Origin: a phage
Sequence record: OR896157.1
Length of the DNA stretch: 64,000 nucleotides
Direction: 5' to 3' (one strand)
Notes under the pieces: model-generated
What the model was told of the DNA's origin: nothing
Database searches by the model: none
The model's input: only the letters and a program-made list of their open reading frames with translations
Position numbers and translations under genes: made by a program
Shown: piece by piece, positions 1 through 64,000 of the stretch
How positions within the stretch are numbered: position 1 is the first letter of the stretch
How the letters are laid out: every line of letters begins with the position of its first letter

Positions 1-141
1 TTCTTCTTTAGAAGGTTCTTTGAACTTGCTATATACTACCATAGCGCCATCAGCGTATTGTTCAAAGTTTGCTTCTTCTGCCGATACGGGCGAGATTAAA
101 GTGGCTGCAAATAAAATCGCAGCCAATGCACGTAGAGTCAT
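1..141 (-). CDS. hypothetical secreted protein, 5' part only (gene runs off window start)
   Basis: ATG at 139-141 (minus); open to position 1; N-terminus MTLRALAAILFAATLISPVSA looks like a signal peptide. Confidence 0.3.
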   Translation of the reverse strand, partial: MTLRALAAILFAATLISPVSAEEANFEQYADGAMVVYSKFKEPSKEE

Positions 142-148
142 AAAAGCC

Positions 149-361
149 TCAGCGTTGTCCTGTATTAAGTTTGTGCTGAAGAACAGCCTTAACTTTATCG
201 AGGTATTTTTGCAGCTGGCGTTTACGCAAATAGTCTGGGCGTGCACCATGCTGGCGAAACTCTTCGTTTAGACTTGAGATAGCGTGGCCAATCTCGCACT
301 TAATTTCTTCCAGTTGAGATACACCAAGATTACGAAGTTGCTTATCGTTCAAATGCTTCAT
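149..361 (-). CDS. hypothetical protein
   Basis: 70-aa ORF in minus-strand early gene string. Confidence 0.4.
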   Translation of the reverse strand: MKHLNDKQLRNLGVSQLEEIKCEIGHAISSLNEEFRQHGARPDYLRKRQLQKYLDKVKAVLQHKLNTGQR

Positions 362-395
362 ACATACCTCATTAGTTAGTAATAGTATTTATAAA

Positions 396-411
396 GGGGA
401 GCATGCTCCCC
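396..411 (-). terminator. stem-loop ggggagcatgctcccc followed by T-run on minus strand
   Basis: perfect 16-nt palindrome immediately downstream of ORF 421..792. Confidence 0.45.
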
Positions 412-420
412 AATTTAACT

Positions 421-792
421 TTAGTCCCACAAAATTTGGCACAGACCTTTCTCATACTTACGAGCAGCCTTTTCGTCCCAATTATAGTCCGTATCGTTTC
501 TCAACGAGCGTTTGATTTCCATCTTGTGAAATACACGAGGAATCGGTGAAGCATAGCGCATCCAGCGCAGAGTCTTCCAGAATGAATCACGATGGCGCTT
601 TTTCATCATAGAAGCAAGCTCTAACGGTCTTTCCATGTTTTCTTTAATTTGCTTATCGATATATTCATTACGCCAAAGAGAAGTTCTCTCGTAGTCATAA
701 TCTTTGATATAAGCAAATGGGTTGTTCTTCTGGTCGTGCCATTTAGAAGAAGTGGTTACGTGCCAGCCTTTACGACGAATAGTTCTTGACAT
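421..792 (-). CDS. hypothetical protein
   Basis: 123-aa ORF, basic, no recognised motif. Confidence 0.5.
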   Translation of the reverse strand: MSRTIRRKGWHVTTSSKWHDQKNNPFAYIKDYDYERTSLWRNEYIDKQIKENMERPLELASMMKKRHRDSFWKTLRWMRYASPIPRVFHKMEIKRSLRNDTDYNWDEKAARKYEKGLCQILWD

Positions 793-848
793 ATCTACCT
801 CTTGAGTTAAAGTACCTCAATGGTAGTAAAATCCTGCTTTAAAATATT

Positions 849-959
849 TCATGGTGATACTTTCCCTTCAATTAAAATCTTTAAGAATCCAAGTAAAGCT
901 GCTATGATAAACCCAGCAGCTGGAAAAGCGAATAACCAAAATAATACATCAATAATCAT
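849..959 (-). CDS. small hydrophobic peptide (putative membrane protein)
   Basis: hand-translated MIIDVLFWLFAFPAAGFIIAALLGFLKILIEGKVSP; ATG overlaps upstream stop (ATGA); below ORF-track size cutoff. Confidence 0.25.
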   Translation of the reverse strand: MIIDVLFWLFAFPAAGFIIAALLGFLKILIEGKVSP

Positions 960-1087
960 CCTAATGTTACCTTGCATTTGCATTTTGGACATTCAACTTC
1001 TTTTACGCGAAGACGCTTTGTCTTCGAGCGCGGCGCTGTATCATGGTCATAAACATGAAGACATCGATAGCAAATGACTAATTTCAT
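956..1087 (-). CDS. small zinc-ribbon-like protein
   Basis: hand-translated MKLVICYRCLHVYDHDTAPRSKTKRLRVKEVECPKCKCKVTLG; CxxC..CxxC spacing. Confidence 0.3.
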   Translation of the reverse strand: MKLVICYRCLHVYDHDTAPRSKTKRLRVKEVECPKCKCKVTLG

Positions 1088-1114
1088 CAGTAGATAGCCT
1101 CGAAGATTTTTACA

Positions 1115-1699
1115 CTATTCATAAATACCAGTCATTTCACACCAATGTTTTCGACAGAGTGAGACGTATTTGTCTTCACCACCTAATTCAATAGTATCAC
1201 CTTCTACGATAGCATTTCCTTCTTGGTCAACACGAGCAACCATTGTTGCTTTACGACCACAATGGCAAACACCCTTCAGTTCGCAGAGTTTATCTGCAGT
1301 TGCCAGAAGAGCGGCAGAGCCCTTAAATAGGTTACCACGGAAATCTGTACGAAGTCCATAGGCCATCACTGGAGTATTATAGAGGTCAACAATTTGACAT
1401 AATTGAAGAACGTGAGACTGGGTCAAGAATTGAGCTTCGTCAACAAACACACAGTGAATATCTTTTTGAGTCTGCGCCCATTTGAAAAACTCAAGAATGT
1501 CCATGTCTTCAGTGATGGTATTTGCTTCAGCATGTAGACCAACACGAGATACAACTTCATTTGCTGAATCTCGCGTGTCAATAGCTGGCTTAAGAATGAG
1601 CGTTCCCATTCCACGCTCTTTATAGTTATGAGCTGCTGTAAGCAGAGATGCTGATTTACCAGCATTCATTGAAGCATAGTTAAAATAAAGCTGAGCCAT
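1115..1699 (-). CDS. tk: thymidine kinase
   Basis: P-loop MNAGKSASLL, C-terminal CxCGxxA...RxxWC zinc motif typical of TK; start taken at MAQLYF (ATG overlapping upstream stop, TAATG). Confidence 0.85.
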   Translation of the reverse strand: MAQLYFNYASMNAGKSASLLTAAHNYKERGMGTLILKPAIDTRDSANEVVSRVGLHAEANTITEDMDILEFFKWAQTQKDIHCVFVDEAQFLTQSHVLQLCQIVDLYNTPVMAYGLRTDFRGNLFKGSAALLATADKLCELKGVCHCGRKATMVARVDQEGNAIVEGDTIELGGEDKYVSLCRKHWCEMTGIYE

Positions 1700-2154
1700 T
1701 ATTCGCCGTCCCAATCAACTACAATAATATCAACATTTGGAGTGAACATATTAATTAATGCTTCAATCTTTTCCCAATCGCCACCAGCAATGCCGGCGCC
1801 AATGCGAGGAATATAAACATCCATTTTGAACAAAGAACCAGATAAGAATTTGTCCATTTTCTGAAAAGCATTAATTAATGCGCCATAATCAAGATTAGGA
1901 CCTGGTTCGTATTGAGTGTAAAGATTAAAGCAAGCACCACCATTTAATGCTAACGCTAAGCTAAAAGTTCCAAGCTTTTTATGGTCAGCATAATCTGTAG
2001 CTGCTTTGTCAGTTGACAAAATAACCGGAAATTTTGAAGCAAGTTGTCCTGCTACGCCAGCACCCATAGTATGGAAACAGTTACAACCATGAGCAATAAC
2101 TTTGCCTTCAGAATATAGCTTAACAATATCGCCTTTAATGTAATTTACAATCAT
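1699..2154 (-). CDS. macro-domain protein (putative ADP-ribose binding/hydrolase)
   Basis: GDIVK...IAHGCNC...GAGVAGQL and IPRIGAGIAGGDWE resemble macro-domain glycine-rich loops. Confidence 0.5.
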   Translation of the reverse strand: MIVNYIKGDIVKLYSEGKVIAHGCNCFHTMGAGVAGQLASKFPVILSTDKAATDYADHKKLGTFSLALALNGGACFNLYTQYEPGPNLDYGALINAFQKMDKFLSGSLFKMDVYIPRIGAGIAGGDWEKIEALINMFTPNVDIIVVDWDGE

Positions 2155-2570
2155 CTTTTCCTCAACTCAGGTATGCTTTTAAATTGATAAGTAGCGTAGT
2201 TTTCAAATTCATCGTAAACTCGTGCATAAATTTCTTCGCCACATGTTAACTTTTTGAAAGACTTCAAATCTCTTTCAGAAAAATCTATCGATACTCCGTT
2301 GATGATTCCGGAGGATTTGGCTCCGCAACCTCGAAAATGAATTGAACCACCCGGAATAATAGCTTGGTCTTCTTTGTTAGAGTAATTGTAAAATGATACA
2401 CCAAAAGCTTTCTTTTTAGGATAGTAAGAAACTTCAATATTCTTTTTAAACGAACCAGTTGTTTCAACTAGCTTACCATCAATAGCGTAGATATTATCAG
2501 GATAGCCTGGGAGTTTTTCCCAGGCATTTACCGATAATGGTAGAGCTAGCAGAAATGCTGCTATTTTCAC
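2151..2570 (-). CDS. hypothetical secreted protein
   Basis: N-terminal signal peptide MKIAAFLLALPLSVNA. Confidence 0.45.
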   Translation of the reverse strand: MKIAAFLLALPLSVNAWEKLPGYPDNIYAIDGKLVETTGSFKKNIEVSYYPKKKAFGVSFYNYSNKEDQAIIPGGSIHFRGCGAKSSGIINGVSIDFSERDLKSFKKLTCGEEIYARVYDEFENYATYQFKSIPELRKR

Positions 2571-2893
2571 TTAGATAATCCCGCTATATACACCCTCAAT
2601 AACGTATCACGATATTCTTCGCATACGTTTACATCAGGTGCATTATCACACAACGACTCAAGGTCTTTAGCCTTACGAGCCACCAAGGTAGACCATTTAA
2701 AGCGGCTACCAGAATCAGTTTGTCCTTCAGCATAAGTTTTGTCAAAGTCAAATGACAAAATGTTCAAACACTCTGTATTAGTCTTAGTGCAGAATTGCTT
2801 TGCTAATACTAAAGAATCATCTTGTTCAGTAGCAAAATCAACTTTACACCCAGATAGAGCAAAAACTATTAGAAGTACAAACAACTTTTTCAT
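2567..2893 (-). CDS. putative lipoprotein
   Basis: signal peptide with lipobox LSGC. Confidence 0.45.
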   Translation of the reverse strand: MKKLFVLLIVFALSGCKVDFATEQDDSLVLAKQFCTKTNTECLNILSFDFDKTYAEGQTDSGSRFKWSTLVARKAKDLESLCDNAPDVNVCEEYRDTLLRVYIAGLSK

Positions 2894-3441
2894 TATTCCA
2901 CCGTATAATGAAGTATTTTACGAGATTTCAAGTAATTCGCCTTTGCTAATACTTCAGAGGCGTACTTGTTGCCGGCTTTCCACTTGTTTCCTGCGTTGTA
3001 TGATGCTATGGCTTTTCTCATATCACCGTTATGACGGTCTAACCAATAACTTAACTCAATATACGCCCAAGCGGCGGAGTGCTTCCGGCTCTTTGCCATG
3101 CGGATGATTTCAGCGTCTGTCATTGACCATCCGGCTTGTTTAACTCTTTCCCTAAGTGTAGGAAGATAATTTTGAAATATCCCGTAAGCTTGATGCCCAT
3201 GTTTACCAGTTGTACGTAAGCCTGCAGAACTTTCCTGCCAGACTAGTGCAGCCATAATGTAACCAAGTCCATCATTGTCATAGCGCTTACTATGGTCTTT
3301 ATACTTCCCATTCTTCTGAAATTGTTCACCAAACGAATATGCGTATTGCAAATTGTCGAGTTGGACATTACTGAAGGTGTGTTCGGACGCGAATCCTAGA
3401 GACGAAACTAGGAGTAACGCCGCGCATAGAGCTTTTTTCAT
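2893..3441 (-). CDS. putative lytic transglycosylase (SLT-like), secreted
   Basis: signal peptide; WQESS...AYGIFQ resembles SLT catalytic ES..GLMQ motif. Confidence 0.45.
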   Translation of the reverse strand: MKKALCAALLLVSSLGFASEHTFSNVQLDNLQYAYSFGEQFQKNGKYKDHSKRYDNDGLGYIMAALVWQESSAGLRTTGKHGHQAYGIFQNYLPTLRERVKQAGWSMTDAEIIRMAKSRKHSAAWAYIELSYWLDRHNGDMRKAIASYNAGNKWKAGNKYASEVLAKANYLKSRKILHYTVE

Positions 3442-3459
3442 GTTTACCTCAAATTAAAG

Positions 3460-3924
3460 CTATAACTTGATAATCTTTGTGCTGATTTTACCTTTCAAGC
3501 GTTTATCATTTACGAATGCCATGCGACATTGCATGGAGTGACCGCGGAACGGATGTTCTGGGTTTGGTAGAGAGACAGTCATTCCAAGCCATAGAGTACC
3601 ATCTGTGATTTCCAGACGTTGAGGTCTGTACTCTACTTCTGGGTCAATTTCCGATGGGTCAATTGGAAGCATCGGCATTTCTAAGAACTCGTGAATTTCT
3701 GTTACATGGTTGTGTACTTTGTGGAACAGAGCGAACACATACTCTTCATCAATTTCTCGCTGGATAGCACGGTCCAGGAGGTGATTAGAATATTTAATAA
3801 AGAAAGCTGGAATACCAGCAGATGCGCAAGCACTACGTATAGAATCGTTTACACTCTTGAATTCAGTCTCAAAGCGGCGACGTAGCTTGTTTCGGCGGAT
3901 GAATACTTCTGGGTTAGTTGTCAT
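3460..3924 (-). CDS. regB: RegB-like endoribonuclease (tentative)
   Basis: about 154 aa, N-terminus MTTNPEVFIRRNKLRR; position between tk and e matches T4 order; start moved to ATG 3922-3924 behind AGGAG RBS. Confidence 0.45.
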   Translation of the reverse strand: MTTNPEVFIRRNKLRRRFETEFKSVNDSIRSACASAGIPAFFIKYSNHLLDRAIQREIDEEYVFALFHKVHNHVTEIHEFLEMPMLPIDPSEIDPEVEYRPQRLEITDGTLWLGMTVSLPNPEHPFRGHSMQCRMAFVNDKRLKGKISTKIIKL

Positions 3925-3980
3925 TTTCAATCTCCTTTGTTGATAGGGCTATAGTATCATAGCCCTTGGAGAAAGTAAAT
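3921..3980 (-). promoter_or_regulatory. conserved ~60-bp cassette, copy A (hairpin agggctat...atagccct plus AGGAG RBS)
   Basis: near-identical to 21113..21180; sits immediately upstream of regB-like ATG. Confidence 0.5.
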
Positions 3981-3982
3981 AG

Positions 3983-4255
3983 TCAGTAGTTATGGTCATC
4001 GTAGAACACTTGAAGCAGAACATTGCTACGCAGCTTCTTGGTGTCCGCGATGCGTTGACGGAGCTTTGAGATTTTGTCCTGAACAGCATTGAAAGCATCA
4101 GAAGTCTTAGGGTCATGAAGACCCATAGACTCATCCACAAGCTGCTCCATCTTTTCTTCCATAGCATTGATAGCTTCGGAGAAAGACTCGGAGACTTTGT
4201 TGCGGATAGACATTAATACTTTTCTTCTGGTTGAAATACTGAACGGCATGCCCAC
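3983..4255 (-). CDS. hypothetical protein
   Basis: 90-aa ORF; true start may be internal. Confidence 0.4.
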   Translation of the reverse strand: MGMPFSISTRRKVLMSIRNKVSESFSEAINAMEEKMEQLVDESMGLHDPKTSDAFNAVQDKISKLRQRIADTKKLRSNVLLQVFYDDHNY

Positions 4256-4494
4256 ATAGAAGCTTCTTTCAAACGATCAATTGCATTACGAATCTGAGTG
4301 ATTCTAGAATGAGCTAGATCGAATTCTTCGTCGCTTATAGTGTCAACATCCAAGTCCATGTAAACTTTGACATGCTCTTCTTCTAAGGCTTTGAAAATCA
4401 AGCCAAGACGTAATTCAGCATCTTTGATAGCGTTCACTTTACCAATTTTGTCATCAGTGTGTGGTTTATAGCCTTTGATATCTTCAATTGACAT
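4213..4494 (-). CDS. hypothetical protein
   Basis: 93-aa ORF, acidic. Confidence 0.45.
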   Translation of the reverse strand: MSIEDIKGYKPHTDDKIGKVNAIKDAELRLGLIFKALEEEHVKVYMDLDVDTISDEEFDLAHSRITQIRNAIDRLKEASMWACRSVFQPEEKY

Positions 4495-4856
4495 TACATT
4501 TCCTTAGTGAAAGTGCGTGAAATAACGTCGCGCTGTTGCTCTGGAGTTAGAGCATTAAAACGAACGGCATAGCCAGAAACACGAATAGTCAGCTGAGGAT
4601 ATTTTTCTGGATGTTGAACTGCATCTTCTAAAGTTTCTTTAGACAGCACGTTCACGTTCAAATGCTGTCCACCTTCAACTTTAACTGTAGGCTTGGTTTC
4701 AATTCCAATTTCACGAGATTCAAAACCAAAGAAAGTTTCTACATCAACTATAGAATCTTCTGGCAAAGTTTTAGATACAATCACACGGGCTTTATCACCA
4801 TCTTCAAGATAAATTGTGCCTTTATGAGTGCCGTTCAAAATTTGATATGCGTTCAT
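4494..4856 (-). CDS. hypothetical protein
   Basis: 120-aa ORF, stop/start overlap with neighbour. Confidence 0.5.
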
Positions 4857-4865
4857 AGTAGTTCC

Positions 4866-5102
4866 TTATGGGTATTGAATTTCTTCGTCAGTCTCTTTAT
4901 CATACTCACGAATTTTGATTGGTTCATTAATTCCGTAGCCACTTACAGTAAGACCAGTTTTAGCGTCTTCCCACTGTTTGGTTTCTTCATTCCACACACC
5001 GTTAGCATGCGCTTCCATTAAATCCTGTTCGCCTTGGTTTGAAAACCAGCCGCAGAAAGATTCAACCAGGTGGTCGGGGATGTCGATAATAATTTGCGCC
5101 AT
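4866..5102 (-). CDS. hypothetical protein
   Basis: 78-aa ORF. Confidence 0.4.
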   Translation of the reverse strand: MAQIIIDIPDHLVESFCGWFSNQGEQDLMEAHANGVWNEETKQWEDAKTGLTVSGYGINEPIKIREYDKETDEEIQYP

Positions 5103-5395
5103 GTTGGCTCCAAAGAAATGACCTTGCGGTCGTAAGTAATTAAGCTTGAAGTTTTAATGCCTTTGCATGGGCCAGAGATAAACTCTACTTCAAACCATGG
5201 ATGCTCATTCATCAGACCCACATCTGGCGAAGTGCAGAGGAACAACGAGCCTTTAAAAGGCCCATCTAAAAATCGATACAGCTTTGGCTCAAGAACTGCC
5301 CCATCTGAAAATTTGATATGCAGAATATTAATCAAAGATTCTACATTACATTTTCCAGTAGAACGCAAAAAGCGGATATATTCACCTGTAGTCAT
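5018..5395 (-). CDS. hypothetical protein
   Basis: ORF 5018..5437 trimmed to internal Met because a GGGCC-UUCG-GGCCC hairpin lies at 5401-5414. Confidence 0.35.
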   Translation of the reverse strand: MTTGEYIRFLRSTGKCNVESLINILHIKFSDGAVLEPKLYRFLDGPFKGSLFLCTSPDVGLMNEHPWFEVEFISGPCKGIKTSSLITYDRKVISLEPTWRKLLSTSPTTWLNLSAAGFQTKANRI

Positions 5396-5400
5396 TCTAA

Positions 5401-5414
5401 GGGCCCGAAGGCCC
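5401..5414 (-). other. C(UUCG)G stem-loop gggccuucgggccc
   Basis: 14-nt perfect hairpin just downstream of ORF 5434..6024. Confidence 0.5.
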
Positions 5415-5433
5415 TTATTAAAATTTTCTTTCA

Positions 5434-6024
5434 TCATTGCATTCCTATCACAAAGAATAATGGAATCATCTCTTCACCAGTAACGTGTGATTGATGAACA
5501 CATGCATAAAATGGACCTTTGAAATGGGCTTCATAGAACTTTTCCATTTCAGGGAGTTTCATTGGTTCTTCTATAATATACAAGATTCTGTTAAGCTTTC
5601 GACCGCGGGCCTTTGAACCACCATCGCTCAGAAAACTTCGCACAGTGTCCATGATAATCATGCGTTTGGCTTCATCTGGATTTGCTTGATGAATGAGTTC
5701 TTTCTCATAACAAGCTCTTATTAGTTTTGCGGTTTCTTCTGAATTTCGTTGATGAGTGCTAATAATCCATACAGTTCCGCCATCATGTAACCAATCTGCT
5801 GCAAATTCGGCAACAGCTTTAGTCTTGCCTGATTGACGTCCGCCATCGATTTTTAGCGTAGCATATTCGCGTAGAATATCTATAGGAGTGTAATGACTTT
5901 CTTTGAGGATTTCTATACAATCATCAGCACGGATTTTGAAGGCGTGCATCAGGGATAGATATGGGGCAAATAGAGATTTTATTTTCATTTTGTTTACCGT
6001 TAGTGAGGGCCTTCCATGGCTCAA
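5434..6024 (-). CDS. P-loop NTPase-like protein
   Basis: Walker A GGRQSGKT; alternative start at MKIKSL (5988). Confidence 0.45.
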   Translation of the reverse strand: MSHGRPSLTVNKMKIKSLFAPYLSLMHAFKIRADDCIEILKESHYTPIDILREYATLKIDGGRQSGKTKAVAEFAADWLHDGGTVWIISTHQRNSEETAKLIRACYEKELIHQANPDEAKRMIIMDTVRSFLSDGGSKARGRKLNRILYIIEEPMKLPEMEKFYEAHFKGPFYACVHQSHVTGEEMIPLFFVIGMQ

Positions 6025-6176
6025 GAATTTCCATCAGCTAGCGGGATTGCTAGGACCCTGATTGTAACTGGCTTTACCGCACTTGGGCTCGACCTTTTCA
6101 CAGGTACCAGAAGCTACTTCACTCAGAGGACACGACGTTCATGAGGAGAGGTCCAGGTTGGCTTTTTGATTGAAGA

Positions 6177-6473
6177 TTAACTAAACGGGTCGTGAAGCTT
6201 ATTACCAATACGACGGAACACTTTAGCTGCAAATTTATTGGAAGGGTTATCAACCATAATTTTGCGCATGTGACCGGTCGCGACTGTTCGAGCAGCCTTA
6301 TAACCAGCAATGTTATCTTTCAAAGTAATTCGACCTTTTCCTTTAGGGTCGTCAATGGTCACTTTGTAAGTTCCCATATCTTCGCCAGGCTTAATTTCTT
6401 CAATCCAGATATAACCACCTGGAACTCGCTTTTGTTCAGCTGCTTCATTTAAAAATTCATTATAGGTTTTCAT
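6177..6473 (-). CDS. internal head protein (IPII/IPIII-like)
   Basis: [11 protein letters not shown] capsid-targeting leader as in T4 internal proteins; start taken at this Met. Confidence 0.55.
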
Positions 6474-6954
6474 ATGCTTTCCATGTTCCAACTCGGAATG
6501 TTTCAATTACTCGTTTAGCACGATTTGGTGTCTGACGATACCACTTGGAATTAGCAAGCTCTTTTGCAGCCGCTTCCCATTGTTTTGATTTAAGCAGACG
6601 CATTGATGCTGGGAAACCAGCTACACCTGTTACGCCCATCTGAAACACCATATTAATAAGTGCAGCACGACGAACTCCATCAAGTACATCATATACTGGT
6701 TTTAATACAGCATTTCCGAGAATCCCTCGAGTTGCTTTATCGACGTCTTTCGCAAAAATAGCTTCTGCTTCAGCTTTTGTGATTTGACCATTACATGGAC
6801 GCCCCACAAGCTTATCAAGTTCTCGTTTAGCAGCATCAAGAGAAGGGTCACGTGTCAAAAGGTGACCGATACCGATTGTCCAAAAACCTTCAGTATCTTT
6901 ATAGATTTTAGAATCGTATCCTTCATCGATACGAAGCATGCCAAAAATGTCCAT
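6460..6954 (-). CDS. e: endolysin (T4-type lysozyme)
   Basis: 164 aa, very close to T4 lysozyme along full length (LRIDEG...YKDTEG...TIGIGHLL...NRAKRVI). Confidence 0.92.
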
Positions 6955-6987
6955 GAGGACCTCCTATCAGTTGATAGGAGTATTTAT

Positions 6988-7467
6988 TTAGCATTCCCAA
7001 AGAGCGTCTTGAATGACCTTTGGATAAAGTTTCTGCATAACAGAGAAAAGACTTGGGCCCATTACTACATTCCACATACGCGGCTGAATCAAAGCAAACG
7101 CATCGATTTCCGGAAATTCGTTTCCATCTTCGTCCGTATGATATGCCGTGCAAATACAATCTCTGAATTGAGAGTGTTCCACTGGGAACGGATATTCAAA
7201 GATATGTATATCTTTATTGCTAGCATAATCATGTCGGCCTAGGTCCACTAGATGTCCTGGATTATAATCAACGAATCCACTTTCTTCTCTGCATTCACGA
7301 ACTGCAGCTTCAAGAGGAGATTCACCTGGCTCGATATGACCCTTTGGAATGTCCCAGCGAGATGGTCCACCACCTAGTCCAGAATTAGTTACTCGACCCA
7401 TGAACAGTTCTTTGTCTTTTGTAAAGAACAGAATACCAGCAGAGACTTCTTTAATTTTCTTACTCAA
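6988..7467 (-). CDS. nudE: Nudix hydrolase
   Basis: Nudix box GHIEPGESPLEAAVRECREESG; position next to e. Confidence 0.75.
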   Translation of the reverse strand: MSKKIKEVSAGILFFTKDKELFMGRVTNSGLGGGPSRWDIPKGHIEPGESPLEAAVRECREESGFVDYNPGHLVDLGRHDYASNKDIHIFEYPFPVEHSQFRDCICTAYHTDEDGNEFPEIDAFALIQPRMWNVVMGPSLFSVMQKLYPKVIQDALWEC

Positions 7468-7694
7468 ATTTCACCCCAACTAATTTCACGAAGTCTTTGC
7501 ATGATTGACTCAACTTCTTCAATCATATCTTCATCGCAGTCAAATGAACCTTCTACCATCCAATCACTAATTGGAGTGAACATTTCAAGGTCCGTAGATA
7601 GACGATTACGAATATCATCTACTGATTCATTGTCGTTGAAGGAGTACAGGTAAGAATCAGCCGATTCAGATTTAACAAATACCGCAATACTCAT
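7464..7694 (-). CDS. hypothetical protein
   Basis: 76-aa acidic ORF. Confidence 0.45.
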   Translation of the reverse strand: MSIAVFVKSESADSYLYSFNDNESVDDIRNRLSTDLEMFTPISDWMVEGSFDCDEDMIEEVESIMQRLREISWGEI

Positions 7695-8002
7695 ACCTTT
7701 TCCTCTAAGAAGTCAGACAGTTTAAAATCTTTACGGTCCATCAGACCATAGTGAATGTTCTTCAGCGTATCGTACATGTCCCAGTACTTTTCTTTTAGCA
7801 TATTACCAAATGGTGGAATATAAAGCTTATCCCATTTAGCAGCTAACTCACCATTGCGCAGTTCTCCTGGAACATTTTCAACGATACGTAAAACTTTAGT
7901 TGCAACCTCATAATCGGATGGCGGAATCCATCCCCAATTATGATGTACTGAACCGTTAATTTCGCCATTCAGCGAAGTAAAAATCGTAGCTGGACAACTC
8001 AT
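7691..8002 (-). CDS. hypothetical protein
   Basis: 103-aa ORF. Confidence 0.45.
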   Translation of the reverse strand: MSCPATIFTSLNGEINGSVHHNWGWIPPSDYEVATKVLRIVENVPGELRNGELAAKWDKLYIPPFGNMLKEKYWDMYDTLKNIHYGLMDRKDFKLSDFLEEKV

Positions 8003-8361
8003 CGTGTACCTCTAATACCTTGAATAAAGTTTAAAGCATCTTCACCTGGTGGAACTTCTTTAGACTTAGATTTTCGTTTAAAGAGTTTCCACTCTTTCTT
8101 TTGGTCGAAGGTTCCACGTTGAACCTGCCCAAGATAAAATAACCACTTTCCAATCCAGTAGAATGGAGTTAAAATGCCAGCCATCCAGCCAACAAAAAGT
8201 AATTGTTCACCATACAAAGGACTAAAGAAGTACAATCCCCAATATGTTCCAAACCCATAAAGCATTGTGAACATAAAGCAAATAATTATTGTACAAACAG
8301 CCCATCCAAAATTATCATATGAACCAGCATCTTTGAATCCGCGAAATAATGTTTTAATCAT
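7999..8361 (-). CDS. hypothetical membrane protein
   Basis: two or more hydrophobic helices. Confidence 0.45.
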   Translation of the reverse strand: MIKTLFRGFKDAGSYDNFGWAVCTIIICFMFTMLYGFGTYWGLYFFSPLYGEQLLFVGWMAGILTPFYWIGKWLFYLGQVQRGTFDQKKEWKLFKRKSKSKEVPPGEDALNFIQGIRGTR

Positions 8362-8717
8362 CGTTTAATCCTGCATCTGGAGATAAAGTTCTCTAAATTT
8401 TGTTTGTCGTCGTAAATGGCCTTGGCTTTAGTAAACAATTTAACATGAATTTTACAATAACACCACTTAATAAAAGAAGCAACAACAATGACAACGAATA
8501 GTGAACATAATGCGCTTAGTGGTACAGAGATAATCATTTCAGCTACAAATCCATTGAACCACCAAACTACGAAATTTGATATGAAGACAGTAAGTATAAT
8601 AATTGCCCAACAAACGTCGTCTTCGTATTTCGACTTGAATCTATCTTCAATTTCTCGTTCAAAATGTCTGATATTCATTTTAGGATTGTATTTCATTTTT
8701 ACCTCGACATTCCGCAA
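8358..8717 (-). CDS. hypothetical membrane protein
   Basis: hydrophobic segments. Confidence 0.45.
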   Translation of the reverse strand: MRNVEVKMKYNPKMNIRHFEREIEDRFKSKYEDDVCWAIIILTVFISNFVVWWFNGFVAEMIISVPLSALCSLFVVIVVASFIKWCYCKIHVKLFTKAKAIYDDKQNLENFISRCRIKR

Positions 8718-9036
8718 TGAATTCTTCTGATTCTCGGATTATTCTATTACGAAGAACTTTAGCATTCTGTTCAGCTAAACGTTTATTTTCTGGTCGCATT
8801 ACCCACCAGATTGCAATATCATGAGTTTTAGGATGAGCCCAAATCATAAATGGAAGCGAAAGAAAAGTTGTAGTTGCAAACCAAATTGGAGCATATGGGT
8901 CTTCTAACAACAGTGACGGAATAAAAACGAAAAGTGACACAAATGTGCATAAAATTAAAACTGCCATTAAGTGCCAAAAGTCTACTTTAGCTTCAAATTC
9001 TCTTAATTTTAATTCAATCTTTGGCTGATATCCCAC
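8680..9036 (-). CDS. hypothetical membrane protein
   Basis: hydrophobic segments. Confidence 0.45.
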   Translation of the reverse strand: MGYQPKIELKLREFEAKVDFWHLMAVLILCTFVSLFVFIPSLLLEDPYAPIWFATTTFLSLPFMIWAHPKTHDIAIWWVMRPENKRLAEQNAKVLRNRIIRESEEFIAECRGKNEIQS

Positions 9037-9038
9037 GG

Positions 9039-16405: not shown

Positions 16406-16902
16406 CAGATACTTACCACAGTAATAGCTTCAGGAGCTTTAGGAATAACGATATCTTCTTCAATGTAGAAGAGCTTAAATGTTTCAGCTACACGCATAAA
16501 GTCAATATCATAACCGACTGGAGTTCCAATCAATTCTTGAATCTTATCCATCACTTTATACTGAACTTGATAGAAATCTTCAAGACGAGCATCGAATTCA
16601 TCTTCAGTATAATCACCTTCTGGGATTACAAAGCCAAGCACTTCTGAACAGAACTCTGGAGTGATTTCTTCATTTTCAACACAGTATTCAAAGAAAGCAT
16701 CACCGGAATAATCTTCATTACCCATTCCATTAGGGTCTGAATTATCAGATGCAAAACATTTAGCAACGGCACACCAACCTGAAACGTGTCTAGCATTTAC
16801 AGCATAAATCACATTCTCTTGATAATCATCGCCATCGTTTTCCCATGATACACATGATACTGCATAACCTTTAGGGATAGTTTGACCAAAGCGGAGTTCC
16901 AT
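16405..16902 (-). CDS. hypothetical strongly acidic protein
   Basis: 165 aa, about 23 percent Asp+Glu. Confidence 0.45.
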   Translation of the reverse strand: MELRFGQTIPKGYAVSCVSWENDGDDYQENVIYAVNARHVSGWCAVAKCFASDNSDPNGMGNEDYSGDAFFEYCVENEEITPEFCSEVLGFVIPEGDYTEDEFDARLEDFYQVQYKVMDKIQELIGTPVGYDIDFMRVAETFKLFYIEEDIVIPKAPEAITVVSI

Positions 16903-16912
16903 AATATTTCCT

Positions 16913-17287
16913 TCAATTAAATGGTGGAAGAGATTTCTTATATAAATCTATCATCATTCGCCATTTAGCAATTACTTTAGAATACGGAGATTTATGAGAG
17001 AATTGCGAAATGTCAGAATAATCAAGTTCAGGCAGTGGAGTTAAATGACCCATCAGCTCACGAGGAAATTGATGAAAACAATTCATCAAATCTTTGTAAA
17101 CATAATCAAGTAAGTCTTTAACATCAAAGAATTGGGTATTTAGTCCTTCTTTGGAATAACGATATTTCAAAAATTTCCAATGACCGGACTTAGAATCTTG
17201 AGTAAACGCGTAATCACTATGAAGCATGATATCGCGAACAAAATCTTCAGAAAAGAAGATGGAGTGAGTGCAACCATAATAAATCAT
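16913..17287 (-). CDS. hypothetical protein
   Basis: ORF 16913..17335 trimmed to MIYYGC because its 5' extension overlaps a tRNA. Confidence 0.4.
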   Translation of the reverse strand: MIYYGCTHSIFFSEDFVRDIMLHSDYAFTQDSKSGHWKFLKYRYSKEGLNTQFFDVKDLLDYVYKDLMNCFHQFPRELMGHLTPLPELDYSDISQFSHKSPYSKVIAKWRMMIDLYKKSLPPFN

Positions 17288-17305
17288 AATATTTTCCTCA
17301 GAATT

Positions 17306-17382
17306 TGGTGACCCCAGCAGGACTCGAACCTGCAACCTAGCGATTATGAGTCGCGTGCTCTAACCAATTGAGCTATAGGGCC
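17306..17382 (-). tRNA. tRNA-Ile2-like (CAU)
   Basis: anticodon loop cuCAUaa; body very similar to E. coli tRNA-Ile(LAU) as recalled. Confidence 0.55.
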
Positions 17383-17409
17383 AAAGTCCTCCTAAGAGGA
17401 CCGAGGGTA

Positions 17410-17634
17410 TTATTCAACCATGAAATCTGCTACTTCATCAAAGTCGTTATTGATGACAACAGTAAATGGCAGAGCTTCATCACTTGTTTTGATAGTCAGC
17501 TTAACAAAACCATCAACAGTTTCAACCAAACCAACGATTTTATCTGAACGCACTACAGCACGAGCTACGTCAACAATTTTACCAGTCATTGCAAATGTAG
17601 CGATTTGGTTAACTTCAACAACGATACGTTTCAT
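17410..17634 (-). CDS. hypothetical protein
   Basis: 74-aa ORF. Confidence 0.4.
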   Translation of the reverse strand: MKRIVVEVNQIATFAMTGKIVDVARAVVRSDKIVGLVETVDGFVKLTIKTSDEALPFTVVINNDFDEVADFMVE

Positions 17635-17695
17635 TCTTTTTCCTTAGTGGTTTTGATAAGGTAATTATATACTGAATTTTTAAAGCGTTTTCACT

Positions 17696-17730
17696 AAAAA
17701 GCCCCGTAACAGATTTCTCTGCTCGGGGCG
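17696..17730 (-). terminator. terminator-like hairpin plus U-run after tRNA sub-cluster
   Basis: gccccg...cggggc stem followed by uuuuu on minus strand. Confidence 0.4.
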
Positions 17731-17735
17731 TCATT

Positions 17736-17810
17736 TGGTGGGAAGTGTTGGAATCGAACCAACCTCTCATGCTCTTCAGGCACGCGCTAATCCATCTCAG
17801 CTAACTTCCC
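17736..17810 (-). tRNA. tRNA-Phe(GAA)
   Basis: anticodon stem cgugc/gcaug, loop cuGAAga. Confidence 0.6.
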
Positions 17811-17813
17811 GAT

Positions 17814-17890
17814 TGGTCGGTGCGGCAGGATTTGAACCTGCGACCCCTTGGTCCCAAACCAAGTGCTCTACCAAACTGAGCTACACACCG
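17814..17890 (-). tRNA. tRNA-Pro(UGG)
   Basis: anticodon stem cuugg/ccaag, loop uuUGGga. Confidence 0.65.
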
Positions 17891-17896
17891 TTAATT

Positions 17897-17971
17897 TGGA
17901 GCATCCAGAGAGAATCGAACTCTCATCTACTGGGTGGAAGCCAGTCATAATAGCCGCTATACGATGGATGC
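17897..17971 (-). tRNA. tRNA-Gly(UCC)
   Basis: anticodon loop cuUCCac. Confidence 0.6.
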
Positions 17972-17976
17972 AATTT

Positions 17977-18070
17977 GTACGGAACGCCTGGATTCGAACC
18001 AGGTTAAATTGCGATTGACGTCACAATTTATCTTATGAAGGCCATGCCTCTACCATATCCGAACGTTCCG
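17977..18070 (-). tRNA. tRNA-like element, anticodon unresolved (possible pseudo-tRNA)
   Basis: good acceptor cggaacg/cguuccg and T-arm ccugg-UUCGAAU-ccagg, but no clean anticodon stem; contains uuCAUaa and an 8-bp extra hairpin. Confidence 0.35.
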
Positions 18071-18121
18071 TCAAAAACGCTACTCGGCTTACGGCTTAGG
18101 CAATTCCTCGAACCGATAATT

Positions 18122-18195
18122 TGGCAGGCCCCGTAGGAATCGAACCCACGTCACTGAGGTTGGAGCTCAGGATAATACCACTATACGAGAGACCT
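18122..18195 (-). tRNA. tRNA-Trp(CCA)
   Basis: anticodon stem cugag/cucag, loop cuCCAac. Confidence 0.6.
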
Positions 18196-18199
18196 AAAA

Positions 18200-18293
18200 T
18201 GGAGGAAGCGGTGGGATTCGAACCCACGGACCGTATCACTACGGCCTCCGCATTTCAAGTGCGGTGCAATTAACCAGACTCTGCCACGCTTCC
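18200..18293 (-). tRNA. tRNA-Ser(UGA), class II
   Basis: 94 nt, anticodon stem ccgca/ugcgg, loop cuUGAaa, long variable arm. Confidence 0.65.
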
Positions 18294-18297
18294 GAAT

Positions 18298-18373
18298 TGG
18301 GGTGACCGATGGGAGTTGAACCCATGACTACGAGAATCACAATCTCGAGTTCTACCAACTGAACTACGGCCAC
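18298..18373 (-). tRNA. tRNA-His(GUG)
   Basis: anticodon stem cgaga/ucucg, loop uuGUGau. Confidence 0.6.
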
Positions 18374-18587
18374 ATCAATATTCACTCCAGCAATCATGAT
18401 GCCTTCACACGAAATTGAGAGAAGAGTGATCAGTTCAACCCTTGTAGACGCGTCAAGTAAATATTGATGTGACAGCTTATTTAAGAAGAGTGAGAGTCCC
18501 AGTCTTGTACGGAGTAACCATTTATGCATTGGCAGCTATCGCGCGGTTCGCACTTCCGATAAATGGACTTACCGTTACACTCTAATT

Positions 18588-18662
18588 TGGCTGGACTATC
18601 TGGATTCGAACCAGAGATACCGGAGTCAAAGGCCGGTGACTTAACCGCTTGTCTATAGTCCA
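18588..18662 (-). tRNA. tRNA-Gln(UUG)
   Basis: anticodon loop cuUUGac, one C-U mismatch at base of anticodon stem. Confidence 0.55.
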
Positions 18663-18668
18663 ATTGTT

Positions 18669-18743
18669 TGGAGGCGGGTGATGGACTCGAACCATCGCGT
18701 AACGGGATATGAACCCGTCATTCTACCAACTGAAGTTAACCCG
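18669..18743 (-). tRNA. initiator-like tRNA-Met(CAU)
   Basis: loop uuCAUau, GGG/CCC at bottom of anticodon stem, unpaired 1:72. Confidence 0.5.
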
Positions 18744-18898
18744 CATCTATCCGGATTCTTGAAGTACTAACAAGTAGCTTGATGTAGAACACGCTAAAGA
18801 TATAATCTTACGAATATAGAGCTTATTCCGTGGGAACAAACAGCTTCGTCCTCGGCATTATCTTACAGGACTCTGACTTATCTTCAAGAACTGCCTCG

Positions 18899-19363
18899 TT
18901 ATTTTATGAACTTATTTATGAATCGTCTAGCTTGAGTATGACTGACTCCAAGTTCATTTGCAAATTTTACTAATGCACCACGTTTTGTGAAATCAATAGA
19001 ATTATATAAATCTATTCTTAAAGCAATTTCATCTGCAGTGAATTTATGAGCATGATTTTCTGATATTTTTATTTTTGTTTCATCAGAATGATTATGTCCA
19101 GTAAAACCAGTAGATACGATTCTTCCATTTGCGCCAGCGTCTTTAGCATTTTGCGCATTAGTTGCGCAATAAATGTTATCCAAAGAATATGGTCCAACAT
19201 CTCCTTTACGACACATACAATAATTATCTGAGGCTCTACCGCGCAAATGATATTTGCCAGTAGCTTTCCACCATGATAGCCATTCATCAAATGTCAGTTT
19301 AAATTCAATACCTCTTGATTTAGCATGCACTTTTTGCATGCGATACTTTTCATAATCTTTCAT
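18899..19363 (-). CDS. homing endonuclease-like protein
   Basis: GHNHSDETKIKIS (NUMOD3-like) and C-terminal helix-turn-helix ELGVSHTQARRFINK; embedded in tRNA cluster. Confidence 0.5.
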   Translation of the reverse strand: MKDYEKYRMQKVHAKSRGIEFKLTFDEWLSWWKATGKYHLRGRASDNYCMCRKGDVGPYSLDNIYCATNAQNAKDAGANGRIVSTGFTGHNHSDETKIKISENHAHKFTADEIALRIDLYNSIDFTKRGALVKFANELGVSHTQARRFINKFIK

Positions 19364-19377
19364 ATTACTCTCATATT

Positions 19378-19454
19378 TGGCAGTGCTGACGGGTTTCGAA
19401 CCCGCGATCTCTCCCGTGACAGGGGAGTGTCTTGACCATCTCGACTACAGCACT
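19378..19454 (-). tRNA. tRNA-Asp(GUC)
   Basis: anticodon stem cuccc/gggag, loop cuGUCac. Confidence 0.6.
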
Positions 19455-19699
19455 ATAAATTTACTTTCGTGAGTATGGGATTACCCTCAAGCCTTCCGGA
19501 AAGCTGAATAGGCGTTATTGGCTCTCATATACCCGTGCACAGATATAATCTTCATTAACGCAATAACTTCATCAATATACTCCGAAAGTAAACTTTCGGC
19601 GCCGTATTTAATTTTGACTGTGTAGTTATCGTTGAGGGAACTCACAGACAGGGATTAAAGTGCCGACGACTTATCAGAACGTCTTCTGACTTCTACATT

Positions 19700-19784
19700 T
19701 GGCGGGCCGTGCAGGTATCGAACCTGCCTAGTCATTTCTGACACGGATTAACAGTCCGTCGCTTACCCTCTCAGCCAACGACCC
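19700..19784 (-). tRNA. tRNA with GUU anticodon (Asn) but class-II architecture
   Basis: anticodon arm acgga-cuGUUaa-uccgu, discriminator G, 3-bp D-stem, 15-nt variable arm guca-gaaa-ugac. Confidence 0.5.
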
Positions 19785-19789
19785 AAATT

Positions 19790-19864
19790 TGGTTCTCCGT
19801 AAGAGAATTGAACTCTTCTTTCCGACGTGAAAGGCCGGCGTCCTAACCGATAGACGAACGGAGA
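19790..19864 (-). tRNA. tRNA-Glu(UUC)
   Basis: anticodon loop cuUUCac. Confidence 0.55.
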
Positions 19865-19865
19865 T

Positions 19866-19943
19866 TGGTAGGACGTGAGGGAGTTGAACCCATCGACATT
19901 CCGATTAAAAGTCGGATGCTCTAACCAACTGAGCTAACGTCCT
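19866..19943 (-). tRNA. tRNA-Lys(UUU)
   Basis: anticodon stem uccga/ucgga, loop cuUUUaa. Confidence 0.6.
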
Positions 19944-19981
19944 GTAGATATTTATAATAACAAAAATATCTTTAAGCAAAT

Positions 19982-20057
19982 TGGTGGGAATAACTGGGCT
20001 CGAACCAGTGACCTAACGATTATCGGTCGTTTGCTCTACCAACTGAGCTATATTCCC
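19982..20057 (-). tRNA. tRNA-Ile(GAU)
   Basis: anticodon stem aacga/ucguu, loop ccGAUaa. Confidence 0.55.
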
Positions 20058-20063
20058 TGAATT

Positions 20064-20151
20064 TGGTGGGGAGTGATGGAGTCGAACCACCCGAGTCGCA
20101 ATGACAACAGATTTACAGTCTGCACCGCTACCTCTACGGAATTAACTCCCC
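20064..20151 (-). tRNA. tRNA-Tyr(GUA), class II
   Basis: 88 nt, loop cuGUAaa, discriminator A, long variable arm. Confidence 0.6.
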
Positions 20152-20156
20152 GAAAT

Positions 20157-20516
20157 TTATTTAAGAACTGTTGAGTTCATCGATTTAACCAAGAAAACTT
20201 GGTGCGGTGAACGAAGTGAACCTTCAATAGTGCGATGTTCTGGAAAATTGGTTGAAGTCTGAAAACCAGCTACACGGTAACCTTGCTCAGTCCATCCTAA
20301 AAGGATACCAACCATACAGCCAGAATATTTTCCGCTTTTATCCAAAGCTACAATATCACCAGGAGCAATTTCATTACCCATTGAATCAGGCTTAATCCAT
20401 TGTGGAGTAACCAGTTCTATAGGTATATTTATACCGCTTGAAAAGCTGTAATATTCGTCTGAACGTAAGCCCTGAATGCTTTTAAAGACTTTATGCCAAG
20501 TTTTGCTGATGCTCAT
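20157..20516 (-). CDS. hypothetical protein
   Basis: 119-aa ORF. Confidence 0.45.
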   Translation of the reverse strand: MSISKTWHKVFKSIQGLRSDEYYSFSSGINIPIELVTPQWIKPDSMGNEIAPGDIVALDKSGKYSGCMVGILLGWTEQGYRVAGFQTSTNFPEHRTIEGSLRSPHQVFLVKSMNSTVLK

Positions 20517-20742
20517 AATGTTCTCTCGCAGTGTTTTGGTGAATCAACGATAATTCATCGAAGATTGACTTCATTGCATTTTTCACAAAAATTTTTTCAG
20601 AAGGCTCCATCGACGTATTGTTGATGATTCTCGCCATTCGTTCTTTAAGCTTCTTTTTCCGATTCCGGACCGTCTCCTTGGAAGCGGTCCTCATGTGAGC
20701 AAGATTAGTCATCATGTTCCGTCGATAGATTAATAATATCAA
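20491..20742 (-). CDS. hypothetical protein
   Basis: 83-aa basic ORF. Confidence 0.4.
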   Translation of the reverse strand: MILLIYRRNMMTNLAHMRTASKETVRNRKKKLKERMARIINNTSMEPSEKIFVKNAMKSIFDELSLIHQNTAREHYEHQQNLA

Positions 20743-20758
20743 GTAACTCTTTAAGCAT

Positions 20759-20956
20759 TTAACCGCGTTTATACGCGTGATGAATCAAAATACCAAGTAC
20801 ACCACAAGAAACTATAACGCTTTTAATAACAGTTAAAACAACGCCAGTAGCAACGCCGATAAGAATCCAGTCAAACTTATTCATCGGAGAATCGACATCA
20901 TAAGTTTTCTTAACCCATGCTTTAGCTTTGGTGTACAGTTCTTTAATTTGGTTCAT
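20759..20956 (-). CDS. hypothetical membrane protein
   Basis: hydrophobic; start trimmed to MNQIKELY. Confidence 0.4.
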   Translation of the reverse strand: MNQIKELYTKAKAWVKKTYDVDSPMNKFDWILIGVATGVVLTVIKSVIVSCGVLGILIHHAYKRG

Positions 20957-21122
20957 TTGCAATTTTATCCATAACGAATGAAATGATACCAGCAACGAGT
21001 GTAAGTACTACGCTACTGATGAGTTCAGAATTTGAAAGGAACGGCCATCCGAAGATTGAAGTTCCAAGTGCTCCCAGGGTTACTACAGTAAAGATGTTTC
21101 CGATGATTTCGCAACGTTTCAT
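20943..21122 (-). CDS. small hydrophobic peptide
   Basis: hand-translated MKRCEIIGNIFTVVTLGALGTSIFGWPFLSNSELISSVVLTLVAGIISFVMDKIANEPN; ATG behind AGGAG RBS of cassette copy B. Confidence 0.3.
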   Translation of the reverse strand: MKRCEIIGNIFTVVTLGALGTSIFGWPFLSNSELISSVVLTLVAGIISFVMDKIANEPN

Positions 21123-21180
21123 TTTTAATCTCCTTGTGTTGATAGGGCTATAGTATCATAGCCCTCAAGGAAAGTAAACG
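21113..21180 (-). promoter_or_regulatory. conserved ~60-bp cassette, copy B (hairpin plus RBS)
   Basis: near-identical to 3921..3980. Confidence 0.5.
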
Positions 21181-21187
21181 GCTAAAA

Positions 21188-22198
<1,011 letters not shown>

Positions 22199-22202
<4 letters not shown>

Positions 22203-22927
22203 TTAATTACCTTTTCAATTTTAGAATAGAGGTCCTCTAAAGAACCATCGTTTGTTATTACAATATCACCGTCTCTGATTGGTAAACCAGCTTCAGTGAT
22301 GTGAGTATCTTGTGAACTTTCACTATCTGGACGAACTACATGAATTACTGTAGCACCCATCGCCCGAGCAGCATCGAGTTCATGGTCCTGACGAGTATCT
22401 GGAACAATGTAAAAATCCAGGTCGTCGTGGAAGCTATCGACATAATCAATAGCGAATAACTTCAACCAATACATGCGGTCAACCATGTTGCAGAAAATAT
22501 CAGTCCCAAGGGTCTGCATGAGACGACGTACTGTCCATGGTTTGGTATTTTTATTTATTAGGGCTTCAATCTTGGTATTTCCACTGAATGAAAAATCACC
22601 ATTGTCATGAATGAAGAACCCGTTTTCTCTTTTTCCAGCTTTTAATTTTCTGTCCAAAAGACGATAAACACACCGTTTCATGTAATCGATGACGTCTTTG
22701 TTATTCAGCAACAGAATCTGTTCGCGGTCATAACCTTTACCTTCAAAATCAAGGCGGTTCAAAGATACACCAGTTTTTTGGGTCAAATCTGGATTCCAGC
22801 AATCAGCTAATGTATCTTTAATTGGACCAGCAAGCTGGAACTTTTTAGTTTTGTAGTTATTCGCAAGATAGTCAGCGGTGGTATCTTTACCTGACCGTTT
22901 CTTACCTATGATGAAAATAAGTTTCAT
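22199..22927 (-). CDS. 1: dNMP kinase
   Basis: 242 aa, P-loop GKKRSGKDT, position. Confidence 0.8.
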
Positions 22928-22928
22928 A

Positions 22929-23519
22929 TTACCTCATAGAAGGATGCATTCCAACAGATGAACGAGACTGAGCAGCCTGTTCGATATTTTGTTTACCTAC
23001 TATGATTTTACCATCTTTTTCTATTTGCAAATACTTGAATGGGAACATTGCAGTGCAAATAACAGCTGGGTCAGTATCTTCAGTATAGCTGAATTCTACT
23101 TCGCCTAAATCAGAACACCAAGCTCCATAATAATGAAAACTCATTACAATTTTCTTCTTGGAGTTATCAAGCATATGCACAGAAACATGAGGTGGAACGA
23201 ATCCGGGTTTCCACGCTTGAGAGTTAAAATCTACGTAGTTGTTAATCGAAAGCATCCATTGATACATCTGAAGCCAAGAGTTTAGGTCTTCATCGACTAA
23301 AAAGCGTATGACCAGTGGGTCATGCTCAAAAGTTGAGCCTGGCAGTTGAGAACGTGCTAGACCACCTTGTCCAGATGGAGTTTCAGTGATAGGGATGCGT
23401 ATACCTGGTATATTAGCTGATTGCACGTTAAGCGTAAAAGCTTTTGTCAATCCAGCATCAGGAATATCTACTATAAAGTTAGTAATATTCGTTTGGTTAA
23501 AAAGTTGATTGGCGTCCAA
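22929..23519 (-). CDS. 3: gp3 tail completion / sheath stabiliser (by position)
   Basis: synteny 1-3-2-4. Confidence 0.55.
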   Translation of the reverse strand: MDANQLFNQTNITNFIVDIPDAGLTKAFTLNVQSANIPGIRIPITETPSGQGGLARSQLPGSTFEHDPLVIRFLVDEDLNSWLQMYQWMLSINNYVDFNSQAWKPGFVPPHVSVHMLDNSKKKIVMSFHYYGAWCSDLGEVEFSYTEDTDPAVICTAMFPFKYLQIEKDGKIIVGKQNIEQAAQSRSSVGMHPSMR

Positions 23520-23600
23520 TTCGCTTTCCTTCTGAAGTAGTTATAATGGTTTTGAGTTCTTCCGGAGCAATCAATATCAATCAATCCGGAAGAAGATGGA

Positions 23601-24443
23601 TTAAGATTTCCAAACAGCAGTAGCAGAATAACGTTTGCCTTTTGACATGAACTGTTGAGTTGGTAACATAACAACGTTAGCCCAGTCTGCTGGCTTAATT
23701 TCTACTAAACTTCCTTTGATATGACCAGGAAGATAAGCTTTAATCATCTTATCCGCGCCAGCGAAACCCTTAACTTGACTCCAATTAATCTTCAACTTAG
23801 TTTTGTTAGTAATAGTCGGAGTGTTAGCATATTGCTTTAGCAACTCTTCGAGAAACTGTTGTCGTGCTTTTGGTGGAATATAGTGCAAGTTCAAGCCATA
23901 CATCAACGTAGTTGAGCCTTGTTTACCCAATCCCAAATAAATAATCAATGGAAATCTATCCCAGAATGGAAGTGTGTCTTTATGTTTAGCATCATACATA
24001 TAAGCATAAAGTTTTCCTGGAGTAGGTTTTGATACCTGATGACCACGAATATTTTTCTTCATTGTCTCGTTGAACCAACGAGCTGACTTATTGTTAACAG
24101 CTGCGCCTTCGTTAGCAATCTTTTGACGAATGCTCTGACGGAAACTGTTAATCATCACAAGTTGTCTTTCTTGACGAGTAAGTTTCTTTGGATTCTTTCC
24201 TTCGAGTTTAGCAACTTGAACAGCTGTCTTAATTCTCGAAGAATATCTGCTCATAGCTTTTGTGAATGTAGCATATTTTATGCCTTTTTCTTCGGCAAAA
24301 GATTTGGCGGTGGCACCTTTCTTTTTCGCTTCAGCATATTCTACACCTATCTCTACCCATTTTCTTTCGTCTTTAGGGACTGTTCGAGCTATCGGTTGAG
24401 CACCTTCATTAAGCAATTCAAATATAGCCATTAGCCTTTCCAC
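23601..24443 (-). CDS. 2: gp2 DNA end protector (by position and size)
   Basis: 280 aa, basic, synteny. Confidence 0.65.
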
Positions 24444-24880
24444 CCTAATCTCTTCAGACCATCTTCTGTAAGCAATCTGAATTTGATGTTATTCTTTTCA
24501 GCAACCTTTTGAGCAGCTGTCCATTTATCCTGATTCACGCTCCACGTGTATATCTCATCGATATATCTTTTCTTTGCTGCTGTTGTAAGTTTAGCAGGCT
24601 TTGGAGGCGGTTGAGTCTCTTTCTTTGGTTTAACTTCAACAAAGAATTCTTGGCCATTTACATCTCTGAACCAAAAATCCATAAAGTATCTACGTTTTTT
24701 ACCATCCGCATTACAGAAATAAGGAATAACAACTTCTTCACTATTCCATTTAACTATTTCTGGATTTGCATCGAGCCATTTCATGAACCACGACTCCCAG
24801 GATGAGCGATATGTAATTTTACGAATATCACCCCTGTACTTTTCATGGTTCTTAGGCATGAATTTGCCGGAGTACGCCAT
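24431..24880 (-). CDS. 4: gp4 head completion protein
   Basis: 149 aa, divergent from gene 53, minus-strand TATAAATA upstream. Confidence 0.7.
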
Positions 24881-24908
24881 TTCATTTTCCTCTAATAAAT
24901 AATATTAC

Positions 24909-24916
24909 TATTTATA
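24909..24916 (-). promoter_or_regulatory. late promoter TATAAATA for gene 4
   Basis: exact motif on minus strand about 30 nt upstream of ATG. Confidence 0.5.
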
Positions 24917-24929
24917 AAGTGGAGGCTTT

Positions 24930-25505
24930 ATGTTATTCAGCTTTTTTGACCCTATTACATACACCGCTAAAACGGTTGATGAAAACGCTAAGCCTATTTC
25001 CATGACAGACATTTTCAGAAACTATAAAGCATACTTCAAAAGAGTTGCTGCTAACTATCGTCTGCGCACATATTATATCCAAGGTTCTCCACGACCTGAA
25101 GAGTTGTCTAACATCATTTATGGCAACCCTCAATTGTATTGGGTACTTCTGATGTGTAATGATAACTATGACCCTTACTACGGTTGGATTACAAGCCAAG
25201 AAGCGGCTTATAGAGCTTCTGAACAGAGATATGAAAATGCTGGTGGAAATCAGGTGTTGTACCATGTTGATGCTAAAGGAGAAAGATACTATAACTTAGT
25301 AGAATCTGAAACTAATCCAGGCACATGGTATGACAAAGGAGATACTCTTCAAGAACATCCTCAATATCAAGGTGCTTTAGCAGCTGTAGATGTTTATGAA
25401 GCAGCTATTCTTGAAAATGAAAAGAAACGTCAAATCAAAATTATTTCTCCTGCTGATATTGACACTTTTATTGCAGACTTAATCCGTGAGATGGAGATTG
25501 CATAA
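24930..25505 (+). CDS. 53: gp53 baseplate wedge protein
   Basis: 191 aa, immediately upstream of gene 5. Confidence 0.7.
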   Translation: MLFSFFDPITYTAKTVDENAKPISMTDIFRNYKAYFKRVAANYRLRTYYIQGSPRPEELSNIIYGNPQLYWVLLMCNDNYDPYYGWITSQEAAYRASEQRYENAGGNQVLYHVDAKGERYYNLVESETNPGTWYDKGDTLQEHPQYQGALAAVDVYEAAILENEKKRQIKIISPADIDTFIADLIREMEIA

Positions 25506-27241
25506 TGGAAATGATTAGTAACTCTCTTCAATGGTTCACAGGGGTTGTTGAAGATAGAATGGACCCGCTTAAGCGTGGTCGCGTACGCGTAAGAGTGCAT
25601 GGGCTTCATCCATTCCAGAAGACTCAAGGCCCTGTGATGGGTGTTCCAACTGAAGACCTTCCATGGATGAGTCCAATATTTCCAGTGACATCTGCAGCTA
25701 TTTCTGGCGTTGGCGGTTCAGTTACTGGCCCTGTTGAAGGAACTCACGTGTATGGTCATTTTTTAGACAAATACAGACAAAACGGAATTATTCTTGGAAC
25801 GTATGCAGCAAACGCAACTGCTCGTCCAAATAGAACTGAAGGATTCTCTGACCCGACTGGACAGTATCCTCGATATCTTGGTAATGACACTAACGCATTG
25901 AACCAAGGCGGAACCGAAGGCGACGATTATACAGCAAACATAGTTCAAGATAACAATCTTGACACCGGTATTAATCCAGATGATACCGACCTTGCTAATA
26001 TCCCAGAAGATAATAATCCTAACTATACGATTGAAGACATGATTCGCCGTGATGAAGGTCTTCGTTTGAAAGTTTACCGTGATTTAAACGGGCGCGGGTG
26101 GACAGTAGGGTTCGGTCACTATATTAGTGATAACCCAAATTTAACTAACGACCAAATAAATTCCGAATTATCTAAACAGGTTGGGAGAGAAGTAACTGGA
26201 AATCCAGGCTCTATTTCAATGGATGAAGCTTCAAAACTGTTTAAAGAAGATTTAGAAAAAGTTCAAAGAGACATGAGAAATAATGCAGCTGTTTCTCCAG
26301 TCTATATGAAAGTGAACAGATCTCGTCAAATGGCTCTTGAAAATATGAGTTTCCAGATGGGCATAGGCGGATTAGCCAAATTCACAAAAATGCTAGACGC
26401 CATGTTAATAGGCGATTGGAAAACTGCCTATAATGAAGCAAGAAATTCTCGTTGGTTCCAACAGACCAAAGGACGAGCATCTCGTGTTTCAATGATTATA
26501 TTGACCGGTAACTTGGAGTCATATGGTATTCCAGTATCTCCTCCAAGCCCAAAAAGTTTATCAGCGGCTGCTGTAGCTATGGCAACTGGGTCATCTGACC
26601 CGTGGGGACCACCAGTTCCTCAAACCGGAAGAATACTTTTTAAAGAACCGCCATCGTCATATAACGGTCAATATCCATATGTCCATACAATGGAAACTGA
26701 GTCTGGACATATTCAAGAATTTGATGATACTCCAGGATATGAACGTTATCGTATTGTTCATCCAACCGGAACATACGAAGAAGTTGCTCCTGACGGACGA
26801 AGAACAAGAAAAACTGTAGGCGACCTTTATGATATGACCGGTGGTGACGGAAATATTTTAATTTCAGGCGATAAGAAAGTCAACGTCGGTGGTGATGAAA
26901 CTTATTACAATATGGCTAATAAGATTAATCAAATCGATGGAAACAATACTCTCTTTATTCGTGGTGATGAAACTAAAACTATTGAAGGCGACGGAACCCT
27001 TTATGTGAAGGGTAATATCAAAATTGTTGTTGATGGAAATGCTGATATTCTTGTGAAGGGCGATGCAAAAACACAAGTTGAAGGCAACCACGACTACACT
27101 GTCAATGGTAATGTCACTTGGTCTGTTAAAGGTAACGTGTCAATGAATGTCACCGGAAACTGGGCTGAAACTATGCAGACAATGAGTTCTAAAGCATCTG
27201 GTCAGTACACTGTCGACGGTTCACGTATCGATATCGGTTGA
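25505..27241 (+). CDS. 5: gp5 baseplate hub / tail lysozyme
   Basis: 578 aa; internal lysozyme block RRDEGLRLKVYRDLNGRGWTVGFGHY; C-terminal beta-helix repeats. Confidence 0.9.
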   Translation: MEMISNSLQWFTGVVEDRMDPLKRGRVRVRVHGLHPFQKTQGPVMGVPTEDLPWMSPIFPVTSAAISGVGGSVTGPVEGTHVYGHFLDKYRQNGIILGTYAANATARPNRTEGFSDPTGQYPRYLGNDTNALNQGGTEGDDYTANIVQDNNLDTGINPDDTDLANIPEDNNPNYTIEDMIRRDEGLRLKVYRDLNGRGWTVGFGHYISDNPNLTNDQINSELSKQVGREVTGNPGSISMDEASKLFKEDLEKVQRDMRNNAAVSPVYMKVNRSRQMALENMSFQMGIGGLAKFTKMLDAMLIGDWKTAYNEARNSRWFQQTKGRASRVSMIILTGNLESYGIPVSPPSPKSLSAAAVAMATGSSDPWGPPVPQTGRILFKEPPSSYNGQYPYVHTMETESGHIQEFDDTPGYERYRIVHPTGTYEEVAPDGRRTRKTVGDLYDMTGGDGNILISGDKKVNVGGDETYYNMANKINQIDGNNTLFIRGDETKTIEGDGTLYVKGNIKIVVDGNADILVKGDAKTQVEGNHDYTVNGNVTWSVKGNVSMNVTGNWAETMQTMSSKASGQYTVDGSRIDIG

Positions 27242-27248
27242 GGTAATA

Positions 27249-27752
27249 ATGGTTGACATACTTCCAGTAAACACTGAGCTGCCTGATATTCAAGAAGGCG
27301 GTTCAGTTAATCAAACATTCACGGCTCAATTAGAAGCAACAGACACATTAGAGTCTATAAATATAATTGATTTTCAACCTACTCCTGGGATTACGGTTTC
27401 AGGAGCCAATTACAGCGGCGTATATGAAAGCGTCTTTTCCTTTGGAGGAGATGCTCTTAAATATCGAGAAGGTGATGAATTTAAAGTAGCCCAATCGTGG
27501 GAATCTTTACCACCTTCTGGTACAGCCGATTTATACCTCTGGAAAGCCCCCTCTAAACTTGAGAGGACCTTTACATACACAGTTAAGGTTATATATTGGA
27601 GACAAGGTGAAGACACTACAGGACCATCTGGTGAACCTGTCACACCTCCTCCAGTTAAAATGGAAATGACCAAAACTTATTCTCAGTTAGTGTATGGTAA
27701 TTGGAGCAAATGGGCTGAACAACTTCGTTCATACGTATATGCGAGACCATAA
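27249..27752 (+). CDS. gp5.1-like hypothetical protein
   Basis: position between 5 and 5.4. Confidence 0.5.
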
Positions 27753-28048
27753 TGGCCGGATTAAGTTATGACAAAGCTTTAACTGCAGGCCACTCTGCTT
27801 ATCCTCCAACGCAAGTAAATGCGACACAGGGAAAAGTATTTGTTGGTGGAATTGCAGTTCTAGTAGATGGAGACCAAATAACTCCTCATACTAAAACAGT
27901 TAAACCCTACGACACTCACGGGGGTTCTGTTCAACCTCGTACAAGTAAAGTGTTCGTTACAGGAAAGAAAGCCGTTCAAATGGCTGACCCTATTTCTTGC
28001 GGTGACACTGTAGCCGAATCGAGTAACAAAGTATTCATTCACGGATAA
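27752..28048 (+). CDS. 5.4: gp5.4 PAAR-repeat spike tip protein
   Basis: 98 aa, PAAR-like repeats, position. Confidence 0.75.
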
Positions 28049-28052
28049 AACA

Positions 28053-29999
28053 ATGGCAACTACTGAACCCTTTAACTATCAATTAAAAAGAACCGCGAAT
28101 GCGATTCCTGAAGTTTTCATCGGCGGCACGTTCCAAGAAATTAAAAAGAACTTCGTTGACTGGCTGCGCGGCCAAAATGAGTTTTTAGATTATGATTTCG
28201 AAGGTTCACGCATGAACGTACTGCTGGACCTCTTAGCATACAACACTCTTTACATTCAGCAATTCGGTAATAGCGCAGTGTATGAATCATTCATGCGTAC
28301 TGCCAACCTCAGAAGCTCAGTTGTTCAAGCAGCTCAAGATAATGGATATCTTCCATCTTCTCGTTCGGCAGCTAAAACACAAATCATGCTGGAATGTACT
28401 CATGCATTGAATGAAAACAGTTTAAGAATTCCTCGCGGAACAAGATTCCTTGCATACGCTCGAGACACAAGCGCTGACCCGTATCCATTCGTAACTACTG
28501 AAGACGTAATTGCGTTAAAAGACCAAAACAACCTGTATTTCCCTCGTGTTAAATTAGCACAAGGTCGTATTGTTCGCACTGAATTAAAATACAATAAGTT
28601 GAAACCAATTATCATCAGGGACGAAAATATCGACCGGTCAGAGGTTCGTTTGTTCGTTGATGGTGCAGAATGGACTAACTGGACTTACAAGTCAATGGTA
28701 CATGCTGGTTCTACATCAACAATTTATTACATGCGCGAAACTGTAGATGGTCACACCGAATTCTTCTTTGGAGAAGGTGAGCAATCTGTTTCCGTCGCTG
28801 GCGCAGCTTTAGAAGCTAACTACATCGGCGGGTTAAAACCTATTCAAGACCAAACTATCGTTATTGAATATATTCGTACTGATGGTGAACGAGCAAACGG
28901 TGCTACTGAATTTTCTTATGCTGATACACTCCCGTATATAAGTGTACAGAAAATCTACGAAAACCCAGATGATTCTCCAGATTACGTTGGTGCTGATGGT
29001 GGTGGTGACCCTGAAGATATTGAACGTATTCGCGAACTCGGAACTATTAAAAGAGAAGCTCAAGCTCGTTGCGTAACCGCAACTGACTATGATACTTTCG
29101 TTTCAGAGCGTTTCGGTTCAATAGTTCAAGCTGTACAGACATTTACTGACCAATATAAACCTGGCTATGCATTTATTGCAATTAAACCAAAATCTGGACT
29201 GTACTTAACTTCTGTTCAAAGAGAAGACATTCAGAACTATCTGAAGCCATTTAACTTGGCTACGATTACTCCATCTGTTATTTCTCCGAACTATTTGTTC
29301 TTGAAGCATAAAATTAAAGTTACTTATGCTTTAAACAAACTTCAAGAATCAGAGCAGTGGTTACATGGACAAATCATCGATAAAATTGATGAGTATTACA
29401 CCAATGAAGTTGAAATTTTCAATGCTCAATTTGCTAAGTCAAGAATGTTGACTTATGTTGACAGAGCAGACCATTCAATTATCGGTTCATCTGCCGAAAT
29501 TGAAATGATTCGTGAAGTTCAAAACTTCTTTGAAACTCCATCTTCAGGTATTAAATACTATAACCAGATTACTCCACGCAGTTTAAAATCAAGCGAATTC
29601 AAATTCATTAAAGGCTCTTCATCTTACATGGTACGTTTAGCTGGTACTGTCGGTGATGGCAAAAAAGGTAAAATTGTTCTTGGGCCATTTAAAGCCGGGG
29701 ATTTAGCAGCTACTCCAGCCGCTCCAATTTATACCGGTAGTGATTTTGAAAAGCTTCCAGTAACTGATGGAAGAAATACATATTTCGTTGTTGGTGAAGT
29801 AGATTATCCATCTGATTATATCTATTGGAATATCGCAGCTCTTAATATTAACTCAAGTTTATTTGACGTTCAATCAATTGAGCTTTATTCTTCACCAAAA
29901 GAAAACAACATTTTCACTAAAGATGGTTCATTGATTGTATTTGAGAATGATCTTCGTCCTCAATACACGACCATCACATTGGAGCCTATTGCACAATGA
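28053..29999 (+). CDS. 6: gp6 baseplate wedge protein
   Basis: 648 aa, synteny. Confidence 0.8.
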   Translation: MATTEPFNYQLKRTANAIPEVFIGGTFQEIKKNFVDWLRGQNEFLDYDFEGSRMNVLLDLLAYNTLYIQQFGNSAVYESFMRTANLRSSVVQAAQDNGYLPSSRSAAKTQIMLECTHALNENSLRIPRGTRFLAYARDTSADPYPFVTTEDVIALKDQNNLYFPRVKLAQGRIVRTELKYNKLKPIIIRDENIDRSEVRLFVDGAEWTNWTYKSMVHAGSTSTIYYMRETVDGHTEFFFGEGEQSVSVAGAALEANYIGGLKPIQDQTIVIEYIRTDGERANGATEFSYADTLPYISVQKIYENPDDSPDYVGADGGGDPEDIERIRELGTIKREAQARCVTATDYDTFVSERFGSIVQAVQTFTDQYKPGYAFIAIKPKSGLYLTSVQREDIQNYLKPFNLATITPSVISPNYLFLKHKIKVTYALNKLQESEQWLHGQIIDKIDEYYTNEVEIFNAQFAKSRMLTYVDRADHSIIGSSAEIEMIREVQNFFETPSSGIKYYNQITPRSLKSSEFKFIKGSSSYMVRLAGTVGDGKKGKIVLGPFKAGDLAATPAAPIYTGSDFEKLPVTDGRNTYFVVGEVDYPSDYIYWNIAALNINSSLFDVQSIELYSSPKENNIFTKDGSLIVFENDLRPQYTTITLEPIAQ

Positions 30000-32900
30000 C
30001 TGTAAAAGCACCTTCTGTTACAAGTCTCAGAATAACAAAACTATCTGCAAACCAAGTTCAAATTAAGTGGGATGACGTTGGTGCTAACTTCTTCTATTTT
30101 GTTGAACTTGCAGAGACTCGTAACCAAAACGGGGAGATTATACTCCCCGAAAATTATCAATGGAGAAATTTAGGCTATACTGCCGAAAATGAATTTTTCG
30201 AAGACAACTACATTCGTCCATTAAGTTATTATGTTATGCGTGTAGCTGTGGCTGCTGAAGGGTTTGAGCAATCAAATTGGAAAATGACTGAAGAATTTCA
30301 GACGTTTGAAACGAACGTTTATACGTTTGAAATGATGCGTCAGATGACTTTATCTAAGCAGTTCATTGAAGAAAAATTCACTAAAGATAACCAAGATTTT
30401 GTGAATTTTAACCGTGATACTATCATGGCATCTTTGATGGATGAAACATTCCAATTTTCTCCTGAATATCGCACGGCTTCTTCTGTTAACAATTTTATTC
30501 TTAAAGAAGATGAATACCATGAAATTCAAGGCGACATAGCTAAAATCTGTAAAGATAAAGAGCGTGTAATGCTTATGGAATCTGAGGGAGTTCTTTATCT
30601 CTTTGAAAGATTCCAGAATATCGTTAAAGTATCAAACGATAAAGGACAGACTTGGAAGGCCGTACGATTACTCAATGATCGCGTAGGGAACCCAGTATCA
30701 AAAAATGTATATTACCAAACGCGGAACACTACGTATCTCCTGGGATACGACAGGGTCTTCTACGGACGTAAGAGTAATGACATTCGTTGGTCGGCAGATG
30801 ACGTAAAATTTAGTTCACAGGATGTTACGTTTGCTAAAATTGGTGACCAACTTAAACTCGGATTTGATGTAGAAATTTTTGGTACTTATGCTCGGCTTCC
30901 ATTAGCAGTTCAGAAATATGCTGAAGCTATCACAGCAACAGATAGTATGATTTATGTTGCTGGTCGTGATGTTGTTTACAGAGCTAAGACTAGAAATGCT
31001 CCTATCGACCAAGACCCATTATCACCTACGTTTGGTGAAAAACTGTTCGATAATTGGACTTCAAGAATCACTGGTAATTCAAAAGCAGTTTGTCATAACT
31101 TAGTTTCCGTAGATGGTGTAACTTTAGCATTAATCACTGGTGAAGTTAGAAACGAATTAGACGATCGTACTATTCCAGATAATGTTATCGATTCAGAATC
31201 TAAAGGTGTTTATCTTTTAGAAGGGGATAACTGGGTAAGAGTCTTTGGAAACACTGCAGAAGAACGTAGACGTATAGAACATGGTTATACTTCAATGTCT
31301 ACTAATGGAACTGATATTTTCTTCAGTTCAAGTAACTTTAAGTTTCTGGACTCTAATGTGGTACCAGACCCAGAAACAACTGCAAAATATGGTCTTTTAG
31401 GCGCTGTTAAGTATGAATTCACAAGAGAATGGTTGTCTGACAAACATTATCATATGATGAGTTTCAGAACCAATTCTAAGAGCGGATTTAAAACTTTTGT
31501 TCCAGGCGCGATGAATTACTACGCTGAACCATTCTTTAACTGGTCTCGTAAATCAAAAACTCGTTGCTGGATTGACACATCATACAGAATTGCGGTTGTT
31601 TATTCTGATATCACTCACTCTAAAGTCATTGATATTAATGGCTCGGGTTCTCCTGACCGAGTGTTGCATGAATACTGGGATAAAGGCACTTGTACAGTAA
31701 CAAGTCCTAACATTCAGTTTGACAATTTCACAAAATATGCTTCTGGTATTTTATTCCACAAAATGTCAGGTGAAATCATTTCATACTTCGAATTTGATTA
31801 TCGAGTTCGTGATGAAGTGTCTATCATATGGAAACCATCTGAAATTTTCTTAAAAGCATATCTTCAGAACCAAGAAAGAGTTGTTCCTTGGACTCCAGAC
31901 AATCGTGACGGACTTAAAGACCCTGATTTGCGTCCATTACTGAATACAATGATGCCAGATAGCTATTTGTTAGAAGAAAGCAACTTTGAGGCTTTCTGCG
32001 AAGCTTATATTCAGTACCTGTCAGATGGGTATGGAACTCAGTACAACAATTTGCTGAATTTAATTCGTAACAAATATCCTCGTGAAAAAGACGCTTGGGA
32101 ATATTTGTGGTCTGAAGTTTATAAGCGCAATATCTATTTGAATCCAGATAAACGAGATGCTGTCTCAAGATTCTTTGAAGCTCGTAAGTCTGATTTTTAT
32201 TCAACTAAAGGTATTGAAGCTTCTTATCAATTCTTGTTCAAATTGTTATACAATGAAAACGTTGAAATTGAAATTGAATCAAATCCTGGAACAGAATACG
32301 ATATTATCATTGAATCTGATTCAGTGAACGACGATTTAGTTGGTCATACAATTTATACAGCGACCGGGCGTACAAACGTTACTTATGTTGAACGTCACTA
32401 TAATGAAGGTCGTTTGCAATGGCGAATCACAATTCACAACCTTTTAGGTCGTTTAATTGTGGGACAAGAGATTAAAGCGGAGCGTATGCCCGGATTTAGT
32501 GGAACAATTGTCCAAGGCGTTCGTGGTAAAGAATTGGTTGAAAATACCATCGAGTATATCAACCGTAACCGTTCTTACTATGTGATGAAAATTAAATCAA
32601 ATCTTCCTACGTCAAGATACAGAAATGATGTTTTAAGATTTGTTCATCCAGTCGGTTTTGGATTTATTGGTATCACGTTATTGACTATGTTCATTAACGT
32701 TGGTTTGACCCTTAAACACGTTCAAACTATAATCAATAAATACAAAAACTACAAATGGGATGCAGGACTTCCACTTATTTGGCCTGACCGAGTAGCTCAA
32801 TTAGATTCAAATGGAAATATCGAGCATAACGATGTTACTGGAGAGGCTCTTTATTTACCTCATCCAAGAGCAAACGAAGACTTTGATATTCCTGACGACT

Positions 32901-33094
32901 ATGATGCTGAAAACAATAACTCAGTAATAGCTGGTCAGCTTCCATCGGAAAGACGAAAACCAATGAGCCCTACATTCGACCAAAGTGCAGTAACATTCTC
33001 CAATTGGAGAGATTTGGTTAATTCAAGACTTATTGATAAAGTTAATATCCCTCGTGACCCGGCTAATCCAACACAGGTTAAGATTAATGAATGA
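29996..33094 (+). CDS. 7: gp7 baseplate wedge initiator
   Basis: 1032 aa, same length as T4 gp7. Confidence 0.85.
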   Translation: MTVKAPSVTSLRITKLSANQVQIKWDDVGANFFYFVELAETRNQNGEIILPENYQWRNLGYTAENEFFEDNYIRPLSYYVMRVAVAAEGFEQSNWKMTEEFQTFETNVYTFEMMRQMTLSKQFIEEKFTKDNQDFVNFNRDTIMASLMDETFQFSPEYRTASSVNNFILKEDEYHEIQGDIAKICKDKERVMLMESEGVLYLFERFQNIVKVSNDKGQTWKAVRLLNDRVGNPVSKNVYYQTRNTTYLLGYDRVFYGRKSNDIRWSADDVKFSSQDVTFAKIGDQLKLGFDVEIFGTYARLPLAVQKYAEAITATDSMIYVAGRDVVYRAKTRNAPIDQDPLSPTFGEKLFDNWTSRITGNSKAVCHNLVSVDGVTLALITGEVRNELDDRTIPDNVIDSESKGVYLLEGDNWVRVFGNTAEERRRIEHGYTSMSTNGTDIFFSSSNFKFLDSNVVPDPETTAKYGLLGAVKYEFTREWLSDKHYHMMSFRTNSKSGFKTFVPGAMNYYAEPFFNWSRKSKTRCWIDTSYRIAVVYSDITHSKVIDINGSGSPDRVLHEYWDKGTCTVTSPNIQFDNFTKYASGILFHKMSGEIISYFEFDYRVRDEVSIIWKPSEIFLKAYLQNQERVVPWTPDNRDGLKDPDLRPLLNTMMPDSYLLEESNFEAFCEAYIQYLSDGYGTQYNNLLNLIRNKYPREKDAWEYLWSEVYKRNIYLNPDKRDAVSRFFEARKSDFYSTKGIEASYQFLFKLLYNENVEIEIESNPGTEYDIIIESDSVNDDLVGHTIYTATGRTNVTYVERHYNEGRLQWRITIHNLLGRLIVGQEIKAERMPGFSGTIVQGVRGKELVENTIEYINRNRSYYVMKIKSNLPTSRYRNDVLRFVHPVGFGFIGITLLTMFINVGLTLKHVQTIINKYKNYKWDAGLPLIWPDRVAQLDSNGNIEHNDVTGEALYLPHPRANEDFDIPDDYDAENNNSVIAGQLPSERRKPMSPTFDQSAVTFSNWRDLVNSRLIDKVNIPRDPANPTQVKINE

Positions 33095-34097
33095 TTCAAG
33101 CGTAATCTATCGTTCCATAGTGACTTCAAAATTCCGTACTGAAAAGATGCTGAATTTTTATGAGTCAATTGGTGATGGCGATAATCAAAACACAATTTAC
33201 ATCACATTCGGACGAAGTGAACCTTGGTCAGATAACGAATCGGAGGTGGGGTTCGCCCCACCATATCCAGTAGATAATACACAAGGCGTTGAAGATATGT
33301 GGACTCATATGATGGGTTCAGTAAAAGTAATGCCTTCTATGCTGGACGCAATTATTCCCCGTAAAGATTGGGGAGATATTCGTTATCCTAACCCAAGAAA
33401 CTTTTCAATTGGTGAAATTGTTGTTGTAAACAGTGCTCCATATAACGCCACAGAAGTAGGTAGTGGCTGGTTGGTATATCGTTGTATTGATATTCCTGAT
33501 GCAGGCACATGCTCAATTAATACTATCAAAAATAAAGAAGAGTGTATTAAGCTCGGTGGTAAATGGACTTCTTCTGTTCAATCAGCATTTCCTCCAAGAG
33601 GACGTGGCGATGCAATAAACGATAATAAGATTGATATGAAAGACGGATATCTTTGGGAATATCTTTATGAGATTCCACCTGATGTTTCTATCAACCGTTG
33701 CACAAACGAATATATTGTCGTTCCTTGGCCTGATGAAGTTAAAGAAGACCCAGAACGTTGGGGTTACAACAATAACTTGGAATGGGAACACGACGCGTAT
33801 GGAATTATCTATCGCGTAAAAGCATATACTATTCGATTTAAAGCATATTTCGATTCAGTATATTTCCCAGAAGCAGCTTTACCTGGTAACAAAGGCTTCC
33901 GTCAAATTTCAGTTATTACTAATCCATTAGAAGCTAAAAAGATACCTTCTGAGCCAAATAAAAAGGCTAAGAATTTATGGTACAACCCTATTGATTTAAG
34001 CCGTCATTCCGGTGAAATGATTTACATGGAAAACAGGCCTCCTATCATTATGGCTATGGACCAAACCGAAGAAATTAACATCATCTTCGAATTCTAA
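33087..34097 (+). CDS. 8: gp8 baseplate wedge protein
   Basis: start at MNDSS (ATGAATGA overlap with gene 7 stop); about 336 aa. Confidence 0.8.
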   Translation: MNDSSVIYRSIVTSKFRTEKMLNFYESIGDGDNQNTIYITFGRSEPWSDNESEVGFAPPYPVDNTQGVEDMWTHMMGSVKVMPSMLDAIIPRKDWGDIRYPNPRNFSIGEIVVVNSAPYNATEVGSGWLVYRCIDIPDAGTCSINTIKNKEECIKLGGKWTSSVQSAFPPRGRGDAINDNKIDMKDGYLWEYLYEIPPDVSINRCTNEYIVVPWPDEVKEDPERWGYNNNLEWEHDAYGIIYRVKAYTIRFKAYFDSVYFPEAALPGNKGFRQISVITNPLEAKKIPSEPNKKAKNLWYNPIDLSRHSGEMIYMENRPPIIMAMDQTEEINIIFEF

Positions 34098-34099
34098 TG

Positions 34100-34123
34100 C
34101 GGGAGCCTGAGGGCTCCCATTTT
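34100..34123 (+). terminator. hairpin gggagcc-ugag-ggcuccc plus U-run
   Basis: directly after gene 8 and before gene 9 late promoter. Confidence 0.5.
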
Positions 34124-34124
34124 T

Positions 34125-34132
34125 GTATAAAT
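34125..34132 (+). promoter_or_regulatory. late promoter TATAAATA for gene 9
   Basis: exact motif about 25 nt upstream of ATG. Confidence 0.6.
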
Positions 34133-34157
34133 AGCATATATCAATAGAGGACTTATT

Positions 34158-35066
34158 ATGTTCGAACAAGAAGCAAAGCAACTAATTGACGTCGGTGAAA
34201 TTGGTAACGCATCGACCGGTGATATTTTGTTCGATGGCGGTAACAAAATTAACAACAACTTCAACGGCATTTATAATGCATTTGGCGACCAAAGAAAAAT
34301 GGCCTTAGACAATGGCCAAGGTTCTGGAGTTGGACAAGTAATTCATGCTACTGGCTATTGGCAGAAATCAAATGACCCATTGGAATTTACCACTCCAGTT
34401 CCTAACGGCTCTCAATATGATATTGACACTTCAGGTGGAGCTGTACAAGTTACTTTAAGTAAAGGCGTTCGTGGGGAAGCAGTATTTTTCTGCAACAGCA
34501 ATGGCTCATTCTCTCCAACTAACCCATTGACTATTGACGCAAACGACACATTTGCAACTGTAACAGGTTCATTAAGAATTACGTCTCCTTATGTATTTGT
34601 AAAATGCTGGTGTATTTCTGATGAAGGCGGCCGTTCTGTTTGGGATTATTCAGTAGAAAGTATGTTTGGTGAAAAACATATTCCAACTGATGGCACTTGG
34701 CAATTAGGAGCTGTTGGTACTTCTGTAGATATTCCGTTGTTCCATAATACTGAATTTACTATAGCGAAATATCTTATTACTGCGGAAACCAGCAATGGTT
34801 CAAAAGCCAAAAGTTGCGAAATAAATATTCACATAGACAGAATTAAGAGAGAAGTTAATAGTGTAGAATATGCAGTAATTCGAATTGGAGCAGTTGACAC
34901 TCCAGCTACTTCTACAACTCCTGAAGTGATAGACAAAATTTTCGTTCCGTCATTTTCTATTAACCCTACCACAGGATATGTAGTCCTGACATTAACGCCA
35001 GGAGTCGCTGGTTTGAGAGCGGCAGTTAAAGCTATCGCTACACAGAAAATTGGGAATCCAAGATGA
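34158..35066 (+). CDS. 9: gp9 baseplate wedge / long tail-fibre socket
   Basis: N-terminus LIDVGEIGNASTGDILFDGGNKINNNFN very close to T4 gp9. Confidence 0.85.
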   Translation: MFEQEAKQLIDVGEIGNASTGDILFDGGNKINNNFNGIYNAFGDQRKMALDNGQGSGVGQVIHATGYWQKSNDPLEFTTPVPNGSQYDIDTSGGAVQVTLSKGVRGEAVFFCNSNGSFSPTNPLTIDANDTFATVTGSLRITSPYVFVKCWCISDEGGRSVWDYSVESMFGEKHIPTDGTWQLGAVGTSVDIPLFHNTEFTIAKYLITAETSNGSKAKSCEINIHIDRIKREVNSVEYAVIRIGAVDTPATSTTPEVIDKIFVPSFSINPTTGYVVLTLTPGVAGLRAAVKAIATQKIGNPR

Positions 35067-36871
35067 AGCAAGATATTAAAATTGGTCAAGCTGTTGATGA
35101 CGGCTCCGGCGACTACCTGCGTAAGGGTGGTCAAAAAATTAATGATAACTTTGACGAGTTGTATTACGAGCTTGGCGATGGAGATGTTCCGTTTGCTGCT
35201 GGCGCGTGGAAAAACCACAAGACTTCTACAGCAGCCACGTTAAACGCTGAATGGGGTAAAGCTTATGTGCTTGATACTTCAACTGGTCGTTTAAATGTGC
35301 GTCTTCCTAAAGGTACTGCGAATGATTATAATAAAGTCATTCGTTTACGAGACGTTTATGCAACTTGGCAAGTTAACCCTATAACTATTATTCCTGGTTC
35401 AGGAGATACTTTAAAAGGTGATTCTCGTCCAAGAGAAATTCGCACTCAATTCGCTGACTTGGAAATGGTGTATTGCCCTCCAGGCCGTTGGGAATATGTT
35501 GAAAATAAGCAAATCAACAGAATTTCAAATAGTGAATTGAGCACAGTAGTTCGTAAAGAGTTTTTAGTTAAAACTAACGGACAAACTGATTTCCCTGATG
35601 TGTTCAGTGGAACAGAATATAACATTGGAAATACCCAAGTATTCCATCGTGGTAACATTCTGTATTACGGTGAGAAATTCAGTGCAACTGATTCTGATTT
35701 TGGTTCAATTGGACCAAATGGAACAAGAGTTGCTCTTGATGGTAAAAGCATTAAGCTGAAAAACCCGGCTAATGCAGGTGATACTGTAATTGTAGTATCT
35801 TACTTAGATGGTATTTCTCAATTCCGTAGTTCTTATAATAGACGATCAGTCACTTTGAGAGATTCATCTAAAACTAACCAGACATCTATTGAAGGTTCAT
35901 TGTTAGTTGACGATTTAAAAACTCTTAGATATTTCCCATTAAGTGCATTTGGTATTGATAGTTTCTCTCCTGTAAACCATCAATCTATGGAAGTTCGTTT
36001 TAATGGAATACTTCAGAACGAAGCTGGTACTGCAGGTCTTCCATTAGCTCGTTGTATTGATGCTATTGCAGATGACGCATTTACATGTCAGGCTCTTGGC
36101 GGAACTTGGCAAAACAGTAAACTTGACTATGTTCTTGATATCGATGACAATAATAAATTGATTGGTATCGAAACAGACCGTGAAATGGAAGATGGCGACA
36201 TTATTACTTTAACTTGGTACAACAACCAAATTGGTACAGTAATGGAGCTTGAAGACATTCTTAATGAAACTGACGCAAAATATGTATCTAAAGGCGAAGT
36301 TCTCAATCTCACTGGTCAAGTACGTATTACTAACCAAAACAAACCAGGTTGGCCTAATGTTGCTCCTGAACCAGCTGCTGCTGTTGAAGTAAATAATGTT
36401 CAAAACTTATTTGATTTGGTTTATCCGATTGGAACAATTTACGAAAACGCAGTAAACCCTAATAACCCAGCAACATATATGGGATTTGGTACTTGGGTTC
36501 TGTGGGGACAAGGTAAAGTTGTTGCTGGCTGGAATAACGATACAACCGACCCTAATTTCGCAATGAACAATAACGATTTGGATGTAAATGGTAATCCAAG
36601 TCATACCGCTGGTGGAACTGGTGGTGTAATTAGCAATGAATTAGAAAACGCTCAAATTCCTGCTTCTCAAACAACTGAAAAAGTTTTAGTAGTTGACCCT
36701 AATGGACCTATTGTCGTTGGCGGATGTCAATTTGACCCAGATGAACAAGGGCCTGCTTATACTAAATATCGTGAATCGGTTGCTAACATCAATCCAACTC
36801 ACACACCTCCAAAATCAGTAACTAATATTCAGCCATATGTTACCGCATATCGTTGGTTAAGGGTTTCTTAA
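35063..36871 (+). CDS. 10: gp10 baseplate wedge and tail pin
   Basis: 602 aa, same length as T4 gp10. Confidence 0.85.
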   Translation: MKQDIKIGQAVDDGSGDYLRKGGQKINDNFDELYYELGDGDVPFAAGAWKNHKTSTAATLNAEWGKAYVLDTSTGRLNVRLPKGTANDYNKVIRLRDVYATWQVNPITIIPGSGDTLKGDSRPREIRTQFADLEMVYCPPGRWEYVENKQINRISNSELSTVVRKEFLVKTNGQTDFPDVFSGTEYNIGNTQVFHRGNILYYGEKFSATDSDFGSIGPNGTRVALDGKSIKLKNPANAGDTVIVVSYLDGISQFRSSYNRRSVTLRDSSKTNQTSIEGSLLVDDLKTLRYFPLSAFGIDSFSPVNHQSMEVRFNGILQNEAGTAGLPLARCIDAIADDAFTCQALGGTWQNSKLDYVLDIDDNNKLIGIETDREMEDGDIITLTWYNNQIGTVMELEDILNETDAKYVSKGEVLNLTGQVRITNQNKPGWPNVAPEPAAAVEVNNVQNLFDLVYPIGTIYENAVNPNNPATYMGFGTWVLWGQGKVVAGWNNDTTDPNFAMNNNDLDVNGNPSHTAGGTGGVISNELENAQIPASQTTEKVLVVDPNGPIVVGGCQFDPDEQGPAYTKYRESVANINPTHTPPKSVTNIQPYVTAYRWLRVS

Positions 36872-37533
36872 TGATTAGTGTATCTTCTTCAAAGGCGGGA
36901 CTTAAGTCCCGCAATGCAGATTTCTTGCAATATGAAATCGCCCCAGGCAGTATTGATGTTATGAATACTCAGCCAATTGGGTCAAATACGATTTCACAAA
37001 AATATAAAGGTGTTGATTTTCCAAATGTTCAATCAGCGATAGAAGATGTTCGTGGATTCGCTATTCTTCCAATTGGAACAATTGTAATTAACGATACTGG
37101 CGTTTCTCCTGAAGGTATTCAACAAATTGATGATTGGACTTTTACCGGAACAGTAGCAGTTGATGGAAAATCTGAAGGTGAATCAGTTTTAGTTGATGTA
37201 TACGGATTTATGGTTCCGGCTTTAATTGGTGACACTGACACTGAATTTGCCGCGAAAGTTAAATTGGTTCTTGAGGACGCTATTACTGCTGGAGATGTAA
37301 TTTCTTCAGTTGAAGTATCTACATCTGCCGGTAATATTTTAAATGTTAAATATATCGACAACCAAGAACATATTCTTCCCTCATATTCTTCATGTGGAGT
37401 TTCCATCTCTGCTTCAATCCAGTCTCCTTCTAAGGTTGGTTATGGGTCATGGGATTTAATCGGTCGTCAATCGTTAACTTTCGATGGAGCTACTTCACCG
37501 ACAGTTTTACAATACTTTAAGAGAATGGGTTAA
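36871..37533 (+). CDS. 11: gp11 baseplate wedge and tail pin
   Basis: start at MISVSS (TAATG overlap); KAGLKSRNADFL and VSPEGIQQ match T4 gp11. Confidence 0.85.
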   Translation: MISVSSSKAGLKSRNADFLQYEIAPGSIDVMNTQPIGSNTISQKYKGVDFPNVQSAIEDVRGFAILPIGTIVINDTGVSPEGIQQIDDWTFTGTVAVDGKSEGESVLVDVYGFMVPALIGDTDTEFAAKVKLVLEDAITAGDVISSVEVSTSAGNILNVKYIDNQEHILPSYSSCGVSISASIQSPSKVGYGSWDLIGRQSLTFDGATSPTVLQYFKRMG

Positions 37534-39083
37534 TGGCTACTAATACTCTAAACCACATAAGTGACGAATCAAAATATAAAACGTTTAACCCGGCTGGAAC
37601 TAGTTTTCCAGCCAACATAACAAACGTTCAATCGGCATTAGCCGCATTAAAGCCAATAGCAGTTAACGGCGTTCCTGACGCAACTGAAACTGTTAAAGGG
37701 ATAATTCGCATTGCTACCCAACAAGAAGTTAATGATGGTGATTCAGCTAATACTGTAGTTACTCCAAAAACTTTAAAAGAACGTCTTGGTAATCCACAAG
37801 CTTCTACTACAGTAATTGGCTTAACTCGATATGCTACTACAGCTGAAGCTACTGCAGGGTCTATTGGCAATGCTGCTGTTGTTCCAACAGGGTTAAAAGC
37901 TTCAATTGATAATGCGTTTGCTACTCGTATTTCTAAAGAGTCAGTTTTAGGTGTAATTAAAATTGCTACAGTTGCAATGGCTGAAGCCGGTACTGATGAT
38001 ACCTCGGCAATGACTCCATTGAAAACCCAAAGAGCAATTGCAAAAGCAACAGCAGTTCTTCCAGTTTATGGACCAGCGACAGAATCAGTAAGTGGTACTG
38101 TGCGTATTGCTACTAACGGGCAAGTTGCTCAAGGAACTCTAAGAGACGGGTATGCCGTATCTCCAAGTGGATTAGCCTCTTTAACAGCTACATCTTCTCG
38201 CAGAGGTTTAGCTCGTTCCGCTACTATCGCCGAAGTTAATGCAAATACCGCCGGAGATATTTTTGTTACTCCAAATGGATTGAACCAAAGAGTTGGTACT
38301 ACTTCAACAAAAGGTCTTGTTAAATTAACTACTACTGTAGGCTCAGGTGACGCAAATACTGCATTAGCATATAACGCTGACGTTGTTCATACTCGCGGCG
38401 GACAAACAATTAATGGAACCACAACGTTTGGTGCTGCGCGAGTAAATGGTCGTCTTGATGTTGGTTCTGGTTTTATTAACAACCAGCAAATTGCTACAGT
38501 AAACATGTTAGTTGATTCCGTTCCAATTGGAACAATTATCATGTGGCCAGGACATAACCCTCCAAACTCAGATTGGATGCATTGTCATGGAGCGTTATTG
38601 AATAAAGGGGATTCTCAATATTCTACTTTATACAGCATTATTGGCACTATATATGGTGGAGACGCTACTCGGTTCGCTCTTCCTGATATGCGCGGTATGT
38701 TCCCTCGTGGTGTTGGTAAGTCAAACATCATGAACCAGTATTCAGGAAACGATTCAAAAGGTAAACCTGGTTTAGGAGCTGGTTGTGGTAATGCTTCATT
38801 AGGTCAATCAATGCCGCAATCTGTTCGTAAACACAAACATGAATCAGGATGGGGTGAACACTATAAGCGTTCAGATGCAAGAAATGGATGTACTGTACGT
38901 AATGGTTACTTAGGTGCTAATCGTTCAGATTATGATAACTATAAGTATTTTACTAATGATGGTGCTGAAGTTGAAGCAGCTAATATTCGTGATTCATTCG
39001 GTACTATGAATACTGATGGATTAATGGGTGATGAAAACCGTCCTTGGTCAATTGCTCTAAACTTTGTAATAAAAGTAAGATAA
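37533..39083 (+). CDS. 12: gp12 short tail fibre
   Basis: N-terminal and C-terminal blocks (YFTNDG..., NRPWSIALNFVIKV) match T4 gp12. Confidence 0.9.
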   Translation: MATNTLNHISDESKYKTFNPAGTSFPANITNVQSALAALKPIAVNGVPDATETVKGIIRIATQQEVNDGDSANTVVTPKTLKERLGNPQASTTVIGLTRYATTAEATAGSIGNAAVVPTGLKASIDNAFATRISKESVLGVIKIATVAMAEAGTDDTSAMTPLKTQRAIAKATAVLPVYGPATESVSGTVRIATNGQVAQGTLRDGYAVSPSGLASLTATSSRRGLARSATIAEVNANTAGDIFVTPNGLNQRVGTTSTKGLVKLTTTVGSGDANTALAYNADVVHTRGGQTINGTTTFGAARVNGRLDVGSGFINNQQIATVNMLVDSVPIGTIIMWPGHNPPNSDWMHCHGALLNKGDSQYSTLYSIIGTIYGGDATRFALPDMRGMFPRGVGKSNIMNQYSGNDSKGKPGLGAGCGNASLGQSMPQSVRKHKHESGWGEHYKRSDARNGCTVRNGYLGANRSDYDNYKYFTNDGAEVEAANIRDSFGTMNTDGLMGDENRPWSIALNFVIKVR

Positions 39084-39091
39084 GGAAAAAT

Positions 39092-40504
39092 ATGTCAACT
39101 ATTGATTTAACTCCCCTTCCTTACGTCAACGGCCTTCCGGATGAAGGCCAATCTCGTGTGAACTGGATTAAAAATGGCGAGGAATTAACAGGAGCATCCA
39201 CCAAGAATGGTGTAGACGGTAATTTGAACCGTGGACCGGTACAGGTCCAACAAAACGTGGAAGTGCTCGACGGGAATATCGTAGTTGTCCGTGATTCTCT
39301 TGAGCAATCAAATGTAAGAATTAAGAATGTCGAGGATGCCCTAGGAGTCATTGGGGATGTCGATGTTGTCAAACAAATAGGTATTAACACATCTGCAATT
39401 AAAGTTCTCCAGAGTGACACAGAGGGACTTAAAACCACATCAGATGACCATGGTCTGCGTATAACTCACATCGAAGAAGATGTAGGTGAATATGACCCGT
39501 CACGTGATTCTGTTTATCGTCCAGTTCGTGAAGACTTGCTTTGGATTAAAACTGAGTTAGGCGCTTATCCAGGCCAAGACATCAACGGTATGTCTATTCC
39601 TATGGCCCCTGCGTTAGGTTTGAAGAAGCGTGTTATTGACACTGCTAAAGTTGTAAATGATAACTCAATTCGTATCGCTAATATTGAAAAACAATTCAAT
39701 GACTCAGATGTTGGTTCATTAACGATTGAAGTCCAAAACCTTCGAAATGAAATGGGTTCAAGAGCATCTGCTGGTATTGATAGTGTTTACGTTCGTTTGA
39801 ACAAAATGAATGGAACTATCAGTACTTTAGCAATGGACATGGAAAATGTTTTAGATTCGATTGGGTATAACAATGGAGTTATCGATTTACACAACTTGGT
39901 TGTAATAAACCGCGATGCAATCACCGAGGTTAATCGTAAATTAAGTGACCCTACAATAGGATTAATTCCTCGTGTAGATTTAATTGAATCAGCTATCGGA
40001 AAAGATTCTCAGCCGTCAAGCATCAACGGAAGAATTAAAATTAACCGCGATGAAATTACAGCTCTGAAATCTATTGTTGGTGCAGATACTTCGTCTGGTT
40101 TACGTGGACAAGTTGCATGGATTAACCAAGTAGTTGGTATTAATGAAAGCGGAACTCCTGCTCCGTCTAATTCTTTAATTGGACAAATTAATACTTTGAC
40201 TACCATGCAAAACCAAATGGCTAATACCATTCAGGATATCCAGGTAGATATTGGTAACAATAACGAAGGTTTAAAAGGCCAAGTAATTCGTTTAAATAGT
40301 CTTGTAATGGGTACAAACCCTAACGGTGCTACTGTTGAAGAAAGAGGACTTTTAAACGTAGCAAAAACTCAAGACACTGATATTTCAAATATTAAAACCG
40401 AACTTCAAAACTTAATTCCAGAAGCTCCTCGTGATGGAAAAGCTTATGTTCGTAAAGACGGTGCTTGGGTCGACTTAGACACCATTCTTAATCCTACTCC
40501 ATAA
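39092..40504 (+). CDS. wac: fibritin (whisker)
   Basis: start at MSTIDLTPLP; GQSRVNWIKNGEE and C-terminal foldon IPEAPRDGKAYVRKDGAWV. Confidence 0.9.
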   Translation: MSTIDLTPLPYVNGLPDEGQSRVNWIKNGEELTGASTKNGVDGNLNRGPVQVQQNVEVLDGNIVVVRDSLEQSNVRIKNVEDALGVIGDVDVVKQIGINTSAIKVLQSDTEGLKTTSDDHGLRITHIEEDVGEYDPSRDSVYRPVREDLLWIKTELGAYPGQDINGMSIPMAPALGLKKRVIDTAKVVNDNSIRIANIEKQFNDSDVGSLTIEVQNLRNEMGSRASAGIDSVYVRLNKMNGTISTLAMDMENVLDSIGYNNGVIDLHNLVVINRDAITEVNRKLSDPTIGLIPRVDLIESAIGKDSQPSSINGRIKINRDEITALKSIVGADTSSGLRGQVAWINQVVGINESGTPAPSNSLIGQINTLTTMQNQMANTIQDIQVDIGNNNEGLKGQVIRLNSLVMGTNPNGATVEERGLLNVAKTQDTDISNIKTELQNLIPEAPRDGKAYVRKDGAWVDLDTILNPTP

Positions 40505-40508
40505 TAAA

Positions 40509-40522
40509 GGGCCTTCGGGCCC
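40509..40522 (+). other. C(UUCG)G stem-loop gggccuucgggccc
   Basis: perfect hairpin after wac. Confidence 0.5.
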
Positions 40523-40534
40523 TTAGAGGTTTAT

Positions 40535-41473
40535 ATGGCCGCAAATACCGCACGCAATCCAAAAGAATTAAAAGATGTTATTTTGCGTCGTCTTGGCGCA
40601 CCAATCATTAACGTTGAATTAACCGAAGATATGATTTATGATTGTATCCAACGAGCTTTAGAGCTATTCGGTGAATATCATTATGACGGCTTAAATAAAG
40701 GCTATCAAGTAATTCATATTGGCGATGACGAAATCGGTCGTGGTCAATTCAAAAATGGTGTGTTTGATTTTTCAGACCGCAACATTTTCGCAGTCACACA
40801 AATTGTTCGTACTAACGTTGGTTCACTGACAAGTATGGACGGTAATGCTACTTATCCATGGTTCACTGATTTCCTATTAGGAATGGCTGGAATTAATGGC
40901 GGTATGGGTAGCTCTTGTAATAAAGCTTATGGACCAAATGCATTTGGAGCTGATCTTGGCTATTTCACTCAGCTCACAACTTATTGGTCAATGATGCAAG
41001 ACATGCTCGCTCCATTACCAGACTTTTGGTTCAACGATGCTACCGGCCAGCTTAAAATTATGGGCAACTTCCAGTTAGGCGATGTAATTGTAGTTGAATG
41101 CTGGACTAAATCTTATATTGACGTGGACAAAATGGTTGGAAATAAAGCTGGATATGGAACAGCAGGCCCAGAAACATCTTGGGCTCTTCCTGATGTGTAT
41201 GATAATCCAGATAAGCGTTTGACTGGTTACAGGGCTGGTGAAGAACTTTCAATTGTTCAAGGCTCTTATAACAATCGTTGGGTAAAAGATTATGCTCATA
41301 TTCTGGCAAAAGAATTACTTGGTCAAGTATTAGCTCGTCACCAAGGCATGCAGCTTCCAGGTGGTGTCACATTAAATGGTGAACGTTTAATTGAAGAAGC
41401 TCGATTAGAAAAAGAATATGCTTTAGAACAGCTTTACTTACTTGACCCTCCAACAGGAGTACTTGTAGGATGA
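40535..41473 (+). CDS. 13: gp13 neck protein
   Basis: 312 aa, synteny. Confidence 0.8.
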
Positions 41474-42270
41474 TGAATAAAAATTTGTTCGCGAAGCTCG
41501 AGAACAAATCAGGTTATTCACGCACTAATGAAGAGGAAGTTCTCAATCCATATGTGAACTTCCACAATCATTTTAACACCCAAGCTCTGTTTGATACTCT
41601 TGTGGCTGAAAGTATTCAAATGCGTGGGGTTAAATGTTACTATGTTCCGCGTGAATATGTAAAACCTGACTACGTCTTTGGTGAAGACCTTCAGTCCAAG
41701 TTCACTAAAGCTTGGCAATTTGCAGCTTACATTAACTCATTTGAGGGTTATGAAGGAGCAAATACATTTTATAGCAAGTTCGGAATGCAGGTTAATGATG
41801 AAGTTACTTTGTCAATTAACCCAGGTCTCTTTAAGCATCAAGTAAATGGGCAAGAACCTAAGGAAGGAGACTTAATTTACTTTCCGATGGACAACAGCTT
41901 GTTTGAAATTTCTTGGGTAGAGCCGTATGACCCATTCTATCAAGCTGGACGAAATGCTATTCGTAAGATTACAGCAGAAAAATTCATTTACTCTGGCGAG
42001 CAGCTTAAACCTGAGCTTCAGCGTAATGATGGAATTAACATTCCTGAATTCAGTGAGCTTGATTTAGACCCTATTCATGAATTAGATGGTCTTTCTGATA
42101 TCAATGAAGTTCCGTATCAAGAAGTAGACCAAATGAATGATGAAGCTGATAAAGACGTTAAGCAATATGAAGTCGTTAATGGTACCGGTTCACCCAAGGT
42201 AGAACCACCAAGAAACAGACCACCTGCTAACCATGTAGCATCTCCATTTGATGATGGTTTTATGCTATAA
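41470..42270 (+). CDS. 14: gp14 neck protein
   Basis: 266 aa, synteny. Confidence 0.8.
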
Positions 42271-42274
42271 ATAG
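42267..42274 (+). promoter_or_regulatory. late promoter TATAAATA for gene 15
   Basis: exact motif. Confidence 0.55.
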
Positions 42275-42315
42275 TTAAAAGCATATACGGCTCTTCGGAG
42301 CCGTTAGGAGAAACA

Positions 42316-43145
42316 ATGTTCGGATATTTTTATAACTCGTCTTTGCGCAGATACATCCTAATGCTGGGTGACTTGTTCTCCAATATTCAAGTTCAGAGAG
42401 TGCGCGAAGACATAGGCAAGACATATATCAGAGTTCCAATTACTTATGCTTCTAAAGAACATTTTATGATGAAGCTGAATAAATGGACTTCTGTTAATAA
42501 TGAAGATGGTCCTGCGAAAGTAGAGACAATTCTTCCGCGTATCAACCTTCATTTAGTTGATATGATGTACAACCCAACTTATAAGACTGGACAACTTAAT
42601 CGTTCAGCAATGAGCAATCCTAATTCGAAGACTGGGACTATTTCTCAATACAACCCAACTCCGATTAAAATGATTTTTGAGCTTGGAATTTTTACTCGTC
42701 ACCAGGACGATATGTTTCAAATTGTAGAGCAAATTATGCCCTACTTCCAACCTCATTTTAACACCACAATGACTGAACTATTCGAAAACGAAATTACATT
42801 TGAAAGAGATATAAGAATAACTTTCCAATCTATTTCAATTGACGAACAAATCGATGGAGACAAACAATCTAGAAGAAGATTAGAATGGTCCATCATGTTT
42901 GAAGTGAATGGTTGGCTTTACCCTCCAGCTTTCGATTTAAGTGGTGAAATCCGTACAATTTATCTTGATTTCCATGCTAACAGTCGTGAATTGGTAAATG
43001 AAGGTGTATTTGAATCTGTGGATTCTGAAGTAGACCCGCGCGATGTTGAAATTGAAGATTGGGACGGAAAATCTATTCAGAAATATGACAGCGATTCAAC
43101 TCCAATTCCAAAAGAGCCTGAACCGCCTGGGCCACGAGGTGTATA

Positions 43146-43146
<1 letters not shown>
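42316..43146 (+). CDS. 15: gp15 tail sheath stabiliser / terminator
   Basis: 276 aa, synteny. Confidence 0.8.
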
Positions 43147-45462
<2,316 letters not shown>

Positions 45463-45492
45463 TACTAAAGCACACATGTAGAGGAATTCTTA

Positions 45493-47475
45493 ATGGCTTT
45501 ATTATCTCCGGGCGTTGAGCTCAAAGAAACTAGTGTACAAAGCACTATTGTTAATAATGCTACTGGGCGTGCGGCCCTGGCTGGTAAATTCCAGTGGGGT
45601 CCGGTTGGTCAAGTTGTTCAAGTGACTAACGAAGTCGAATTAGTCGATATTTTCGGCACTCCAGATAGCGAAACTGCTGATTACTTTATGTCAGCAATGA
45701 ACTTCCTGCAATATGGCAATGATCTTCGTATTTCTCGTGCAGTAAATCGCGAAGTAGCTAAAAACTCATCTCCAATTGCTGGGAACGTTGAAATTACCAT
45801 TTCTGCTGCGGGTTCAAACTATGCTGTAGGCGATACCGTTCGAGTTAAATACAACGTAAACGTTATTGAATCAGCTGGTAAAGTTACTGCGGTTGATGGT
45901 AACGGTGGTATTGTTTCAGTTTCAGTACCAAGCGCAAAAATTATTGCATACGCAAAATCAATTAATCAATACCCTGGCCTTGGAGCAAACTGGACTGCTG
46001 AAGTTACTTCTGCATCTTCTGGCGTAGCTGCAACTCTGACTGTTGGAAAAATTGTAACTGATTCTGGTGTTCTTTTAACTGAGCCAGAAACTGCTACTGA
46101 GCAAATGACTTCGGTCGAATTCCAAGCTGCTTTGAAAACTTATGGCATGCCAGGTGTCGCTGCTCTTTATCCGGGTGAACTTGGTTCTCAATTAGAACTT
46201 GAAATTGTCTCTAAAGCTGGATTTGAACAGGGCGCTGCTACACAGCTTCCAATTTACCCTGCTGGCGGAACTCGTGTTTCTACTGCTCGTGCAGTATTTG
46301 GATACGGTCCTCAGTCAGATGACCAATATTGCATTATCGTTCGTCGTGACGGAGCAATTGTAGAAAGCTTTGTTCTTTCAACTAAACGCGGTTCTAAGGA
46401 CGTTTACGGAAATAACATCTTCATTGATGATTTCTTCTCTAAGGGTTCAAGCAATTATATCTTCGCTACTGCTGAAGGCTGGCCAACTGGATTCTCCGGT
46501 ATTGTTCAGTTGTCCGGTGGTGTATCTGCAAACGAATCAGTTACAGCTGGTGATGTAATGCAGGCATGGGATTTATTTGCTGACCGTGAAGCTCTGCATG
46601 TTAATCTCTTGATTGCAGGTGCATGTGCTGGTGAAGATGACGAATTTGCATCTACTGTTCAAAAACACGTAGTATCAATTGCTGATGAACGGCAAGACTG
46701 TCTGGCTCTTATTTCTCCTCCACGTAGTGTGTTGGTAAATATTCCTCTGACTCGTGCAATTGATAACTTAGTCGATTGGCGTACAGGTACTGGAACTTAT
46801 GCAGATGCAAATATGAACATCAGTTCTACTTACGCATCTATTGACGGTAACTACAAATATCAGTATGACAAATACAATGATGTTAACCGTTGGGTTCCGT
46901 TAGCTGCTGATATGGCTGGTCTGTGTGCTCGTACTGATAATGTCAGTCAACCTTGGATGTCTCCAGCTGGTTATAACCGTGGACAGATTCTGAACGTCAT
47001 TAAATTGGCAATCGAACCTCGTCAGAGCCAACGTGACCGTCTGTATCAGGAAGCAATTAACCCTGTTACTGGCACCGGTGGTGACGGATTCGTTCTGTTC
47101 GGCGATAAGACTGCAACCAAAGTTCCTACTCCGTTTGACCGCATCAACGTACGTCGTCTGTTCAACATGCTGAAAACGAATATTGGAAACGCTTCTAAAT
47201 ATCGTCTGTTCGAGATGAACGACAACTTCACTCGTTCAAGCTTCCGTATGGAAACTTCTCAGTACCTGTCTGGAATTAAATCTCTGGGTGGTGTATATGA
47301 ATTCCGTGTGGTATGTGATACTACGAACAACACGCCTGCTGTAATCGACCGCAATGAGTTTGTTGCGTCGTTCTACATCAAGCCAGCTCGTTCTATCAAC
47401 TACATCACTCTGAACTTCGTTGCTACTGCTACGGGTGCTGATTTCGATGAACTGATTGGACCACAAGCTCAATAA
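45493..47475 (+). CDS. 18: tail sheath protein
   Basis: 660 aa, synteny. Confidence 0.9.
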   Translation: MALLSPGVELKETSVQSTIVNNATGRAALAGKFQWGPVGQVVQVTNEVELVDIFGTPDSETADYFMSAMNFLQYGNDLRISRAVNREVAKNSSPIAGNVEITISAAGSNYAVGDTVRVKYNVNVIESAGKVTAVDGNGGIVSVSVPSAKIIAYAKSINQYPGLGANWTAEVTSASSGVAATLTVGKIVTDSGVLLTEPETATEQMTSVEFQAALKTYGMPGVAALYPGELGSQLELEIVSKAGFEQGAATQLPIYPAGGTRVSTARAVFGYGPQSDDQYCIIVRRDGAIVESFVLSTKRGSKDVYGNNIFIDDFFSKGSSNYIFATAEGWPTGFSGIVQLSGGVSANESVTAGDVMQAWDLFADREALHVNLLIAGACAGEDDEFASTVQKHVVSIADERQDCLALISPPRSVLVNIPLTRAIDNLVDWRTGTGTYADANMNISSTYASIDGNYKYQYDKYNDVNRWVPLAADMAGLCARTDNVSQPWMSPAGYNRGQILNVIKLAIEPRQSQRDRLYQEAINPVTGTGGDGFVLFGDKTATKVPTPFDRINVRRLFNMLKTNIGNASKYRLFEMNDNFTRSSFRMETSQYLSGIKSLGGVYEFRVVCDTTNNTPAVIDRNEFVASFYIKPARSINYITLNFVATATGADFDELIGPQAQ

Positions 47476-47569
47476 TTCTAAGACACTTAGGGACCTTCGA
47501 GAGGAGGTCCATAAATACAATCATCTTAGGAAAACTAATTCATCTCGGCCGTTCTGGTGAATCAGAACG

Positions 47570-47577
47570 GTATAAAT
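47570..47577 (+). promoter_or_regulatory. late promoter TATAAATA for gene 19
   Basis: exact motif. Confidence 0.6.
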
Positions 47578-47593
47578 ATAACAGGAACTCACA

Positions 47594-48085
47594 ATGGAAT
47601 TAACAGATCTCACGAGAGCATTCGAATCCGGTGATTTCGCGCGTCCTAACTTGTTTGAGGTAGAAATTCCTTATCTCGGTAAGAACTTCAGCTTCAAATG
47701 TAAAGCAGCTCCACTGCCTGCTGGTATCGTTGAAAAAATTCCGGTCGGTTATATGAACCGTAAACTTAACGTTGCCGGTGACCGTACATTCGACGATTGG
47801 ACCGTGACTATCTATAACGATGATGCTCATAATACTCGTCAAGCTATTGTTGAATGGCAGGGTATCGCAGCAGGTCAGGGTAATGAAATTACTGGTGGCT
47901 CGCCTGCAGAGTATAAGAAAAAAGCAATTGTCCGTCAATTCGCACGTGATAGTAAAACAATTACTCGTGAAATTGAAATTACGGGCGTTTGGCCAACTAA
48001 CGTTGGTGAAGTCCAGCTCGACTGGGATTCAAACAACGAAGTTGAGACCTTTGAAGTAACATTCTGTCTCGACTGGTGGTTGTAA
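47594..48085 (+). CDS. 19: tail tube protein
   Basis: 163 aa, synteny. Confidence 0.9.
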   Translation: MELTDLTRAFESGDFARPNLFEVEIPYLGKNFSFKCKAAPLPAGIVEKIPVGYMNRKLNVAGDRTFDDWTVTIYNDDAHNTRQAIVEWQGIAAGQGNEITGGSPAEYKKKAIVRQFARDSKTITREIEITGVWPTNVGEVQLDWDSNNEVETFEVTFCLDWWL

Positions 48086-48090
48086 AATGT

Positions 48091-48104
48091 GGGCCTTCGG
48101 GCCC
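48091..48104 (+). other. C(UUCG)G stem-loop gggccuucgggccc
   Basis: perfect hairpin after gene 19. Confidence 0.5.
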
Positions 48105-48105
48105 A

Positions 48106-48113
48106 TATAAATA
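48106..48113 (+). promoter_or_regulatory. late promoter TATAAATA for gene 20
   Basis: exact motif. Confidence 0.6.
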
Positions 48114-48133
48114 TTAGTATGCTTTAACCCTTA

Positions 48134-49714
48134 TTGGAGACTCTAATGAAATTTGACGTCTTAAGTTTGTTCGCGCCGTGGGCCAAAGTCGACGAACAGG
48201 AATACGACCAGCAGCTAAATAATAATTTAGAGTCTATCACGGCCCCTAAATTTGATGACGGCGCGACAGAGATTGAATCGGAACGTGGAGACATTGCAGG
48301 CGCTGGATTATTCCAGAGAATGTACGGTCAAAATGAACCGGGAATGAAAAACACCAGGGAGCTTATCGATACTTACCGTCAGTTAATGAATAACTACGAA
48401 GTAGATAACGCTGTCCAAGAAATCGTCTTAGATGCAATTGTATACGAAGATGATCATCCAGTTGTTTCATTGGATTTAGATAACACTGATTTTAGCCAGG
48501 CGATTAAAGACCGTTTACAAGAAGAATTTAACGAAGTTCTTACTTGTCTGAATTTTGAAAGAAAGGGTCTTGACCATTTCCGTCGCTGGTATGTCGATTC
48601 TCGTATCTTCTTCCATAAAATTATTAACCCTAAAAAACCGAAAGAAGGTATTCAAGAGCTTCGTCGTTTAGACCCTCGCAATATTCAGTTCGTTCGTGAA
48701 GTTATCACTGACACTGAAGCGGGCGTGAAAATTGTTAAAGGCTACAAAGAATATTTCGTTTATAACACCGGTCACGAGTCTTATCAATGTGACGGTCGAA
48801 TTTACGACGCTGGAACGAAAATTAAAATTCCAAAGGCTGCAGTTGTTTATGCACACTCTGGATTAGTTGATTGTTCAGGAAGAAACATCATCGGTTATTT
48901 GCACCGAGCTGTTAAACCTGCTAACCAGCTTAAACTGCTTGAAGACGCAATGGTGATTTATCGTATTACACGTGCGCCAGACCGTCGAGTATTTTACATT
49001 GACACAGGGAACATGCCTTCCCGTAAAGCTGCTGCTCATATGCAACACATCATGAACACCATGAAAAACCGTGTGGTATATGATGCGTCTACTGGTAAAA
49101 TTAAAAACCAGCAGCACAATATGTCAATGACAGAAGATTATTGGTTACAGCGCCGCGATGGTAAAGCTGTTACTGAAATTGATAATATGCCTGGTGCTTC
49201 AGGCATGAACGAAATGGACGATGTCCGTTGGTTCAAGAACAACCTTTACCAAGCATTACGTGTTCCACTGTCTCGTATCCCGAATGACCAACAAAGTGGA
49301 GTTCAGTTTGATGCTGGAACTGGAATTACACGTGACGAGTTACAATTTGCTAAATTCATTCGTGAACTGCAGCATAAGTTTGAAGAAATTTTCCTCGACC
49401 CTCTTAAAACAAACCTTATTTTGAAAGGCGTAATGAGCGAAGATGATTGGAAAGATGAAATAAATAACATTAAGATAGTATTTCATCGTGACAGTTACTT
49501 CACTGAACTTAAAGATGCTGAAGTCACTGAACGCAGATTCAATATGCTTCAAATGGCCGAACCGTTTATCGGTAAGTATATTTCTCATCAGACTGCAATG
49601 AAGACTATTCTTCAAATGACTGATGAACAAATTGACCAAGAGGCTAAGCAAATTGAGCTAGAGTCTAAAGAGGCTCGTTTCCAAGACCCAGACCAAGAAC
49701 AAGAGGATTTCTAA
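48134..49714 (+). CDS. 20: portal vertex protein
   Basis: 526 aa, synteny. Confidence 0.9.
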
Positions 49715-49962
49715 TGGAAGATTTCATCTCCGCACTCAAATCCAACGACCTCGTTAAAGCTAAGAAAGCCTTTGGTGCTATTATGCTTGAACAGACCGCT
49801 GATTTGATTAGCCAACGTCGTGTTGAGATTGCCCAATCTATTATGATTGAAGGCGAAGAAAAAGAAGACGACGAAGACGAGAATGATGATTCTGAAGATG
49901 AAGGTAAAGAAAAACCTGAATCTAAAGATGAAAAAGATTCTGAAGACGAAGACGAAGAATAA
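49714..49962 (+). CDS. 67: prohead core protein gp67
   Basis: 82 aa with acidic C-terminus. Confidence 0.75.
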   Translation: MEDFISALKSNDLVKAKKAFGAIMLEQTADLISQRRVEIAQSIMIEGEEKEDDEDENDDSEDEGKEKPESKDEKDSEDEDEE

Positions 49963-49971
49963 GGAGTCGCA

Positions 49972-50397
49972 ATGCTGATTGTTCCTGATGAGTACGAAGT
50001 CGTACTTGAAAACATCGAAGCAGCTATTCCTGAAGCCGAATCTCGTTTTAAGCAGTTGTCAGAAGCTCTCGATAAAGCAGACATAAATACAATTGTAGAA
50101 AACATGTTGCCAATTGAACCTGAAGTAGCAATTGCTATGGGTTCACTGAATGAAGAAATGCAGCTCAATGAATTTATCGTTAAGCATGTTTCTTCTCGTG
50201 GAGAAATTACGCGTACTAAAGACCGTAAAACCCGCGAGCGCCAAGCATTCCAAACAACTGGTTTATCTAAAGCTAAACGTCGCGCTATCGCTCGAAAAGT
50301 CGTTAAGTCCAAACGCGCTAATCCGTCTGGTACTGTACGAGGCAACCGCAAACGTAAGAAAGCTATGAAACGTCGTCAGGCGTTAGGATTAAGCTAA
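49972..50397 (+). CDS. 68: prohead core protein gp68
   Basis: 141 aa, basic C-terminus. Confidence 0.75.
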
Positions 50398-51038
50398 TGA
50401 ATGAACCCCAATTACTCATTGAGCATTGGGGTCAACCCGGCGAAATTTTGAATGGCGTACCGATGCTTGAGTCATACGATGGCTCAGATGCAGGGCTAAA
50501 ACCTGGATTATACATCGAAGGCGTGTTCATGCAAGCCGAAGTAGTTAACCGAAACAAGCGTCTTTATCCAAAGAGAGTATTGGAAAAAGCCGTAGCTAAT
50601 TATATTAAAGAGCAGGTTTCTACTAAACAAGCACTTGGAGAATTAAATCACCCACCACGTGCTAACGTTGACCCGATGCAAGCCGCAATCATCATCGAAG
50701 ATATGTGGTGGAAAGGAAACGATGTTTATGGACGAGCTCGTATTATTGAAGGTGACCATGGTCCTGGAGATAAACTCGCTGCAAACATTCGTGCTGGCTG
50801 GATTCCTGGAGTATCTAGTCGTGGACTAGGCTCATTAACGGAAACCAATAAAGGCTACCGTATCGTAAACGAAGGATTTAAACTCACCGTTGGCGTTGAT
50901 GCTGTGTGGGGACCTTCTGCACCAGATGCTTGGGTAACTCCGAAGCAGATTTCGGAATCCGCTGAGGCGCAAGTCGCCAAAAAGAATGACGATGAGTCAT
51001 TTAAAGCTCTCGTAGAGAGTCTCGAAAAAGCATTATAA
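50397..51038 (+). CDS. 21: prohead core protein / protease gp21
   Basis: [12 protein letters not shown]...NHPPRANVDPMQAAIIIEDMWW very close to T4 gp21. Confidence 0.9.
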   Translation: MNEPQLLIEHWGQPGEILNGVPMLESYDGSDAGLKPGLYIEGVFMQAEVVNRNKRLYPKRVLEKAVANYIKEQVSTKQALGELNHPPRANVDPMQAAIIIEDMWWKGNDVYGRARIIEGDHGPGDKLAANIRAGWIPGVSSRGLGSLTETNKGYRIVNEGFKLTVGVDAVWGPSAPDAWVTPKQISESAEAQVAKKNDDESFKALVESLEKAL

Positions 51039-51041
51039 ATA
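51034..51041 (+). promoter_or_regulatory. late promoter TATAAATA for gene 22
   Basis: exact motif overlapping gene 21 stop. Confidence 0.55.
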
Positions 51042-51071
51042 ATAATGTAACTTAACAACAGGACTAACAAA

Positions 51072-51887
51072 ATGCTGAAAGACATCCTGCTCCAGGAAGC
51101 TCAGAATATTGAAGCTACCGTAGCTGTGGACAGTATTTTCGAATCGGTCGAGCTTTCTCCGGAAGTAAAAGCGAAGTTCGAAACTGTATTCGAAGCAACT
51201 GTAAAGAAACATGCCGTTGAATTGGCTGAATCCCACATTACCAAAATTGCTGAAATGGCTGACGAAAAGCTGAAAGACGCTAAAGAAGAAGCCGAAGAAA
51301 AAGCTGAAAAGAAACTGACCGAACATGCTTCACGTTTCTTCAATCACATCGCTCAAGAATGGATGAACGAAAACAAACTGGCTGTTGATAAAGGCATCAA
51401 AGCTGAACTGTTTGAATCCATGTTCGCTGGTATGAAAGAACTGTTCGTTGAACACAACGTTGTTCTGCCAGAAGAATCAGTTGATGTAGTTGCTGAAATG
51501 GAAGAAGAACTGGCTGAAGCTCGTGAAGAAATCAGCAATCTGTTCGAAGGTATTTCTGCTCGCGACGAAAAAATTAATACCATGCTGCGTGAAAGCGCTG
51601 TAATGGAATCAACTAAAGACTTGACCGACGTTCAGAAAGAGAAAGTAGCTTCTCTGACCGAAGGTATGGAATATTCCGACGAATTCTCAAGTAAGCTGTC
51701 TGCCATCGTCGAAATGGTTAAAGGCTCCGTCGAGAAAGAGGTAGTAAATGAAAGCATAAATACTACCGACAATGATGCTGACGGTCTCAACTTCATTACT
51801 GAAGAACACATTGAGCCAGAAGAAAAAGTATCAAAACAGCCATCGATGATGGACGCATACGTAGCCTCTGCGGCACGTCTTTCTTAA
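51072..51887 (+). CDS. 22: prohead scaffold protein gp22
   Basis: 271 aa, Glu/Lys-rich helical. Confidence 0.85.
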   Translation: MLKDILLQEAQNIEATVAVDSIFESVELSPEVKAKFETVFEATVKKHAVELAESHITKIAEMADEKLKDAKEEAEEKAEKKLTEHASRFFNHIAQEWMNENKLAVDKGIKAELFESMFAGMKELFVEHNVVLPEESVDVVAEMEEELAEAREEISNLFEGISARDEKINTMLRESAVMESTKDLTDVQKEKVASLTEGMEYSDEFSSKLSAIVEMVKGSVEKEVVNESINTTDNDADGLNFITEEHIEPEEKVSKQPSMMDAYVASAARLS

Positions 51888-51909
51888 TTTTTAAAAGGTT
51901 ATAAAACAC

Positions 51910-53472
51910 ATGAAAAAGATTAATCCGTTAGTAGAAAAATGGACTCCGCTGCTTGAGAACGAAGCACTGCCTGAAATCGTTGGTGCTGGTAAAAAAGCTC
52001 TGATTGCAAAAATCATGGAAAACCAGGAATCAGCTATTAAAACTGAACCTGCATTCCGTGATGAAAAAATCGCTGAAGCATTTGGTTCGTTCCTGACTGA
52101 AGCAGAAATTGGTGGTGACCACGGTTATGATGCTCAAAACATCGCTGCTGGCCAGACATCAGGCGCAGTAACTCAGATTGGACCAGCTGTTATGGGCATG
52201 GTACGTCGTGCAATTCCTAACCTGATTGCTTTCGACATCTGCGGTGTTCAGCCAATGAGTTCTCCAACCGGACAGGTATTCGCTCTGCGTGCTGTTTACG
52301 GTAAAGACCCTCTGGCCGCTGGTGCTAAAGAAGCATTCCACCCAATGTACGCTCCAGATGCAATGTTCTCTGGTCAGGGTGCTGCTCAGAAATTCGCTCC
52401 TGTAAAAGCTGCTGACGTTCTGACTGTTGGTACTATCGTAGTTCACGATTTCGCTGACGTTGGTCGCGCTTACTTCCAGGTTGCTGAAGGTTTCACCGTA
52501 GACGCTGGTGCTACCGATGCTGAAAAACTGGATAAAGCAGTTAAAGCTGCTGAAGAAGCTGGTCAGCTGGTAGAAATCGCTGAAGGTATGGCTACCTCCG
52601 TAGCTGAACTGCAGGAAAACTTCAACGGTTCTACTGATAACCCATGGAATGAAATGGGCTTCCGTATCGATAAGCAAGTTATCGAAGCTAAATCTCGTCA
52701 GCTGAAAGCTCAGTACTCTATTGAACTGGCTCAAGACTTACGTGCTGTTCATGGTATGGACGCGGATGCTGAACTGTCTGGTATTCTGGCTACCGAAATC
52801 ATGCTGGAAATCAACCGTGAAGTTGTAGACTGGATTAACTACTCTGCGCAACTGGGTAAAACCGGTATGACTCAGACCGTTGGTTCTAAAGCTGGTGTAT
52901 TTGACTTCCAGGACCCAGTAGATATTCGTGGCGCTCGTTGGGCAGGTGAAAGCTTCAAAGCTCTTCTGTTCCAAATCGATAAAGAAGCTGCTGAAATCGC
53001 ACGTCAGACTGGTCGTGGTGCTGGTAACTTCATCATCGCTTCTCGTAACGTAGTTAACGCTCTGGCAGCTGTTGACACTGGCGTTACTCCTGCTGCTCAG
53101 GGTCTGGGTCAAGGCTTCAATGCTGATACCACTAAGACTGTGTTCGCAGGTATTCTGGGCGGTCGTTATAAAGTATACATCGACCAGTACGCTCGTCAGG
53201 ACTACTTCACCATTGGTTACAAAGGTGCTAACGAGATGGATGCTGGTATCTACTACGCTCCATACGTTGCTCTGACTCCACTGCGTGGTTCCGACCCGAA
53301 AAACTTCCAGCCGGTCATGGGGTTCAAAACCCGTTACGGTATTGGTATCAACCCGTTTGCTGATAGTGCATCACAGCAGCCGAATGCTCGCATTCAGTCT
53401 GGTATGCCTTCTATCGTCAACTCCGTTGGTAAGAACGCGTACTTCCGTCGCATCTGGGTTAAAGGTCTGTAA
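51910..53472 (+). CDS. 23: major capsid protein gp23
   Basis: near-identical blocks to T4 gp23 (IGGDHGY, QIGPAVMGMVRRAIPNLIAFDICGVQPM, DPKNFQPVMGFKTRYGIGINPFA). Confidence 0.95.
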   Translation: MKKINPLVEKWTPLLENEALPEIVGAGKKALIAKIMENQESAIKTEPAFRDEKIAEAFGSFLTEAEIGGDHGYDAQNIAAGQTSGAVTQIGPAVMGMVRRAIPNLIAFDICGVQPMSSPTGQVFALRAVYGKDPLAAGAKEAFHPMYAPDAMFSGQGAAQKFAPVKAADVLTVGTIVVHDFADVGRAYFQVAEGFTVDAGATDAEKLDKAVKAAEEAGQLVEIAEGMATSVAELQENFNGSTDNPWNEMGFRIDKQVIEAKSRQLKAQYSIELAQDLRAVHGMDADAELSGILATEIMLEINREVVDWINYSAQLGKTGMTQTVGSKAGVFDFQDPVDIRGARWAGESFKALLFQIDKEAAEIARQTGRGAGNFIIASRNVVNALAAVDTGVTPAAQGLGQGFNADTTKTVFAGILGGRYKVYIDQYARQDYFTIGYKGANEMDAGIYYAPYVALTPLRGSDPKNFQPVMGFKTRYGIGINPFADSASQQPNARIQSGMPSIVNSVGKNAYFRRIWVKGL

Positions 53473-53483
53473 TCCAATTAAAT

Positions 53484-53501
53484 GGGAGCCGCAAGGCTCC
53501 C
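53484..53501 (+). terminator. hairpin gggagcc-gcaa-ggcuccc plus U-rich tail
   Basis: after gene 23. Confidence 0.5.
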
Positions 53502-53557
53502 ATTGTTGTTTCTACGGATGATAAATAAAAGTATAATCCACTAGAGGAAAAGCGACG

Positions 53558-54841
53558 ATGGCTAACATCCATGACCTTCTGCGCGAATCAACTACAACGA
53601 CGAGTTCAATTTCTGCCCGTCCTAGCCTCGTTGCATTGACTCGCGCTACTACTAAATTAATTTACTCTGATATTGTAGCTACTCAGCGTACTACTCAACC
53701 TACTGCTGCTTTCTATGGTATCAAATACTTGAACCCTAACAAAGAATTAACGTTCCTTACTGGTGCTACCTACGCAGGTCAAACTGGTACTGAGGACCGT
53801 AAGTCTATTGAAACATTAACTGCTTCAAATAAAGATTCATTTGGCAAGGGCGATTTATTCAAATACAATGACATTGTTTACAAAGTACTTGTAGATAATC
53901 CATTTGACCAGATTACTGAAACTGATTTAGAAGTTGTAATTCAGATTTCTCTGGTTAAACTCACTACTCGTTTAATGTCTGATGCTGCTATCACTTCCAA
54001 GTTTGAAACTGCTGGAGCTGATATCGCTGAAGCTAAATTCCAAATTGATAAATGGCAGACTCAGGTTAAATCTCGTAAACTTAAAACGAGTTTGACTGTT
54101 GAATTGGCCCAGGACCTTGAAGCTAACGGCTTTGATGCTTCTAATTTTATCGATGATTTACTGGCTACTGAAATGGCCGATGAAATTAACAAAGACATTT
54201 TACAAAGTCTTGTGACAGTTTCAAAACGATATAAAGTTGAAGGTATCACAGATACTGGATTCATCGATTTATCTTATGCATCTGCTCCAGAAGCTGGTCG
54301 TTCTCTGTATCGCATGGTATGCGAAATGGTTTCTCATATTCAGCGTTCAACATCCTTTACTGCAACGTTTGCTGTAGCATCTACTCGTGCTGCTGCTGTT
54401 CTTGCTGCATCAGGTTGGTTGAAGCACCAAGCTGGTGACGATGAATATCTGTCAGAGAATGCCTATGGTTTCCTGGCGAATGGTTTGCCTCTGTATTGCG
54501 ATACTAACACTCCACTTGATTATGTAATTGTCGGTGTAGTAGAAGATATTGGTGATAAAGAAGTTGTATCGAGTATTTTCTATGCTCCATACACTGAAGG
54601 TATCGACCTTGATGACCCGGAACATGTTGGTGCATTTAAAGTAATTGTTGACCCAGAAAGCTTACAGCCTTCTGTAGCTTTACTCGTTCGTTATGCACTG
54701 TCTGCTAACCCGTATACTGTAGCTAAAGATGAAAAGGAAGCTCGAATCATTGATGGCGGGGATATGGATAAGATGGCAGGACGTTCTGATTTATCAGTTC
54801 TTCTTGGTGTTAAGTTACCAAAAATCATCATTGAAGACTAA
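53558..54841 (+). CDS. 24: head vertex protein gp24
   Basis: 427 aa, gp23 paralogue-like. Confidence 0.9.
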   Translation: MANIHDLLRESTTTTSSISARPSLVALTRATTKLIYSDIVATQRTTQPTAAFYGIKYLNPNKELTFLTGATYAGQTGTEDRKSIETLTASNKDSFGKGDLFKYNDIVYKVLVDNPFDQITETDLEVVIQISLVKLTTRLMSDAAITSKFETAGADIAEAKFQIDKWQTQVKSRKLKTSLTVELAQDLEANGFDASNFIDDLLATEMADEINKDILQSLVTVSKRYKVEGITDTGFIDLSYASAPEAGRSLYRMVCEMVSHIQRSTSFTATFAVASTRAAAVLAASGWLKHQAGDDEYLSENAYGFLANGLPLYCDTNTPLDYVIVGVVEDIGDKEVVSSIFYAPYTEGIDLDDPEHVGAFKVIVDPESLQPSVALLVRYALSANPYTVAKDEKEARIIDGGDMDKMAGRSDLSVLLGVKLPKIIIED

Positions 54842-54844
54842 AAG

Positions 54845-54870
54845 AAAGGGAACCTCACGGTTCCCTTTTG
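54845..54870. terminator. bidirectional hairpin aagggaacc-ucac-gguucccuu
   Basis: between convergent gene 24 and ORF 54874..55419. Confidence 0.5.
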
Positions 54871-54873
54871 TAG

Positions 54874-55419
54874 TTATAAAGCAAATATATCGAATGTTGG
54901 CGCGTACTTGTCTTTGAATCTCTGATAGATTTCCTTTTCATACAGATTGTAGCAAGGTATCCCATGACGCTTAGCTATATCAACGGCCACTCGTGTCCCT
55001 CCAGTAACGCTAGAGAGTTTTATTGGAGCATAGAATAGTACCATATCCACGGGTGACTGGCAGTCCTCTCCGAGCACCTGAAGTGCATTGCGGGCAAATA
55101 AAGTCTTCACTATATCCCGGCACTCATCCCAGTAACTTGTCACTTCTCTTACTTTAATTACACTCCTGATTCTCACTTCATTTGGAAAATCTTTCCACAC
55201 CTTTACTCCAACTCCGGTTTTAAGACCATTGAAGCCTTCGTATGGTATGATACGTAATGAACGCTCACGGTCGTATCTACTGAGCCATGATTCATCTGCA
55301 CCAGGAGCTCCTCCCGAATACGAAAAATGGCCCGACTCCGAAAGAGCCTGACCAGTTAATGACATGACATCTAAAACACGACGTGGCGTCTCTCGAGAAC
55401 CGATTAACGCCAAACGCAT
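54874..55419 (-). CDS. DprA/Smf-like (SLOG-type Rossmann) protein, tentative
   Basis: LIGSRETP...SGGAPGADE resembles DprA-family nucleotide-binding motif. Confidence 0.35.
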   Translation of the reverse strand: MRLALIGSRETPRRVLDVMSLTGQALSESGHFSYSGGAPGADESWLSRYDRERSLRIIPYEGFNGLKTGVGVKVWKDFPNEVRIRSVIKVREVTSYWDECRDIVKTLFARNALQVLGEDCQSPVDMVLFYAPIKLSSVTGGTRVAVDIAKRHGIPCYNLYEKEIYQRFKDKYAPTFDIFAL

Positions 55420-56423
55420 TAGTTACTTACCAGTTCAATCCAAACTGGACGAATTACGCCTTGCACGTAATTGACAAGTTCTTTCTTGACTACATCAGGA
55501 TTGTCTGCATCGGTAATGAAGATTTCTTCACGACCAGCTTCTTCCAGAATGTCCTGGACAGTAAGACCCATAACTTTGCCAAAGTCTTTTGGACCAACTT
55601 GACCAATCTTACTGATAACGTTATTGACTCGGTTCAGAGTAGCATAAGCTGCCAGGGTGGAGAAAGTTACCTTATCAACATCAGTCAGTTCAACCTTAGC
55701 TTTAATAGGCTTATCGGATTTAGCTTTCTCAGAGAACTTGGAGTTCTTGCATTTAATAGCTACACGAGAACCGTTAGGGAAGAATTTAGGGTAGCATGGT
55801 TTCAGAACGTAGCCTTCGGCAACATTTTCATTTGATACTACAGCATCGTATGTTGCGGTATTAGCAATTTCCAAACCTGCATCTCTTACAATATCATTAT
55901 AATAATTTACAACTACGGATAAATCGTTTGGAATTTTAGCAAGGTCATCGAATTTACCACGACCCAGTAATGGAGCCATTTTAAACCCAAAAACATTACA
56001 CATGCGTTCCATCATGAAATCATCGACATAAGACGATTCACCGGATTCGGTAGTCACTTTAATATCAAAGACATAGAAGTCTTTTTCACCGTAATCAACA
56101 CCTTTCTGAATTCCGCCACCAGCAAATTCACCAAAGATTTGATAAGCTACAGTAGCACCAGTCAGTGCAGCTTGAACAGCTTTAAATGACTCGTTATAGC
56201 GACCCATGATAACCATATAGCCAAAGAAGTCTTCTGCTGGCAGAATAGGACCAGTACGCTTGGCAGGCTGAATTGAATCTTTAGTTACGATAACAGAGAA
56301 GTTAGTGCCGTGAATTTTCTCACGCGCTACCCAAGTTTCAGAGACATCAAAACCAGCATTACGAATACGCTCAATGAATTTACCGTTGTAGTGGTTCTCG
56401 AGCGTTGAATATTTCTCAAACAT
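55419..56423 (-). CDS. rnlB: RNA ligase 2
   Basis: 334 aa; [12 protein letters not shown] (KxHGxN), [26 protein letters not shown] very close to T4 Rnl2. Confidence 0.95.
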
Positions 56424-56431
56424 ATTTCACC

Positions 56432-56689
56432 TTAGAATTTAATTTTGAAAGACTGACCTTGATAGTCAGCATTGAACTCATATGAGAAGCCATTTTTAGA
56501 AAAGAATACTTTCATAGCTTCTACATTATTGCTCCATTTTTCTGGAACAATATAAAACGTTTCAAACTTACCACGTTGTGCTGCGTTCCGCAGGTTATCT
56601 TTAATATGAGCTTTAATATCTTCTGGTAGTTCATCACGCACACCCTGTGCCAATGCTCTGTATTCTTGAGCTAGACTCATTATAATCAC
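56432..56689 (-). CDS. hypothetical protein
   Basis: 85-aa ORF. Confidence 0.45.
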   Translation of the reverse strand: MIIMSLAQEYRALAQGVRDELPEDIKAHIKDNLRNAAQRGKFETFYIVPEKWSNNVEAMKVFFSKNGFSYEFNADYQGQSFKIKF

Positions 56690-56794
56690 CGTATAAATAT
56701 CAATAATTAGGGAGGGTTCTATCCTTCTATGGTCAAGCGTATGTACTAGAAAGAATCCGTGAAACCATTATACCACGCGGATTCTTTAAGCATA

Positions 56795-57148
56795 TTATAG
56801 AGGGATTACTTTATACTTCTTATTGCCACGAGCATCACGCTTACAAACTAATTTGCACTTCGTACCGCTTGCGATAGTGTAGTCTTCATCAACCTTCATC
56901 CGCATCCAGTCTAATACCATTCCAGATGGGTTAAAAGATTTTTCAACTTCAACCATAATCTTCGTTCCAGATTTATAGAACTTCGATTCTTGTTGTACAT
57001 GGTCAGCCAATGCTCGAGAAAATGCAGACGGACTCAGGAATTTGTTATAACCATGAGCTGCAGCTACAAATGTGTTATCTAATGCATGCTGAATGTTTTT
57101 GATAACTACCTTAGAATATCCAAGGTGTTTTTCAGGATACTGATTCAT
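56795..57148 (-). CDS. hypothetical protein
   Basis: 117-aa ORF. Confidence 0.45.
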   Translation of the reverse strand: MNQYPEKHLGYSKVVIKNIQHALDNTFVAAAHGYNKFLSPSAFSRALADHVQQESKFYKSGTKIMVEVEKSFNPSGMVLDWMRMKVDEDYTIASGTKCKLVCKRDARGNKKYKVIPL

Positions 57149-57374
57149 TAAATCCCCTCATATGTTTTACGAGTTGTTGATGACGAGATTCTACATCAGT
57201 ATTAGATAAGCGTTTACGATAGACGATGATTTCTCTTCGTTTAACTCGTGACCGAGCGGCTTCAACCTTTGCGTAATGCAGTGCAGCTTCTTCTGGCTTA
57301 ATGCCAGCTTCTCGAGCGATTTCAATAAAGCTCATGCCGTTTTCATGCTTAAAATGAATCTCAATCGGTGTCAT
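57132..57374 (-). CDS. hypothetical protein
   Basis: 80-aa ORF. Confidence 0.4.
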   Translation of the reverse strand: MTPIEIHFKHENGMSFIEIAREAGIKPEEAALHYAKVEAARSRVKRREIIVYRKRLSNTDVESRHQQLVKHMRGFNESVS

Positions 57375-57427
57375 TACTTTATCCTACAGTGAAAGTTGTT
57401 GGTATAATACCACTCTCTAGAAAAAGC

Positions 57428-57451
57428 AAAAGGAGCCCGAAGGCTCCTTTT
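57428..57451 (-). terminator. hairpin aaaaggagcc-uucg-ggcuccuuuu
   Basis: 10-bp stem with UUCG loop and flanking A/U runs, downstream of hoc. Confidence 0.55.
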
Positions 57452-58853
57452 AATAGATGATGCCAGCTTCTAAAGCTGAACGATGAACAATACGTCCATT
57501 CCGTGATTCTTGCACATCAACTTCTGGATAATCATCTAGCATTTTAGCTAGTGTATATCGGTGCAAGTAATAATCGCTGTCGGTGTCATCAAGTTTCCAA
57601 TCTTTTCCTGCGACAGTCATTTCTTGGATTTCATCCATGACCCACCAACCACACCAGATATAGGCTGTTCCTCGGAATGGCAGAGGATGAATATACGGAA
57701 GTTCTCCATCAGGGGCAGGAGCTACCCTTTTAGTAATAGTTACATCACCAGTTGTAGTGACTGTAACAGGAGTGTAATCTTCTGCGGAAACATCAACAGA
57801 AACACCAATCACTTGGGACCCTATATCAGACGTGTCAATCACTAAAGTGCTAGTAGAACCTTCTACAGGAGAACCATCTTTAGTCCAAGAATAAACCCCA
57901 GTTGCACCTTCAGGAGCACCGATAACATTGGCTTTAAAAGACGCCTCAGACCCCTGCTCGGTCGTAATAGACTCAGGAGTCAAAGTAACTGAAACCCCGC
58001 TCATGGTCTTTTTGGTAATCGTTACATTACCGGTTTTAGTAACTGTAACGGGTTTATAATCTGGAGCAGAAACAACAGCAGAAACCTCAATTGCCTGCGA
58101 CCCGATAGTGGATGTATCAATTTCTAGCGTACTTGTTGAGCCTTCTATAGGAGAACCGTCTTTGGCCCATGAGTAAGCTACAGATGCTCCCGCCGGCGCT
58201 CCAGTAACATCGGCTTTAAAAGATGCTTCTGCTCCCTTTTCAGCGGTAATTGAACTAGGCGTCAGAGTAACAGAAACACCACTCATGGTCTTTTTAGTGA
58301 TGGTTACGCTAGCACCTTTGCTTACAGTCACTGGATTGTAATCTGGTGCAGAAACTGTTGCTTCACAATTCAGAGTATAATTAGCCTCTGCTGACTCAGT
58401 TATGGTAATCGTTTTAGCAGTCTGACCTTCAATAACGACAGTACCACGCTTCCAAACATAAGCAATGCTTGCACCTTCTGGAGCACCAACAACGTTAGCC
58501 GTAACTACCTGAGACTGGCCAATTTCTTTAGAAACAGAAGTCGGGCTCAAAGTTAAAGTAATCGCAGGCATAGTTTTGTTCTGAACTGTAAGAGTGGTTT
58601 CTGCCTCAGCAGTTTCTGCCTCACCCTCTGCTGGGGTAACAGTAGCAACTACTTTAACAGTCTTACTGCCGGCAGGTCCTGCAGCAACATAATTCATAGC
58701 TGCGGTGACAGAAGATTGTTTTACGCCATTTACTGTCCATACAAACGTTTCTGTGCCTTCAGCTGCGGCTCCAGAAGTTGTTGCAGTAAAATTGGTTGTT
58801 GCTCCAATGACTGCCGAAGCAGCCAAAGGAGCAATAGATACGCTATAAGCCAT
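57450..58853 (-). CDS. hoc: Hoc-like outer capsid protein with tandem Ig-like domains
   Basis: repeated ~90-aa Ig-like units (KKTMSGVSVTLTP...) and C-terminal capsid-binding-like domain; position between rnlB and uvsW. Confidence 0.75.
   Translation of the reverse strand: MAYSVSIAPLAASAVIGATTNFTATTSGAAAEGTETFVWTVNGVKQSSVTAAMNYVAAGPAGSKTVKVVATVTPAEGEAETAEAETTLTVQNKTMPAITLTLSPTSVSKEIGQSQVVTANVVGAPEGASIAYVWKRGTVVIEGQTAKTITITESAEANYTLNCEATVSAPDYNPVTVSKGASVTITKKTMSGVSVTLTPSSITAEKGAEASFKADVTGAPAGASVAYSWAKDGSPIEGSTSTLEIDTSTIGSQAIEVSAVVSAPDYKPVTVTKTGNVTITKKTMSGVSVTLTPESITTEQGSEASFKANVIGAPEGATGVYSWTKDGSPVEGSTSTLVIDTSDIGSQVIGVSVDVSAEDYTPVTVTTTGDVTITKRVAPAPDGELPYIHPLPFRGTAYIWCGWWVMDEIQEMTVAGKDWKLDDTDSDYYLHRYTLAKMLDDYPEVDVQESRNGRIVHRSALEAGIIY
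57740..58300 (-). repeat. two tandem near-identical ~273-bp repeat units inside hoc
   Basis: DNA units beginning actcatggtcttttt... repeated; they encode the duplicated Ig-like domains. Confidence 0.6.
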
Positions 58854-58862
58854 AGGTGTTCC

Positions 58863-59618
58863 TTATTTTAAAGTTACAAATGAAGAATTACGTGTTTCAC
58901 GAATCATAACAGACCCGTTTCTTTTGATGTAATAAATTAAACTGAACAGTGTCTGGTGTGCTGATGGGTGTCCAAACGATGTTGGACGAGATTTCCAATC
59001 AGGATTGTCTTTAATCCATTGGTAAATCCACCAAGGAAGAGTAACATATCCTGGATTCTTACCTAACAATTGGGTGTTTGGACTAAAGTTTTCAGGAAGT
59101 TCAACAATTTCTTCATTGTTAATAATTTTAACAGCCTTATCCATTTCTTCATTAAACTTTTCTTGGGTGATTGCAGTCACTGGAATAGTATGAACTTTAT
59201 CATCTGCAACTGTAATCACGGAATCACCGATTGGGGCTTCAAGAATAACGCCTTTAACCGGGTCCATTGGCTTACCAAAATGAGGGTCGATATCAGTTAC
59301 TTTCACTTGTGGCGCATCAGAAGATACAGAATCAATCAATAGACGAGCTTCTTCTTTAGCCTCATCTTTAAAAATAGCAGTGCCTTTGGCCTCGTCGTCA
59401 GCTTGAATAAGGTCATAGATTGAAAGACCGTCATTCTGCTCTGGCATGGGTTCATTAGCAAGTTTGGCCAATTCGACTTCAAGGTCAGCGACCATATTGT
59501 CAAAGGCTTTAGTTTTCTTCAGCTTGATGCCGAAGGTTTCAGCGTACTCGGCAAGCTTTTCTTTGGCTTCTTTTTTCTCAAGTGCACCGATTTCAGCAAT
59601 ATAATCTTTATCTAACAT
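58863..59618 (-). CDS. inh: Inh-like protein (inhibitor of prohead protease), by position
   Basis: start taken at MLDKDYIAEI; lies between hoc and uvsW as in T4. Confidence 0.45.
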   Translation of the reverse strand: MLDKDYIAEIGALEKKEAKEKLAEYAETFGIKLKKTKAFDNMVADLEVELAKLANEPMPEQNDGLSIYDLIQADDEAKGTAIFKDEAKEEARLLIDSVSSDAPQVKVTDIDPHFGKPMDPVKGVILEAPIGDSVITVADDKVHTIPVTAITQEKFNEEMDKAVKIINNEEIVELPENFSPNTQLLGKNPGYVTLPWWIYQWIKDNPDWKSRPTSFGHPSAHQTLFSLIYYIKRNGSVMIRETRNSSFVTLK

Positions 59619-59633
59619 AGTAGCCTCGTTGTG

Positions 59634-59641
59634 TATAAATA
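59634..59641 (+). promoter_or_regulatory. late promoter TATAAATA for uvsW
   Basis: exact motif; a second TATAAATA on minus strand at 59648-59655 faces inh. Confidence 0.55.
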
Positions 59642-59670
59642 TAAATGTATTTATAACTAAGGAATCGGCA

Positions 59671-61173
59671 ATGCACGATATCAATGTAAAATTTCATGAT
59701 TTTAGTCATGTGTTTATTGAGTGTGATGAATCCACATTCCATGAACTAAGAGACTATTTTAGTTTTGAAGCTGATGGCTACAAATTCAATCCAAAGTATC
59801 GTTATGGACATTGGGATGGACGTATTCGTCTTCTGAACTATGACCGTCTGTTACCGTTCGGCCTAGTCGGACAAATCCGTAAATTCGCAAATAGCATGGG
59901 TTATTCAGTTTACTTCGAACCGAAGATTTTTGAGACTGAAGAAATAACTCGCAAAGATTTTGATGACTGGCTTGGTAATCTCAATATTTACTCTGGGAGT
60001 AAAAAGATTGAGCCTCACTGGTATCAGAAAGATGCTGTGTTTGAAGGGTTAGTGAATCGTCGTCGAATTTTGAACCTTCCAACATCTGCTGGTAAATCTT
60101 TAATCCAATGCTTACTTGCGCGTTATTATGTTGAGAACTATGAAGGTAAAATTTTAATCATCGTTCCAACAACAGCATTAGTTGACCAGATGATTAATGA
60201 CTTCTGTGATTATCGTCTGTTTGGCAAACAACATTGTCTTGGTATTCGCTCAGGTACAAAGCGCGATTCAGATGCAATGATTTATGTTGCCACCTGGCAG
60301 ACAGCCGTTAAACAACCAAAAGAATGGTTTCACCAATTCGGCATGATGATGAATGACGAATGTCATCTGGCTACTGGCAAATCTATTTCAACTATCGTTG
60401 CTGGTTTAAATAATTGCATGTTTAAGTTCGGCTTGTCTGGTTCATTAAAAGACGGCAAAGCTAACGTGATGCAGTATGTTGGAATGTTCGGTGAAATTTT
60501 CCGTCCAGTTTCAACATCTCAGCTCATGGAAGATGGTCAAGTAACTGACTTAAAAATTAACTCAATCTTCCTTCGTTACCCAGACGAATTCACCACTAAA
60601 ATGAAAGGTAAAACTTACCAAGAAGAAATCAAGGTAATTACCAGCGCAAAACGTCGTAACAAATGGGTAGCTAATTTAGCTGTAAAACTGGCCAAAAGAA
60701 ATGAAAACGCGTTCTTGATGTTCAAACATGTTGCTCATGGTAAAGAGCTGTTTGAAATGATTAAAGAACTTGGACATGAGAAGGTGTATTACGTTTCAGG
60801 CGAAGTATCAACTGAAGTTCGTAACGCATTGAAGGTAATGGCTGAAAACGGTACGGGGATTATTGTAGTTGCATCTTACGGTGTATTCTCTACTGGTATT
60901 TCCGTTAAGAATCTTCACCATGTTATTTTAGCTCATCCAGTTAAGTCTAAAATTATCGTTCTGCAGACTATCGGTCGTGTACTTCGTAAGCATGATTCTA
61001 AATCAATTGCTACAGTATGGGATATCATCGATGATATGGGTGTTAAACCAAAATCAGCAAATGCCAAGAAGAAATACGTTCATTTGAACTATGCTTTAAA
61101 GCACGCGCTGGAGCGCATTCAGAGATATGCAGACGAAAAATTCAATTACGTAATGAAACAAATCGATATTTGA
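59671..61173 (+). CDS. uvsW: UvsW helicase
   Basis: start at MHDINVKFHDF; near-identical blocks to T4 UvsW (RRILNLPTSAGKS, MMNDECH, TIGRVLR). Confidence 0.95.
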   Translation: MHDINVKFHDFSHVFIECDESTFHELRDYFSFEADGYKFNPKYRYGHWDGRIRLLNYDRLLPFGLVGQIRKFANSMGYSVYFEPKIFETEEITRKDFDDWLGNLNIYSGSKKIEPHWYQKDAVFEGLVNRRRILNLPTSAGKSLIQCLLARYYVENYEGKILIIVPTTALVDQMINDFCDYRLFGKQHCLGIRSGTKRDSDAMIYVATWQTAVKQPKEWFHQFGMMMNDECHLATGKSISTIVAGLNNCMFKFGLSGSLKDGKANVMQYVGMFGEIFRPVSTSQLMEDGQVTDLKINSIFLRYPDEFTTKMKGKTYQEEIKVITSAKRRNKWVANLAVKLAKRNENAFLMFKHVAHGKELFEMIKELGHEKVYYVSGEVSTEVRNALKVMAENGTGIIVVASYGVFSTGISVKNLHHVILAHPVKSKIIVLQTIGRVLRKHDSKSIATVWDIIDDMGVKPKSANAKKKYVHLNYALKHALERIQRYADEKFNYVMKQIDI

Positions 61174-61180
61174 GGAAGCT

Positions 61181-61420
61181 ATGAGCAATCTTAAAACTTT
61201 TGAACAAATCATTTACGAGGCATCGATTGATAACTTCATGAGCAAAATTAATTCTTGTCAGACTTTAGATGGTTTGAAAGAGCTTGAGAAGTATTATGAG
61301 AAGCGCTCAAAAGAAGCTGAGCTGGCTGATTCTGATGACATCAGTGTACGGGATGCTTTGGCGGGGCGTCGAGCTGAACTCGAAGCTGCAGATGATTCTG
61401 AGTCGGAAGAAGACTTCTAA
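61181..61420 (+). CDS. UvsW.1-like small protein
   Basis: 79 aa downstream of uvsW. Confidence 0.5.
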   Translation: MSNLKTFEQIIYEASIDNFMSKINSCQTLDGLKELEKYYEKRSKEAELADSDDISVRDALAGRRAELEAADDSESEEDF

Positions 61421-61427
61421 TAAAAAG

Positions 61428-61445
61428 GCCCCTCGAAAGAGGGGC
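61428..61445. terminator. bidirectional hairpin gccccuc-gaaa-gaggggc
   Basis: between convergent genes. Confidence 0.5.
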
Positions 61446-61472
61446 AAACCACAAGTGGCATAAAACACTAGG

Positions 61473-61664
61473 CTACATTAAAAGTTGCGTTTCATTTAAT
61501 TGCTCTTCTGCGCTTTCGCTTACCGGCAATTCAATCGCATAATTATAACAAGCACCTGGATGAACAGGGCCTTTATCTGTTTCAACAACCAACGCCGAAT
61601 CAATCGGTTGCTTACAGACAGCACAAATCTTTTCAGACATGATTGTCTCCTCAGTTATTAACAA
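61473..61664 (-). CDS. hypothetical small Cys-containing protein
   Basis: 63 aa, CxxC plus two further Cys/His. Confidence 0.45.
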   Translation of the reverse strand: MLITEETIMSEKICAVCKQPIDSALVVETDKGPVHPGACYNYAIELPVSESAEEQLNETQLLM

Positions 61665-61673
61665 TTCTATTTA

Positions 61674-62093
61674 TTAGTCACCTGCTTCAAACCTACGCAT
61701 ATCAATAATATGCTTGATTGAGAATCCACGAGATTTGATAGCATCCATCGCATCACGACAGAACTCCAACAAAATACCCCAATATTGCAAACTTGTATCA
61801 ATACGAAGAACTTCTTTATCAGCAGACAGAACAGTCTTCATTTCGGACTTTTCATAACGGTCCATGCTGAACTCGTCACCATCGCCTCTGCCTGTGTAAT
61901 AATCCAACTTCTGCTTTAACGCGGACTTCTTCGAAGCCTCGATGCGAAGCATTTCTTTACGAATAGCAGACAATTTTGTCAACCATTTACCATAAAGAAC
62001 TGGATTATTAGCTGCTTCATACTGCAATTTAGTTGAATCAATAATCAAATCTTGTTTCAACTCTTCCTGTAAATCTTCAAGCTTCATAATCAC
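61674..62093 (-). CDS. uvsY: UvsY recombination mediator
   Basis: LEDLQEELK...TKLQYEAANN...FSMDRYEKSEMKTVLSADK very close to T4 UvsY. Confidence 0.95.
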   Translation of the reverse strand: MIMKLEDLQEELKQDLIIDSTKLQYEAANNPVLYGKWLTKLSAIRKEMLRIEASKKSALKQKLDYYTGRGDGDEFSMDRYEKSEMKTVLSADKEVLRIDTSLQYWGILLEFCRDAMDAIKSRGFSIKHIIDMRRFEAGD

Positions 62094-62163
62094 CTTTCTT
62101 TGTTCAATTTGTTACTCTAGCAAGGAACTCAAAACCATTATAACCATCTTGAAATGAAAGCGA

Positions 62164-62562
62164 TTAGTTACGGCTTGAGCTTGCCAACTGAAGCTTAATC
62201 TGCTCAAGGTCGTCCGGGTTGTCAACTACAGAGAACCGAACTTCAACGATAAGCGTATGGTCATCGTAAACCGGAGTAACATTCACTTGTAGACGACGGA
62301 CTCGCGGTTCATAGTTTCTTATAGCAGATATGATATTTCGTTCTACTGTATCAGCTGTCAGAGGAGTCATGTTCTCGAAAAGCTGGTCTTGTAAATCACA
62401 CCCAAAGTTAGGGTCGAATGGACGGCTTCCCTTTCTTGTTGTTATAATACCTAAAAGAGAGTTTTTAATTGCTCGTAACCCACGAGCACGTGCCACGTCT
62501 TTGGACCAATCCATTTTAAGTTCAGGGTCCAAATCCGAATAAAGGTCATTTATATTTGCCAT
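62164..62562 (-). CDS. 25: gp25 baseplate wedge protein
   Basis: 132 aa; SLLGIITTRKGSRPFDP.FGCDL..QLFENMTPLTADTVERNI nearly identical to T4 gp25. Confidence 0.95.
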   Translation of the reverse strand: MANINDLYSDLDPELKMDWSKDVARARGLRAIKNSLLGIITTRKGSRPFDPNFGCDLQDQLFENMTPLTADTVERNIISAIRNYEPRVRRLQVNVTPVYDDHTLIVEVRFSVVDNPDDLEQIKLQLASSSRN

Positions 62563-63191
62563 TACAGATACCTGAAGAATTCTTTAAGGCCTTTAATCAC
62601 TTCAACGTGAGTTGCTCCGCATTTCTGACATTTCACAGGAACTGCTAGATAAACGGTAGGCTTTAAAAGCATATTTTTGATGCGGATAATATCCTCTTCA
62701 GTGATAGCTGAGTAAAGGTCATCGATTTCTTTGTCATTCAAATCTTCGATTGAAATGGTTTCACCATTCACATAGATGTACTCGATGCACGTAGCAATCA
62801 TCTGTGCGATGTTCTTATCATCGAATAATTTTGGATAACGAAGCTTAAGTTTAAAATTCGCTAGAGGATACCAGAGTTCCTCTGGTTCATCGATTTGTGC
62901 AGATGTAAAGTTAATCGGTGTTAATGTTTCGTGACCTTCTGGACATATCCAGATGTTCTCATGATTAACCTCACCTAATGAGTGAGACCATAACTGAATC
63001 AGCAGAAGTTCTGATTCTTGCTTGTTAAGGTTTTTCGCTGATGTACAATTATTAATCAGCCGTTTTACTACTTCATCAATGTTTCCATTGATTTTGCCAT
63101 CGATGAGCTCTTTGTATTCTTCTAACGTAAAAGCTCTGCATTGAATATCAGAGCCATTAATCTGGACTTCAAATTTGTAATCGTAGTTCAT
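62562..63191 (-). CDS. 26: gp26 baseplate hub protein
   Basis: 209 aa, synteny. Confidence 0.75.
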   Translation of the reverse strand: MNYDYKFEVQINGSDIQCRAFTLEEYKELIDGKINGNIDEVVKRLINNCTSAKNLNKQESELLLIQLWSHSLGEVNHENIWICPEGHETLTPINFTSAQIDEPEELWYPLANFKLKLRYPKLFDDKNIAQMIATCIEYIYVNGETISIEDLNDKEIDDLYSAITEEDIIRIKNMLLKPTVYLAVPVKCQKCGATHVEVIKGLKEFFRYL

Positions 63192-63208
63192 ATTAGCTCC
63201 TTACGGAC

Positions 63209-63220
63209 TATTTATAAATA
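63209..63220. promoter_or_regulatory. divergent overlapping late promoters (TATAAATA on both strands)
   Basis: ctatttataaata contains the motif in both orientations between genes 26 and 51. Confidence 0.55.
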
Positions 63221-63240
63221 TTTCAATAAAGGAGACCTCT

Positions 63241-63993
63241 ATGGCCAATATAATTCGTTGTGTACTACCGGACGGGGTCCATCGTTTTAAACCCTTCACG
63301 GTAGCTGATTACAGAGATTTTCTTCTGGTTCGTAACGACATGCAACACAAAACTTACGAAGAGCAGAAGGTGATTATAAAAGAACTTTTAGCTGATTACT
63401 TTGGTGAATATCCAGAGACTTTACGTCCATACATGTTCATGAAGGTATTCACTGGCTCAATCGGTAAAACAAAAATTCCGGTGGCTTTCACTTGTCCGAC
63501 TTGCGAAAAACAAAAGCAAGTTCTGTTTGATATCAGTCAAGAGGATTTGGTTGAACCGACAATCGAAGTAGCTGGAATCACAATAGCTTTTAAATTTCCT
63601 GAGAGGGAATATGAAGATAAAGCTGCAATGATTTACGATTGCATTAAAGCAATTAAATACAACAATCAATGGTATCCTTGGAAAGAGATGTCAGAAGACA
63701 ACCAAATCCAAGTAATAGAAGCAATTGACTTCACAACGTTTGAAAAGATTTACACTCAATTAACTCCGATGAGATTTGAGCTTAAGATGAAATGTTGTGA
63801 GTTGAGAACAAACGTGTATGAAGACATTTTATCAGTCTTTAAGCTTCTGATAAACCCGGATGAAATTTTTAGCTTCTACCAAATCAATCACACTCTTGTT
63901 AAAAGTTCATACGATTTGAATAGTATAATGGGTATGATTCCAATCGAGCGAAGCATCGCCCTTTCGTTAGTAGAGAAGGACAATAAGAAATGA
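63241..63993 (+). CDS. 51: gp51 baseplate hub assembly protein
   Basis: 250 aa, synteny. Confidence 0.7.
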   Translation: MANIIRCVLPDGVHRFKPFTVADYRDFLLVRNDMQHKTYEEQKVIIKELLADYFGEYPETLRPYMFMKVFTGSIGKTKIPVAFTCPTCEKQKQVLFDISQEDLVEPTIEVAGITIAFKFPEREYEDKAAMIYDCIKAIKYNNQWYPWKEMSEDNQIQVIEAIDFTTFEKIYTQLTPMRFELKMKCCELRTNVYEDILSVFKLLINPDEIFSFYQINHTLVKSSYDLNSIMGMIPIERSIALSLVEKDNKK

Positions 63994-64000
63994 CAGTACT

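Follow-up and report, generated by a model that had tools for sequence, protein, structure and literature searches.

A Karamvirus ortholog of T4 tk.4 encodes an ALC1-like macrodomain protein with glutamine at the catalytic-lysine position and a probable role against DarTG2

The stretch of phage DNA analyzed here (the window; 64,000 nucleotides, sequence record OR896157.1) comes from a Karamvirus (Straboviridae, Tevenvirinae), a T4-like phage of Enterobacter. Its first 6 kb show 98.6% identity to Enterobacter phage vB_VIPECLUMC02 and 92-98% identity to PG7, CC31, and other members of Karamvirus. The window contains a packed block of minus-strand genes that consists of regB, vs.1, vs, a 139-aa ORF, tk.4, and tk. 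A macro-domain protein had been placed at positions 1699-2154, beside tk, in the initial annotation of this DNA, and the ORF is indeed present. It is a genuine tk.4 reading frame (1699..2154, minus strand) that runs from ATG to TAA and encodes a single-domain macrodomain protein of 151 aa related to tk.4/adfM.

Inspection of the sequence at the two ends of tk.4 shows how closely it is joined to its neighbors. A Shine-Dalgarno-like GAGGA (2159..2163, minus strand) lies 4 nt 5' of the tk.4 ATG, and the start codon overlaps the stop codon of the 139-aa ORF in the sequence ATGA (2151..2154, minus strand). This overlap suggests that tk.4 is translationally coupled to the 139-aa ORF and that the two are part of one transcription unit. 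At its other end, the stop codon of tk.4 and the start codon of tk have base 1699 in common within a TAATG junction (1697..1701, minus strand). From this shared base, the tk coding sequence extends over 585 nt (1115..1699), the same length as the annotated tk genes of CC31 and PG7, and its product matches the Pfam TK family with an E value of 1.7e-54. The 139-aa ORF, which lies between tk.4 and vs, is a secreted-protein ORF. Beyond it, farther upstream of tk.4, the minus strand encodes homologues of T4 vs, of vs.1, which has an SLT domain, and of regB, whose product matches Pfam REGB_T4 with an E value of 1e-69.

The window was also scanned for promoters. A σ70 consensus scan of positions 1..7000 returned 17 sites when 18 were expected, and it is therefore uninformative. 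Strict regular expressions for T4 early promoters and for MotA-box middle promoters found none in positions 1..12000, and the same scan returned only one late-type TATAAATA (393..386, minus strand). By eye, a TGACTA-18 nt-TATGAT site was seen 5' of regB, near 3950..3985 on the minus strand. As no promoter is demonstrated in the window, the "early" label that the initial annotation gave to this gene leans on T4 data. By orthology the label is supported, as T4 tk.4 RNA is classed as early and its protein as middle (PMC9697503 supplement).

Based on comparison with T4, we conclude that the ORF is the Karamvirus ortholog of tk.4. The two proteins align over their full length with 51% identity across 152 aa (T4 Tk.4, NP_049723; E 1e-61). 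When T4 Tk.4 was used as a tblastn query against the window, the only significant match had an E value of 7e-54, and the second best had an E value of 0.09. The gene order rI-tk-tk.4-vs-vs.1-regB is conserved, and the place of tk.4 within the tk...vs-vs.1-regB block, which lies on the prereplicative strand, is the same in both phages. The proteins are also similar in size (155 aa in T4 and 151 aa here) and have H-G-C-N, T-Q, and P-x-I-G-x-G motifs in common.

There are also differences between the two phages. The order in T4 is tk, tk.1-3, tk.4, vs, vs.1, regB, whereas in the window it is tk, tk.4, ORF139, vs, vs.1, regB. Thus, tk.4 abuts tk in this phage because tk.1-tk.3 of T4 are absent, and the secreted-protein ORF between tk.4 and vs is extra relative to T4. 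In the second glycine-rich loop, this protein has the family consensus IAGGDW, and T4 Tk.4 has IGKGNW. In addition, the host genus of this phage is Enterobacter, unlike that of T4.

This gene is already known as tk.4/adfM: near-identical copies exist in GenBank, the role of the T4 ortholog is published, and, among deposited phage genomes, the nearest protein shows 99.3% identity. The corresponding gene in CC31 and PG7 is annotated as tk.4 with the product "phosphatase," whereas other deposited records label it "macro domain-containing protein" or "hypothetical protein." Because of the result with T4 AdfM that is described below, the "phosphatase" and "hypothetical protein" labels in many records are out of date. 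By tblastn, family members are found in 2810 of 50,697 phage records. The carriers include T4-like phages, Felixounavirus, Vequintavirus, and Ackermannviridae relatives, as well as phages of Pseudomonas, Vibrio, Acinetobacter, and Aeromonas. One more ortholog of a counter-defense family present in about 2800 phage genomes is by itself of small import.

The assignment to the macrodomain fold was examined by sequence and structure comparison. The Pfam Macro model (PF01661) scores the protein at 18.7 bits (E 1.7e-3), which is below its gathering cut-off of 22, and a precomputed PF01661 match is present in many homologues. As profile and structure comparisons agree on a macrodomain, we attribute the sub-threshold score to the limited sensitivity of this one model. 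As a single query against PDB sequences, the protein matched Poa1p (E 2.5e-9), BT1257, Mtb DarG, and TARG1. A profile of 67 family members matched BT1257 (E 2e-18), TARG1 (2e-16), SCO6735 (5.5e-15), Poa1p (5e-14), Mtb DarG (6e-12), and T. aquaticus DarG (4e-10), and coronavirus nsp3 macrodomains reached 2e-3 at best. Fold prediction, a check put forward with the initial annotation, returned a macrodomain and no unrelated fold. AlphaFold2 modeled the protein with confidence (pLDDT 95.5, pTM 0.90), and the model contains the three-layer α/β/α arrangement with a central mixed β-sheet. Foldseek gave TM-scores of about 0.74-0.82 to TARG1/DarG/SCO6735/BT1257/Poa1p-type structures, with human TARG1 as the top match (E 7e-11, TM 0.78/0.84). 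Because its nearest sequence and structure relatives all fall within one class, the protein is a macrodomain of the ALC1-like (TARG1/DarG/SCO6735/Poa1p) class, apart from MacroD-type and viral macrodomains.

The two motifs from which a macrodomain was originally recognized, HTMGAGVAGQL and IGAGIAGGDWE, are present as the two glycine-rich loops of this fold. Both are in canonical positions, where they align with the ADP-ribose-binding loops of TARG1, BT1257, SCO6735, and DarG and with Poa1p. Loop 1 (residues 28-38; 2041..2073, minus strand), the first glycine-rich ADP-ribose-binding loop, aligns with CRMGAGIAVLF of TARG1, GVMGKGVALQF of DarG, and GGWGKGFVLAV of SCO6735. Loop 2 (residues 118-128; 1771..1803, minus strand), the second glycine-rich (diphosphate-binding) loop, aligns with PRIGCGLAGGxW of BT1257 and SCO6735 and with PRIGCGLDRLQW of TARG1. 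In an alignment of 67 family members with identity down to 40%, M30 and G33 of loop 1 are invariant, and I118, G119, G121, and W127 of loop 2 are each kept in 66 members.

The same alignment shows that H22, G23, N25, C26, T80, and Q81 are present in all 67 proteins. The sequence H22-G23-C24-N25 (2080..2091, minus strand) was recognized from invariance and alignment as the end of the active-site strand, and N25 is the aligned counterpart of DarG N22, PhiKZ AdfM N23, and SCO6735 N27. The T80-Q81 pair (1912..1917, minus strand) puts a glutamine at the position of the catalytic lysine of relatives. This placement was obtained both by HMM alignment to TARG1 and by a MAFFT alignment of nine macrodomains. 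The column occupied by Q81 contains lysine in TARG1 (K84), DarG (K80), and PhiKZ gp104 and glutamine in SCO6735 (Q85) and BT1257, and A123 occupies the column of the catalytic D125 of TARG1. As judged from these alignments, the Tk.4 family is Gln-type and not DarG-type. In published work on relatives, the Q85A variant of SCO6735 is inactive, its N27S variant is nearly inactive, and Asn27 locks Gln85 (PMC9411070); the N23A substitution reduces the activity of PhiKZ AdfM (PMC13309987).

SCO6735 (PDB 5E3B) is an instructive comparator because it has been assayed biochemically. It removes ADP-ribose that is linked to thymidine in ssDNA and shields S. coelicolor against DarT (PMC9411070). Activity on synthetic T-ADPr substrates has been shown for SCO6735, TARG1, and DarG alike (PMC12879935). 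The chemistry proposed for SCO6735 is a water-mediated hydrolysis in which Gln85 places the distal ribose, a Gln-type mechanism that is based on mutagenesis and molecular dynamics of one protein (PMC9411070). SCO6735 and BT1257 (PDB 2FG1/2AFC) are about 25-29% identical to the protein encoded by this phage. The His, Asn, and Gln residues and the PRIGxGxAGGxW signature of SCO6735 are common to both proteins, as is the combination of a glutamine at the catalytic-lysine position with a partner asparagine (Q81 and N25 here, Q85 and N27 in SCO6735).

The two proteins differ at other sites. Gly23 is found here in place of Val25 of SCO6735 (Val/Ile25 has been described as specific to SCO6735), a difference that need not matter because the role proposed for Val25 involves its backbone carbonyl (PMC9411070). 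The mobile loop that follows Q81 is six residues shorter than that of SCO6735 and is without an equivalent of Lys89, T80 replaces the glycine that precedes the glutamine, and M30 replaces the tryptophan of loop 1. In having Gly23, T80 before the glutamine, M30, and a short mobile loop without the Lys89 equivalent, the protein is nearer to TARG1 and DarG than to SCO6735. Further, SCO6735 is a cellular, DNA-damage-inducible protein and not a phage counter-defense factor.

TARG1/OARD1 (PDB 4J5R/4J5S) has a comparable length, a short mobile loop, an L-x-T-[K/Q] strand, and the RMGAG and PRIGxG loops. However, both of its catalytic residues are replaced here (K84 by Q81 and D125 by A123), so the covalent lysine mechanism cannot apply to this protein. 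Poa1p (PDB 6LFQ-6LFU), an ADP-ribose-1''-phosphate phosphatase, is also among the close structural neighbors. Among the Poa1p sites that have been probed with mutants, H23 corresponds to the invariant H22, S30 corresponds to T29 (41 of 67 members), and F152 corresponds to A123 (63 of 67). At the column of Gln81, Poa1p presumably has a serine, as read from "LFTSS" in its sequence.

The possibility that the protein is itself a DarG was considered and rejected on its low score and on the absence of the lysine, of the C-terminal domain, and of darT. It scores 20.1 bits against the NCBIfam DarG equivalog NF048014, for which the cut-off is 250, and 21.4 bits (E 3.6e-5) against the PADLOC DarG model. 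DarG profiles comprise 329-338 positions, whereas this protein is a single domain of 151 aa without the C-terminal DarT-binding domain. The neighbors of tk.4 are tk and the secreted-protein ORF, with no adjacent darT, and a search of the window for a DarT2 homologue found none at E≤1. In DarG (Mtb, 5M3I; T. aquaticus, 5M31) and in PhiKZ gp104, the catalytic lysine lies in an FPTK motif, whereas the Tk.4 family has a glutamine.

PhiKZ gp104, which was independently named AdfM, strips DarT2 ADP-ribose from DNA in vitro (PMC13309987). It matches Mtb DarG with an E value of 9e-25 and keeps the FPTK lysine, which identifies it as a DarG-type macrodomain; its match to the protein studied here is limited to a 26-aa stretch (E 0.004). 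The T4-type and PhiKZ proteins called AdfM are thus different macrodomain lineages within the same fold class that appear to have a convergent role. The one name now covers both the lysine-using, DarG-like PhiKZ gp104 and the invariant-glutamine proteins T4 Tk.4 and this ortholog. Recognition of the family as Gln-type and distinct from the DarG-like PhiKZ AdfM is the modest added value of the present comparison.

Bacterial relatives that contain AHGCNC and PxIGxGIAGG motifs were found at no fewer than 245 loci in species-representative genomes from many phyla, with about 36-46% identity. Among 123 immediate neighbors at 80 of these loci, no recurrent DarT was found, and the commonest neighbor families were ADP-ribosylglycohydrolase (five) and NADAR (four). 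When the P. aeruginosa DarT2 was used to query 602 kb of flanking DNA (within 4 kb of the 80 loci), nothing was found at E≤1. An origin of the Tk.4 lineage as an orphan antitoxin was rejected on the lack of DarT near these bacterial relatives. With no DarT beside its relatives, the lineage is unlike an orphaned DarG and resembles a stand-alone cellular ADP-ribose hydrolase that was acquired by phages. As these cellular relatives have no link to DarT, the ancestral substrate of the family may be something other than DarT-modified DNA.

The function of the T4 ortholog has been approached genetically. T4 lacking adfA and adfN stays resistant to DarTG2, from which an additional factor was predicted (PMC11825919). 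When T4 was subjected to transposon sequencing on a host that expresses DarTG2, tk.4 alone emerged as significantly required, and a clean deletion of tk.4 also made T4 sensitive to DarTG2; this evidence is genetic and comes from a 2025 preprint (bioRxiv 10.1101/2025.11.20.689424). T4 Tk.4 was named AdfM (anti-DarT factor macrodomain) because its knockout sensitizes T4 to DarTG2. The authors of the preprint proposed that AdfM strips the ADP-ribose added by DarT2 from DNA (10.1101/2025.11.20.689424). The view in the initial annotation that this gene is concerned with anti-defense rather than housekeeping matches the DarTG2 sensitivity of the T4 deletion.

By analogy with T4, the Tk.4 ortholog described here is probably an enzyme that erases DarT2 ADP-ribose from phage DNA and thereby counters DarTG2, a reading to which we assign a probability of roughly 0.7. 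In the proposed sequence of events, the protein would be produced from the minus-strand block before DNA replication. In a host with DarTG2, DarT2 modifies TNTC motifs in single-stranded phage DNA by adding ADP-ribose at thymidine N3, and replication is blocked. The stand-alone macrodomain would grip the ADP-ribose through its two glycine-rich loops and hydrolyze the thymine-ribose bond, so that free ADP-ribose and normal thymidine would be released and replication could be restored. Gln81, held by Asn25, is predicted to position the distal ribose for water-mediated hydrolysis with no lysine intermediate. The chemistry is most likely like that of SCO6735 and not that of DarG or TARG1. Two parts of this scheme are inferred: this enzymatic activity of Tk.4-type proteins, and DarTG2 as their relevant target in hosts of the genus Enterobacter. 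Weighing against DarT2-modified DNA as the substrate are identity to T4 Tk.4 of only 51% in a phage of a different host genus, a family that is without the catalytic lysine of DarG and TARG1 and that differs from SCO6735 at Gly23 and in its mobile loop, and the presence of Poa1p among the close structural neighbors.

The explanations that could compete with DNA repair concern other substrates or a role without catalysis. The first, which follows the "phosphatase" label, holds that the protein hydrolyzes a small ADP-ribose derivative and so detoxifies or quenches NAD-derived metabolites of host defenses rather than repairing DNA, its candidate substrates being ADP-ribose-1''-phosphate (as for Poa1p), O-acetyl-ADP-ribose, and ADP-ribose-derived toxins or immune signals. 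We consider this explanation improbable. The label goes back to the words "A1pp phosphatase motif" in the T4 record and not to an assay, the residue equivalent to F152 of Poa1p is alanine here, and the sole functional evidence on an ortholog is the specific DarTG2 phenotype, with one significant gene in the screen. Poa1p acts on a substrate that comes from tRNA splicing; T4-like infection is not known to have a counterpart of that pathway or to include any pathway that makes ADP-ribose-1''-phosphate. Related macrodomains often have multiple substrates, and an activity on small molecules could coexist with one on DNA.

A second explanation, to which we give still less weight, is that the protein reverses ADP-ribosylation of RNA or protein instead of DNA, for example uracil-linked ADP-ribose on RNA, the products of other ADP-ribosyltransferase defenses of the host, or the marks made by phage Alt, ModA, and ModB. 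That tk.4 lies amid early genes with links to RNA, regB and vs among them, is consistent with this proposal. TARG1, DarG, and SCO6735 also strip uracil-linked ADP-ribose from ssRNA (PMC13036486), and SCO6735 and TARG1 act on ADP-ribosylated protein as well (PMC9411070). However, the descriptions available to date present adenine ADP-ribosylation of RNA of the CmdT type as irreversible (PMC13036486). No phage phenotype ties tk.4 to substrates of these kinds, and DNA repair alone accounts for the DarTG2 phenotype of the T4 tk.4 deletion. Arginine-linked marks of the T4 Alt/Mod type are not known to be typical substrates of macrodomains of this class.

A third explanation is a mainly non-catalytic role, in which the protein would bind DarT2, sequester its product, or merely read ADP-ribose. 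In its favor, DarT is inhibited in vitro by the inactive SCO6735 Q85A, DarG K80A, and TARG1 K84A proteins, with the strongest effect from SCO6735 (PMC9411070), and no catalytic mutant of T4 Tk.4 is reported (10.1101/2025.11.20.689424). Such a role is nevertheless very unlikely because the equivalents of Asn27 and Gln85 are invariant in 67 members down to 40% identity, which argues for selection on enzymatic activity, and because a single 151-aa domain is without the C-terminal domain by which DarG binds DarT. The activities in the DNA-repair reading and in these alternatives could coexist in one enzyme.

Erasure of DarT2 ADP-ribose from DNA may also be part of a wider activity. We tentatively propose that phages recruited a lysine-free, Gln-type lineage, separate from the DarG antitoxins, from among stand-alone cellular enzymes that resemble SCO6735 and BT1257 and that its role in phages is possibly broader than DarTG2. 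Both the alignments and the lack of DarT beside the 80 bacterial relatives favor the part of this proposal that concerns a separate lineage. In its broader role, the protein may erase ADP-ribose from N3 of thymine in DNA, from uracil in RNA, and possibly from small ADP-ribose derivatives; if so, one early gene would blunt several ADP-ribose-based defenses. Tk.4-type proteins also bear on the generality of the lysine-free mechanism proposed for SCO6735.

To look for DarTG2 in Enterobacter, a plasmid collection was searched with a DarT2 query. This search of plasmids returned 78 records, mostly from Bacillus, and Enterobacter was not among the commonest names listed, a result that is uninformative about chromosomes of the host genus. 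In addition to tk.4, and in keeping with an anti-DarTG2 role for it, the window contains a homologue of gp30.3/AdfN, the anti-DarTG1 factor of T4 (Pfam PF08010, E 1.4e-59).

A 149-aa open reading frame on the minus strand of the window (15507..15956) matches the Pfam family PF08010 (Phage_30_3) with an E value of 1.4e-59, and its product is about 42-44% identical to gp30.3 of T-even phages. T4 gp30.3 is AdfN, a NADAR-type anti-DarTG1 factor. Because this protein resembles gp30.3/AdfN, both of the T4 enzymes that reverse DarT modification have homologues in the window. The gene for the gp30.3 homologue lies in the tRNA cluster region in the related Karamvirus PG7, whereas it is found beside gene 30 in T4.

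The name AdfM has been coined independently for two proteins, PhiKZ gp104 and T4 Tk.4 (PMC13309987; bioRxiv 10.1101/2025.11.20.689424). PhiKZ gp104 is DarG-like and has a catalytic Lys, whereas T4 Tk.4 resembles the Streptomyces coelicolor macrodomain SCO6735 and has an invariant Gln. The sole similarity found between the two was a 26-aa BLAST match, and the two AdfM proteins belong to separate macrodomain lineages.

A small number of bacterial genomes, from Bacteroidales and Undibacterium, carry a gene for a Tk.4-like macrodomain directly downstream of one encoding either a NADAR protein (L020, 3520..4017; L050, 3520..4014) or a DraG-like ADP-ribosylglycohydrolase (L070, 3061..3987; L072, 3057..3995; L074, 3073..3999). 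No ADP-ribosyltransferase was found near these gene pairs, which may represent small "eraser" cassettes.

Within the phage minus-strand block, tk.4 and vs are separated by a 139-aa open reading frame (2151..2570, minus strand) that overlaps each of them by 4 nt. Its product has an N-terminal signal peptide (MKIAAFLLALPLSVNAWE...) and matches PHROG 4957, a family of unknown function; searches of Pfam, NCBIfam, and PADLOC with this protein gave no match. T4 has no counterpart of this gene at that position, and the T4 genes tk.1-tk.3 are absent from the window.

Next to it lies the homologue of Vs, the "valyl-tRNA synthetase modifier"; the observations on Vs concern 2567..2893 of the window and 5387..5734 of L002, on the minus strand in both. 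In the window, the Vs homologue opens with a lipoprotein-type signal (MKKLFVLLIVFALSGC), with weak matches to Pfam LPAM_1 and to the Cor superinfection-exclusion PHROG. The N terminus of T4 Vs is also signal peptide-like (MTKILVLCIGLISFSASASA). A role in modifying a tRNA synthetase of the cytoplasm sits oddly with an exported protein. The product of the vs.1 homologue (2893..3441, minus strand) contains an SLT lytic-transglycosylase domain (Pfam E value 4e-5) in addition to a signal peptide; despite these features, vs.1 is labelled "hypothetical protein" in CC31, PG7, and T4.

When the first 12 kb of the window was scanned, a single exact match to the T4 late-promoter motif (TATAAATA) was found, on the minus strand at 386..393, and an rI.1-like open reading frame (149..361) lies just downstream of it.

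Two public records, PP212877.1 and PQ898399.1, have unusual features. The "Aeromonas phage PS49" record lists Aeromonas hydrophila as host and is 94.9% identical to this Enterobacter Karamvirus region, and the "Enterobacter phage SonariX" record is 248,734 bp long, compared with about 172 kb in relatives. Errors of labelling or assembly in these deposits may account for both.

Follow-up and report, generated by a model that had tools for sequence, protein, structure and literature searches.

Two near-identical copies of a ~60-bp cassette, set 17 kb apart in a T4-like phage genome, are best explained overall as early promoter cassettes of the PeSL type, in which a hairpin around the -10 box would mask the Shine-Dalgarno (SD) sequence in RNA that reads through from upstream; we put the probability of this reading at roughly 70%. 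The copies lie in a window of 64,000 nt of phage DNA (sequence record OR896157.1), the whole stretch that we analyzed, which shares 97-99.8% identity with CC31, PG7, and many recent isolates, all of them Enterobacter phages in the genus Karamvirus; the phage is a Karamvirus, a T4-type myovirus like CC31 and PG7. Host sigma-70 RNA polymerase would use each cassette immediately after infection, at copy A to drive regB and at copy B to drive tRNA.4 and the tRNA cluster, and the resulting transcripts would carry an unstructured leader of ~20 nt that starts from about the A after AGCCCT and runs into the GGAG SD and the ATG. Karamvirus phages are under development for Enterobacter therapy, and for the annotation of their genomes the cassettes mark the predicted early promoters of regB, the tRNA operon, cef, and frd.1.

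Anatomy and setting of the two copies

Because the genes concerned lie on the minus strand, the cassette is given here as its reverse complement (Table 1). Read in this way, copy A has the layout TTTACT-TTCTCCAAGGGCTATGA-TACTAT-AGCCCT-ATCAACAAA-GGAG-ATTGAAA-ATG and copy B the layout TTTACT-TTCCTTGAGGGCTATGA-TACTAT-AGCCCT-ATCAACACAA-GGAG-ATTAAAA-ATG. An initial annotation of this DNA had pointed to near-identical stretches of ~60 bp, and pairwise alignment from the -35 box to the ATG bears this out, with identity in 53 of 59 columns and differences amounting to four spacer substitutions, one indel, and one leader substitution; the similarity is neither shorter nor weaker than had been read by eye. 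Both copies lie on the same strand and form direct repeats. The 22-nt palindrome AGGGCTAT-GATACT-ATAGCCCT, also noted in that annotation, is exact in both, has no further site in the window even when three mismatches are allowed, and gave no match across 100 shuffles. Its left arm occupies about -24 to -17, within the spacer, and its right arm -8 to -1, comprising the last bases of the -10 box and the discriminator. Transcription from sigma-70 promoters starts about 7 nt past the -10 box, and the starts given in Table 1 are predicted from this spacing.

Table 1. Coordinates in the window of the two cassettes, their parts, and the adjoining genes (transcription starts are predictions).
Feature	Position	Strand	Basis or remark
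regB CDS, 154 aa	3463..3924	-	Pfam PF10715, E=9e-70; ATG 3922-3924
Copy A, full cassette	3979->3922	-	TTTACTTTCTCCAAGGGCTATGATACTATAGCCCTATCAACAAAGGAGATTGAAAATG
Copy A, -35 hexamer TTTACT, T4-type GTTTAC class	3974..3979	-	matches TTTACW of T4/PST early consensus
Copy A, 22-nt palindrome around -10	3945..3966	-	8-9 bp stem
Copy A, extended -10 TGaTACTAT	3951..3959	-	hexamer 3951-3956, 17 nt from -35
Copy A, predicted transcription start	3944	-	A 7 nt past -10; sigma-70 spacing rule
Copy A, Shine-Dalgarno GGAG, candidate RegB cleavage site	3932..3935	-	sequence
19 tRNA genes, downstream of copy B	14804..20057	-	same strand as copy B
tRNA.4-like 59-aa membrane ORF	20946..21122	-	CC31 annotation
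Copy B, full cassette	21178->21120	-	TTTACTTTCCTTGAGGGCTATGATACTATAGCCCTATCAACACAAGGAGATTAAAAATG
Copy B, -35 hexamer TTTACT	21173..21178	-	sequence; G before it
Copy B, 22-nt palindrome around -10	21144..21165	-	exact match to that of copy A
Copy B, extended -10 TGaTACTAT	21150..21158	-	hexamer 21150-21155, 17-nt spacer
Copy B, predicted transcription start	near 21143	-	~7 nt past TACTAT
Copy B, Shine-Dalgarno GGAG	21130..21133	-	sequence

Both cassettes take up the whole intergenic space from an upstream stop codon to the SD and ATG that follow, the stop codon lying 3 nt (copy A) or 9 nt (copy B) from the -35 box. Gene order in the window is T4-like (...tk, vs, vs.1, regB, vs.4-8, denV, e ...), as it is around copy B (tRNA genes, tRNA.4, ip7, 57B, 57A, 1, 3...), and the genes that follow the cassettes are those that the initial annotation had named: a RegB family member and a 59-aa hydrophobic ORF, the latter annotated in CC31 as tRNA.4 or a predicted membrane protein. 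Copy A shows no indel between the window, PG7, and CC31. Copy B lies directly downstream of ip7, bordering the internal-protein (IP) locus, and the tRNA.4-like ORF that it precedes is the first gene of a unit running on into the tRNA cluster; since the 19 tRNA genes past copy B are all on its strand, copy B heads the tRNA-cluster unit.

The sequence supports the prediction that each copy is a T4-type early promoter, in line with the shared promoter that the initial annotation had proposed. Both copies fit exactly the consensus TTTACW-N17-TAYWAT, given in the PeSL literature for T4/PST early promoters in PeSL elements, and both carry a TGn extended -10 (TG at -15/-14); the consensus pattern occurs four times in the window against 0.41 expected. 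T4 early promoters have been described as being of the UP/-35/TGn/-10 type, and for T4 regB a typical early promoter, used by unmodified host RNA polymerase right after infection, is established (Uzan & Miller 2010, PMC3014915); T4 reads GTTTAC-N17-TGgTATAAT at the orthologous site. As to an A/T-rich UP region, copy B has AATAAAATAGTTTTAG upstream, and copy A is preceded by the 3' end of a CDS, which is not markedly A/T-rich. A generic sigma-70 scan flags neither copy, with only 8 of the 12 positions of TTGACA/TATAAT matched, but since T4 early promoters deviate from these hexamers the scan is uninformative against a promoter. We also considered an antisense promoter on the plus strand, with TATAGT at 3950-3955 as its -10 box, and rejected it for want of an acceptable -35 box at 16-18 nt; the generic scan listed no promoter there either.

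Further copies and compensatory change in the stem

A search of the whole PG7 genome for more copies, as the initial annotation had recommended, retrieved a third full copy before cef besides those before regB and tRNA.4, a related copy before frd.1, and a weak partial match before another small ORF, and BLAST places the cassette at 3-5 sites in each of the Karamvirus genomes. The palindrome is identical upstream of cef, regB, tRNA.4, and frd.1. The 43 nt from the -35 box to +5 are the same in the PG7 cef copy as in copy B, and beyond them the cef leader diverges, so the unit that is shared is the promoter; copies A and B have the leader in common as well. Our literature search found no paper on Karamvirus early promoters and no account of these cassettes in the genus.

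Comparison with other lineages argues that the palindrome is a selected stem enclosing the -10 box. We scanned IMG/VR with a pattern in which TTTACW, TGATACTAT, and ATCAA were fixed and the arms left free, and obtained 91 matches in T4-like contigs, among which the arms take different paired forms: GGGCTAT/ATAGCCC, GGGTTAT/ATAACCC, GGTCTAT/ATAGACC, GGGTA/TACCC, GGAGCT/AGCTCC, GAGGTA/TACCTC, and GGATG/CATCC. In 51 distinct noncoding instances we compared the free 14-nt spacer segment with the free 6-nt discriminator and found Watson-Crick complementarity of at least 5 of 6 positions in 26 promoters (26/51), against ~4% under null models built from shuffled spacers or mismatched partners. Orthologous promoters tell the same story. 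Ahead of regB, the Karamvirus arms GGGCTAT/ATAGCCC correspond in Jiaodavirus to GGGCCAT/ATGGCCC, a double compensatory change, and the regB promoters of the other lineages examined have the same layout with unrelated arms: GTGTAGGAGTA/TACTTCTACAC in one group of ~170-kb contigs, with the SD outside the stem, and CTCCTGTAG/CTACAGGAG in Dhakavirus, TCTCCTCTTTAT/ATAAAGAGGAGA in a Gelderlandvirus-like contig, and TTTTCCTCTTGACTG/CAGTTAAGAGGAGAA in T4 (15 bp, including two G-U pairs), all three with the SD within. The promoters of tRNA.4 and frd.1 show four or five different matched pairs across various lineages. Together these comparative data clearly document the compensatory evolution of a stem around a -10 box.

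Column-wise covariation is only modest: in 17 promoters of the TTTACT type, pairing stands at 76.5% vs. 72.7% after shuffling, and 17 of 500 shuffles scored as high as the real sequences. This is due in part to the register of the left arm, which differs between families, and we relied instead on the permutation test above, which is independent of register, and on a duplex-energy test. In the latter, the pairing of the spacer with downstream sequence was compared with that of shuffled spacers for 26 candidate early promoters of PG7; stems straddling the start were found in 10 of them (p<=0.013), and Fisher's combined p is 3e-10. An Rfam search with both regions at E<=10 returned chance-level hits only (E>=1).

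Predicted folding and the possible role of the hairpin

As RNA, the hairpin is predicted to have a 9-bp stem of -13 kcal/mol (z -3.5). Since the predicted start is downstream of the left arm, the hairpin would form only in read-through RNA. In predicted folds of such RNA the SD is paired, and the energies reach -19.6 kcal/mol for copy A and -21.6 kcal/mol for copy B (z -4.6 and -5.8); hardly any structure is predicted for the cassettes' own transcripts (-2.8 and -2.1 kcal/mol for A and B, with z above 0). The most stable part of the hairpin excludes the SD, which is engaged by predicted outer stems of 5-8 bp across an internal loop of 7-10 nt: in copy A TCTCC (3967-3971) pairs with the GGAGA of the SD, and in copy B CAAGGAGA (21129-21136) pairs with TTTCCTTG (21166-21173). 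Read-through RNA, with its inner 9-bp stem and its outer stem between spacer and SD, would be poorly translated and shielded from RegB, and transcription coming from upstream may likewise be slowed or attenuated by this stem. On the cassette's own transcript, which would lack the hairpin, the SD would be open to ribosomes and to RegB. RegB is known to cleave the GGAG SD of regB in T4-related phages (Uzan & Miller 2010, PMC3014915), and RNA structure is known to protect GGAG from the enzyme. Both SDs are candidate RegB sites: of the seven positions after GGAG in GGAGRAYARAA, the consensus of strong RegB/S1 sites, in which GGAG is unpaired, five are matched in copy A (GGAGATTGAAA) and six in copy B (GGAGATTAAAA).

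The translational control suggested in the initial annotation is thus plausible. In its favor, the SD is paired in the predicted read-through folds and free in the unstructured own transcripts, and it is also paired in the predicted regB folds of T4, Dhakavirus, Jiaodavirus, and Gelderlandvirus-like phages. Against it, 4 of the 10 PG7 promoters with significant stems pair with the discriminator only and leave the SD out, so that SD masking can be only part of the explanation. Spacer-to-SD complementarity is somewhat raised in the promoter family as a whole (mean longest run 4.7 vs. 4.1; runs of at least 6 in 27% vs. 10%), but the excess is weak and confounded by relatedness, and we therefore go no further than to infer SD masking. 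A literature search found no paper on SD masking by early-promoter hairpins.

A bolder generalization is that compensated hairpins straddling the start, the left arm within the promoter spacer and the right arm within the discriminator or the SD, are a general device, present at ~40% of T4-type early promoters, by which only the promoter's own transcript can be translated and cleaved by RegB; we offer it tentatively and would bet against it as it stands. If it were true, read-through RNA from upstream would be silent, and early-protein synthesis would stop when the early promoters are shut off, with no need for termination, a role different from the terminator role assigned to PeSL stem-loops. 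What goes beyond the literature that we consulted is the systematic and compensated placement of the arms on either side of the transcription start, which suggests a role in translation and in shielding from RegB rather than in termination. The function of PeSL stem-loops, as terminator, translational mask, or RegB shield, is hereby made directly testable.

The PeSL authors themselves proposed that the hairpin acts mainly as a terminator or attenuator of upstream transcripts, isolating each gene headed by a cassette. One RB49 PeSL stem-loop did cut lacZ expression about as rrnB T1 does (PeSL literature), and in the present copies the hairpin comes directly after the upstream stop codon and its stem, at -13 kcal/mol, is stable. 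No U-tract comes after the stem, however (the minus strand continues with AUCAAC, the plus strand with UUGGAGA), which makes the terminator role doubtful here, and copy A is absent from a terminator scan of positions 1-20000. In T4, Dhakavirus, and Gelderlandvirus-like phages, moreover, 17-23 nt separate the two regB arms and the right arm contains the SD, a shape unlike that of a terminator, and we regard termination as an unlikely main function. An intrinsic (Rho-independent) terminator in the strict sense was considered and rejected, since no run of U comes directly after the hairpin.

Explanations at the level of DNA, or of chance, fare worse. The operator proposed in the initial annotation would be a site for a dimeric phage or host protein that represses or activates a subset of early promoters, for example in their shut-off, a process whose mechanism is said in the T4 literature to be incompletely understood; a perfect 8+8 palindrome that overlaps the -10 box and recurs unchanged ahead of cef, regB, tRNA.4, and frd.1 would suit such a site. 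Yet the arms show compensatory differences from lineage to lineage and from promoter to promoter around an unchanged central TGATACTAT, which speaks for a nucleic-acid stem and against a protein operator; with an arm register that varies and loops from 4 to 23 nt in addition, an operator is very improbable. We give a similarly slim chance to an inverted repeat that works as DNA, as a cruciform or single-strand hairpin at which recombination is focused or a nuclease (endonuclease VII, gp46/47) acts, and that would be maintained for the shuffling of cassettes it promotes and would have no function in RNA. Recombination of PeSLs and mini-circles are on record (PeSL literature), T4 deletion end-points fall at GGGC...GCCC inverted repeats (cited literature), a form shared by the arms here (GGGC.../...GCCC), and one chimeric cassette, described below, is joined at the conserved core. 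As DNA, however, the hairpin (8-bp arms, 6-nt center) reaches just -6.9 kcal/mol, which makes cruciform extrusion unlikely; homology alone accounts for recombination in T4-type phages, and the constant placement of the arms, the left upstream and the right downstream of the start, is left unexplained. That the palindrome is functionless, an accidental symmetry in one promoter that was recently duplicated, would account for copies that are nearly identical within the genome, but it is scarcely credible in view of the compensatory variants at orthologous sites in other genera and of a complementarity strongly above both null models. The reading that we prefer remains the PeSL-type early promoter whose hairpin would mask the SD in read-through RNA.

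Known relatives of the cassette and probable recombination

By its definition at the sequence level the cassette is a PeSL, a class of element known from T4-like phages (Arbiol et al. 2010, PMC2839356; Comeau et al. 2014, PMC4122927). It resembles the published PeSLs in being an intergenic early promoter of ~60 bp with a stem-loop, an SD, and an ATG, in its repetition within the genome, in a promoter that fits TTTACW-N17-TAYWAT, in a stem-loop placed over the -10 box, a position that is among the two most frequent in the published set, and, for copy B beside the internal-protein locus, seemingly in a location at the edge of a variable locus with signs of recombination. It differs in the stems, which are G-run/C-run in RB49 and phi1 and GGGCTAT/ATAGCCC here, and which in PST are AGNA/TCNT and lie upstream of the promoter, and in that the present copies are 17 kb apart rather than flanking a single ORFan. 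The initial annotation contained neither this known class, with its copies beyond the window, nor the minus-strand orientation of the genes and the position of the palindrome over the -10 box.

The T4 regB promoter (Uzan & Miller 2010, PMC3014915) is alike in gene and position, an early promoter lying directly upstream in both phages, and T4 too has an inverted repeat around the -10 box. The arms are unrelated, and the 15-bp stem of T4 includes the SD, in contrast to the 9-bp inner stem and weak outer stem seen here. The cassette also follows the logic of the T4 genes e, soc, 49, and I-TevI, which have tested SD-masking hairpins with a promoter inside the 5' arm, so that long transcripts are masked and promoter-proximal ones open, a behavior that is only predicted for the cassette. 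Those genes, however, use late promoters (TATAAATA) and the hairpins delay their expression. Since the internal promoter is early here, the cassette is not a member of that group, and the hairpin would restrict expression to the earliest minutes.

Repeats of ~70 bp at the internal-protein loci of T-even phages, comprising an early promoter and an overlapping inverted repeat, were reportedly described by Repoila et al. in 1994, and those repeats, which flank the internal-protein genes, reportedly may mediate the shuffling of these genes. The likeness extends to location, with copy B immediately downstream of ip7 and the same cassette following different IP genes in relatives; a difference is that the cassettes of regB (copy A), cef, and frd.1 lie outside IP loci.

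The distribution of arms and leaders points to copies kept alike within genomes by recombination or gene conversion. The arms GGGCTAT/ATAGCCC recur in each of the four Karamvirus cassettes (cef, regB, tRNA.4, and frd.1), and in two Gelderlandvirus-like contigs the cassettes of tRNA.4, frd.1, and two other genes all carry GGGTTAT/ATAACCC. The leader motif GGAGATT, common to regB and tRNA.4, is shared only within Karamvirus, and the orthologues in Jiaodavirus and Moonvirus both have GGAGAAT. The initial suggestion that the pair could mediate recombination gains indirect support from these lineage-specific arms, from the chimeric cassette, and from the published work on PeSLs, whose model of modular shuffling it fits. 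The cassettes would provide portable homology bordering variable loci, the internal-protein locus beside copy B among them, and are likely joints for the swapping of internal-protein and other accessory genes. In Citrobacter phage Merlin a promoter that is identical from the -35 box into the first transcribed bases comes after a different, Ip8-like IP gene, and relatives contain arrays of IP genes, each with such a cassette. The chimera, found in one IMG/VR contig before an internal-protein gene, combines the left arm GGGCTAT with the right arm TACCTC, joined at the conserved core, and another cassette in the same contig has a tandem duplication of GATACTATTACCTCATCAA.

Arm pairing at other early-type promoters

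The window holds a further early-type promoter, in which TACCTCATCA, directly after the -10 element, pairs with TGATGAGGTAG in the spacer; the duplex has a predicted energy of -17.9 kcal/mol (p=0.003 vs shuffled spacers), and the promoter shares the architecture of the cassette copies before regB and the tRNA cluster, although the arms differ. The early promoter of T4 regB is likewise enclosed by an inverted repeat, whose arms (TTTTCCTCTTGACTG and CAGTTAAGAGGAGAA) pair over 15 bp including two G-U pairs and whose right arm is the regB Shine-Dalgarno (SD) sequence. As read-through RNA, this T4 cassette is predicted to fold at -22.4 kcal/mol (z -4.8). At two early-type promoters of the Karamvirus phage PG7, the complementarity between spacer and SD region is perfect, extending over 13 bp (TCTCCATTTGGTT/AACCAAATGGAGA) at the one starting at 141459 and over 11 bp (CTCCGTTGTAT/ATACAACGGAG) at the one starting at 133512. 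Judged from sequence, these two are the clearest examples in that genome of putative SD masking, i.e., predicted pairing of the SD in read-through RNA.

Promoters and downstream genes in the window, PG7, and T4
Feature	Record and position	Strand	Remark
Early-type promoter, TTTACA-N17-TGgTATTAT	window 13123-13189	-	spacer pairing downstream of -10
19 tRNA genes, small ORFs in between	window 14804-20057	-	downstream of the second cassette copy
regB early promoter	T4, NC_000866 62741-62800 (L116 91-150)	-	enclosed by 15-bp inverted repeat
Early-type promoter	PG7, start 141459	-	spacer complementary to SD region
Early-type promoter	PG7, start 133512	-	spacer complementary to SD region
Full palindrome-bearing promoter	PG7 8842-8884		before cef (modifier of suppressor tRNAs)
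Full palindrome-bearing promoter	PG7 60758-60833		before regB (mRNA endonuclease)
Full palindrome-bearing promoter	PG7 78515-78583		before tRNA operon

Genes downstream of the cassettes

All three full PG7 copies (3/3) lie upstream of RNA-related functions (cef, regB, and the tRNA operon), which may reflect coincidence or co-regulation. The tRNA locus is variable within the genus, since the corresponding region of CC31 carries only 8 tRNAs vs 19 in the window.

Rearranged cassettes and unusual records

Two altered cassettes occur in the IMG/VR contig IMGVR_UViG_2706796299_000001: one (L064), preceding an internal-protein gene, is chimeric, joining left arm GGGCTAT to right arm TACCTC without complementarity between them, and in the other (L058) GATACTATTACCTCATCAA is duplicated in tandem. 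Each has the appearance of a trace left by recombination or slippage within the conserved promoter core.

The 172-kb genome of "Aeromonas phage PS49" (PP212877.1) contains a cassette that matches that of Karamvirus at 100% identity; the record's host label, Aeromonas hydrophila, seems unusual for this genus. The record of Enterobacter phage SonariX (PQ898399.1), with five matches to the cassette, is 248,734 bp long vs ~172 kb in all other Karamvirus genomes and may represent an assembly that is concatenated or duplicated in part.

What the first reader, a model, noticed from the sequence alone, without database searches (positions are those of the whole stretch)
17977..18070. tRNA-like element with intact acceptor and T-arm but no convincing anticodon stem
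Acceptor and T-arm are canonical, and an anticodon-like loop uuCAUaa is present, but its flanks do not pair. An 8-bp hairpin with a 6-nt loop occupies the variable region. It could be a decayed tRNA or another tRNA-like stable RNA.
Basis: seen in the sequence. Interest (0 to 1): 0.4.

Follow-up and report, generated by a model that had tools for sequence, protein, structure and literature searches.

The report
Phage T4 "species 1" RNA homolog
The "tRNA without an anticodon stem" is the back two-thirds of a 139-base stable RNA known from phage T4 since the 1970s (rnaC), so it is an ordinary, already-named gene of unknown function that tRNA software mislabels as tRNA-Met.

Summary
But the element is cut short. 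It is the 3' part of a 139-nt ortholog of phage T4 rnaC ("species 1 RNA"), window 18116→17978. It sits between tRNA-Trp and tRNA-Gly in the tRNA array of a T4-like (Karamvirus) phage.

Twenty-nine distinct homologs from at least nine phage genera share one covariation-supported fold. That internal strand belongs to a 70-nt hairpin. The "variable-arm hairpin" is a conserved 10-bp arm. The "anticodon" CAU lies in a non-conserved linker.

The two hairpin loops (UUGACG and CGUCAA) are exactly complementary in every homolog. They change together to UUGGCG and CGCCAA in one clade, which suggests a kissing-loop contact.

It is not a tRNA and not a decayed tRNA. It is a tRNA-end mimic, probably excised like a tRNA. 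The papers read here call the function of T4 RNA C unknown. Identity is near certain, novelty is low, and the ARAGORN/GenBank "tRNA-Met" label is wrong.

The parts
17978..18116 (-). Whole rnaC (T4 species 1 RNA) ortholog, 139 nt. The ends are set by homology to the T4 annotation and may be off by 1-2 nt.
   Evidence: blastn of T4 rnaC against the window: 139/139 nt, 79.1% identity, E = 4.7e-30. CM R1 hit at 17975-18121, 149 bits. T4 annotation.
18109..18115 (-). 5' strand of the acceptor-like stem, CGGUUCG. It pairs with 17980-17986, with two invariant U.U mismatches in the middle.
   Evidence: RNAalifold consensus. Third pair is G-C in 18 and A-U in 11 distinct sequences; the other four pairs are invariant.
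18039..18108 (-). Arm 1: a 70-nt irregular hairpin. Its base is the invariant AGG/CCU helix (18106-18108 with 18039-18041).
   Evidence: MFE fold. Helices 3-6: 16 of 17 pairs have compensatory changes between two sequence types.
18069..18074 (-). Loop 1, UUGACG. It is invariant apart from the A-to-G change in the Marfavirus clade. Proposed kissing partner of loop 2.
18031..18038 (-). Single-stranded linker UCAUAAGA. It holds the chance 'anticodon' CAU (18037-18035). CAU is not conserved (the T4 linker reads UUUAAAAA).
   Evidence: Alignments. ARAGORN does not call the T4, mogra, VR7, Marfa, IME523 or EcS1 homologs.
18005..18030 (-).
   Evidence: Helix 8: 8 of 9 pairs have compensatory changes. 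Loop complementarity is 100% over 29 sequences.
17987..18003 (-). T arm, CCUGG-UUCGAAU-CCAGG. It directly abuts the acceptor 3' strand.
   Evidence: Middle pair covaries: UA 15, GC 11, AU 1.
17980..17986 (-). 3' strand of the acceptor-like stem, CGUUCCG.
17976..17979 (-). Discriminator-like U (17979) followed by ACA. Marfavirus homologs encode U-CCA at this place.
18122..18195 (-). Upstream tRNA-Trp, which ends in an encoded CCA. A 5-nt spacer AAUUA (18121-18117) lies before the RNA.
17897..17971 (-). Downstream tRNA-Gly. A 6-nt spacer (17977-17972) follows the RNA.

Best explanation
**What it is.** The element is part of a 139-nt ortholog of bacteriophage T4 rnaC (species 1 RNA), window 18116→17978 on the minus strand. 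It lies inside the tRNA operon of a T4-like Karamvirus phage.

**Shown here.**
- It is homologous to T4 rnaC over its full length.
- It has a covariation-supported fold. The 5' and 3' termini form a 7-position acceptor-like helix (5 Watson-Crick pairs and 2 invariant U.U mismatches). This helix abuts a canonical 5-bp T stem and T loop, and is followed by a discriminator-like U and then ACA (CCA in one clade).
- The D arm and anticodon arm of a tRNA are replaced by a 70-nt hairpin and a 10-bp hairpin.
- The 6-nt loops of those two hairpins are exactly complementary in all homologs.

**Inferred.**
- The RNA is transcribed with the flanking tRNAs. The spacers are 5-6 nt, like the spacers between tRNAs.
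- The acceptor/T minihelix lets RNase P and the 3'-end trimming enzymes excise and stabilise it like a tRNA.
- The two loops form a kissing contact, either within one molecule (locking the body) or between molecules.
- Having no anticodon arm, it does not decode. My best guess, at roughly 25-30%, is that it acts in trans as a non-decoding tRNA mimic that engages a factor recognising tRNA ends. The papers read here call the function of T4 RNA C unknown.
For: **Identity.**
- The 150-nt query that adds the upstream 'spacer' matches T4 rnaC at 80.4% over 148 nt, and 759 phage records in all.
- T4 annotates rnaC as 'small, stable RNA; species 1 RNA'.
- T4 rnaC aligns to window 18116..17978 over 139/139 nt, E = 4.7e-30.

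**Structure.**
- The RNAalifold consensus uses the 5'-terminal strand.
- On the 29-sequence alignment, 98.0% of cells are paired and 27 of 45 pairs have compensatory changes. Slid controls give 36-48%.
- The acceptor's third pair is G-C in 18 and A-U in 11 sequences.
- In the full-length RNA the MFE fold is -49.7 kcal/mol.

**Kissing loops.**
- All 6 pairs form in all 29 sequences. A-U changes to G-C in the Marfavirus clade.
- The mixed combination UUGACG/CGCCAA would lose about 5 kcal/mol.

**tRNA-like end.** U-CCA is encoded in Marfavirus homologs, where the others have U-ACA.

**Not a tRNA.**
- The Rfam tRNA model gives no hit even at E<=10. The only match is tRNA-Sec at 18.7 bits against a cut-off of 47.
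- ARAGORN's cloverleaf has defective D and anticodon stems.

**Literature.**
- In T4 one precursor transcript yields the eight tRNAs and the species I and II RNAs (PMC2330249).
- RNA C accumulates late in infection and is seen on a northern blot, with function unknown (PMC9697503; PMC3014915; PMC12685909).
Against: - There are no expression or end-mapping data for this phage. The ends are taken from the T4 annotation.
- Four of the five acceptor pairs and the AGG/CCU helix never vary, so they are neither supported nor contradicted by covariation.
- The kissing contact rests on one compensatory event in one clade plus invariance.
- The internal strand can still pair with the 3' end in T4-type sequences (85% of cells), so a minor alternative conformer is not excluded.
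- The trans-acting 'mimic' role is inference only.
- No conserved protein neighbour and no host homolog were found.
Confidence: 0.8

Rival explanations
1. It is a genuine 95-nt tRNA-Met (or tRNA-Ile2) with anticodon CAU and a long variable arm. ARAGORN calls it so, and GenBank annotates it so in PG7, SonariX and id4496.
For: ARAGORN call at 17977-18071 and its cloverleaf with an 8-bp acceptor and a perfect T arm. GenBank tRNA-Met features.
Against: - The Rfam tRNA model gives no hit at E<=10.
- The D stem has 2 good pairs of 4. The anticodon stem has 2 mismatches.
- CAU and the putative acceptor 5' strand are not conserved among orthologs.
- ARAGORN calls none of the six homologs scanned (T4, mogra, VR7, Marfa, IME523, EcS1).
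- The window already has two other CAU tRNAs.
Confidence: 0.02
2. It is a decayed tRNA pseudogene drifting inside the tRNA array.
For: The acceptor-like and T-arm parts are tRNA-like, while the D and anticodon regions look degenerate.
Against: - The 'degenerate' regions are conserved helices with many compensatory changes, and the loops are invariant across at least nine genera.
- The gene is kept in phages where no tRNA lies nearby (mogra, VR7).
- The T4 ortholog is an abundant stable RNA.
Confidence: 0.03
3. It is only a cis-acting processing, punctuation or stabiliser element of the tRNA precursor. On this view it provides a long double-stranded arm for RNase III entry and a tRNA-like end for RNase P, and has no function of its own once excised.
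For: - It is embedded in the polycistronic tRNA transcript. In T4 it is the last gene before termination (PMC2330249).
- Arm 1 is a long, nearly double-stranded hairpin.
- From my memory, not checked here: T4 species I RNA is cleaved by RNase III in vitro (Paddock et al., 1976).
Against: - It accumulates as a discrete stable RNA late in infection (PMC9697503).
- Invariant, mutually complementary loops and a conserved arm length are not needed for processing.
- Its position in the array differs between genera, and in some it stands without adjacent tRNAs.
Confidence: 0.12
4. It is a conformational switch. The internal strand ACGGAACG and the 5'-terminal strand CGGUUCG compete for the same 3' strand. 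One form would be the 139-nt fold and the other a 95-nt tRNA-like fold, for example after cleavage within arm 1.
For: In the window the internal strand makes 7 perfect pairs, against 5 pairs and 2 U.U for the terminal strand. Across 22 homologs 85% of cells can pair.
Against: - There are no compensatory changes. One position is broken in 13 of 22 sequences, and all measures fall below the shuffles.
- The strand is absent from the type-B homologs: VPA32, Melville, PEi20, Ursula, Kosakonia phage 305 and the Marfavirus clade.
- The alternative fold is 7.6 kcal/mol less stable and loses the T arm.
Confidence: 0.03

Closest known systems
Bacteriophage T4 rnaC (species 1 RNA, RNA C; NC_000866.4 70908-71046)
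   Same: Full-length sequence homology (79-80%). Same length (139 nt). Same consensus fold with compensatory changes. Same strand and setting inside the tRNA gene cluster. Same invariant loops and T arm.
   Different: - Here it lies in the middle of the array, between tRNA-Trp and tRNA-Gly. In T4 it lies at the end, after rnaD.
- No rnaD homolog is present in the window.
- The third acceptor pair is G-C rather than A-U, and the arm 2 stem is largely rewritten.
- Its linker happens to read CAU, which triggers the ARAGORN tRNA-Met call.
Canonical bacterial or phage tRNA (Rfam RF00005), including tRNA-Met and tRNA-Ile2 with anticodon CAU
   Same: An acceptor-like helix of seven positions directly abutting a 5-bp T stem with a UUCGAAU loop. 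One unpaired nucleotide follows the helix. It is placed in a tRNA array with tRNA-like spacers.
   Different: - It has no D arm and no anticodon arm.
- The acceptor carries two U.U mismatches.
- It is 139 nt long.
- ACA rather than CCA follows the discriminator.
- The tRNA covariance model does not match.
Non-decoding tRNA mimics excised by tRNA enzymes: the tmRNA tRNA-like domain, mascRNA/menRNA, bacterial YrlA Y-RNA-like RNAs (comparison from general knowledge)
   Same: They work in a similar way. An acceptor/T-arm module gives recognition by tRNA-processing enzymes, while the rest of the molecule is not a tRNA.
   Different: - There is no sequence or model match to any Rfam family.
- ARAGORN makes no tmRNA call.
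- It has no G3:U70 pair and no tag reading frame.
- Unlike YrlA, the termini here form the acceptor itself.
phi29 pRNA and other RNAs with complementary loop pairs (comparison from general knowledge)
   Same: Two loops within one RNA are complementary to each other.
   Different: The sequence and fold are unrelated. The complementarity here is 6 nt. There is no evidence of multimerisation or of any packaging role.

Membership tests
T4 rnaC / species 1 RNA | Sequence homology to T4 rnaC over the full length | tested here: met
   139/139 nt aligned, 79.1% identity, E = 4.7e-30. 80.4% over 148 nt.
T4 rnaC / species 1 RNA | A shared secondary structure kept through compensatory changes | tested here: met
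   RNAalifold: 26 of 40 pairs compensatory. 98% of cells paired and 27 of 45 pairs compensatory on 29 sequences.
T4 rnaC / species 1 RNA | Encoded within the phage tRNA gene cluster, on the same strand as the tRNAs | tested here: met
   It lies between tRNA-Trp and tRNA-Gly on the minus strand. Compare the T4 layout.
T4 rnaC / species 1 RNA | Accumulates as a stable RNA of about 140 nt processed from the tRNA precursor | not testable with these tools
   Known for T4 only (PMC2330249; PMC9697503). No expression data exist for this phage.
T4 rnaC / species 1 RNA | Adjacent rnaD (species 2 RNA), as in T4. This is not a strict requirement. | tested here: not met
   No rnaD homolog in the window; best E = 2.9. 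Several other genera also lack it next to rnaC.
Canonical tRNA (tRNA-Met or tRNA-Ile2, anticodon CAU) | A cloverleaf with a D arm and a 5-bp anticodon stem with a 7-nt loop, matching the tRNA covariance model | tested here: not met
   No RF00005 hit at the gathering threshold or at E<=10. ARAGORN's stems carry 2 mismatches each.
Canonical tRNA (tRNA-Met or tRNA-Ile2, anticodon CAU) | Anticodon and acceptor pairing conserved among orthologs | tested here: not met
   CAU is absent from T4 and most homologs. The internal acceptor pairing has 0 compensatory changes and is broken at one position in 13 of 22 sequences.
tRNA-Sec | Match to Rfam RF01852 at or above its gathering score, with the extended acceptor/T and D stems paired | tested here: not met
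   18.7 bits against a cut-off of 47, E = 0.27. D and anticodon stems are flagged as non-pairing.
tmRNA | A tRNA-like domain together with a tag-peptide reading frame | tested here: not met
   ARAGORN reports no tmRNA. There is no Rfam tmRNA match. No conserved ORF is present.
Kissing-loop RNA (a structural class, not a family) | Two hairpin loops that are complementary, with the complementarity kept when the sequence changes | tested here: inconclusive
   6 of 6 pairs form in 29 of 29 sequences. One double change, A-U to G-C, occurs in a single clade. Physical pairing was not testable.

The most novel reading that the evidence does not exclude
RNA C is a trans-acting tRNA mimic of a kind not yet described. 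Its acceptor/T-arm end carries a body held together by a conserved 6-bp loop-loop contact (UUGACG:CGUCAA), or joined into multimers by it. An internal-loop GG may dock on the T loop like G18/G19 of a tRNA. In this form it would bind or titrate a host or phage factor that recognises tRNA ends, for example a tRNA-targeting defence enzyme or a maturation enzyme. I did not find the loop-loop contact or the encoded CCA in one clade mentioned in the papers I could read.
Probability: 0.3. Interest if true: 0.6.

Novelty: new member of a known kind. Interest (0 to 1): 0.3.

Why it matters
**Annotation.** A false tRNA-Met is called by ARAGORN, and it is deposited for PG7 and apparently for SonariX and id4496. 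Spurious small CDSs are annotated over the same RNA in Marfavirus genomes. Both errors distort tRNA counts and codon-usage arguments for these phages. The locus should be labelled rnaC.

**Biology.** rnaC is an orphan: the 2010, 2022 and 2025 papers read here all call its function unknown, although from memory it was first sequenced in the 1970s. The comparative model built here gives concrete things to test. These are the true acceptor pairing with two invariant U.U mismatches, the two exactly complementary loops, the U-ACA versus U-CCA 3' end, and the retention of the gene where flanking tRNAs are gone.

Tried and rejected
- **Rfam.** I searched at the gathering threshold over the whole window and at E<=10 over 17900-18200. 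No family covers the element. The only match was tRNA-Sec at 18.7 bits.
- **Coding.** Only short ORFs overlap the element, and they also overlap the neighbouring tRNAs. No ORF is conserved among homologs.
- **Terminator.** The U-run at 18077-18073 first looked like a terminator tail. It is in fact one strand of arm 1, and the scan reports no terminator there.
- **rnaD.** No homolog is present in the window.
- **More distant relatives and new loop variants.**
  - Three IMG/VR pattern scans were run, with nhmmer over all the fetched loci and a CM search of 100 of them.
  - One metagenome scan was run, with nhmmer filtering.
  - Nearly all pattern matches were chance.
  - True members all belong to enterobacterial T4-like phages and fall into only two loop/3'-end classes.
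- **Host homolog.** There is no match in 5,426 complete E. coli genomes.
- **Literature.** No paper in the library assigns a function. Miller et al. 2003 and the 1970s sequencing papers are not held.
- **Serratia phage CHI14.** The CHI14 tRNA locus that was fetched has no rnaC hit.

Full report
**Observation.**

The window carries a minus-strand array of tRNA genes between about 14.8 and 20.2 kb (ARAGORN, 19 genes; Rfam tRNA, 19 hits).
- CGGAACG (18070-18064) can pair perfectly with CGUUCCG (17986-17980).
- There is a textbook T arm, CCUGG-UUCGAAU-CCAGG (18003-17987).
- UUCAUAA lies at 18039-18033, and its flanks pair poorly.
- There is a hairpin with the 6-nt loop CGUCAA at 18030-18005. It has 10 bp, not 8.

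ARAGORN calls 17977-18071 a 95-nt tRNA-Met(CAU). Its own drawing shows an 8-bp acceptor, a D stem with 2 good pairs of 4, and an anticodon stem with two mismatches and a G-U. The Rfam tRNA model does not match at the gathering threshold or at E<=10. The only overlapping hit is tRNA-Sec at 18.7 bits against a cut-off of 47, with its D and anticodon stems flagged as non-pairing.

**Identity.**

The region belongs to a T4-like phage of the genus Karamvirus. It is 95-98% identical to Enterobacter phages UFV01, PG7 and SonariX.

I queried the element together with the 50-nt "spacer" upstream of it. The match ran over the whole 148 nt to T4 rnaC at 80.4% identity, and to 759 phage records in all. 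T4 annotates this gene as "small, stable RNA; species 1 RNA", 139 nt, next to rnaD in the tRNA cluster. T4 rnaC aligns to window 18116..17978 over 139 of 139 nt, E = 4.7e-30. rnaD has no counterpart in the window.

The finding is therefore the 3' two-thirds of an rnaC ortholog. The "spacer" after tRNA-Trp is its 5' third.

**Structure.**

Folding the full-length RNA changes the picture (for the window, for T4).
- The internal ACGGAACG pairs with the upstream U-run inside a long hairpin.
- The 3' strand pairs with the true 5' end.

I collected homologs from the phage collection, IMG/VR and metagenomes. I screened them with nhmmer and aligned them (A2). I also aligned them to a covariance model (R1; A3). 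This gave 29 distinct sequences from Karamvirus, Tequatrovirus, Mosigvirus, Gaprivervirus, Moonvirus, Kanagawavirus, Gelderlandvirus, Kagamiyamavirus, Marfavirus and unclassified relatives.

The RNAalifold consensus has five parts.
- An acceptor-like stem: 18115-18109 with 17986-17980, with two invariant U.U mismatches in the middle.
- An invariant AGG/CCU helix.
- A 70-nt arm 1.
- An 8-nt linker, followed by the 10-bp arm 2.
- One A, followed by the T arm.

On A3, 98.0% of cells are paired and 27 of 45 pairs have compensatory changes. Partners slid by 1-3 columns give 36-48%. Arm 1 exists in two quite different sequence types, T4-like and Melville/VPA32-like, that keep the same helices.

The acceptor's third pair is G-C in 18 sequences and A-U in 11.
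- It has no compensatory change.
- It is broken at one position in 13 of 22 sequences.
- It scores below every shuffle.
- It is absent from the second sequence type.

In the full-length window RNA, forcing that pairing costs 7.6 kcal/mol and destroys the T arm. The CAU lies in the unpaired linker and is not conserved; T4 reads UUUAAAAA there. ARAGORN makes no call on the T4, mogra, VR7, Marfa, IME523 or EcS1 homologs.

**A candidate tertiary contact.**

Loop 1 (UUGACG, 18074-18069) and loop 2 (CGUCAA, 18020-18015) are exactly complementary, and the complementarity stops at the loop boundaries. All six pairs form in all 29 sequences. In the Marfavirus clade the loops read UUGGCG and CGCCAA, a double change that keeps the pair. 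The mixed combination A/C would lose about 5 kcal/mol.

This is one evolutionary event. I rate a real loop-loop (kissing) contact, within one molecule or between molecules, at about 0.6.

The same clade encodes U-CCA after the acceptor helix, where all others have U-ACA. This underlines how tRNA-like the 3' end is.

**How it most likely works.**

*Shown here:* the homology, the fold, the placement, and the absence of any anticodon arm.

*From the literature:*
- In T4 one precursor transcript of about 1.75 kb yields the eight tRNAs and the species I and II RNAs (PMC2330249).
- RNA C accumulates late in infection and is detectable by northern blot (PMC9697503).
- Its role is unknown (PMC3014915; PMC12685909).

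*From my memory, not checked here:* Paddock and Abelson sequenced species I RNA in 1973-75, and it is an RNase III substrate in vitro.

*Inferred:*
- The RNA is transcribed with its tRNA neighbours. The spacers are 5 nt and 6 nt, like those between the tRNAs.
- Its acceptor/T minihelix lets RNase P and the 3'-end enzymes cut it out and stabilise it.
- It cannot decode.
- My best guess for its role, about 25-30%, is a trans-acting tRNA-end mimic that binds or titrates a tRNA-recognising factor.

A purely cis-acting processing role is the main rival. Three things argue against it.
- The RNA accumulates as a stable species.
- The loops are invariant.
- The gene is kept next to rnaD in mogra and VR7, with no tRNA in the fetched 673-nt loci.

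**Comparison with known families.**

Membership in the rnaC family is met on sequence, structure and genomic setting. Expression was not testable.

Membership in tRNA, tRNA-Sec and tmRNA was tested and not met. No Rfam family covers rnaC. No E. coli genome holds a relative.

The family appears confined to enterobacterial T4-like phages. A CM search of 100 of the pattern-matched IMG/VR loci, and nhmmer over all fetched IMG/VR and metagenome loci, added no distant members.

**Verdict.**

- The thing itself is an ordinary ortholog of a long-known but functionally orphan phage RNA.
- Interest is low to moderate (0.3).
- The useful products are a corrected annotation and a covariation-based structural model with testable predictions.

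Noticed in passing
window 14972-15056 (-) and 19700-19784 (-): The tRNA-Cys(GCA) and tRNA-Asn(GUU) genes are both 85 nt long and have long, class II-like variable arms (Rfam alignments). That is unusual for Cys and Asn. The Cys gene has U73. This may be an identity-switched tRNA.
   Followed up: partly
window 20067-20151 (-): Rfam finds a tRNA here at 39.1 bits, with anticodon GUA (Tyr) and a long variable arm. ARAGORN did not report it.
   Followed up: partly
L051 595-742, L099 5957-6104; also L261, L274, L323 (Kanagawavirus eclm lineage): In this lineage the rnaC T loop reads UGCAUGC, which contains the palindrome GCAUGC, instead of UUCGAAU. The otherwise invariant GG just 5' of the CCU strand reads CG. 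This could be a joint change in a G18/G19-to-U55/C56-like elbow contact (G.U and G-C becoming C-G and G-C). It could also be coincidence in a single lineage.
   Followed up: partly
L052, L056, L057, L067, L083, L089, L288, L325 (Marfavirus clade): These rnaC homologs encode U-CCA at the 3' end, where all others have U-ACA. They also carry the changed loop pair UUGGCG/CGCCAA. The deposited annotations of the two records examined (VAC36 and Marfa) place a 45-aa 'hypothetical protein' over the RNA, and Marfa's also a ribosome-binding site.
   Followed up: partly
GenBank KJ101592/NC_023561 (PG7) 75846-75940; PQ898399 (SonariX); PQ824230 (id4496): The rnaC ortholog is deposited as a 95-nt tRNA-Met in PG7 (feature seen directly). 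A tRNA-Met feature also lies under the match in SonariX and id4496. VPA32 and others leave the locus unannotated.
   Followed up: yes
L061 (Escherichia phage mogra), L062 (vB_EcoM_VR7): The rnaD-rnaC pair is kept between protein-coding genes. ARAGORN finds no tRNA in the 673-nt loci. This suggests selection that does not depend on a surrounding tRNA array.
   Followed up: partly
window 17306-17382 and 18669-18745 (-): Two further CAU-anticodon tRNAs are present. They are presumably drawn from the initiator, elongator-Met and Ile2 types. I did not work out their identities.
   Followed up: no
window 18374-18587, 18746-19377, 19455-19699: These are gaps of 214, 632 and 245 nt inside the tRNA array. 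The middle gap holds a 154-aa minus-strand ORF (18899-19363) and promoter-like sites. The other two gaps were not examined for further structured RNAs.
   Followed up: no

Follow-up and report, generated by a model that had tools for sequence, protein, structure and literature searches.

Does a T4-like phage carry its own start-tRNA? The question is raised by one CAU tRNA gene in a stretch of 64,000 nucleotides of phage DNA (record OR896157.1, one strand, 5' to 3'), referred to here as the window. A preliminary description, made from the sequence alone, took this gene for an initiator-type tRNA-Met on the strength of three consecutive G-C pairs in the anticodon stem and an unpaired 1:72 position, and supposed that a second, Ile2-like CAU tRNA of the same phage serves a different function.

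A CAU tRNA gene in a T4-like phage

The DNA that harbors the gene belongs to a T4-like phage of the genus Karamvirus and is related to Enterobacter phages. Its tRNA region is 92-96% identical to that of several Enterobacter phages, with a query coverage of 98% for KMB20 and about 85% for PG7, fGh-Ecl01 and others, and the 141 bases around the CAU tRNA share 100% identity with Enterobacter phage fGh-Ecl01. ARAGORN, which calls tRNA-Met(cat), Rfam, the fGh-Ecl01 annotation and the predicted fold all support one gene:

18669-18745, minus strand: complete tRNA gene with a CAU anticodon, 77 nt including the encoded CCA

The coordinates given earlier (18669-18743) had the 3' end right and fell 2 nt short at the 5' end, which lies at 18745. 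Rfam RF00005 matches the gene at 44.1 bits (E 4.6e-07); every other ARAGORN-called tRNA of its cluster scores higher with Rfam. The identical copy in fGh-Ecl01 is annotated as tRNA-Met over the equivalent of 18672-18745.

The gene is already known as tRNA-Met from more than 200 GenBank records, and BLAST finds it in 232 phage records, in the genera Karamvirus, Jiaodavirus, Kanagawavirus, Winklervirus, Moonvirus, Marfavirus and others. These records give the label tRNA-Met and are uninformative on isotype; two of them, with locus tags that suggest an automated pipeline, put the Met label on both CAU tRNAs. A BLAST search of 5,426 E. coli genomes with the tRNA returns zero matches, so a close host counterpart cannot be used to name it.

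The surrounding cluster has several features of its own:

14804-20151, minus strand: tRNA cluster, with 19 ARAGORN calls and one tRNA found by Rfam only
20067-20151, minus strand: the tRNA found by Rfam (39.1 bits) and missed by ARAGORN, corresponding to the tRNA-Tyr annotated in fGh-Ecl01
14972-15056, minus strand: tRNA-Cys(GCA), 85 nt
19700-19784, minus strand: tRNA-Asn(GUU), 85 nt
18899-19363, minus strand: open reading frame of 154 aa between tRNA-Asp and the CAU tRNA

As a whole, the cluster provides 20 tRNAs for 18 amino acids plus Ile2, nearly all with an encoded CCA, and lacks tRNAs for Ala, Val and elongator Met. The tRNA-Cys and tRNA-Asn have a D stem of 3 bp and a long variable arm that is base-paired, a combination that in bacteria is normally restricted to Leu, Ser and Tyr tRNAs. 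In the window, 632 nt separate tRNA-Asp from the CAU tRNA, against about 160 nt in fGh-Ecl01. The reading frame in this interval matches phrog_16521 (E 8e-58, unknown function), with weak matches to HNH and homing-endonuclease PHROGs and no match in a Pfam search, and is probably a mobile endonuclease-like insertion within the tRNA cluster. A promoter and terminator scan returned sites no more numerous than chance.

Anatomy of the tRNA

The structural features are listed below, with homologue counts that refer to 11 distinct sequences obtained from 13 fetched loci and a pattern scan of IMG/VR.

18745, minus strand: position 1 (U), unpaired against C72; U opposite C in nine homologues and A opposite C in two
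18739-18744, minus strand: 5' strand of the acceptor stem, positions 2-7 (GCGGGU), pairing with 18674-18679
18720-18736, minus strand: irregular D arm with A10-U25, one extra C (bulged or mismatched), U-A, U-A and C-G, and the loop AGUUGGUA
18714-18716, minus strand: G29, G30 and G31, the 5' side of the three G:C pairs
18709-18711, minus strand: anticodon CAU (ARAGORN, sequence)
18707, minus strand: U38, invariant in the BLAST-derived homologues; A38 in bacterial initiators
18704-18706, minus strand: C39, C40 and C41, the 3' side of the three G:C pairs
18680-18696, minus strand: standard T arm (GAUGG / UUCGAGU / CCAUC), in which two pairs covary
18674-18679, minus strand: 3' strand of the acceptor stem, positions 66-71 (ACCCGC), placed by ARAGORN and the homologue alignment
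18673, minus strand: position 72 (C), invariant among the homologues
18669-18672, minus strand: discriminator U73 and encoded CCA; U73-CCA in nine of the 11 homologues

The three structural statements of the preliminary description can be read directly from these positions. The anticodon is C18711-A18710-U18709, the anticodon stem holds G29-C41, G30-C40 and G31-C39, and U18745 stands opposite C18673 without a base pair. Above the three G:C pairs lie A27-U43 and C28-G42, and the loop is UUCAUAU. The acceptor stem pairs G2:C71, C3:G70, G4:C69, G5:C68, G6:C67 and U7:A66, of which the first five (GCGGG/CCCGC) equal the bacterial initiator consensus. In the minimum-free-energy fold, the acceptor, anticodon and T arms form and positions 1 and 72 stay unpaired.

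The assignment of 1:72 depends on the acceptor register. The generic Rfam register lies one base off, with a G at position 1, a C as discriminator and a deletion, and was rejected: it displaces the CCA by one base. The cluster's 17 other well-formed tRNAs all carry N73-CCA at the standard place and a paired 1:72, and the ARAGORN register is preferred because it fits both this CCA placement and the pairing of the homologues. Within the cluster, the unpaired 1:72 is found only in this tRNA among the 18 that ARAGORN models, a count that excludes one false call discussed below.

Conservation in T4-like phages

In the ARAGORN register, 94.8% of the paired cells of the 11 homologues hold a base pair and eight pairs show compensatory changes, those at 5:68, 6:67 and 7:66 of the acceptor stem included; slid partners pair in 43-51% of cells. 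Position 1:72 is unpaired in every homologue. The 2:71 pair is GC in all 11, and 3:70 is CG in ten and UG in one. In Kanagawavirus the 10:25 pair is C-G in place of A-U, a change that speaks for the bulged D stem.

Pairs 29:41, 30:40 and 31:39 are G:C in 10/11, 11/11 and 11/11 homologues. Directly above them, 27:43 and 28:42 drift with compensation (UA in six and AU in five; CG in five, UG in four and AU in two). Three nearly constant G:C pairs beside drifting neighbours point to selection on the sequence itself, beyond pairing alone.

The set also has its exceptions. Erwinia phage Gravdalen carries A29 opposite C41 and has lost one G:C pair, which counts against an initiator. Moon lacks an encoded CCA, and the tail of phage 15882-3-1 reads UCUU in place of UCCA. 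Together with the irregular D stem and the low Rfam score, these exceptions are what could be expected of a gene without translational use, either decaying or serving as a decoy for a host tRNA-targeting nuclease or some other factor. Such a fate is very improbable for a tRNA that is retained across so many phage records and several genera, that keeps its covarying pairs, and that has preserved U8, A14, G18, G19 and the T loop.

Specificity of the hallmarks among cellular CAU tRNAs

Calibration relied on a GTDB scan with the pattern CTCATAA-N13-GGTTCRANTCC, which listed 120 taxonomically broad loci in which ARAGORN finds 123 CAU tRNAs. With archaeal and mis-registered calls excluded, the distinct sequences fall into three classes:

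Initiator (n = 61): 1:72 is CA in 38, CT in 12, TT in 6, AA in 1, TA in 2, TG in 1 and CG in 1; three G:C pairs at 29-31 in 48 and two in 13; A73 in 61/61; A11 in 61/61
Elongator Met (n = 15): 1:72 is G.U in 11 and G:C in 4; at most two G:C pairs at 29-31; A73 in 15; C11 in 15
Ile2-like (n = 24): 1:72 is G:C in 22 and G.U in 2; at most two G:C pairs at 29-31; A73 in 24; C11 in 23 and T11 in 1

Three G:C pairs occur in 48 of the 61 initiators and a true 1:72 mismatch in 57, and neither is found in any of the 39 elongator Met and Ile2 sequences. Both hallmarks are therefore specific to initiators within this sample. All 15 sampled elongator Met tRNAs have a paired or wobble 1:72 and one or two G:C pairs at 29-31; the phage tRNA has neither trait, its U1 facing C72 unpaired and its G:C pairs numbering three.

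Other positions of the phage tRNA depart from the initiator class. Its D stem is missing A11:U24, whereas A11 is universal in the sampled initiators, and its discriminator is U73 and not the equally universal A73. Its anticodon loop reads UUCAUAU against the initiator CUCAUAA. Since A38 is fixed by the scan pattern in the 61-initiator sample, position 38 was assessed in an independent metagenome scan, in which A38 occurs in 123 of 124 matches to TCGGGCUCAUANCCCGA and U38 in none. The absence of R11:Y24 and the changes from A73 to U73 and from A38 to U38 all count against an initiator.

A side-by-side comparison with bacterial tRNAfMet (E. coli metZWV/metY) gives the same mixed picture. Shared features are the CAU anticodon, a non-Watson-Crick 1:72, G2:C71 through G6:C67, the three G:C pairs, G26, and a length of 77 nt with CCA. 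The phage tRNA differs in having U1 opposite C72 where tRNAfMet has C1 opposite A72 (U1 occurs in nine of the 61 sampled bacterial initiators), in lacking A11:U24 and carrying an extra D-stem nucleotide, in replacing the invariant A73, and in its variable loop, UACGC against AGGUC. With elongator tRNA-Met and Ile2 it shares the CAU anticodon, a Y11:R24-type D stem and the T loop UUCGAGU. Elongators have a 1:72 paired as G:C or G.U and at most two G:C pairs at 29-31, and Ile2 has C4:G69 and C5:G68; none of these occurs in the phage tRNA. By sequence, it is not a canonical member of the tRNAfMet family.

Isotype scores and the companion CAU tRNAs

Home-made covariance models were built from the GTDB sample for iMet (R1, 60 bacterial initiators), Met (R2, 15 sequences) and Ile2 (R3, 24 sequences), and applied to the phage tRNA and to a second CAU tRNA of the cluster as a control:

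18672-18745: iMet 49.3, Met 51.8, Ile2 41.0 bits
17309-17382 (control): iMet 54.1, Met 73.0, Ile2 85.1 bits

The control is separated correctly, which indicates that the models work on it. These surrogate models do not call the phage tRNA an initiator: they give a tie that leans toward elongator Met, with iMet minus Met at -2.5 bits and between -9.4 and +0.3 bits across the homologues. Unlike tRNAfMet, it is no nearer to the iMet than to the Met model. For the six other cluster tRNAs that exceed 60 bits on the Met model, the difference is -6 to -19 bits. Profile HMMs score the phage tRNA at 20.3 (iMet), 25.7 (Met) and 17.9 (Ile2) bits. By per-position log-odds, the phage tRNA and most homologues fall between the initiator and elongator classes; this naive measure is biased, because the near-invariant initiator profile penalises novelty, and serves only for placement between classes. 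The likeness to initiators, as far as sequence comparison goes, is confined to the determinants and does not extend to the body of the tRNA.

The separation of CAU tRNAs supposed in the preliminary description is upheld by the control locus and its surroundings:

17306-17382, minus strand: companion CAU tRNA of the Ile2 (lysidine) type
17965-18125, minus strand: stretch about 80% identical to a region annotated as rnaC in T4-type phages

The first assignment draws on the model scores, on C4:G69 and C5:G68, and on the tRNA-Ile annotated in the near-identical fGh-Ecl01. The 18669-18745 tRNA is not of the TilS substrate type, as it has G4:C69 and G5:C68 and a low score on the Ile2 model. A third 'tRNA-Met' called by ARAGORN at 17977-18071 (95 nt), within the rnaC-like stretch, was rejected as a tRNA for its poor cloverleaf, its lack of an Rfam tRNA match and its likeness to rnaC, the T4 'species 1' stable RNA. 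The rnaC-like stretch occurs in 745 phage records and is mis-annotated as a third tRNA-Met in PG7 and SonariX. With this call identified as an rnaC homologue, the phage is left without an elongator Met tRNA.

The scores bring up the idea that the gene is an elongator tRNA-Met that fills the Met slot of the cluster, its initiator-like features being tolerated or incidental. The Met model does score slightly above iMet, the D arm and T loop resemble those of elongators, and the cluster holds no other Met tRNA and otherwise provides one tRNA per amino acid. The same near-complete set, in which the only Met tRNA could merely fill a slot, counts against an initiator, as do the model tie and the plain tRNA-Met label in GenBank. 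We nevertheless regard an ordinary elongator as unlikely. An unpaired 1:72 or three G:C pairs appear in none of the 39 cellular elongator CAU tRNAs and in few phage ones, both features are held in 10-11 of the 11 homologues despite the drift of neighbouring pairs, and E. coli initiator variants elongate only with a Watson-Crick 1:72 (PMC6265465). The refutation named in the preliminary description, an elongator Met score together with a paired 1:72, does not apply here, since 1:72 is unpaired.

Initiator-like tRNAs in other phages

Phage initiator-like tRNAs are common in IMG/VR. Scans of its viral contigs find at least 195 distinct CAU tRNAs with three G:C pairs, of which 133 have a 1:72 mismatch, against at most five of 34 co-resident CAU tRNAs without the three pairs (Fisher p = 5e-9). 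The hallmarks thus co-occur in viral contigs and define a class among phage CAU tRNAs as well. In two large phages (L275 and L280), an initiator-like CAU tRNA is joined by a second, elongator-like Met tRNA. The former combines U1 opposite U72 with U73 and U38, and the latter has the loop UUCAUAC; the two genes are neighbours in L280, with no Ile2-like call in the stretches fetched. A further phage (L308) has an initiator-like CAU tRNA and an Ile2-like tRNA.

The closest parallels come from two Aeromonas T4-like phages (L293 and L296), in which a CAU tRNA directly follows tRNA-Asp, the same position as in the window. In this tRNA, a regular D stem with A11:U24 accompanies three G:C pairs, U38 and U73-CCA, and its score is higher on the iMet than on the Met model (65.0 against 57.5 bits in L293 and 63.6 against 56.2 in L296, a surplus of 7.4-7.5 bits). 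Because the Aeromonas equivalent at the same place scores as iMet, the tRNA of the Karamvirus group may be a diverged copy of an initiator-type tRNA, as the comparison suggests. More widely, other phage initiator-like CAU tRNAs share the three G:C pairs and a 1:72 that is weak or mismatched. U38 is frequent among them and U73-CCA occasional; U73 occurs in 27 of the 195. Many of them keep the GAGCAG...GCUC D arm with A11:U24, and A73, and favour iMet by 7 to 19 bits, whereas the homologues of the 18669-18745 tRNA have lost both A11:U24 and A73.

Phage tRNA-fMet genes are already on record, in Erwinia jumbo phages (PMC7760394). A survey states that phages generally avoid encoding tRNA-fMet (PMC10264068); contrary to this statement, the IMG/VR counts suggest that initiator-like tRNAs are encoded by many phages, frequently with a change at the VapC cleavage site described below.

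Position 38 and VapC toxins

Enteric VapC toxins inactivate host tRNAfMet by cleavage between A38 and C39, as stated in PMC4105405 with reference to the original work. The pattern TCGGGCTCATANCCCGA in 120 metagenome loci returns A38 123 times, C38 once and U38 not at all. U38 is enriched in viral contigs: of their 120 matches to TCGGGCUCAUANCCCGA, 12-18 have it, compared with none in the 120 metagenome loci (Fisher p about 4e-4), in a census that covers viral IMG/VR loci L274-L383 and others and metagenome loci L384-L503. Among phage CAU tRNAs with three G:C pairs, U38 is present in at least 93 distinct sequences. Support for a link to VapC is so far statistical only. U38 in this tRNA and in many unrelated phage initiator-like tRNAs might be an anti-defence change that lets the phage's own initiator survive VapC-type attack, a tentative proposal that we consider rather doubtful.

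A candidate dedicated initiator

The initiator-type assignment stands in so far as both hallmarks are present, conserved and specific; it falters on the missing A11:U24, A73 and A38 and on the tie of the home-made surrogate models. The reading that we favour, with modest confidence, is that 18669-18745 encodes a phage Met tRNA that would work mainly as a dedicated translation initiator, charged and formylated by the host.

Published work on the determinants bears on this reading. Recognition by the formyltransferase (Fmt) depends mainly on the 1:72 mismatch together with 2:71 and 3:70, and P-site binding is promoted by the three G:C pairs (PMC6265465). The CAU anticodon is sufficient for MetRS (PMC9976931). 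A11:U24 helps formylation, and R11:Y24 is listed as a formyltransferase recognition element (PMC7949028; PMC9976931). In the engineering work of Varshney, Lee and RajBhandary, as far as it is covered in PMC7949028, the mismatch and three G:C pairs transplanted into elongator tRNAMet or tRNAGln permit initiation in E. coli. Like the phage tRNA, these constructs carry the 1:72 mismatch and three G:C pairs on an elongator-type body. They were made in the laboratory and have A73 and a regular D stem, whereas the phage tRNA is a natural gene of putative activity.

The steps that we infer from these parallels begin with transcription together with about 19 other tRNAs of the minus-strand cluster, after which host RNase P and 3' nucleases would excise the tRNA with its CCA already encoded. 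Host MetRS would charge it with methionine through the CAU anticodon. Host formyltransferase would then formylate it, because 1:72 is unpaired and followed by G2:C71 and C3:G70, and the mismatch would also keep EF-Tu and peptidyl-tRNA hydrolase off the tRNA. IF2 would set it in the 30S P site, where the three G:C pairs would pass the IF3/16S check. The likely benefit to the phage would be initiation sustained when infection depletes the host tRNAs or exposes them to attack.

An alternative is a Met tRNA of dual function, comparable to the single tRNA-Met of mitochondria. With its Fmt determinants weakened by U73 and the lack of A11:U24, a share would stay unformylated and pass to EF-Tu and elongation. 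The tRNA is the sole Met tRNA of the phage, its anatomy is a hybrid of initiator determinants on an elongator-like body, and E. coli is viable on a single engineered dual-function tRNA with weakened Fmt determinants (PMC6265465). The engineered versions all required a paired 1:72 (G72 or U1), however, whereas the position is unpaired in all 11 phage homologues, which should disfavour EF-Tu; elongator tRNA-Met is, moreover, still supplied by the host unless degraded. Such a double role seems improbable to us beside that of a dedicated initiator.

Implications for T4-like phages

At a practical level, GenBank labels the gene only as tRNA-Met, and in some records the rnaC homologue nearby is wrongly given as a third tRNA-Met. 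If the tRNA is an initiator, T4-like phages of Enterobacter, Klebsiella, Citrobacter, Serratia and Erwinia import their own start-tRNA. A phage start-tRNA, if true, would lie outside the usual explanations for phage tRNAs, most of all codon-usage matching, which fails for a start-tRNA because AUG use is independent of GC content. The virus-enriched U38 offers a testable link to VapC-type toxins aimed at initiator tRNA. The gene would also be a natural minimal initiator, with two determinants on an elongator-like body and neither A11:U24 nor A73, and as such it would inform what the host formyltransferase and IF3 truly require.

Follow-up and report, generated by a model that had tools for sequence, protein, structure and literature searches.

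Homing endonucleases fall into a handful of catalytic families. Among free-standing genes of this kind, the closest described system to the locus analysed here is segB of phage T4, whose product homes within the tRNA region and recognises tRNA-gene sequence, and whose homing in T4 x T2L crosses removes the tRNA region of T2L, including trna.1 (PMC2330249); trna.1 itself figures in the literature that we found as a hybridisation marker only, with no function assigned (PMC2330249). Another phage protein, 'Hef' of phage U5, has been called a unique endonuclease (PMC2988022); no hef-labelled record is among the tblastn matches of the protein analysed here. With respect to protein fold, the nearest described enzyme is PacI, a His-Me finger nuclease without the catalytic His, in which a Tyr of the Ω-loop takes over the role of that residue and a single metal ion is bound by one Asp and one Asn (PMC4081073, PMC5714182). 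The His-Me finger classification holds only three His-less groups, of which the PacI group (20) comes mostly from giant viruses (PMC5714182).

Here we describe a free-standing, homing-endonuclease-like open reading frame (ORF) in the window, by which we mean the whole stretch of 64,000 nucleotides of phage DNA that was analysed (sequence record OR896157.1). The ORF resembles segB in lying free-standing between T-even-type tRNA genes, in encoding a NUMOD3-containing DNA-binding half, and in showing both a presence/absence polymorphism and replacement of neighbouring tRNA genes. In contrast to SegB, a GIY-YIG nuclease for which cleavage and homing have been demonstrated, the ORF protein has no GIY-YIG domain and carries a predicted ββα-metal module in its place, and its cleavage and homing are predicted. 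We conclude that the ORF is probably a free-standing homing endonuclease gene with a predicted variant nuclease module. Because SegB is known, finding a homing-type gene within a T-even tRNA cluster is nothing new in itself, but the putative catalytic module matches no description that we found.

Results

The ORF that the earlier note had placed at 18899-19363 was confirmed and lies on the minus strand (Table 1). It is indeed embedded in a tRNA cluster, as that note had also claimed, with tRNA-Asp on one side and tRNA-Met on the other. The cluster, a Karamvirus tRNA array of a T4-like Enterobacter phage, occupies the minus strand and comprises 19-20 genes: ARAGORN finds 19 tRNAs within the window and the Rfam tRNA model one additional tRNA at 20067-20151; a 95-nt 'tRNA-Met' called by ARAGORN at 17977-18071 is not supported by the Rfam tRNA model. 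Read along the transcribed strand, tRNA-Asn is followed by a 245-nt gap, tRNA-Asp, 14 nt, the ORF, a 153-nt spacer, tRNA-Met and tRNA-Gln. The unusually long non-coding gaps that had been described as flanking the gene do exist, but their tie to it did not hold up: both are kept at 98-99% identity in ORF-less relatives and therefore belong to the tRNA array, not to the inserted gene. An Rfam search over 14500-20500 with E up to 1 detects neither a group I intron nor a known RNA in the two gaps, and the 245-nt gap was rejected as a homologue of the T2/T4 species II RNA, with which it shares no homology. A scan for promoters and terminators gave no signal exceeding the shuffled expectation. With no intron detected by Rfam, intact flanking tRNAs and an insert made up of the ORF plus 10 nt, the cognate target that had been called an 'intron-less locus' is better described as an ORF-less locus. 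A further candidate near tRNA-Phe in PG7 and KMB20, a 185-aa annotated CDS (224-aa maximal ORF), was dismissed as an endonuclease, being membrane-protein-like by eye.

Table 1. Features of the ORF, its protein and its surroundings in the window
Feature	Position	Strand	Size, residues or basis
Free-standing homing-endonuclease-like ORF	18899..19363	minus	ORF list; ATG start, 154 aa + stop codon
Whole insert (leader + ORF + stop codon)	18899-19373	minus	475 bp, boundaries ambiguous by 1 nt
Leader TGAGAGTAAT with Shine-Dalgarno-like GAGAG, inserted with the ORF	19364..19373	minus	10 nt; alignments to ORF-less phages
N-terminal module, predicted His-less ββα-metal (PacI-like) nuclease domain	19124..19363	minus	residues 1-80
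Predicted elements of the N-terminal module			helices 3-16, 25-35; β48-52; Ω-loop 53-63; β64-68; α69-78; AlphaFold2
Key residues of the N-terminal module			Ω-loop set R52, D55, G57, P58, Y59, N63; helix N72
NUMOD3-like motif GHNHSDETKIKISE, within low-confidence linker (residues 81-105)	19058..19099	minus	residues 89-102; Pfam PF07460
C-terminal helical DNA-binding domain with helix-turn-helix	18902..19048	minus	residues 106-154
tRNA-Asp(GTC), allele B, 14 nt upstream of ORF	19378..19454	minus	ARAGORN + Rfam
tRNA-Met, downstream of ORF	18669-18745	minus	ARAGORN + Rfam
Non-coding spacer, ORF to tRNA-Met	18746-18898		153 nt
Proximal downstream spacer	18860..18898	minus	substitutions relative to ORF-less phages cluster here
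Non-coding gap, tRNA-Asn to tRNA-Asp	19455-19699		245 nt

Homologues of the ORF protein are present in 154 phage records, and its dN/dS amounts to 0.03-0.05 against the KMB17, Ursula and Hyena alleles (dS 0.5-1.3), which argues that the ORF is no chance reading frame. Over the first 80 codons, comparisons with KMB17 and Hyena yield 0 non-synonymous versus 14-26 synonymous changes, and those with Ursula 1 versus 21-27. Judged from this substitution pattern, the ORF is under strong purifying selection and the gene is functional. The best PHROGs family for its protein is PHROG 16521, described as 'unknown function' (E=8e-58).

Karamvirus phages (T4-like, Straboviridae) that infect Enterobacter, Klebsiella and Cronobacter share 94-96% identity with the surrounding region; most of these matches span ~85% of a 3.1-kb query, and the uncovered part corresponds to the ORF, which is rare among Karamvirus genomes. 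By tblastn, just 8 of 50,697 phage records contain a copy with at least 90% amino acid identity, namely Enterobacter phage KMB20, whose protein is 100% identical, KMB17, Citrobacter phage Ursula and five Klebsiella phages; in Hyena, the one of these five that was inspected, the tRNA region matches that of Jiaodavirus JIPh_Kp122. EcS1, Serratia LC53, T2-type Tequatrovirus and Aeromonas phage 31 are among the phages whose tRNA regions hold remoter homologues (40-72%). When the site is followed through related phages, a comparison that the earlier note had suggested, a precise polymorphism emerges, with a 475-bp insert set against clean empty sites. In the locus alignments, the ORF-less phages VPA32, PG7, Pet-CM3-4 and myPSH1140 read ...CCAAATA/CGAGGCAG... 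across the empty junction (slash) and, with the upstream gene included, ...tRNA-Asp-CCAAATA/CGAGGCAGTTCTTG..., whereas in the window, KMB20, KMB17, Ursula and Hyena the insert lies precisely at this junction, where the 3' trailer of tRNA-Asp meets the spacer preceding tRNA-Met; most close relatives lack it. In JIPh_Kp122 the empty site is equivalent, though its junction differs slightly.

Comparison segment by segment reveals a mosaic. With KMB20, the window shares 100% nucleotide identity in the ORF, the leader and tRNA-Asp; in the distal spacer (18746-18859) 41% of positions match KMB20, as opposed to 98% for the ORF-less VPA32, PG7 and myPSH1140, and VPA32 is matched at 99-100% in the 245-nt gap, in tRNA-Met/Gln and in the gap that follows. 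The combination of a KMB20-identical ORF and tRNA-Asp with flanks of the ORF-less type thus indicates a recent cassette transfer, and the window accordingly resembles a VPA32-like backbone into which a patch of ~600 bp, consisting of tRNA-Asp allele B and the ORF, has been set. Identity to VPA32, PG7, Hyena and JIPh_Kp122 is 87-92% in the proximal spacer versus 97-98% in the distal one, and we take the proximal segment to be probably the downstream end of a conversion tract. The mosaic as a whole looks like the pattern expected of homing with short co-conversion tracts.

The tRNA-Asp gene upstream of the ORF is a different allele from that of VPA32 and PG7. Allele B and the allele A of VPA32 and PG7 are identical at 62% of positions, versus 98-100% for the neighbouring DNA, and the differences fall in the acceptor, D and anticodon stems. 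While all ORF-carrying phages have allele B, the same allele also accompanies an empty site in Pet-CM3-4, myPSH1140 and JIPh_Kp122, so that it is neither a strict marker of the ORF nor a demonstration of target immunity. Allele B is likely a co-converted flank, a cleavage-resistant version of the target, or both. Taken at the level of these alignments, the comparisons show the ORF as a compact mobile cassette that has lately moved between phage backgrounds together with one tRNA-Asp allele.

A decayed counterpart is found in T2L, whose trna.1 (AJ880101) lies between tRNA-Ser and tRNA-Met and encodes a homologue with 50% identity over residues 31-152. Set against the intact WL-3-type gene, trna.1 has two 2-bp deletions, and the first ~30 residues are missing; on this alignment, it is a frameshifted relic of the ORF family, and such decay is typical of what is expected for a homing gene. 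The presence/absence polymorphism, the mosaicism, trna.1 of T2L and a C-terminal half in common with GIY-YIG enzymes all support the original reading of the ORF as a homing-endonuclease-like gene analogous to T4 segB.

That C-terminal half contains a helix-turn-helix, as had been proposed, and the accompanying claim of a NUMOD3-like motif survives in a weaker form, the motif being sub-threshold in the protein itself but matched in its relatives. Residues 89-101 read GHNHSDETKIKIS, and Pfam PF07460 (NUMOD3) aligns to residues 89-102 with E=0.051 and 14 bits, below the cut-off of 20.4; when close homologues are aligned, 8 of the 9 members match NUMOD3, the best with E 2e-5. AlphaFold2 renders the linker as poorly ordered (pLDDT <50 at 81-92 and 102-105) and places C-terminal helices at 110-122, 130-138 and 142-152. 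A database search revealed that the C-terminal ~70 residues of three proteins of 196-200 aa (P0004, P0006 and P0007) are ~60% identical to this half of the ORF protein, and Pfam matches in the joint alignment identify the N-termini of all three as GIY-YIG domains. Therefore, genes of phage tRNA arrays pair one DNA-binding module with either of two N-terminal domains: these FBB1-type Seg-like proteins share NUMOD3 and helix-turn-helix with the ORF protein and have a GIY-YIG catalytic domain instead of its N-terminal module, which amounts to a nuclease-domain swap. The GIY-YIG relative of Erwinia phage FBB1 lies between tRNA-Pro and tRNA-Ala.

The kinship with GIY-YIG and HNH enzymes that the earlier note saw thus holds for the C-terminal half and fails for the catalytic domain, which is neither GIY-YIG nor canonical HNH. 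One could still read the gene as an ordinary GIY-YIG or canonical H-N-H homing endonuclease, given that NUMOD3 and helix-turn-helix are typical partners of both families, that some homologues are labelled 'HNH endonuclease' or 'homing endonuclease' in GenBank, and that the PHROGs search returns weak further matches to HNH / homing-endonuclease families (E 5e-4 to 0.07). However, a Pfam hmmscan of the ORF protein with E up to 10 returns NUMOD3 only and no catalytic domain, PF01541, PF19835, PF01844 and PF13392 being among the models without a match, although three true GIY-YIG homologues in the same alignment do match Pfam. NCBIfam likewise gives no match, so that the profile check for a catalytic domain ended in Pfam and NCBIfam with no nuclease, literally the outcome that the earlier note had set against its own claim. 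Considering also that the position of the catalytic His is occupied by an invariant Arg and that the closest structure is the atypical PacI, both described below, we regard an ordinary enzyme of either family as very improbable. Among PDB sequences, hmmsearch with the family profile finds no nuclease, its sole match being spurious (E=0.63).

The N-terminal module is modelled by AlphaFold2 with a pLDDT of ~90 in the full-length protein, and in isolation (77 sequences) it adopts a ββα topology with pLDDT 96 and pTM 0.83. The predicted module has the ββα-metal (His-Me finger) core, a β-hairpin plus an α-helix with the Asn/His metal-ligand position on the helix. A profile search of 1.84 billion cluster representatives gave 6,233 relatives at E<=1e-3 and 4,745 at E<=1e-10, the family thus comprising at least 6,233 clusters at 50% identity. 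Across 168 N-terminal modules, R52 and N63 are conserved at 100%, W28 at 99%, M50 and G57 at 98%, Y59 and W32 at 97%, D55 at 96% and N72 at 95%; cysteines reach only 46-56%. The position of the canonical catalytic His, at the end of β1, corresponds to Arg52. This replacement, found in 168/168 modules, and the missing match to any HNH or HNH_3 model distinguish the module from the HNH_3-type enzymes (I-HmuI, T4 MobA-E), which are otherwise alike in their ββα-metal fold, their fusions to NUMOD, helix-turn-helix and AP2-like segments, and their occurrence as free-standing genes near conserved genes. The partners of the module include NUMOD3, NUMOD1/I-TevI-type helix-turn-helix, AP2-like segments and the sigma-70 region 4 helix-turn-helix; several relatives carry two modules in tandem, and in a single case (P0039) the module lies downstream of an Endonuclease_7 domain.

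Comparison of structures places PacI closest to the N-terminal module, with Cas9 HNH, McrA, GVE2 HNH, DraIII, TagI, CAD and Hpy99I lower in the same list. For sequence comparison, the PacI sequence was checked against PDB (3ldy/3m7k). Alignment of the module family to a PacI-family alignment by hhalign is borderline, with a probability of 57%, P=1e-4 and a similarity of 19%, and that to the single PacI sequence is not significant. In the family register, R52, Y59, N63 and N72 correspond to R93, Y100, N104 and N113 of PacI, such that both share an Arg in place of the His, a conserved Ω-loop Tyr (Y59 aligned to Y100) and two Asn. The differences are equally marked. PacI has two Cys4 zinc sites, whereas the cysteines of the module are not conserved and no zinc ligands are kept; an 18-residue segment of PacI with a CxxC (C63/C66) has no counterpart in the module; the metal-binding D92 of the PacI D92-R93 dyad aligns with a variable C/A/S/G at position 51, and the module has the near-invariant loop residue D55 (96%) instead; and PacI is a stand-alone dimeric restriction enzyme, in contrast to a module fused to DNA-binding modules of homing endonucleases. 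Because the D92 equivalent is variable and the zinc sites are missing, the active-site chemistry is extrapolated from PacI, and a catalytic role for Y59 is suggested by analogy. On both the register and the differences, we assign the module to the ββα-metal superfamily with PacI as its nearest relative, while keeping it outside the PacI group itself.

These departures from a complete active site invite the alternative that the protein binds DNA sequence-specifically but has no nuclease activity, with its N-terminal module a His-Me finger that has degenerated or been domesticated, similar to the SMAD MH1 domain. Such a protein might regulate transcription of the tRNA array, or it might occlude a site cut by other homing endonucleases. 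Both the catalytic His and the equivalent of PacI D92 are missing, no nuclease profile matches, and DNA-binding His-Me fingers that have lost catalysis are documented (PMC5714182); the order of domains in P0039, where the module follows a bona fide Endonuclease_7 domain, and the tandem pairs would equally fit a DNA-binding role. However, R52, D55, Y59, N63 and N72 are kept at ββα active-site positions throughout the 168 modules in the company of differing DNA-binding partners, a conservation typical of catalysis rather than of varied DNA recognition, and the Tyr-for-His substitution is solved in the closest structure, that of PacI. The sporadic, cassette-like distribution furthermore requires a mobility engine. 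We therefore consider a role in DNA binding only to be quite unlikely and retain the reading as a homing endonuclease with a variant nuclease module.

Discussion

Following the precedent of SegB and other T-even free-standing endonucleases (PMC2330249, PMC2988022), we propose that the C-terminal half would anchor the protein at or beside the tRNA-Asp gene, or at the empty junction, of an ORF-less co-infecting phage, and that the N-terminal module would nick or cut nearby. A single metal ion might be held by Asn72, perhaps together with Asp55, and Tyr59 of the Ω-loop could stand in for the missing catalytic His, as in PacI, with Arg52 at the His position. Repair by recombination with the ORF-carrying genome would then transfer the ORF to the recipient along with the neighbouring tRNA-Asp allele, and the carrier may be protected by the insertion, by the allele-B substitutions, or by both, if these disrupt the site.

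An active nuclease could alternatively be retained mainly for the benefit of the phage and less for selfish homing, through marker exclusion of the tRNA regions of competing phages or through break-induced segmental amplification of tRNA genes against tRNA-targeting bacterial defences. SegB sets precedents for both, as in T6 it drives tRNA-Tyr amplification that evades Septu (PMC13096335) and in T4 it excludes the tRNA region of T2L (PMC2330249); the strong purifying selection on the ORF and the several independent endonuclease genes in the same tRNA array of relatives point in the same direction. Yet no tandem amplification is seen by inspection of the window and the inspected loci of relatives, and the rarity of the ORF among Karamvirus genomes speaks against a general fitness benefit. 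We consider phage benefit as the main reason for retention unlikely; moreover, it extends the homing model and does not replace it.

Beyond this locus, the predicted homing nuclease leads to a broader proposal. The N-terminal module is absent from the descriptions in Pfam, NCBIfam and PHROGs and from the accessible part of the His-Me finger classification, and our literature search found no paper describing its family. We hypothesize, tentatively and with somewhat less than even confidence, that the module represents a very large uncatalogued class of homing endonucleases: zinc-free, His-less ββα-metal nucleases with a loop Tyr (Y59) and Arg/Asp/Asn, related to PacI but distinct from it, that are swapped with GIY-YIG domains on a common DNA-binding module targeting tRNA genes, with competing genes helping to shape the tRNA alleles of T4-like phages. 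If true, a distinct sub-class of homing endonucleases would be added, with PacI as its sole solved relative, and thousands of 'hypothetical proteins' would gain a testable function. The ORF may thus be an entry point to a large uncharacterised endonuclease class, a possibility that rests on prediction.

The locus also offers a compact natural case of nuclease-domain swapping on a shared DNA-binding module, in a setting where several independent endonuclease genes compete for one tRNA array, and recent work implicates both tRNA arrays and SegB in the evasion of bacterial defences that cleave tRNA. The small size (154 aa) and modularity of the protein, together with natural pairs of phages with and without the ORF, make homing and cleavage tests simple.

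In the same tRNA array, Karamvirus fGh-Ecl04 and CW742 have a GIY-YIG Seg-like gene between tRNA-His and tRNA-Ser, and CW742 in addition has a 49%-identical paralogue of the ORF at a second site, after tRNA-Ile, that is unannotated in the record. In Vibrio phage PS32B-12, a member of the N-terminal module family directly follows the DNA polymerase gene, and in Vibrio phage VPp1 another lies near the RNR gene together with other HNH genes. The T4-like members that were checked start 10-20 nt past the 3' end of the upstream tRNA (up to ~50 nt in the T2-type WL-3), and some run into the next tRNA.

Variable endonuclease-like genes in the tRNA array

The homing-endonuclease-like ORF between tRNA-Asp and tRNA-Met has a paralogue that occupies a second site, flanked by tRNA-Ile and tRNA-Lys, in Enterobacter phage CW742 and also in KpV477-type Klebsiella phages. 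The 3' end of this paralogue overlaps the tRNA-Lys gene, and several GenBank records carry no annotation for it. Some Karamvirus phages carry a GIY-YIG Seg-like gene as an insertion that separates tRNA-His from tRNA-Ser, a third variable endonuclease site in this array. The window has no such gene at this site, with tRNA-Ser (18200-18293) directly adjoining tRNA-His (18298-18373).

At the trna.1 locus of T2L, which holds the homologue of the ORF, two 2-bp deletions produce two frame shifts relative to the intact gene of the WL-3 type. Because of these deletions, T2L trna.1, annotated as 134 aa, is a C-terminal remnant of a 160-aa protein. In one T2 record, AP018813, the same locus bears the label 'tail sheath monomer', apparently through an error in annotation.

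Within the ORF itself, a 7-bp inverted repeat lies near the start codon and is flagged as terminator-like on the plus strand; it may modulate translation.

Features in and around the tRNA array
Feature	Location	Strand	Basis or remark
rnaC-like stretch	window 17976-18115	-	similarity to T2L rnaC
Gap of 245 nt, tRNA-Asn to tRNA-Asp	window 19455-19699	-	fold and conservation
ORF of 52 aa, GTG start	window 19487-19645		within the 245-nt gap; hypothetical protein in some records
tRNA candidate	window 20067-20151	-	Rfam tRNA model, 39 bits
Perfect 7-bp inverted repeat (GCATGC A...T GCATGC)	window 19323-19341		codons 8-14 of the ORF
Paralogue of the ORF	CW742 2789-3253	-	49% identity to the ORF
GIY-YIG Seg-like gene, 204 aa	fGh-Ecl04 1664-2278; CW742 1098-1712		Karamvirus
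trna.1 locus	T2L (AJ880101) 452-995; WL-3 1440-1990		compared sequences
Extra CDS, 185 aa annotated (maximal ORF 224 aa)	PG7 477-1034		equivalent to window ~17635-17735

Candidate RNAs and small genes

T2L rnaC, the species I small stable RNA, matches the minus strand of the window over 140 nt with 78% identity (E=7e-28). Inside part of this stretch ARAGORN calls a 95-nt 'tRNA-Met' (17977-18071), and a tRNA-Met is annotated at the same place in PG7; the Rfam tRNA model gives no match to the called segment. The stretch is probably a species-I-like stable RNA rather than a tRNA.

The gap between tRNA-Asn and tRNA-Asp folds at -69.5 kcal/mol (z=-3.7), far better than shuffled sequence (0 of 200 shuffles were as stable), and is 98-99% conserved across the ORF-less Karamvirus phages compared. 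An Rfam search of the gap returned no match, and comparison with T2 species II RNA found no homology. The gap could encode an RNA, structured or stable, or else a tiny gene.

ARAGORN reports no tRNA at the position of the Rfam candidate; the corresponding position in relatives is annotated as tRNA-Tyr or 'tRNA-Pseudo-GTA'.

Adjoining tRNA-Phe, the extra CDS is present in PG7, KMB20, fGh-Ecl04, Pet-CM3-4 and myPSH1140 and absent from the window and VPA32; by eye, the N-terminus of its predicted product looks hydrophobic and membrane-like.

Follow-up and report, generated by a model that had tools for sequence, protein, structure and literature searches.

The window analysed here, a stretch of 64,000 nucleotides of phage DNA, carries at positions 19,700-19,784 of its minus strand a tRNA-Asn on a long-armed class II frame, and the presence of this real tRNA-Asn in a T4-like phage is confirmed by the analyses described below. 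At odds of about three to one, the gene is a functional asparagine tRNA of a conserved, mainly phage-borne family that displays asparagine identity on a Tyr-type class II frame. The region is 92-98% identical to members of the T4-like genus Karamvirus (Enterobacter phages KMB20, PG7 and CC31, and Cronobacter phage Pet-CM3-4). The gene lies in a minus-strand cluster of ~20 tRNA genes, begins 5 nt downstream of the CCA of a tRNA-Glu and is, according to ARAGORN, the sole tRNA-Asn of the cluster. Pfam and PHROGs scans of eight open reading frames in the tRNA cluster returned only families that are gp30.3-like or of unknown function, along with a weak HNH-like N-terminus, and revealed neither a synthetase nor a tRNA-modifying enzyme. 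A tRNA-like element of doubtful function lies in the same cluster (17,977-18,071). The window also encodes a tRNA-Cys(GCA) with a class II body and U73 (14,972-15,056, minus strand; variable region CGGGUAUCCCUUC), found by ARAGORN, scored at 48 bits by Rfam, consistent with its predicted fold and matched in 35 phage records. In other phages, class II frames occur for Cys as well as for Thr(UGU), Lys(UUU), Glu and Trp.

The 85-nt gene (RNA sequence GGGUCGUUGGCUGAGAGGGUAAGCGACGGACUGUUAAUCCGUGUCAGAAAUGACUAGGCAGGUUCGAUACCUGCACGGCCCGCCA, minus strand of 19,700-19,784) was called as tRNA-Asn(gtt) by ARAGORN and scored 49.2 bits against the Rfam tRNA model RF00005 (gathering threshold 29; E = 2.8e-10). 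It aligned over its full length, to model positions 1-71, and thus qualifies as a tRNA; in this alignment CUGUUAA forms the anticodon loop with GUU at positions 34-36, and 12 nt of the variable region are treated as an insertion. In the minimum free energy structure from RNAfold (-32.7 kcal/mol), a fifth hairpin is added to the cloverleaf; each of the five helices pairs perfectly, and the T loop, the CCA and G18 G19 are intact. All parts lie on the minus strand. The acceptor 5' strand GGGUCGU (19,778-19,784) pairs with the 3' strand ACGGCCC (19,704-19,710), the latter also placed by the family alignment described below, and the D arm (19,761-19,775) has a 3-bp stem GCU/AGC, in which A22 faces G13, and a loop that contains G18 G19. 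The anticodon arm ACGGA-CUGUUAA-UCCGU (19,743-19,759) shares 16 of its 17 bases with that of E. coli tRNA-Asn and presents the anticodon GUU (19,750-19,752; Asn, AAC/AAU), as given by both ARAGORN and the Rfam alignment. The 15-nt variable arm (19,728-19,742) consists of a 4-bp stem GUCA/UGAC capped by a GAAA tetraloop and followed by unpaired UAG. It is succeeded by the T arm GCAGG-UUCGAUA-CCUGC (19,711-19,727), which is supported by the Rfam and family alignments, and, beyond the acceptor 3' strand, by the discriminator G73 (19,703) and an encoded 3' CCA (19,700-19,702). The sequence-only reading had described the same anticodon and anticodon arm, the 3-bp D stem, the 15-nt arm and the discriminator G, and each of these structural details was correct. 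The two ways in which it thought it might fail did not materialize: GUU is the only triplet to sit at positions 34-36, and wrongly placed ends do not account for the long arm.

Bacterial asparagine identity consists of the three anticodon bases and G73 and can be transplanted into another tRNA (PMC9976931). The window gene has G34, U35, U36 and G73, bearing out the earlier statement that its discriminator fits asparagine; tRNA-Tyr and tRNA-Leu have A73. Its architecture departs from class I, which is defined by a variable loop of 4-5 nt and a 4-bp D stem: the variable arm spans 15 nt, and the D stem has 3 bp. Tyrosine identity needs A73 and U35, and leucine identity A73 (PMC9976931); of the features of bacterial tRNA-Tyr, the gene shows the geometry of the arm but lacks A73 and the GUA anticodon (U35, A36). 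Serine identity involves a long arm, G73 and G1-C72/G2-C71 (PMC9976931), and SerRS ignores the anticodon (PMC9976931, PMC5389517). The window gene has G1-C72, G2-C71 and C11-G24, and the SerRS-type combination of G73 with the first two pairs is therefore present, but the arm, with 4 bp and 3 unpaired bases, is not that of a SerRS substrate (stem of at least 5 bp and at most one unpaired 3' base). Against the asparagine reading, G73, G1-C72, G2-C71 and a long arm together partly resemble the SerRS identity set.

The class of the arm was assessed in a survey in which every distinct long tRNA of all fetched loci was parsed identically, and all values of arm layout given here are medians. In 92 long-armed tRNA-Asn, the arm opens with 0-1 unpaired bases on the 5' side, continues with a stem of 3-4 bp that closes a 4-nt loop, and ends in 3 unpaired 3' bases, with G73 in 89 of the sequences. 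Tyrosine tRNAs (n = 67), all with A73, show the same numbers of unpaired bases on either side (0-1 and 3) and the same loop size of 4 nt, with a 3-bp stem. The arms of tRNA-Leu (n = 99, A73 throughout) have no unpaired 5' base, a 4-bp stem, a 4-nt loop and a single unpaired 3' base, and those of tRNA-Ser (n = 115, discriminator mostly G) one unpaired 5' base, a 5-bp stem, a 4-nt loop and one unpaired 3' base. The arm geometry of the long-armed tRNA-Asn is thus that of phage tRNA-Tyr, unlike Leu or Ser, and the description of the molecule as a Tyr-like class II body is accurate as far as the arm is concerned. At the end of the acceptor stem, U1-A72 occurs in 58 of the 92 long-armed tRNA-Asn and in 50 of 65 class I tRNA-Asn of the same data; G1-C72 is found in 50 of 56 tRNA-Tyr and 88 of 95 tRNA-Ser of these loci, and tRNA-Leu has G1-C72 or, in a third of cases, G1-U72. 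The U1-A72 pair is a mark used by the GatCAB route to Asn-tRNA; bacterial tRNA-Asn is charged either by AsnRS or by ND-AspRS together with GatCAB.

Eighteen distinct family members of the same length, in an essentially gap-free MAFFT alignment, were used to examine covariation. Paired cells made up 99.3% of those expected to pair, and the covariation score was 0.749 compared with 0.181 in shuffles, none of 500 shuffles reaching the observed value; the signal was lost once the pairing partners were slid. All seven acceptor pairs covary and are 100% paired, and the D stem is likewise 100% paired, with two of its three pairs covarying. In the variable-arm stem, double changes were seen at all four pairs with pairing retained in every one of the 18 members (GUCA/UGAC, AUCC/GGAU, GUUC/GAAC and GAGC/GCUC), and the hairpin is usually capped by a GNRA tetraloop, GAAA being the commonest. 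The variable arm is under selection. We give practically no credence to the idea that the gene is a decaying or non-functional tRNA-like relic. The cluster does hold doubtful tRNA-like elements, such as that at 17,977-18,071, and the tRNA-Tyr gene is labelled 'pseudo' in a relative, but the perfect pairing of the five helices with intact G18 G19, T loop and CCA, the strong covariation, the 100% identical sequence across genera and the position of the gene as the only tRNA-Asn of its cluster all argue against decay.

When 50,697 phage genomes were searched by BLAST with the 85-mer, 621 records matched, 546 of them over at least 80% of the tRNA. Full-length matches span Karamvirus, Klebsiella Jiaodavirus, Bragavirus (SdyM_006), Demerecviridae and Phapecoctavirus ESCO13. 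The Demerecviridae, relatives of T5, are represented by Epseptimavirus 1-23, Novosibvirus Stubb, Tequintavirus Bas32/IrisVonRoten and Salmonella phage 5. In Klebsiella Jiaodavirus the tRNA is 100% identical and the flanking DNA ~81% identical. A look at the homologous position in related phages, which the sequence-only reading had proposed as a check, therefore speaks against a local event, the same Asn gene being found across several phage genera. This BLAST search made no use of the anticodon, and among the matches listed the annotated full-length or near-full-length ones were all Asn, save that of PG7, labelled Asx. In the uncultured viral contigs of IMG/VR, a pattern scan for an Asn anticodon arm followed 17-25 nt later by GGTTC found, among the matches listed, over 75 distinct long-armed tRNA-Asn(GUU), which measure 82-91 nt. 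A scan of viral contigs that was blind to arm length put the long-armed share at ~12% (10 known loci and 2-3 new ones versus 98 class I), and at ~14 of 51 for loci with at least five tRNA genes. As defining features of the family we take GUU, G73, a 7/5 branch and a conserved, covarying hairpin in the variable region, which has 3-6 bp and ~3 unpaired bases after it; the window gene has all of them.

When viral contigs were scanned on the Karamvirus frame with the anticodon left free, all eight loci recovered carried GUU. The use of the same frame with other anticodons was accordingly rejected, given GTT at 8/8 free-scan loci and the Asn or Asx labels of the listed annotated full-length BLAST matches. 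Class I and class II Asn genes occur together in about a dozen loci, which hints that their roles are not fully redundant. The two forms also replace each other, as shown by a syntenic site, Cys - Asn - rna3 - Asp, that holds a class I Asn gene in T5 and a long-armed one in Salmonella phage 5 and Bas32; the T5 tRNA-Asn is a 78-nt class I molecule with a diverged anticodon stem. The long-armed Asn family is old and circulates among unrelated phage families.

Cellular genomes almost never hold such a gene. The IMG/VR pattern, applied to one genome per species for 185,579 bacterial and archaeal species, gave 61 matches, of which ARAGORN called 17 as long-armed tRNA-Asn. One call, from Azoarcus (L186), was rejected as a class I tRNA-Asn with an 11-nt tandem duplication in its variable loop, leaving about 16 genuine cases in the 185,579 species genomes. 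Eleven of these 16 belong to arrays in which 8 kb contain 7-36 tRNA genes, Micromonospora and Verrucosispora being examples, and five are solitary. The tRNA-Asn of E. coli is an ordinary 76-mer present in ~four copies per genome, and a search of 5,426 complete E. coli genomes with the window tRNA gave zero matches, even with the cutoff relaxed to E = 10; the idea of a copy in E. coli or in a prophage was rejected on this ground. The long-armed tRNA-Asn is mainly a phage-borne trait, almost absent in bacteria.

Regarding the origin of the frame, the sequence-only reading had suggested a recruited duplicate of tRNA-Tyr and had placed a separate, normal tRNA-Tyr(GUA) at 20,064-20,151. A tRNA-Tyr(GUA) with A73 is present there on the minus strand (Rfam 39.1 bits) but can hardly be called normal: its D region is atypical, with a 3-nt insertion after position 9, ARAGORN missed it, and its counterpart in a close relative is labelled 'tRNA-Pseudo-GTA'. 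The proposed comparison of the two genes did not favour copying, their 65% identity being barely over the 54-61% seen between unrelated tRNA pairs in the window. Points for a duplication of the phage's own tRNA-Tyr with GUA to GUU and A73 to G73 changes within the lineage are that GUU is one step from GUA, that the arm has Tyr-type geometry, that the motif UGUCA...GACU.GG is common to the variable arms of the window Asn and Tyr genes (and of T5 tRNA-Tyr), and that Tyr is the best match inside the window. Such a recent event is nevertheless scarcely credible. The window tRNA-Tyr is 86% identical to the T5 tRNA-Tyr, a co-resident tRNA-Tyr never exceeds 64% identity to the long-armed Asn gene in ~95 loci, the Asn gene is already found in Karamvirus, Jiaodavirus, Bragavirus, Demerecviridae and Phapecoctavirus, and the free-anticodon scan (8 loci) showed zero intermediates with another anticodon. 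The recent Tyr duplicate was rejected on the pairwise identities in the window and in the ~95 loci, and because the family is old and widespread, whereas the notion of asparagine identity on a Tyr-type frame stands. A deep origin from a Tyr-type frame is plausible, though the sequences are short and strongly diverged; it fits the D stem of class II, the geometry of the arm and the single step from GUA to GUU, as well as the step from GUA to GCA for the class II tRNA-Cys of the window.

A rather improbable alternative is that a class I tRNA-Asn gained a hairpin in its variable loop and that the likeness to Tyr is convergent, without Tyr ancestry. The nearly identical anticodon arm of E. coli tRNA-Asn and the Asn-like marks at the acceptor end speak for such an insertion, duplications in the variable loop do occur, as exemplified by the 11-nt tandem repeat in the Azoarcus tRNA-Asn, and the family shows great diversity in its D arms, as might be seen with more than one origin. 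The D arm of the window gene, however, has the 3 bp and the G13 facing A22 of a class II tRNA rather than the 4-bp GUUC/GAAC of the host tRNA-Asn, the arm geometry stays close to that of Tyr across 92 sequences, and beyond the anticodon arm the gene has no special likeness to class I tRNA-Asn (61% overall). These points count against the insertion.

Charging with asparagine and use in translation are predicted by identity rules that were established on class I tRNAs. The gene would be transcribed within the minus-strand tRNA cluster, with its own CCA encoded, and the transcript would fold into the cloverleaf with the fifth hairpin. The host AsnRS may then charge the long-armed tRNA and tolerate the extra arm, since as far as known the enzyme reads only G34, U35, U36 and G73, and the charged tRNA would decode AAC/AAU during infection. 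Both TyrRS and LeuRS should reject it because of G73 in place of the required A73, TyrRS also because of U36 in place of A36, and SerRS would probably be deterred by an arm that is short and Tyr-oriented, in contrast to the long one of tRNA-Ser. AsnRS is one of the class II synthetases, which meet the tRNA on its variable-arm side, as in AspRS complexes, and a long arm could therefore hinder binding. GenBank notes (AJ604531 for phage 5) from the group that sequenced T5-type tRNA regions bear on the charging of the frame: the long-armed tRNA-Asn of phage 5 supplied with a CUA anticodon is described as an amber suppressor, the inserted residue not being stated, while the T5 class I tRNA-Asn with CUA gave no amber suppressor. 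The suppression by the phage 5 derivative implies that some synthetase charges the frame without the Asn anticodon. This enzyme could be SerRS, or GlnRS or LysRS, which are often responsible for amber suppression by CUA derivatives.

A further alternative is a mischarging directed by the tRNA body, in which SerRS (or TyrRS) would charge the molecule via its long arm and G73, and AAY codons would partly be read as Ser or Tyr, in the manner of nematode nev-tRNAs and bacterial allo-tRNAs. We regard this as very unlikely. The long arm, G73, G1-C72, G2-C71 and C11-G24 are all there, SerRS ignores the anticodon (PMC9976931, PMC5389517), and the phage 5 homologue with CUA suppresses amber. An arm of 3-4 bp with ~3 unpaired 3' bases nonetheless has the Tyr orientation, in contrast to the phage tRNA-Ser median of 5 bp and one unpaired base, and A73 and A36, both required for Tyr, are missing. 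The full Asn set (GUU and G73, often with U1-A72) has been kept, which would serve no purpose if charging followed the frame, and proteome-wide Asn to Ser errors should be counter-selected in hundreds of lytic phages. The suppression itself loses weight as GlnRS or LysRS is often behind the activity of CUA derivatives. Charging with asparagine remains the reading that we prefer.

Why the arm has been kept is a separate matter. The explanation that we tentatively put first, at somewhat less than an even chance, is a neutral legacy, the arm being a frozen remnant of the Tyr-type ancestor that may be tolerated because AsnRS does not read the arm side; once present, its folding must persist. An adaptive, phage-specific change of frame, in which asparagine identity on a class II frame combined with a host-like anticodon stem-loop blocks the docking of nucleases or offers a handle to a phage factor, is on the whole unlikely. 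With respect to its two forms, shielding of the tRNA from host tRNA-targeting defences deserves a little more attention without being probable, and a handle by which a phage factor tells phage from host tRNAs has only a slender chance of being correct. For shielding, long-armed tRNAs would be accepted by the ribosome and the synthetases, and tRNA-targeting nucleases or toxins would be unable to dock, an example of an excluded nuclease being PARIS AriB, which cuts at 40/41 next to the arm. In the alternative, a phage factor would use the arm to discriminate phage from host tRNAs.

AriB cuts the host tRNA-Asn(GUU) between positions 40 and 41 (PMC12409363). The class I tRNA-Lys, -Thr and -Asn of T5 carry substitutions at or near the AriB site, and blocking of cleavage was shown for tRNA-Lys (PMC12409363). 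The window tRNA-Asn retains the host sequence U36-A-A-U-C|C41 at this site and differs by the adjacent arm. Bas34, a PARIS-sensitive phage, needed the T5 tRNA-Asn in trans despite having a tRNA-Asn of its own (PMC12409363), a result that would count against shielding if the Bas34 gene is long-armed like that of its relative Bas32. Variable arms go unmentioned in the PARIS paper (PMC12409363). If true, a shielding arm would be a structural escape distinct from the point mutations in the anticodon loop and stem described so far. Members of the family are found in easily handled phages (CC31, Bas32/IrisVonRoten and Salmonella phage 5) and, host tRNA-Asn being a PARIS target, tRNA shape as a weapon in the arms race is directly testable.

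The gene itself is already known, as it appears as 'tRNA-Asn' (once 'tRNA-Asx') in many GenBank records. In textbooks and recent reviews, a class II frame is granted only to tRNAs for Leu, Ser and Sec and to bacterial tRNA-Tyr (PMC7609411), and no published account of a long-armed tRNA-Asn was found in reviews of tRNA identity and non-canonical tRNAs or in the allo-tRNA, tRNAscan-SE 2 and PARIS literature, while an older account of T5 tRNAs may exist. The family suggests that a full identity switch, of both anticodon and discriminator, on a Tyr-type frame arose and lasted in nature, that AsnRS identity is apparently portable to a very different frame, and that phages try out tRNA designs which are hardly ever retained in cellular genomes. 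As a naturally orthogonal scaffold, the frame might also be of use in tRNA engineering.

The window gene shares with E. coli tRNA-Asn (asnT/U/V/W) the GUU anticodon, the CUGUUAA loop, G73 and a near-identical stem CGGA/UCCG, and the long-armed family as a whole resembles bacterial class I tRNA-Asn in the frequent U1-A72 pair. It differs from the host molecule in its 15-nt arm and 3-bp D stem, where the host has a variable loop of 5 nt and four D-stem pairs, and in an acceptor stem of unrelated sequence. With tRNA-Tyr, such as that of T5, it has in common the geometry of the arm, the 3-bp D stem, G34 U35 and G1-C72, but it has G73 and not the invariant A73, U36 and not A36, and an overall identity at background level. 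Nematode nev-tRNAs combine a long-armed frame with the anticodon of a class I amino acid. The same combination is found in allo-tRNAs (PMC5389517), which have 8/4 or 9/3 acceptor/T branches, unlike the canonical 7/5 branch of the window gene. Both nev- and allo-tRNAs are charged according to their frame (with Leu, Ser or Ala) and cause recoding, whereas anticodon and discriminator of the window gene both match asparagine, so that charging by anticodon is to be expected. A further parallel is with the T5 tRNAs that escape PARIS AriB (tRNA-Lys, -Thr and -Asn; PMC12409363), since the window gene, too, is a phage-encoded tRNA-Asn(GUU) of an enterobacterial phage. The T5 molecules are class I and escape by base changes near the cut, and the window tRNA-Asn instead combines a host-like site with an extra arm.

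The long-armed tRNA-Asn(GUU) is not the only tRNA of the window in which a class II frame carries a class I identity. An 85-nt tRNA-Cys(GCA) with a class II frame is encoded at 14972-15056 on the minus strand. Its D arm (GCUGAGUGGCCAAAGGC) bears a close likeness to that of E. coli tRNA-Tyr, its variable region reads CGGGUAUCCCUUC, the anticodon arm is host-like and U73 is the Cys discriminator. The class II tRNA-Cys was found in only 35 phage records, chiefly from Karamvirus and including EcS1, and the viral contigs supplied nine more distinct long-armed Cys tRNAs with an arm geometry of the Tyr type.

Unusual arm lengths extend to other isotypes in phage tRNA clusters. Among the fetched viral loci L008-L298, long arms on class I isotypes (e.g. 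in L018, L099, L131, L148, L057 and L061) were found in 10 of 73 Thr(UGU) genes, some of them from T5-like phages, and further in Lys(UUU), Glu(UUC), Trp, His, Gly and Ile(GAU). The likeness of long-armed Asn to long-armed Cys was above the usual level in L056 and L057 (0.70), as was that of long-armed Asn to long-armed Lys in L131 (0.71). For tRNA-Ile(UAU), the 27 genes in the viral loci included 16 distinct long sequences of 91-99 nt (e.g. in L022, L025, L029, L148, L199, L209 and L282), which combine a D arm of normal appearance with a variable region of ~25 nt, within which the motif (C)CAGAUUAG(G) recurs. The converse was seen for Leu: in the less biased sample provided by viral loci L189-L298, which were scanned without selection on arm length, only 27 of the 54 genes called tRNA-Leu by ARAGORN were at least 81 nt long, and numerous Leu tRNAs of phages, with A73 and a length of 74-77 nt, apparently have no long arm. 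One route to a long variable region is demonstrated by a tRNA-Asn of Azoarcus sp. L1K30 (locus L186, 114-200), where an 11-nt tandem duplication in the variable loop (CCGTAGGTCAT CCGTAGGTC) interrupts an otherwise ordinary class I molecule.

The tRNA-Tyr(GUA) of the window (20064-20151, minus strand) is itself atypical. It scored 39 bits with Rfam and was not called by ARAGORN, three additional bases (AUU) follow its position 9 ahead of the D stem, and its counterpart in the related phage Pet-CM3-4 is labelled 'tRNA-Pseudo-GTA'. The T5 tRNA-Tyr is 86% identical to it, with the variable arm and T arm fully conserved, and according to the T5 record this T5 tRNA is an effective amber suppressor once its anticodon is changed. 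For tRNA-Asn, the GenBank notes state that the long-armed form of phage 5 can be converted likewise, whereas the class I form of T5 cannot. At the syntenic site adjoining 'rna3', T5 encodes a class I tRNA-Asn of 78 nt, in which the anticodon stem has diverged, together with the extra ORF T5.069 (L007, 7878-8030), whereas phage 5 (L301, 1552-1709) and Bas32 (L300, 1201-1283) carry an 83-nt long-armed Asn, a difference within Tequintavirus that looks like allelic replacement.

In Citrobacter phage Ursula (PQ589834.1, 79338-79396), the long-armed Asn gene is represented by just its 3'-terminal 59 nt, at 98% identity; the segment is annotated 'tRNA-Lys' and adjoins an HNH endonuclease gene, and the tRNA gene there may have been truncated or may be a chimera. 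Within the tRNA cluster of the window, a 154-aa ORF (phrog_16521, unknown function; 18899-19363, minus strand) with a weakly HNH-endonuclease-like N-terminus is flanked by tRNA-Met and tRNA-Asp. This stretch is missing from most relatives, whose alignments begin at ~19370, with KMB20 the only one aligned throughout, and it may be a mobile insertion into the cluster. The 95-nt 'tRNA-Met(cat)' called by ARAGORN at 17977-18071 (minus strand) is of doubtful function. The matching site of Pet-CM3-4 is called as a 96-nt 'tRNA-Phe', and Rfam, searched with an E-value limit of 1, did not report a tRNA for the element. Its 5' and 3' parts were read as follows: a stem resembling an acceptor stem and a well-formed T arm (CCUGGUUCGAAUCCAGG) are present, with no convincing D arm or anticodon arm, and the element may be a tRNA-like stable RNA comparable to rna1, rna2 and rna3 annotated in T5.

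The tRNA-Asn of the window has G opposite G at the positions expected to form the 15-48 tertiary pair (19770 and 19728). In the alignment of 18 distinct long-armed Asn family members (columns 15 and 58), half share G/G and the others have G/C or A/U. G/G is uncommon at 15-48; E. coli tRNA-Cys is a known case.
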